12,035 bases of DNA from Zygophlyctis sp. KS116 (Eukaryota; Fungi; Chytridiomycota): positions 1-12,035 of the forward strand of contig BAAFSQ010000299.1 in NCBI GenBank assembly GCA_054661495.1. Direction: 5' to 3'. Both the position numbers and the translations under genes were made by a program. Shown here piece by piece: positions 1-12,035 of this stretch. Each line of letters starts with the position of its first letter. Positions within the stretch are counted from its first letter, which is position 1. The notes beneath the pieces were generated by a model, which was not told where the DNA came from, made no database searches, and worked only from the letters and a program-made list of their open reading frames with translations.

Positions 1-1822
1 GTTGATTCTCAAAATCAATTAGACAAGACTAGCCGACCAGTTAGCCATATGTCTCTTGCAGAAGATAATTCTAATGTGGGTGTTGCAGTAAAAAGCAAAA
101 ATGATTTGGTTTGTACTGAAGACGAACACAAGTTTGCTCAAAGCATGGATGCAAGAAAAAGCAGACGTAATTCAAATTTTGGGGGTGTTACAACACGAGA
201 TAGGAAAGGATCGCTTAGTTTAGACAGATCTTCACCAATGAGTCTTAAAAATAGAGGGGCTACTCCCAAAAATAGCGATTTAGCAGGCCGTAGAAAATCT
301 TTAAAAGGCGGTGAACAGCTTAGCGAGTATATGGGTAGAAGAAAATCTTTAAAAGGTGACCAGTTATTGGCATCTCTAGACAGAAAAAAATCTTTAAAAA
401 ATCCTGCAGAAAGTGATTATGACTCAAGACGTAGGTCTATACGATTACATGAATCTTTAAGTGAAGAAGAGTTAGAAAGTAACGAGAATATAGTTCCTTC
501 TGTATCTGAACCTACAGCACCTCCGGAGCTGCATCTTCTAGGCTCAGTTAGAGTCAAAGAATTATGGATCTGGGCATTTTGCTCTATTTTAAGATCAAAT
601 AAAATGAAAAATGCTGGAGGTCTCAATCAAAAACTTACCCCGGCAGATAGAACAGAATCTGAAAGAAAGTTTACGGCTTCTTATGATCTAAACACTATTC
701 GAAATTTCATACAAATCAGCAGAATCTTCAATAAGAAAAAGAATGTTGAATCAGATGAAGACTTTGCAGAGTTAAATTCAATTTTAGGTGTCACACCATT
801 CTTCTCCAAGTTTCCTCAGGATCTCCGACCTAGATTATATAAAGAAGTCCATTTTGCTACATATCCCAAAGGAAAGAAACTAATCAAAGAAACTAATCAA
901 GCCGAATGCTGTTATATTCTAATTTTAGGTGAAATTATTCAATTTTCAGAATCTTCAGTCTCACGAATCAATGAATTGGGAAATATTGTTGGAGAATTCT
1001 TAAGTACTACCCCCTCAGAGCCCAGAAACTATTCGGCAACTTGTTTAATGCAAACAAGTGTAGTATATGTGCCCAAGCAGATCTGGCTAAAATACAGCAG
1101 AGAGGCTAAACAGTATGAAGCATATCAACTTGATGCATTATCAAATGTCAAATTCTTTAAAAATTACGCAAAACCTGATTTGATAAAGATATGTGCTAGA
1201 GGGTATATTTTCAATTATAATATTTTAGATATATTCGTTATTTTAACCCAGTAACTTTTATTCTTCAATCTGGTGAACCTTCAGACTCTATTTATTTTAT
1301 TATAAAGGGTAAAGTACAAATCCTACATCTTTTTGAATTTGTTAAATCCATTGATCATTTTATTGATCGGAAATATACGGTAAGTTCCTGCTGTCCTCTA
1401 AATTTTAGATATCAGCATATAATGGCAATAATATCAATGAAGGAGATGAACTTGTAAAAGAGTTGGGACTTATCTCTGAATTAGTTCCTGGAAACTTTTT
1501 CCCTCCAATCACTTCCACGCCCACTCTATTTAAATCTATTATAAATCCGTGGAGTTATCTTTCTGGAGATTGTACAGTTGAAGTCTTTGTGATGCCTAAA
1601 AGTGATTTACTTGAAGTCATTCCTGATTCGCTGATTTCAGACTTAAAAACCGTCAGCTTCTTTCCCACTCGCGAGACGTTAGTTTTGGTACAAGATCGTT
1701 ACCTCTTTCTTCACGGTTGGGCTGAAGCTTGGAATGATTCACATATTTCTGAACGGATCTCGAATGAAATTGTAAAGAGAGGTGTAACCTTTGAAAACTT
1801 TTGTAAAGTTTGGGGTGCATAA
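1..1822 (+). CDS. Tandem cyclic-nucleotide-binding (cNMP/CAP_ED) domain protein, possibly 5'-truncated
   Basis: Exons (1 or 49)..1202, 1229..1379, 1409..1822; introns 1203-1228 (26 nt) and 1380-1408 (29 nt). The frame is open from base 1, so the true start may lie upstream of ATG 49 (572 aa from ATG 49). First domain: FFSKF...YPKGKKLIKE...CYILILGEI...GEF...RNYSATC. Splicing restores a second domain, FILQSGEPSDSIYFIIKGKVQI, and joins in frame to ORF 1463..1822. Confidence 0.85.
241..450 (+). repeat. Degenerate coding repeat of [R/K]-[R/K]-K-S-L-K units with about 15-16 aa period
   Basis: agaaaatctttaaaagg occurs at 292-308 and 340-356, and aaaaaatctttaaaaa at 385-400. The peptide reads SLKN / GRRKSLKGG / GRRKSLKGD / DRKKSLKNP / SRRRSIR. 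Confidence 0.75.
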
Positions 1823-1924
1823 GTGTTTTTAAAGATCAAACTCCAGAATGAATAAAAATTTGCATTTTGCGGCTTAAGATCAATTTTTAAACTAAAATTA
1901 TATCCTTATAATTGACCATCAAAA

Positions 1925-3145
1925 ATGGATCTTTCGCTCATGGTGATCAATTTGTCTGATCCTCTCACCACTCATAATCCCTCCACTGCCTCTAAACCGG
2001 AATACTATGCATCTCTTTTCCTCTTTTATTCCTTTTTTAATTTAATCAGAGCTAGCTTTGGCTCTGCATGGATGATTGTTGAAGATTCTGATGAAATCGA
2101 TGCTATAGCTGTTTATTCAAAACCGCAACTTATTCTAAACTCGATTTCTTGTACAATGTCCTTGATCGCAATCATCAGTGTCATGATCAGACTAAAAGAT
2201 GATAATCTTTTATTATTATTAACTGCAATTATATCTATATTCATACAAATCTCTACTAGTATTGCATCATTGATCTCATTTTACTTTATCATTAGAAAAG
2301 GGAGAATATTTTTTGTCACTCAGGGATATTTAGCTTGTACATTATCTATTATTTTAGGGGGTTTATCTCTAATTTTATTCTCTATTGATCTGATATATCT
2401 AAGAAACTCTAAAAAAGCATTTAATTCATCTCAAAAAAGATTAATTTTTGCATTTTTCTTGGCACTTTTAACAACTATTTCTGGTGGATTTCTATTCATG
2501 TATTTAGAAGACTGGACTTTTGAAAAATCTATACAATTTGTAATTGTAACTCTTTTAACAATTGGTTATGGTGATGTATCTGCAACTCAAAATACTACTA
2601 AAATTGCACTAATGACATTTTCAATTTTTGGTTTAGTATTAATTGGATTTTTTGTGATTTCAATTGGAGATGTAATTGTAGAAAAATGTCAATATTCTGC
2701 TCTTCAACAATCTAGAAAAACTTCTTTAATTTCTCTTTCTACATGGACTAGACCTTTTTTTAAACAAATGCATTCAAGAGTTAATACTACTAGAAATTCA
2801 CACCTATTCAATGAAAATGATAGATATGATGCGGATGAACCATTAGAATCTAGATTAATTTATACCATACTATTTTGGATATTATTATACTGGATAGTAT
2901 CATCGTTAATTTTCTCTTGGTTAGAGGGATGGTCAATTTTGGATGGATTTTATTTTACATTTGTCACAATGACTACAATTGGATACGGAGATTTGCATTT
3001 AAGAAATCCTATTTCTTGGGATTTTTGGTATTTCTTTATTTTCAATGCAGTTTCTATTATAGCTTTTGTGGTGGAAGGATTTGGACATGATTTTGGTGTA
3101 CGATTGAATCGCATCTTTAGAAATTATTACTCTGATGACGGCTGA
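1925..3145 (+). CDS. TOK1: TOK-family two-pore-domain outward-rectifier potassium channel (8 TM / 2 P), 406 aa
   Basis: Intact single ORF with two selectivity filters (TLLTIGYGD, TMTTIGYGD), each preceded by the typical F..LE(D/G)W turret. Four additional N-terminal hydrophobic helices give the 8-TM TOK architecture. Confidence 0.88.
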   Translation: MDLSLMVINLSDPLTTHNPSTASKPEYYASLFLFYSFFNLIRASFGSAWMIVEDSDEIDAIAVYSKPQLILNSISCTMSLIAIISVMIRLKDDNLLLLLTAIISIFIQISTSIASLISFYFIIRKGRIFFVTQGYLACTLSIILGGLSLILFSIDLIYLRNSKKAFNSSQKRLIFAFFLALLTTISGGFLFMYLEDWTFEKSIQFVIVTLLTIGYGDVSATQNTTKIALMTFSIFGLVLIGFFVISIGDVIVEKCQYSALQQSRKTSLISLSTWTRPFFKQMHSRVNTTRNSHLFNENDRYDADEPLESRLIYTILFWILLYWIVSSLIFSWLEGWSILDGFYFTFVTMTTIGYGDLHLRNPISWDFWYFFIFNAVSIIAFVVEGFGHDFGVRLNRIFRNYYSDDG

Positions 3146-3209
3146 ATGACCTAAGCCACCAAGACGCGACAATAAAATTTTAAGCTTTGAAAAAAATTGA
3201 CGTAATCGC

Positions 3210-4630
3210 ATGTCTAAACAGCTTTCGTCAATTGCTATGCAGCAGCAGCAGCAGACTGCGCTCTTTGAATTGAGAGTTGGAAATAAGTACAAAATAGGAA
3301 GAAAAATTGGATCAGGAAGTTTTGGAGACATTTATCTCGGAAGTTCTATAATAAATGGAGAAGAAGTTGCTATTAAAGTAGAATCGGTAAAGGCTAAACA
3401 TCCACAACTGGAATATGAAGCTAGAGTCTATAAAAGCTTGGCTGGAGGAGGTAATTGTTGGTCTTTAATACATAGTTGGTATTCCCTTTGTTCGTTGGTT
3501 TGGCCAAGAAGGAGAATATTATTGTATGGTTATTGACCTTTTAGGACCGTCGCTAGAGGATTTATTTAACTTTTGTGGAAGAAAGTTTTCTTTAAAAACT
3601 GTTTTACTGTTGGCAGATCAGTTGATTGCTAGAATTGAGTTTATTCACTCAAAAAACTTTTTACATCGAGATATTAAACCAGACAACTTTCTTATGGGAC
3701 TGGGGAAAAGAGGAAATCAGGTGAATGTTATTGATTTTGGTTTGGCAAAGAAATATCGAGATCCAAGAACTCATTTGCATATTCCTTATAAAGAGAATAA
3801 AAATTTAACTGGAACGGCGAGATATGCTAGTATCAATACACATCTGGGAGTCGAACAATCAAGAAGAGATGATCTGGAATCACTAGGATATGTAATTATG
3901 TACTTTTGTCGAGGTTCTCTTCCTTGGCAGGGACTAAAGGCGGCCACAAAAAAGCAGAAATATGATAGAATTATGGAAAAGAAAATGACTACTTCTACTG
4001 AAGCTCTTTGCCGGTATTTTATATTTACTAAATTTTAGTGGATTTCCCAATGAATTTATTACCTATCTCAATTACTGTCGCTCTCTTCGTTTTGATGATA
4101 AACCAGATTATTCATATCTTAGAAAACTTTTTAGAGATCTTTTCATTCGAGAAGCTTACATTTATGACTATGTGTTTGACTGGACAGTCGTAAAATATCG
4201 AAATGAGGGAAAAGATAAGGATACTGCAGAAAGGGCCGCTGCCGCTCATGCTGCTTCTAATGAAGCTGCATTAAGAGATGATGCTGTGTAAGATTTAATT
4301 TTTAATAATATTAGGCGAAGTTCCGCTGCACAAAGGGACTCTGTTCGTGATTCCACTGGAAAACGGCCAATGACGAATTCAGCAGTAGCTTCCCCTATTG
4401 TTAGCAGCAAAGCTAATACTCCTCAACTAATGCATGAATCTTCCAGTAAATCTAATCAAGGTGGGCATCGAAATTCCGCTCCTTACAACTCTGGATCTAT
4501 GGAAATGAATCAAAATGAAACAAGAAGTTCTTCTAGAGTAGCCAGTGCTGCTCCTACTGGTGCTGCCTCCCCCGCTGTTCCATCTGGAAGTTCAAGCAGG
4601 AAGCCCAGCGCAAGTAGAGACAGAACTTAG
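3210..4630 (+). CDS. HRR25: Casein kinase 1, delta/epsilon-like (Hrr25/Hhp1 type), 447 aa
   Basis: Exons 3210..3450, 3476..4013, 4039..4287, 4315..4630; introns of 25, 25 and 27 nt. Motifs: [17 protein letters not shown], spliced [46 protein letters not shown], spliced CRGFPNEF...YDYVFDWT. The tail is Ser/Ala-rich with no terminal Cys-Cys, so it is not Yck1/2 type. Confidence 0.95.
3240..3254 (+). repeat. (CAG)5 microsatellite encoding a short polyQ in the CK1 N-terminus
   Basis: atg cag cag cag cag cag act is seen directly. Confidence 0.8.
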
Positions 4631-4720
4631 GCCTGGTATTTGATCTCAAGCATTTAAAGCACCAGTGTTGGGACAAATTTAGATCACTTTTAGAAAATGT
4701 TGAGAATGTTTTTCGAATTT

Positions 4721-5591
4721 TTAACTTCTTTCTACTCCTAACTCTAATAATTTAGAGTATGCCTGAGCAAAATCATTTCTCCAAAGTTCATTATTTACCG
4801 CATATCGATTAATGAGTACATTATATACTGGATCCTTTAAGAGAGCAATGTCCGAAGGTAACATCATTACGAATTCATCTTGATCCTCTTCATCCACAAA
4901 CTGAAGCGGTCCATTCCAGACTTTTGGAATCCAGTTTTTTTCAGTCAACAGTTTAAAATAAGTATTAGCAAACATGATTGGAGTATTAGTCCAAGGACCT
5001 TCATATCCAGACCGATCCTTGTGAGCCCGACCAACACAATGAGCCCCAATAAGTGCAACTGTTTCTTGATCATTGAATCCCATCCTTGTGAAAACACTCC
5101 GAATATGATCTGCTCCGCGTGCAGCCTCTGGCAACCTTCCATTCTCTGGAACAGCAATCTTGCTAGAATGGCTATTTAAAGTAGGCATATTTATCCCAGA
5201 ATCTGATCTATCCATAATTGGTTTATCAACACGTCCGGGCTTCCATTGAATGACTGGACCTCCCATTGTTTCAACCGACACGACTCCTGCTAAAGTCCAT
5301 AAATCCGCATAACTAATATAGGGATATTTTTCCTTTATTGGTTCTAAAAGCTCCTGAACTTTATCCAATCCAGAATTTTCAGGATCATTCTTTTCAGGAT
5401 CCAGTCTCATTCTAACAGTTAAATGTTCAAGATTACGTTGCTCCATTTGAGCCTCCAGTTTTACTATGAGCATCAAAAGTCCCACTTGCATGCCAAGAAA
5501 GCCTGATAAATGCAGGACCTAAAAAACAAGAGTCATCCCAATCTGGAGTAGGAAGTATACTCTTTATTTCATTCCTGATCTCGTCAAACAT
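4721..5591 (-). CDS. Class I heme peroxidase (cytochrome c peroxidase / ascorbate peroxidase family, Ccp2-like), 281 aa
   Basis: Exons 5591..5437 and 5411..4721; 25-nt intron 5436-5412 (gtaatc...ctgttag) restores GGSNGATMR. Distal IRLSWH, SYADLWTLAG, proximal GAHCVGRAH, GPWT and MLPSD are all present. The ORF-track start at 5615 is TTG; the first in-frame ATG is at 5591. Confidence 0.92.
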
Positions 5592-5644
5592 TTCGCGAAA
5601 CGGAATTCCGGACAAAAATCAAATCTTGAAAGAAATTAGATTTA

Positions 5645-6663
5645 TTAAAATTCCAACATTTCAGCCAACAAATTCTTTACAGTAATTGCCCCAATAACCT
5701 TCTTGTCTTCAATCACCCATAATCGATGAATCTTGTTCCCATTCAACTTTTCAATTACAGTTTTTAGAGTATCATTTTTAGAAACTGTTACATCCTCCAC
5801 AGTCAGACTAGATCTCTTTATAAATTCTCCACATTTTTCATCATACAAGACACGAATATCTGCTGCATTACTTGAAATAGCGCGGATATGTCTTGTAGAA
5901 ACACAACCAATAATTCCTTCATTTGAATCTACAATAGGTACTGCAGAAACATGGGTAGAAATTATTAATCTAAAAGCCTCGATAGCCTTTGCAATTTGAT
6001 TCACAATAATTATTCCAGTATCTTGATATAAATCAAGTTTAGAATCATGTAATTTCTTAAAAATTGGAACCATGTGTTTCAAATTCTGTACTTTAACATT
6101 TAAAAAATTAGAATCCAAGTCTGATATCCCATTAAAAATCTCTTGAACAATTTGAGTAATTGTAATAACATGAACAACTTTTCCCTGATCATTTAGCACT
6201 GGAATACGTCTATAGTCCCCAGAGAGAATAGTTTTACCAATTACAGCAAAATCTAAAACTGAGTAAATTAAATTACTAGATGTATCATGTATTTTAACAT
6301 GAGACTGAACCATTAAATCCTCTACGAATGTCTGATTGAATCGTACATACATATCAGCTTCACGGTAAGGAATAGATTCCAACAACAACTCCCAATGCAG
6401 ACTAGCAATAAAGTTTACGACTTCCAACTAGAGTTAATACTATAAATTACCAGACCAATAAGTCCTTTAAATTCACCACTGTACATATCAAATACTGGCA
6501 TGGCAAGAATATTATAGTGTACAAGTTTCTACTTTAAGTGACTCTAAATTACTTTGAAAGCAACTTCGATTGGGTCTTTCTCATCAACAGATACAAGCTC
6601 TACTTGTAATTGGGAGAGGTCTTTAATGCTCTTATCAGTCAGGAATTGTACTGGACTCTTCAT
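5645..6663 (-). CDS. CBS-domain protein, probably four CBS motifs (AMPK-gamma/Snf4/Sds23-like architecture), 323 aa
   Basis: Exons 6663..6553, 6528..6451, 6427..5645; introns 6552-6529 (24 nt) and 6450-6428 (23 nt). CBS cores: NILAMPVFD..GEFKGLI, YRRIPVLND.GKVVHVIT, VSAVPIVDS..GIIGCVS, IHRLWVIED.KVIGAIT. Confidence 0.85.
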
Positions 6664-6689
6664 TAAAATCAAAAAACTATCGGAATCTA

Positions 6690-7058
6690 CTAGACTTTAT
6701 TTGTAGTAAACCAATCTTTCAGGACATGTGTATAATCTCCCTTGATAACTATTTGTTTCATGATGGGTTTACTGGAAATGGAATCTTTAGGAATGAATTT
6801 GGAAATTTCCCTTGTCAAATCCTATCTTTTAAAATTCATTCTAGTTACCTCTACATTCCCAACAATCTTTCTAATCCTGGTAATCGGCATTCCTCTCTTG
6901 AAATTTCGATATATAGGTAATTGCATTGATGCAGTTGTATCAAGAGTAAAAGTCTTTTTTTTTACTAAATGTGGCTCTGCAAGGATTTCTCCAGGAGCAA
7001 GTGGGGATTTAGTGGGCTTTAGAATCTTTTTGATGTGGAATAATCGCTTTGAAATCAT
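6690..7058 (-). CDS. IMG2: Mitochondrial large-subunit ribosomal protein mL49 (Img2/MRPL49), 113 aa
   Basis: Exons 7058..6849 and 6821..6690; 27-nt intron 6848-6822. It has a basic presequence-like N-terminus (MISKRLFHIKK) and LPIYRNFKRGMPITRIRKIVGNVE. The spliced second exon DLTREISKFIP...QIVIKGDYTHVLKDWF matches the mL49 pattern (LPVY...T.IRK..G; IKG.....K.WL). Confidence 0.85.
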
Positions 7059-7134
7059 TTTGGATTTTACTAATATTCTAAAGATTTAGCAAATTCTTTA
7101 CTTTCTAGTGAAAATTTAACTAGAGTCAAGAGAA

Positions 7135-8070
7135 ATGATTGGTTTTCTGCTTGCATTATTTGCATCTATGGCTACATCTATGGCTACATCTAAAGAAAAT
7201 TCTATAATCATGGCTAAATCAAACTCTTTTGCTATAAAATTAAATCACAAGTCTATTTATTCTTTTTTAACAAGTACAAGCTCAGGAAAAGTATACCAGG
7301 GACCAAAAGTAAAAGGTTTAAAGAATTCAAATCTCAAGAAATTCAAGGGAAATATTGACAAGAATAGGAAAAGTAGGAAGAATGCAAAAAGGAGGACAAT
7401 GAATAAAGGACTGGAAAATGATCAAGTTTGTAGGATCAAAGAAGTTAAAATTGATTGGGAGCCTTTAAGATCAGATTTTATTCTCAAAGATGGTAATTGT
7501 TTTTATAGAGCAGTTTCTTACCAGATTTATGGAAATCAAATTTCACATTATAAAATTCGTAAGAATGCTATGCAGGTCATTCAAAATCAAAAAGAAAGGT
7601 TTAATTATCTTTTAGGAGATTTTATACCTGATGAATCAGGACAAAGAGCACTTAAAAAGACTTTAAATGAAACTGCAAATTATACTGGAGTAGATTTATT
7701 CACTAAAATTCATTCAATAAGCGGTGTATTTGCTGAAAATGAAGATATTATAGGAACTGCAGTCGCTTTAGGTTGTAAAATAAGGATATACTATGCAGAC
7801 TTGGGGTTATGTTATATTTACACGCCATATAATCTGAAAGAATACAGTACTATTGACTTGTACTTGAAAAGAAATCATTATGAAGTTTGGCTCAAGAATA
7901 ATTCTCAGAGAATGGACATCAATCGTAGTAAATTTTCAATTATCAATTCTGAAAAGTCAAAATCAAATTCTCAAGTATCAGACAATAGGATTATCAAGAA
8001 GATTCGACAGATTATTTCTGTATTTTTGATATTTTTGCTTCTAAAGAGAAATACTACTTTAGCTAAATAA
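7135..8070 (+). CDS. OTU-family cysteine protease/deubiquitinase with signal-peptide-like N-terminus and hydrophobic C-terminus, 311 aa
   Basis: Cys box ILKDGNCFYRAVSYQIYG (D119, C122) and His box LKRNHYEV (H248, E250). N-terminus MIGFLLALFASMATS; C-terminus IISVFLIFLLLKR. No intron is needed. Confidence 0.85.
   Translation: MIGFLLALFASMATSMATSKENSIIMAKSNSFAIKLNHKSIYSFLTSTSSGKVYQGPKVKGLKNSNLKKFKGNIDKNRKSRKNAKRRTMNKGLENDQVCRIKEVKIDWEPLRSDFILKDGNCFYRAVSYQIYGNQISHYKIRKNAMQVIQNQKERFNYLLGDFIPDESGQRALKKTLNETANYTGVDLFTKIHSISGVFAENEDIIGTAVALGCKIRIYYADLGLCYIYTPYNLKEYSTIDLYLKRNHYEVWLKNNSQRMDINRSKFSIINSEKSKSNSQVSDNRIIKKIRQIISVFLIFLLLKRNTTLAK
7163..7192 (+). repeat. 12-bp tandem duplication (2.5 copies) encoding SMAT-SMAT-S
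   Basis: catctatggcta catctatggcta catcta is seen directly. Confidence 0.85.
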
Positions 8071-8153
8071 ATTTGCAAACATTATAATTTTACCAGTCCG
8101 GTCCCTGATTGCCGAGTCTGAAACGGAACAAAACGGAATTTTTTCATTTGTAA

Positions 8154-9873
8154 ATGGCCGGCGGTGGATCTTCAAGTACAGACCAGAGCCAAGATTGGCA
8201 AAAAGCTGCTGGGATCACAATTGCTGTAATAGGAAGTTTCTTGACTGGTGCTGCTTTTGTCTTGCAGAAGAAGGCTCACATGGCTGGAGATGAAATGGAT
8301 CCAACTTCAAACGCATATCTGAAAAATCCAATTTGGTGGATGGGAATGCTCTCTCGTAAGTACCTCATCAAATATTAAATGTTTACTGCTTGAAACAAGC
8401 TGATTTACATTATAATTTCGCTCGCTGTTAACATTTTTAGTCGGAATCGGGGAAGTATGTAATTTTGCTGCATATGCCTTTCAACCGGCAATTGTTGTAG
8501 CTCCTTTAGGAGCACTTAGTGTCGCTGTAAGTGCTGTTATGGCAGCATGGGTGCTAAAGGAAAGAGTATCATTTTCTGGGTGTGTTGGTATCATACAGTG
8601 CATATTGGGTTCTGTAATAATTGTATTATATGCTCCTGTATCTAATACTACAAAAACTGTTGATGAATTTTTTAGCTATGTTTTAAAACCAGGATTTCTT
8701 GTATATAGTTTTTTATGCGGAGGAATACTAATCTATTTAATACATTTTGCGGCTAAGAAATATGGTCAACAGCATCCAGCAGTTTTTATTTCTGTTGTTG
8801 CGATTGTAGGCTCTTATTTGGTATTATCTGCGCAAGGTTTTGGATCCTCTTTGGTTCATACAATAATCTCTTTTCCTAATGAAAATCAATTTACAAACTG
8901 GGCAATTTACCCATTATTGGCATTTGTAATCGCTTGTGCTGTCAGTCAAATTATTTTTCTCAACAAGGCTTTGAATTGTTTTTCTCCTGCAGTGGTTGCA
9001 CCGATTAATTATGTTTTTTTCACTACAATGACGATTATTTCTTCAGCTGTACTATTTCAAGGGTTCAATGTATCCTCTATAACTGATGGTATTTCCATGT
9101 TGATTGGATTTTTGGTAATTATTGGAGGAGTGTCGCTTTTATTTCAATATTCATTAAACTTGAATAAGCTGCGTCTGCTCTCTAAAGTAGTTGAAGACAT
9201 TGATGATGCAGATGATGCTCAATCAATAGATGAAAATCCAATCAAAATTTTAAATGAAGGGATAAGTATGGCAAGAAGAGAAACTACAAAATCAGAGACT
9301 GATCTTCCTGAAGGGACTATTGTACCATCTCAAGCATTGAATGAATCCATGGAATCTTTCCAAATGAGACGGCATTCATTAGAGCCTGTATCGTTCAGGC
9401 CTAAAGATCAGCAAGATTCTCAAGTTGTTTTGCAAAATAATCCGGATACAGTAGTATTTTCTTTTGATAAAAGAGTACCTAAAGCACTCGTACCATCTAT
9501 TACGCCCATTCCAGAGATGTTGGAAAAATCTGTAGATAAATTAACCTCAAACTCTGCATTAGATATAGAACTACGTAGATTCAATACCCATTCTTCAAGT
9601 GAAAAATCATTTGCAGGATCATCTGACGTGTCTAAACTATTAGGCAGCGGTTCTGACGATCCAATTAATCAAATTCTTAAAGATAATAGTCTTTTGGGAC
9701 TTTCAGCAAAATTTGGTAGCATTGAAGATAATGTATCACATATTGAAGATTTTTCTAAAGATTCTTCTCGAGGAAATAAAATCCATTCAGAAGTAAAGGA
9801 AGATCCTACTGATCAAGTTCTTACTATTGATCTTTCAAACTCTAATCGTCCACATGAAGATTGGATGTGGTAG
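8154..9873 (+). CDS. NIPA-family magnesium transporter (DMT superfamily), 544 aa
   Basis: Exons 8154..8355 and 8441..9873; 85-nt intron. Motifs GAAFVLQKK, YLKNPIWWMG, spliced GEVCNFAAYAFQPAIVVAPLGALSV...LKE, QIIFLNKALN, VVAPINYVFFTT. Long hydrophilic C-terminal tail. Confidence 0.92.
8356..8440 (+). other. 85-nt spliceosomal intron, the only long intron in the window
   Basis: gtaagt donor, gttaac branch-like element, tttttag acceptor. Removal restores the conserved NIPA frame. Confidence 0.9.
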
Positions 9874-9983
9874 ATTTAATTTTGTTTGCATTTGGGGGTA
9901 AATCTAAATATATTTATTAAGACACATTAATTGAACTAATTTTACATTTAATCCAAAAAACAAAAGTAAAAAAACTAACCAGA

Positions 9984-10448
9984 CTAATCCCAAAAAACAC
10001 GAACTCTTTTCCCCTTGATAACATCATACACAATCAAAAACAAGTGATACATTCCTAAAAATACGACAGCATTACTCACAAACCACACAAGCAAAGCCTT
10101 CCCTTCTTCTAACCAATCAACAAAGATATATCTCTTTTGTAATGCATGAGTATTCCTTGATAGTCCCTTGTACCATCCATACAATGTCCGAATTGAATAT
10201 TTTTCAAACTTTAATGCATCGTCTCCTTTAAATTGCCTTAATGAAGATCCATAACTATTCCAGACATATTCTCTTACAGATTGATTAAACTCTCTAGTCA
10301 TCAAGTCATTAGAGATCAATTTCTGGTTTAGAATTTCTTGAGCAATATTATCTGATATATCTCTAGAAATAGCAATCACATCTGATTTCAATGCATGCAC
10401 AAAAACACTAGCAAACAGCAAACAATGAAAAACAAATTTCAAAATCAT
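9984..10448 (-). CDS. Orphan secretory-pathway protein, 154 aa: signal peptide, Kex2-like LQKR site, C-terminal hydrophobic segment
   Basis: aaaATG start context like neighbouring genes. Signal-like MILKFVFHCLLFASVFVHA, one NQS sequon, ALQKR|YIF, hydrophobic ALLVWFVSNAVVFLGMYHLFLIVY, then GKR. It fills the gap between NIPA and the next gene. No family recognised. Confidence 0.7.
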   Translation of the reverse strand: MILKFVFHCLLFASVFVHALKSDVIAISRDISDNIAQEILNQKLISNDLMTREFNQSVREYVWNSYGSSLRQFKGDDALKFEKYSIRTLYGWYKGLSRNTHALQKRYIFVDWLEEGKALLVWFVSNAVVFLGMYHLFLIVYDVIKGKRVRVFWD

Positions 10449-10543
10449 TTTTTAGCGGGAAACCTGGACTCTCGCCAATCAATTTGAACTTGAAAATTTT
10501 ATTAAAATTTGTAGTTTTTCCATTGAGTTTCTGAGTCCTTTAA

Positions 10544-12035
10544 ATGTCCAATGAATGTCCATCTATGAATTATAAACCTGTGTACGTAAATAATAAAATG
10601 TTGACTAGTCTTGGTGATTTTTTATTACAAAAGGAACTTTACTTTTCTCAAAAATTCAAGTCTGAAATTCTAAACTTTTCTGAAACTCTAAAAACACAGG
10701 GAGAGTTTGAATCTGTTTGTGTGTATGGATCTCTAGCAAAGAAAACTTGGATTCCAGGACTTTCGGACATTGATATGGTTGGTTATTTTTCTAATGATGA
10801 GAATGATCATTACCATAAGCTTGAAAGTTACTTGTTCTCTAAATTCGATGGGAAAGTCAAATCTTGGCCTACTAAATTCACAATTTCTTTTAATGGAATT
10901 AAAATTGATTTCAACTTGGAGAAATATTCTGGATCAAATGCATTGTTGACTCTCTTCAAGTCTGAAATATTTGAAGAATCTTTACCATTACAGTTACGTA
11001 AACATGGGCAAGAGGAATTAATGAAGGAATTAATGAAAGAATTGGAAAAAGACATTAAAGACTGTCAGACAAAGGTCAAGTTTCCAAAAATACCATCATT
11101 TATTATTGCAACTACAAAATATGTTTTGGATTTTTGTAAAGATGGTCCACTAAAACGAAAATTTACTCTGATTTGTAAATTCTGGGGATATTCAAATCCA
11201 AAAGATGTGGAATTCAAGTCAAAATCTTTGGTTTTAGAGTGTTTGGCAATTTACTCTTACAAGAAATCTATGAAACGGCAAAAGATTGAATCTCTAGAAG
11301 GACTTTTTATGGAATTTCTAAATATGGTGGAATTTGGATCAGAGTCTATCACTGCTGTTTTTGCAGAATATTTCATGGATATGACTGCCAATATTTCAAA
11401 AATTGAAATCATCTTAAATCATAGAGGGCCAATATTAACAGATCCTGGAAATATTTTAAATGCTTTAGAGGTTCCTTGGAAAAGTTTAAGAGGTTATGCA
11501 AAAAAGACTAGAGAAAGATTGAATAATCCCAAAATTAATACGCTTGTACTACCGCTTTTTAATTATTAGATGAATTTGTTTTCTGGATACTCTCAAAATC
11601 AAATTTCAATCAATTTTTTAGATTTTACAACTCAAGAAACAGATGCTGCAGAGATTATTACCAATCATCAAAGTCCTCATCCAGATACGGTAAAGTTTGA
11701 GCCTGAATGGTACCAAAATTTCGTGAAACAGAATATTTTAGGATCAATGATTGCTCTTTTTATCTGTTATGAGGCTGATATGATGTATAGTTTTATTTAA
11801 TGATTTTAAAGGATTTCATGGAGGGGGAGGAATGCAGTGCAAATTTCTGGAAAATGTCTAAATAGTTTGCCTCAGAAAGAAGATATTCTAGGATACTTTA
11901 ATTTGAACTCTAAAAATGTCAATGAGAAGGATAAGAAGACTGTCGGGTTTGAATATGTATTCTCGGATCAGCAAATTTGCATCAAAGTGAAAATTTGTTT
12001 AGGTTTCCTTGAAGAAAAGAGCATTCCCATGATAC
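10544..12035 (+). CDS. 2'-5' oligoadenylate synthetase (OAS)-like pol-beta-superfamily nucleotidyltransferase with an unrecognised C-terminal extension; 3'-open
   Basis: Predicted exons 10544..11545, 11570..11784, 11812..>12035 (at least 480 aa). Catalytic VYGSLAKKTWIPGLSDIDMV (G62, S63, D75, D77) and IKIDF (D122). OAS C-lobe-like motifs LICKFW (K212), SLVLECLAIYSY, RGPILTDPGN, W..L...A. Confidence 0.8.
11015..11050 (+). repeat. 12-bp coding tandem repeat (ELMK-ELMK-ELEK)
   Basis: gaattaatgaag gaattaatgaaa gaattggaaaaa is seen directly. Confidence 0.75.
11546..11569 (+). other. Predicted 24-nt phase-0 intron whose acceptor TAG is the apparent stop of ORF 10544..11569
   Basis: gtactaccgctttttaattattag; size, ttaat branch-like element and tag acceptor match the other introns in the window. 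Confidence 0.75.
11785..11811 (+). other. Predicted 27-nt phase-2 intron containing the apparent stop of ORF 11570..11800
   Basis: gtatagttttatttaatgattttaaag; removal gives a frame open to the end of the window (MISWRGRNAVQISGK...EEKSIPMI). Confidence 0.7.

Follow-up and report, generated by a model that had tools for sequence, protein, structure and literature searches.

The OAS-like gene and its predicted exons

The window, by which we mean the whole 12,035-nt stretch of DNA analysed here, ends inside a gene whose first part reads as an open frame of 341 aa (10544-11569, forward strand), which our analysis confirmed as real. The earlier note had described an enzyme resembling 2'-5' oligoadenylate synthetase (OAS) at 10544-11545. 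That this span is coding was confirmed, but it represents the first exon (Table 1) and not the whole gene, which runs past the end of the contig. Two alternative starts are possible for exon 1, at M9 (10568) or M20 (10601). The OAS-like motifs that the note had listed, including the third aspartate and the order of the C-lobe elements, are all present in the frame, and the alignment it proposed was reproduced by HMMER: when the family profile is aligned with OAS1 and OAS2, the catalytic signature is free of gaps and the C-lobe motifs follow the order seen in both enzymes. All seven family members keep the signature, which in four of them is interrupted or flanked by an intron, and D122 lies on beta strand 119-127 of the predicted model. 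The triad and the C-lobe lysine are retained in relatives at 24-45% identity. With S63, D75, D77, D122 and K212 present and conserved, the site appears catalytically intact, as the note had held, and the enzyme is apparently active.

Table 1. Features of the OAS-like gene and of selected neighbours in the window
Feature	Position	Strand	Remarks
TOK-type two-pore potassium channel	1925..3145	+	same contig; extra N-terminal membrane segments; fungal-origin marker
OTU-family protease	7135..8070	+	intronless-looking; N-terminal hydrophobic stretch, hydrophobic C-terminus; 92% identity to L002
Divergent neighbour, 154 aa	9984..10448	-	N-terminal hydrophobic stretch, one C-terminal membrane segment; no known family
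Exon 1, full OAS-like catalytic unit	10544..11545	+	334 aa; nucleotidyltransferase lobe and OAS1_C-like helical lobe
Catalytic signature GS..K.T...SDxD, aa 61-79	10724..10780	+	contains S63, K67, D75, D77
Third catalytic Asp, D122	10907..10909	+	invariant in the alignment rows covering D122
K212 in LICKFW helix	11177..11179	+	invariant; aligns with the OAS K-H-W lysine
LE..AIY helix	aa 228-239	+	C-lobe
P...DP motif	aa 294-303	+	C-lobe
W..L..A terminal helix	aa 311-319	+	C-lobe
Intron 1 (predicted)	11546..11569	+	24 nt, phase 0, GT..AG; contains the apparent stop of the open frame
Exon 2, first half of conserved linker	11570..11784	+	alignable in all family members
Intron 2 (predicted)	11785..11811	+	27 nt, phase 2, GT..AG; same site in L004 and L007
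Exon 3 start, remaining linker	11812..12035	+	continues past contig end

The apparent stop of the open frame (11567-11569) is the TAG acceptor of predicted intron 1. This intron occupies the same position in the orthologous loci L002 and L005 (24 nt in each), in L004 (25 nt, with a matching change of frame) and in L007 (30 nt). Read-through of the stop in place of splicing is ruled out, since L004 requires the removal of 25 nt with a change of frame. Intron 2 likewise varies in length, from 27 nt in the window to 28 nt in L005 and 29 nt in L002, the same frame being restored each time, and the casein kinase gene of the window has introns of ~25 nt. Were intron 1 retained, the TAG of its acceptor would close the frame in the window, L002, L005 and L007, yielding a protein of OAS1 size that consists of the OAS unit only. 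Three distant relatives have in common an extra phase-0 intron straight after the lysine of GS..K; the catalytic-motif intron at L008:232-312 resolves less cleanly, the best GT-AG join leaving a short insertion in the motif. Gene callers had missed the first exon in four relatives, and after its recovery GS..K, SDxD and the third Asp were present throughout.

The continuation of the gene was traced through L002, a contig from an independent assembly that is colinear with the window and 96.5% identical to it over 11.5 kb. L002 also matches the opening 101 nt of C290, another contig of the same genome, at 95% identity, and bridges a gap of 269 nt after the window. This bridge makes the window contig (C299) and C290 adjacent parts of a single chromosome, ~270 nt apart. 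The gap holds dsRBD 1, and C290:1-864 holds dsRBDs 2-4 and the stop; the open frame with the three repeats spans C290:1-861, and beyond the stop lies the DPM1 gene on the opposite strand. An OAS-like unit thus appears joined at the DNA level to four dsRBD-like repeats through well-supported predicted introns, giving a predicted full product of ~857 aa made up of the OAS unit, a linker and the four dsRBDs. Database searches and structure prediction used each exon of the spliced model separately, and the joined model was checked for reading frame alone. The orthologue bridge, together with the intron and frame evidence, eliminates the 341-aa frame as the whole protein. The two independent assemblies break within the same repeat array (end of C299 and start of C290; end of L002).

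The linker, of ~150 aa, is alignable across the family but has no Pfam match and no useful match in the PDB. In the tail, the three-repeat piece on C290 passes the Pfam dsrm cut-off (25.4 bits against 23) and single repeats fall under it. Folded without an alignment, the same piece forms three alpha-beta-beta-beta-alpha units in a low-confidence model (pLDDT 49), and this model matches the dsRBDs of TRBP, Loquacious, R2D2, NF90 (in tandem) and PKR. Two dsRBDs also form the end of the relatives L007 (OAS unit 43% identical) and L027 (~24%; dsrm at 31.3 bits). The fusion of OAS unit and dsRBDs is therefore old, as judged from these divergent relatives, and the number of repeats differs between species from 2 to 4. 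L010 has the OAS unit and linker but a different tail without a dsRBD. The C-terminal module that this relative has in place of dsRBDs (L010:1354-2169) ends in what resembles, by eye, a winged helix; neither this nor a Z-alpha-like look, also by eye, found support in Pfam or PDB searches.

Across the four repeats of the window gene, dsRBD region 1 (L.E) is mostly kept, the loop-2 His of region 2 is absent and the lysine motif of region 3 (KK..K) is partial; the last dsRBD of L027 carries a full region 3. Because of the missing His and the partial region 3, binding of dsRNA by the tail is likely but not certain, and each repeat may bind weakly or bind protein. The earlier note had called the activator unknown, and here its account can be amended: with four dsRBDs fused to the enzyme, dsRNA is the likely activator.

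Family assignment by profile and structure

Seven relatives, every one from an environmental assembly (95, 87-90, 45, 43, 28, 26 and 24% identity), were found among the 1.8 billion representatives searched. Word-based protein searches gave no additional relatives, and pattern scans of metagenome and viral contigs gave no further loci. The window protein itself contains the Pfam domain NTP_transf_2 (26.4 bits against a cut-off of 21). Taken alone it has no hmmscan match to OAS1_C at E up to 1, the region being 29-53% identical to that of the relatives that do match; three relatives pass the OAS1_C cut-off of 19.9 (P0004, 30.1 bits; P0006, 31.5 bits; P0007, 24.6 bits). A profile built from the distant relatives only gave the open frame 197 bits, compared with at most 6.3 bits for 500 shuffles, which, with NTP_transf_2 over its cut-off, places the resemblance beyond chance.

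When the whole-family profile was searched against the PDB, OAS2 ranked highest (1.2e-26), followed by OAS1 (7.8e-14), OASL (3e-10), the bacterial enzyme CdnC (7.5e-10) and then weaker CD-NTases, in agreement with the assignment to the OAS/CD-NTase group made in the note. A profile of the C-lobe only reproduced this ranking (OAS2, 2e-16; OAS1, 3e-9; CdnC, 5e-4). The note had also proposed asking whether a housekeeping nucleotidyltransferase would be the best match; OAS proved best by profile, and PAP/TRF4, TUTase, CCA enzyme, Nrap/Utp22, DZF and NF90/NF45 gave zero matches in the PDB at E up to 10, with the whole-family profile as with that of the C-lobe. Consistent with this, no family member has a Pfam match to PAP_assoc, TUTase or DZF. 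The best SMODS score was 14.1 bits against a cut-off of 26.5, CBASS models reached ~20 bits against 200, and an archaeal CCA enzyme model gave a weak match to the N-lobe, at 19.5 bits against a cut-off of 281. The window protein alone, searched by phmmer against solved structures, gave just a weak match to CdnD (E 1.8).

The structural comparison suggested in the note was carried out on an AlphaFold2 model of the exon 1 protein, albeit one of middling confidence (pLDDT 68). The top match by VIA-align was porcine OAS1 (Z 17.1 over 268 residues, rmsd 4.8), with ~16% identity to OAS over the structure alignment, followed by OAS2 (Z 16.1), CdnC and TUTases (15.8) and NF90-NF45 (15.0). Foldseek placed CdnC first and URT1 second. 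In a feature search of the ESM Atlas, which finds language-model neighbours, OAS clusters were top (score 0.96, 192/256 features) and DZF clusters ranked 12. The fold finds confirmation in Foldseek and in the Atlas shape search, neither of which separates OAS from TUTases or bacterial cyclases. With TUTases so close behind OAS1, structure alone does not decide the family; the OAS-family assignment rests on the sequence profiles, with which the structure is consistent.

Genomic setting and inheritance

The OAS-like gene is single-copy in this genome, neither single-protein nor profile searches having returned a paralogue, and its composition is host-like (GC 0.31, GC3 0.26, as in its neighbours). 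The divergent 154-aa neighbour lies head-to-head with it in four genomes, 95 nt away in the window, and is 37-42% conserved in L004 and L007 (dN/dS 0.62). NIPA and this small membrane protein are found upstream of the OAS-like gene in four genomes, and DPM1 adjoins it in this genome, in L007 and in L009/L027. No close match was found among viruses, phages or plasmids, tblastn against phage and plasmid sequences gave nothing meaningful, and viral structure matches to the OAS-like protein were weak. The single copy, host-like GC and GC3, kept neighbours and the extra intron shared by distant relatives together yield a history that, at the level of sequence, fits long vertical inheritance and not contamination or recent transfer.

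Exon 1 evolves fast. Its dN/dS against L002, which represents one close pair, is 0.79, compared with 0.03-0.30 for five conserved neighbours, CK1, CBS, TOK, peroxidase and NIPA (Fisher p 4e-6); two other neighbours also have high values, the OTU gene with 0.46 and the small ORF with 0.62. Within this one pair the ratio shows either weak constraint or adaptation and, being <1, is not proof of positive selection.

RNase L, which the earlier note had described as a vertebrate receptor, was not found in this genome as an ankyrin-kinase-RNase protein, in an assembly that may be incomplete. The sole Ribonuc_2-5A (KEN-type RNase) locus is a membrane-anchored kinase-RNase, that is, Ire1. Two Argonaute loci are present. 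Genome searches for SLATT_fungal, RdRP, DZF_N and OAS1_C were blank but had no working positive control, so absence is not shown.

Interpretation and comparison with known systems

The gene could encode a dsRNA-targeted RNA-tailing enzyme, an unlikely reading but one worth keeping in view, whose dsRBDs would hold the substrate while the OAS-type site extends viral dsRNA or precursors of small RNAs at their ends with nucleotides (possibly 2'-5' linked), as a mark or a block that needs no diffusible messenger. Accessory RNA-binding domains of template-free nucleotidyltransferases usually hold the substrate (PMC3467086), TUTases and GLD-2 lie within ~1.5 Z of OAS1 with URT1 prominent in Foldseek, the genome has its two Argonaute loci, and neither RNase L, SLATT_fungal nor any other receptor was found. 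However, the receptor searches had no positive control and so do not show that a receptor is absent, the whole-unit and C-lobe profiles match messenger synthases only, and the Pfam families PAP_assoc and TUTase are unmatched throughout the family. It is improbable, moreover, that the product is an NF90/ILF3-like RNA-binding scaffold that serves RNA processing and has no catalysis, or only incidental catalysis. The domain order is that of NF90 (PMC3467086), the tandem dsRBDs of NF90 match the tail, NF90-NF45 (Z 15.0) appears in the structural comparison and DZF clusters (rank 12) in that with the Atlas, and no separate DZF gene was found in the genome, by a search without a control. DZF proteins, however, have lost their catalytic residues (PMC3467086), whereas triad, serine and lysine are kept here over deep divergence; moreover, the NF90/NF45 chains present in the PDB went unmatched by profile, as did DZF in Pfam.

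That the gene is a housekeeping nucleotidyltransferase (PAP/TRF4, CCA-adding or Nrap/Utp22), OAS-like by shared fold only, is scarcely credible. The fold is common to all of these enzymes, the archaeal CCA model does match the N-lobe weakly, and the gene is single-copy and syntenic; this reading is nevertheless largely refuted by the profile searches, none of which matched the enzymes named, and fast evolution in a family of just seven environmental proteins among so many representatives does not suit a universal gene. Very improbable too is a non-fungal origin of the gene, whether by contamination, by mis-assembly or by recent transfer from a bacterial, animal or viral source. In favour of it, the assembly is of an uncultured organism, and the known proteins closest to the family are animal OAS and bacterial CdnC. 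Against such an origin stand the tiny introns of host type, the neighbour-like GC and GC3, the colinearity with an independent assembly, the same neighbours in distant relatives and the extra intron at one catalytic-motif site shared by three of them, as well as the lack of a close viral, phage or plasmid match. The contig also encodes a channel of the TOK type, whose topology is reported to occur in fungi only (PMC3410928).

We favour, with a probability of roughly 0.6, the reading that the locus encodes a single-copy, host-encoded synthase of the OAS family that is activated by dsRNA and carries built-in RNA-capture domains. The dsRBD array would capture long dsRNA by avidity, RNA viruses or mobile elements being its likeliest sources, and would present it to the OAS unit or concentrate it nearby. 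The dsRNA would switch on polymerisation of ATP by the OAS unit into a short oligonucleotide that serves as a signal. The likeliest product is 2'-5' oligoadenylate, although a cyclic oligoadenylate of the kind made by CdnC is possible, and the signal would act on a receptor other than RNase L. Such a design would be akin to PKR, with dsRBDs and a catalytic domain, or to OAS3, with a dedicated RNA-binding unit and an active unit. In favour of this reading stand the OAS matches by profile, language model and structure, the OAS1_C scores of three relatives, the triad and lysine kept over deep divergence, the dsRBD matches of the tail, the high dN/dS of exon 1 and the varying number of dsRBDs. Against it, arms-race genes do not typically stay single-copy and syntenic; relaxed constraint may explain the dN/dS of exon 1, L010 has no dsRBD, no receptor candidate was found, and the middling model, the structural closeness of TUTases, the lack of an OAS1_C match in the window protein alone and the incomplete RNA-binding residues of the repeats also weigh on that side. 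More tentatively, early-branching fungi might possess an undescribed, RNase L-independent nucleotide defence triggered by dsRNA, in which one protein uses an expandable array of dsRBDs to capture viral dsRNA and either makes a new signal or modifies RNA directly, as an active counterpart of the NF90-type architecture; this wider proposal we regard as possible but doubtful.

The vertebrate enzymes OAS1, OAS2 and OAS3 (OASa) and the patchily distributed unikont OASb resemble the window protein in the two-lobed unit, signature, triad, C-lobe lysine and motif order. They differ from it in carrying a UBL or repeated OAS units, where the present family has a linker and 2-4 dsRBDs. The OAS-RNase L pathway differs in relying on RNase L in vertebrates, whereas none was found in this genome, and the host here, a lake dweller, is probably a chytrid fungus. 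CdnC, a clade C CD-NTase that synthesizes cyclic tri-adenylate, is the nearest bacterial match by profile and the first by Foldseek; unlike it, the window gene is spliced and has dsRBDs, with no operon and no HORMA or NucC neighbour. In contrast to CBASS CD-NTases and eSMODS, the protein falls under all CBASS and SMODS cut-offs. NF90/ILF3 and SPNR (DZF with two dsRBDs) share the succession of a nucleotidyltransferase fold and tandem dsRBDs, but their DZF is a pseudo-enzyme, whereas in the window unit every catalytic residue is retained and the profile resemblance is to OAS and not to DZF. In PKR, dsRBDs capture dsRNA for a fused catalytic domain. The logic here would be similar, although with a nucleotidyltransferase as the catalytic domain and with the dsRBDs at the C-terminal end.

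Chu et al. (2023), who define the OAS unit as NTP_transf_2 plus OAS1_C, reported OAS-related proteins in amoebozoans, choanoflagellates and animals; the 15 fungi of their survey yielded none, and they placed the origin of RNase L in jawed vertebrates (PMC10400998). In the survey by Culbertson and Levin (2023), 8/12 supergroups contained OAS (PMC10732462). The window protein resembles their OAS superfamily as a non-animal eukaryotic OAS-like CD-NTase with apparently vertical inheritance; in their catalogue the OAS score is 0 across the identifier block with fungi, a block inferred from three named fungi, and in part of their domain table there is no dsrm entry (PMC10732462). NF90 and NF45, which are DZF proteins, have lost their catalytic residues, and as of 2012 zero template-free nucleotidyltransferases of known structure had dsRBDs (PMC3467086). 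No fungal OAS or OAS-dsRBD fusion was found in the literature searched, outside which most subscription journals lie, so that novelty is not proven. The locus thus appears to be a real OAS-family gene in a fungal lineage, with a domain architecture that we did not find described in that literature.

If the favoured reading is true, OAS-type immunity would extend to Fungi, and an ancient OAS lost from most fungi would gain support. What OAS senses and does outside vertebrates, without RNase L, becomes a testable question, since the dsRBDs of the protein themselves indicate its likely ligand, and a synthase without a known receptor offers a handle on a new receptor class. Placement of the organism outside Fungi would remove the claim to be first in fungi but not the fusion.

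The known antiviral defence of fungi is mainly RNA interference. A further dsrm domain in this genome (L017; C585:102-290, reverse strand) lies at the end of an 855-aa frame of a short contig and possibly belongs to a Dicer-like protein or a helicase.
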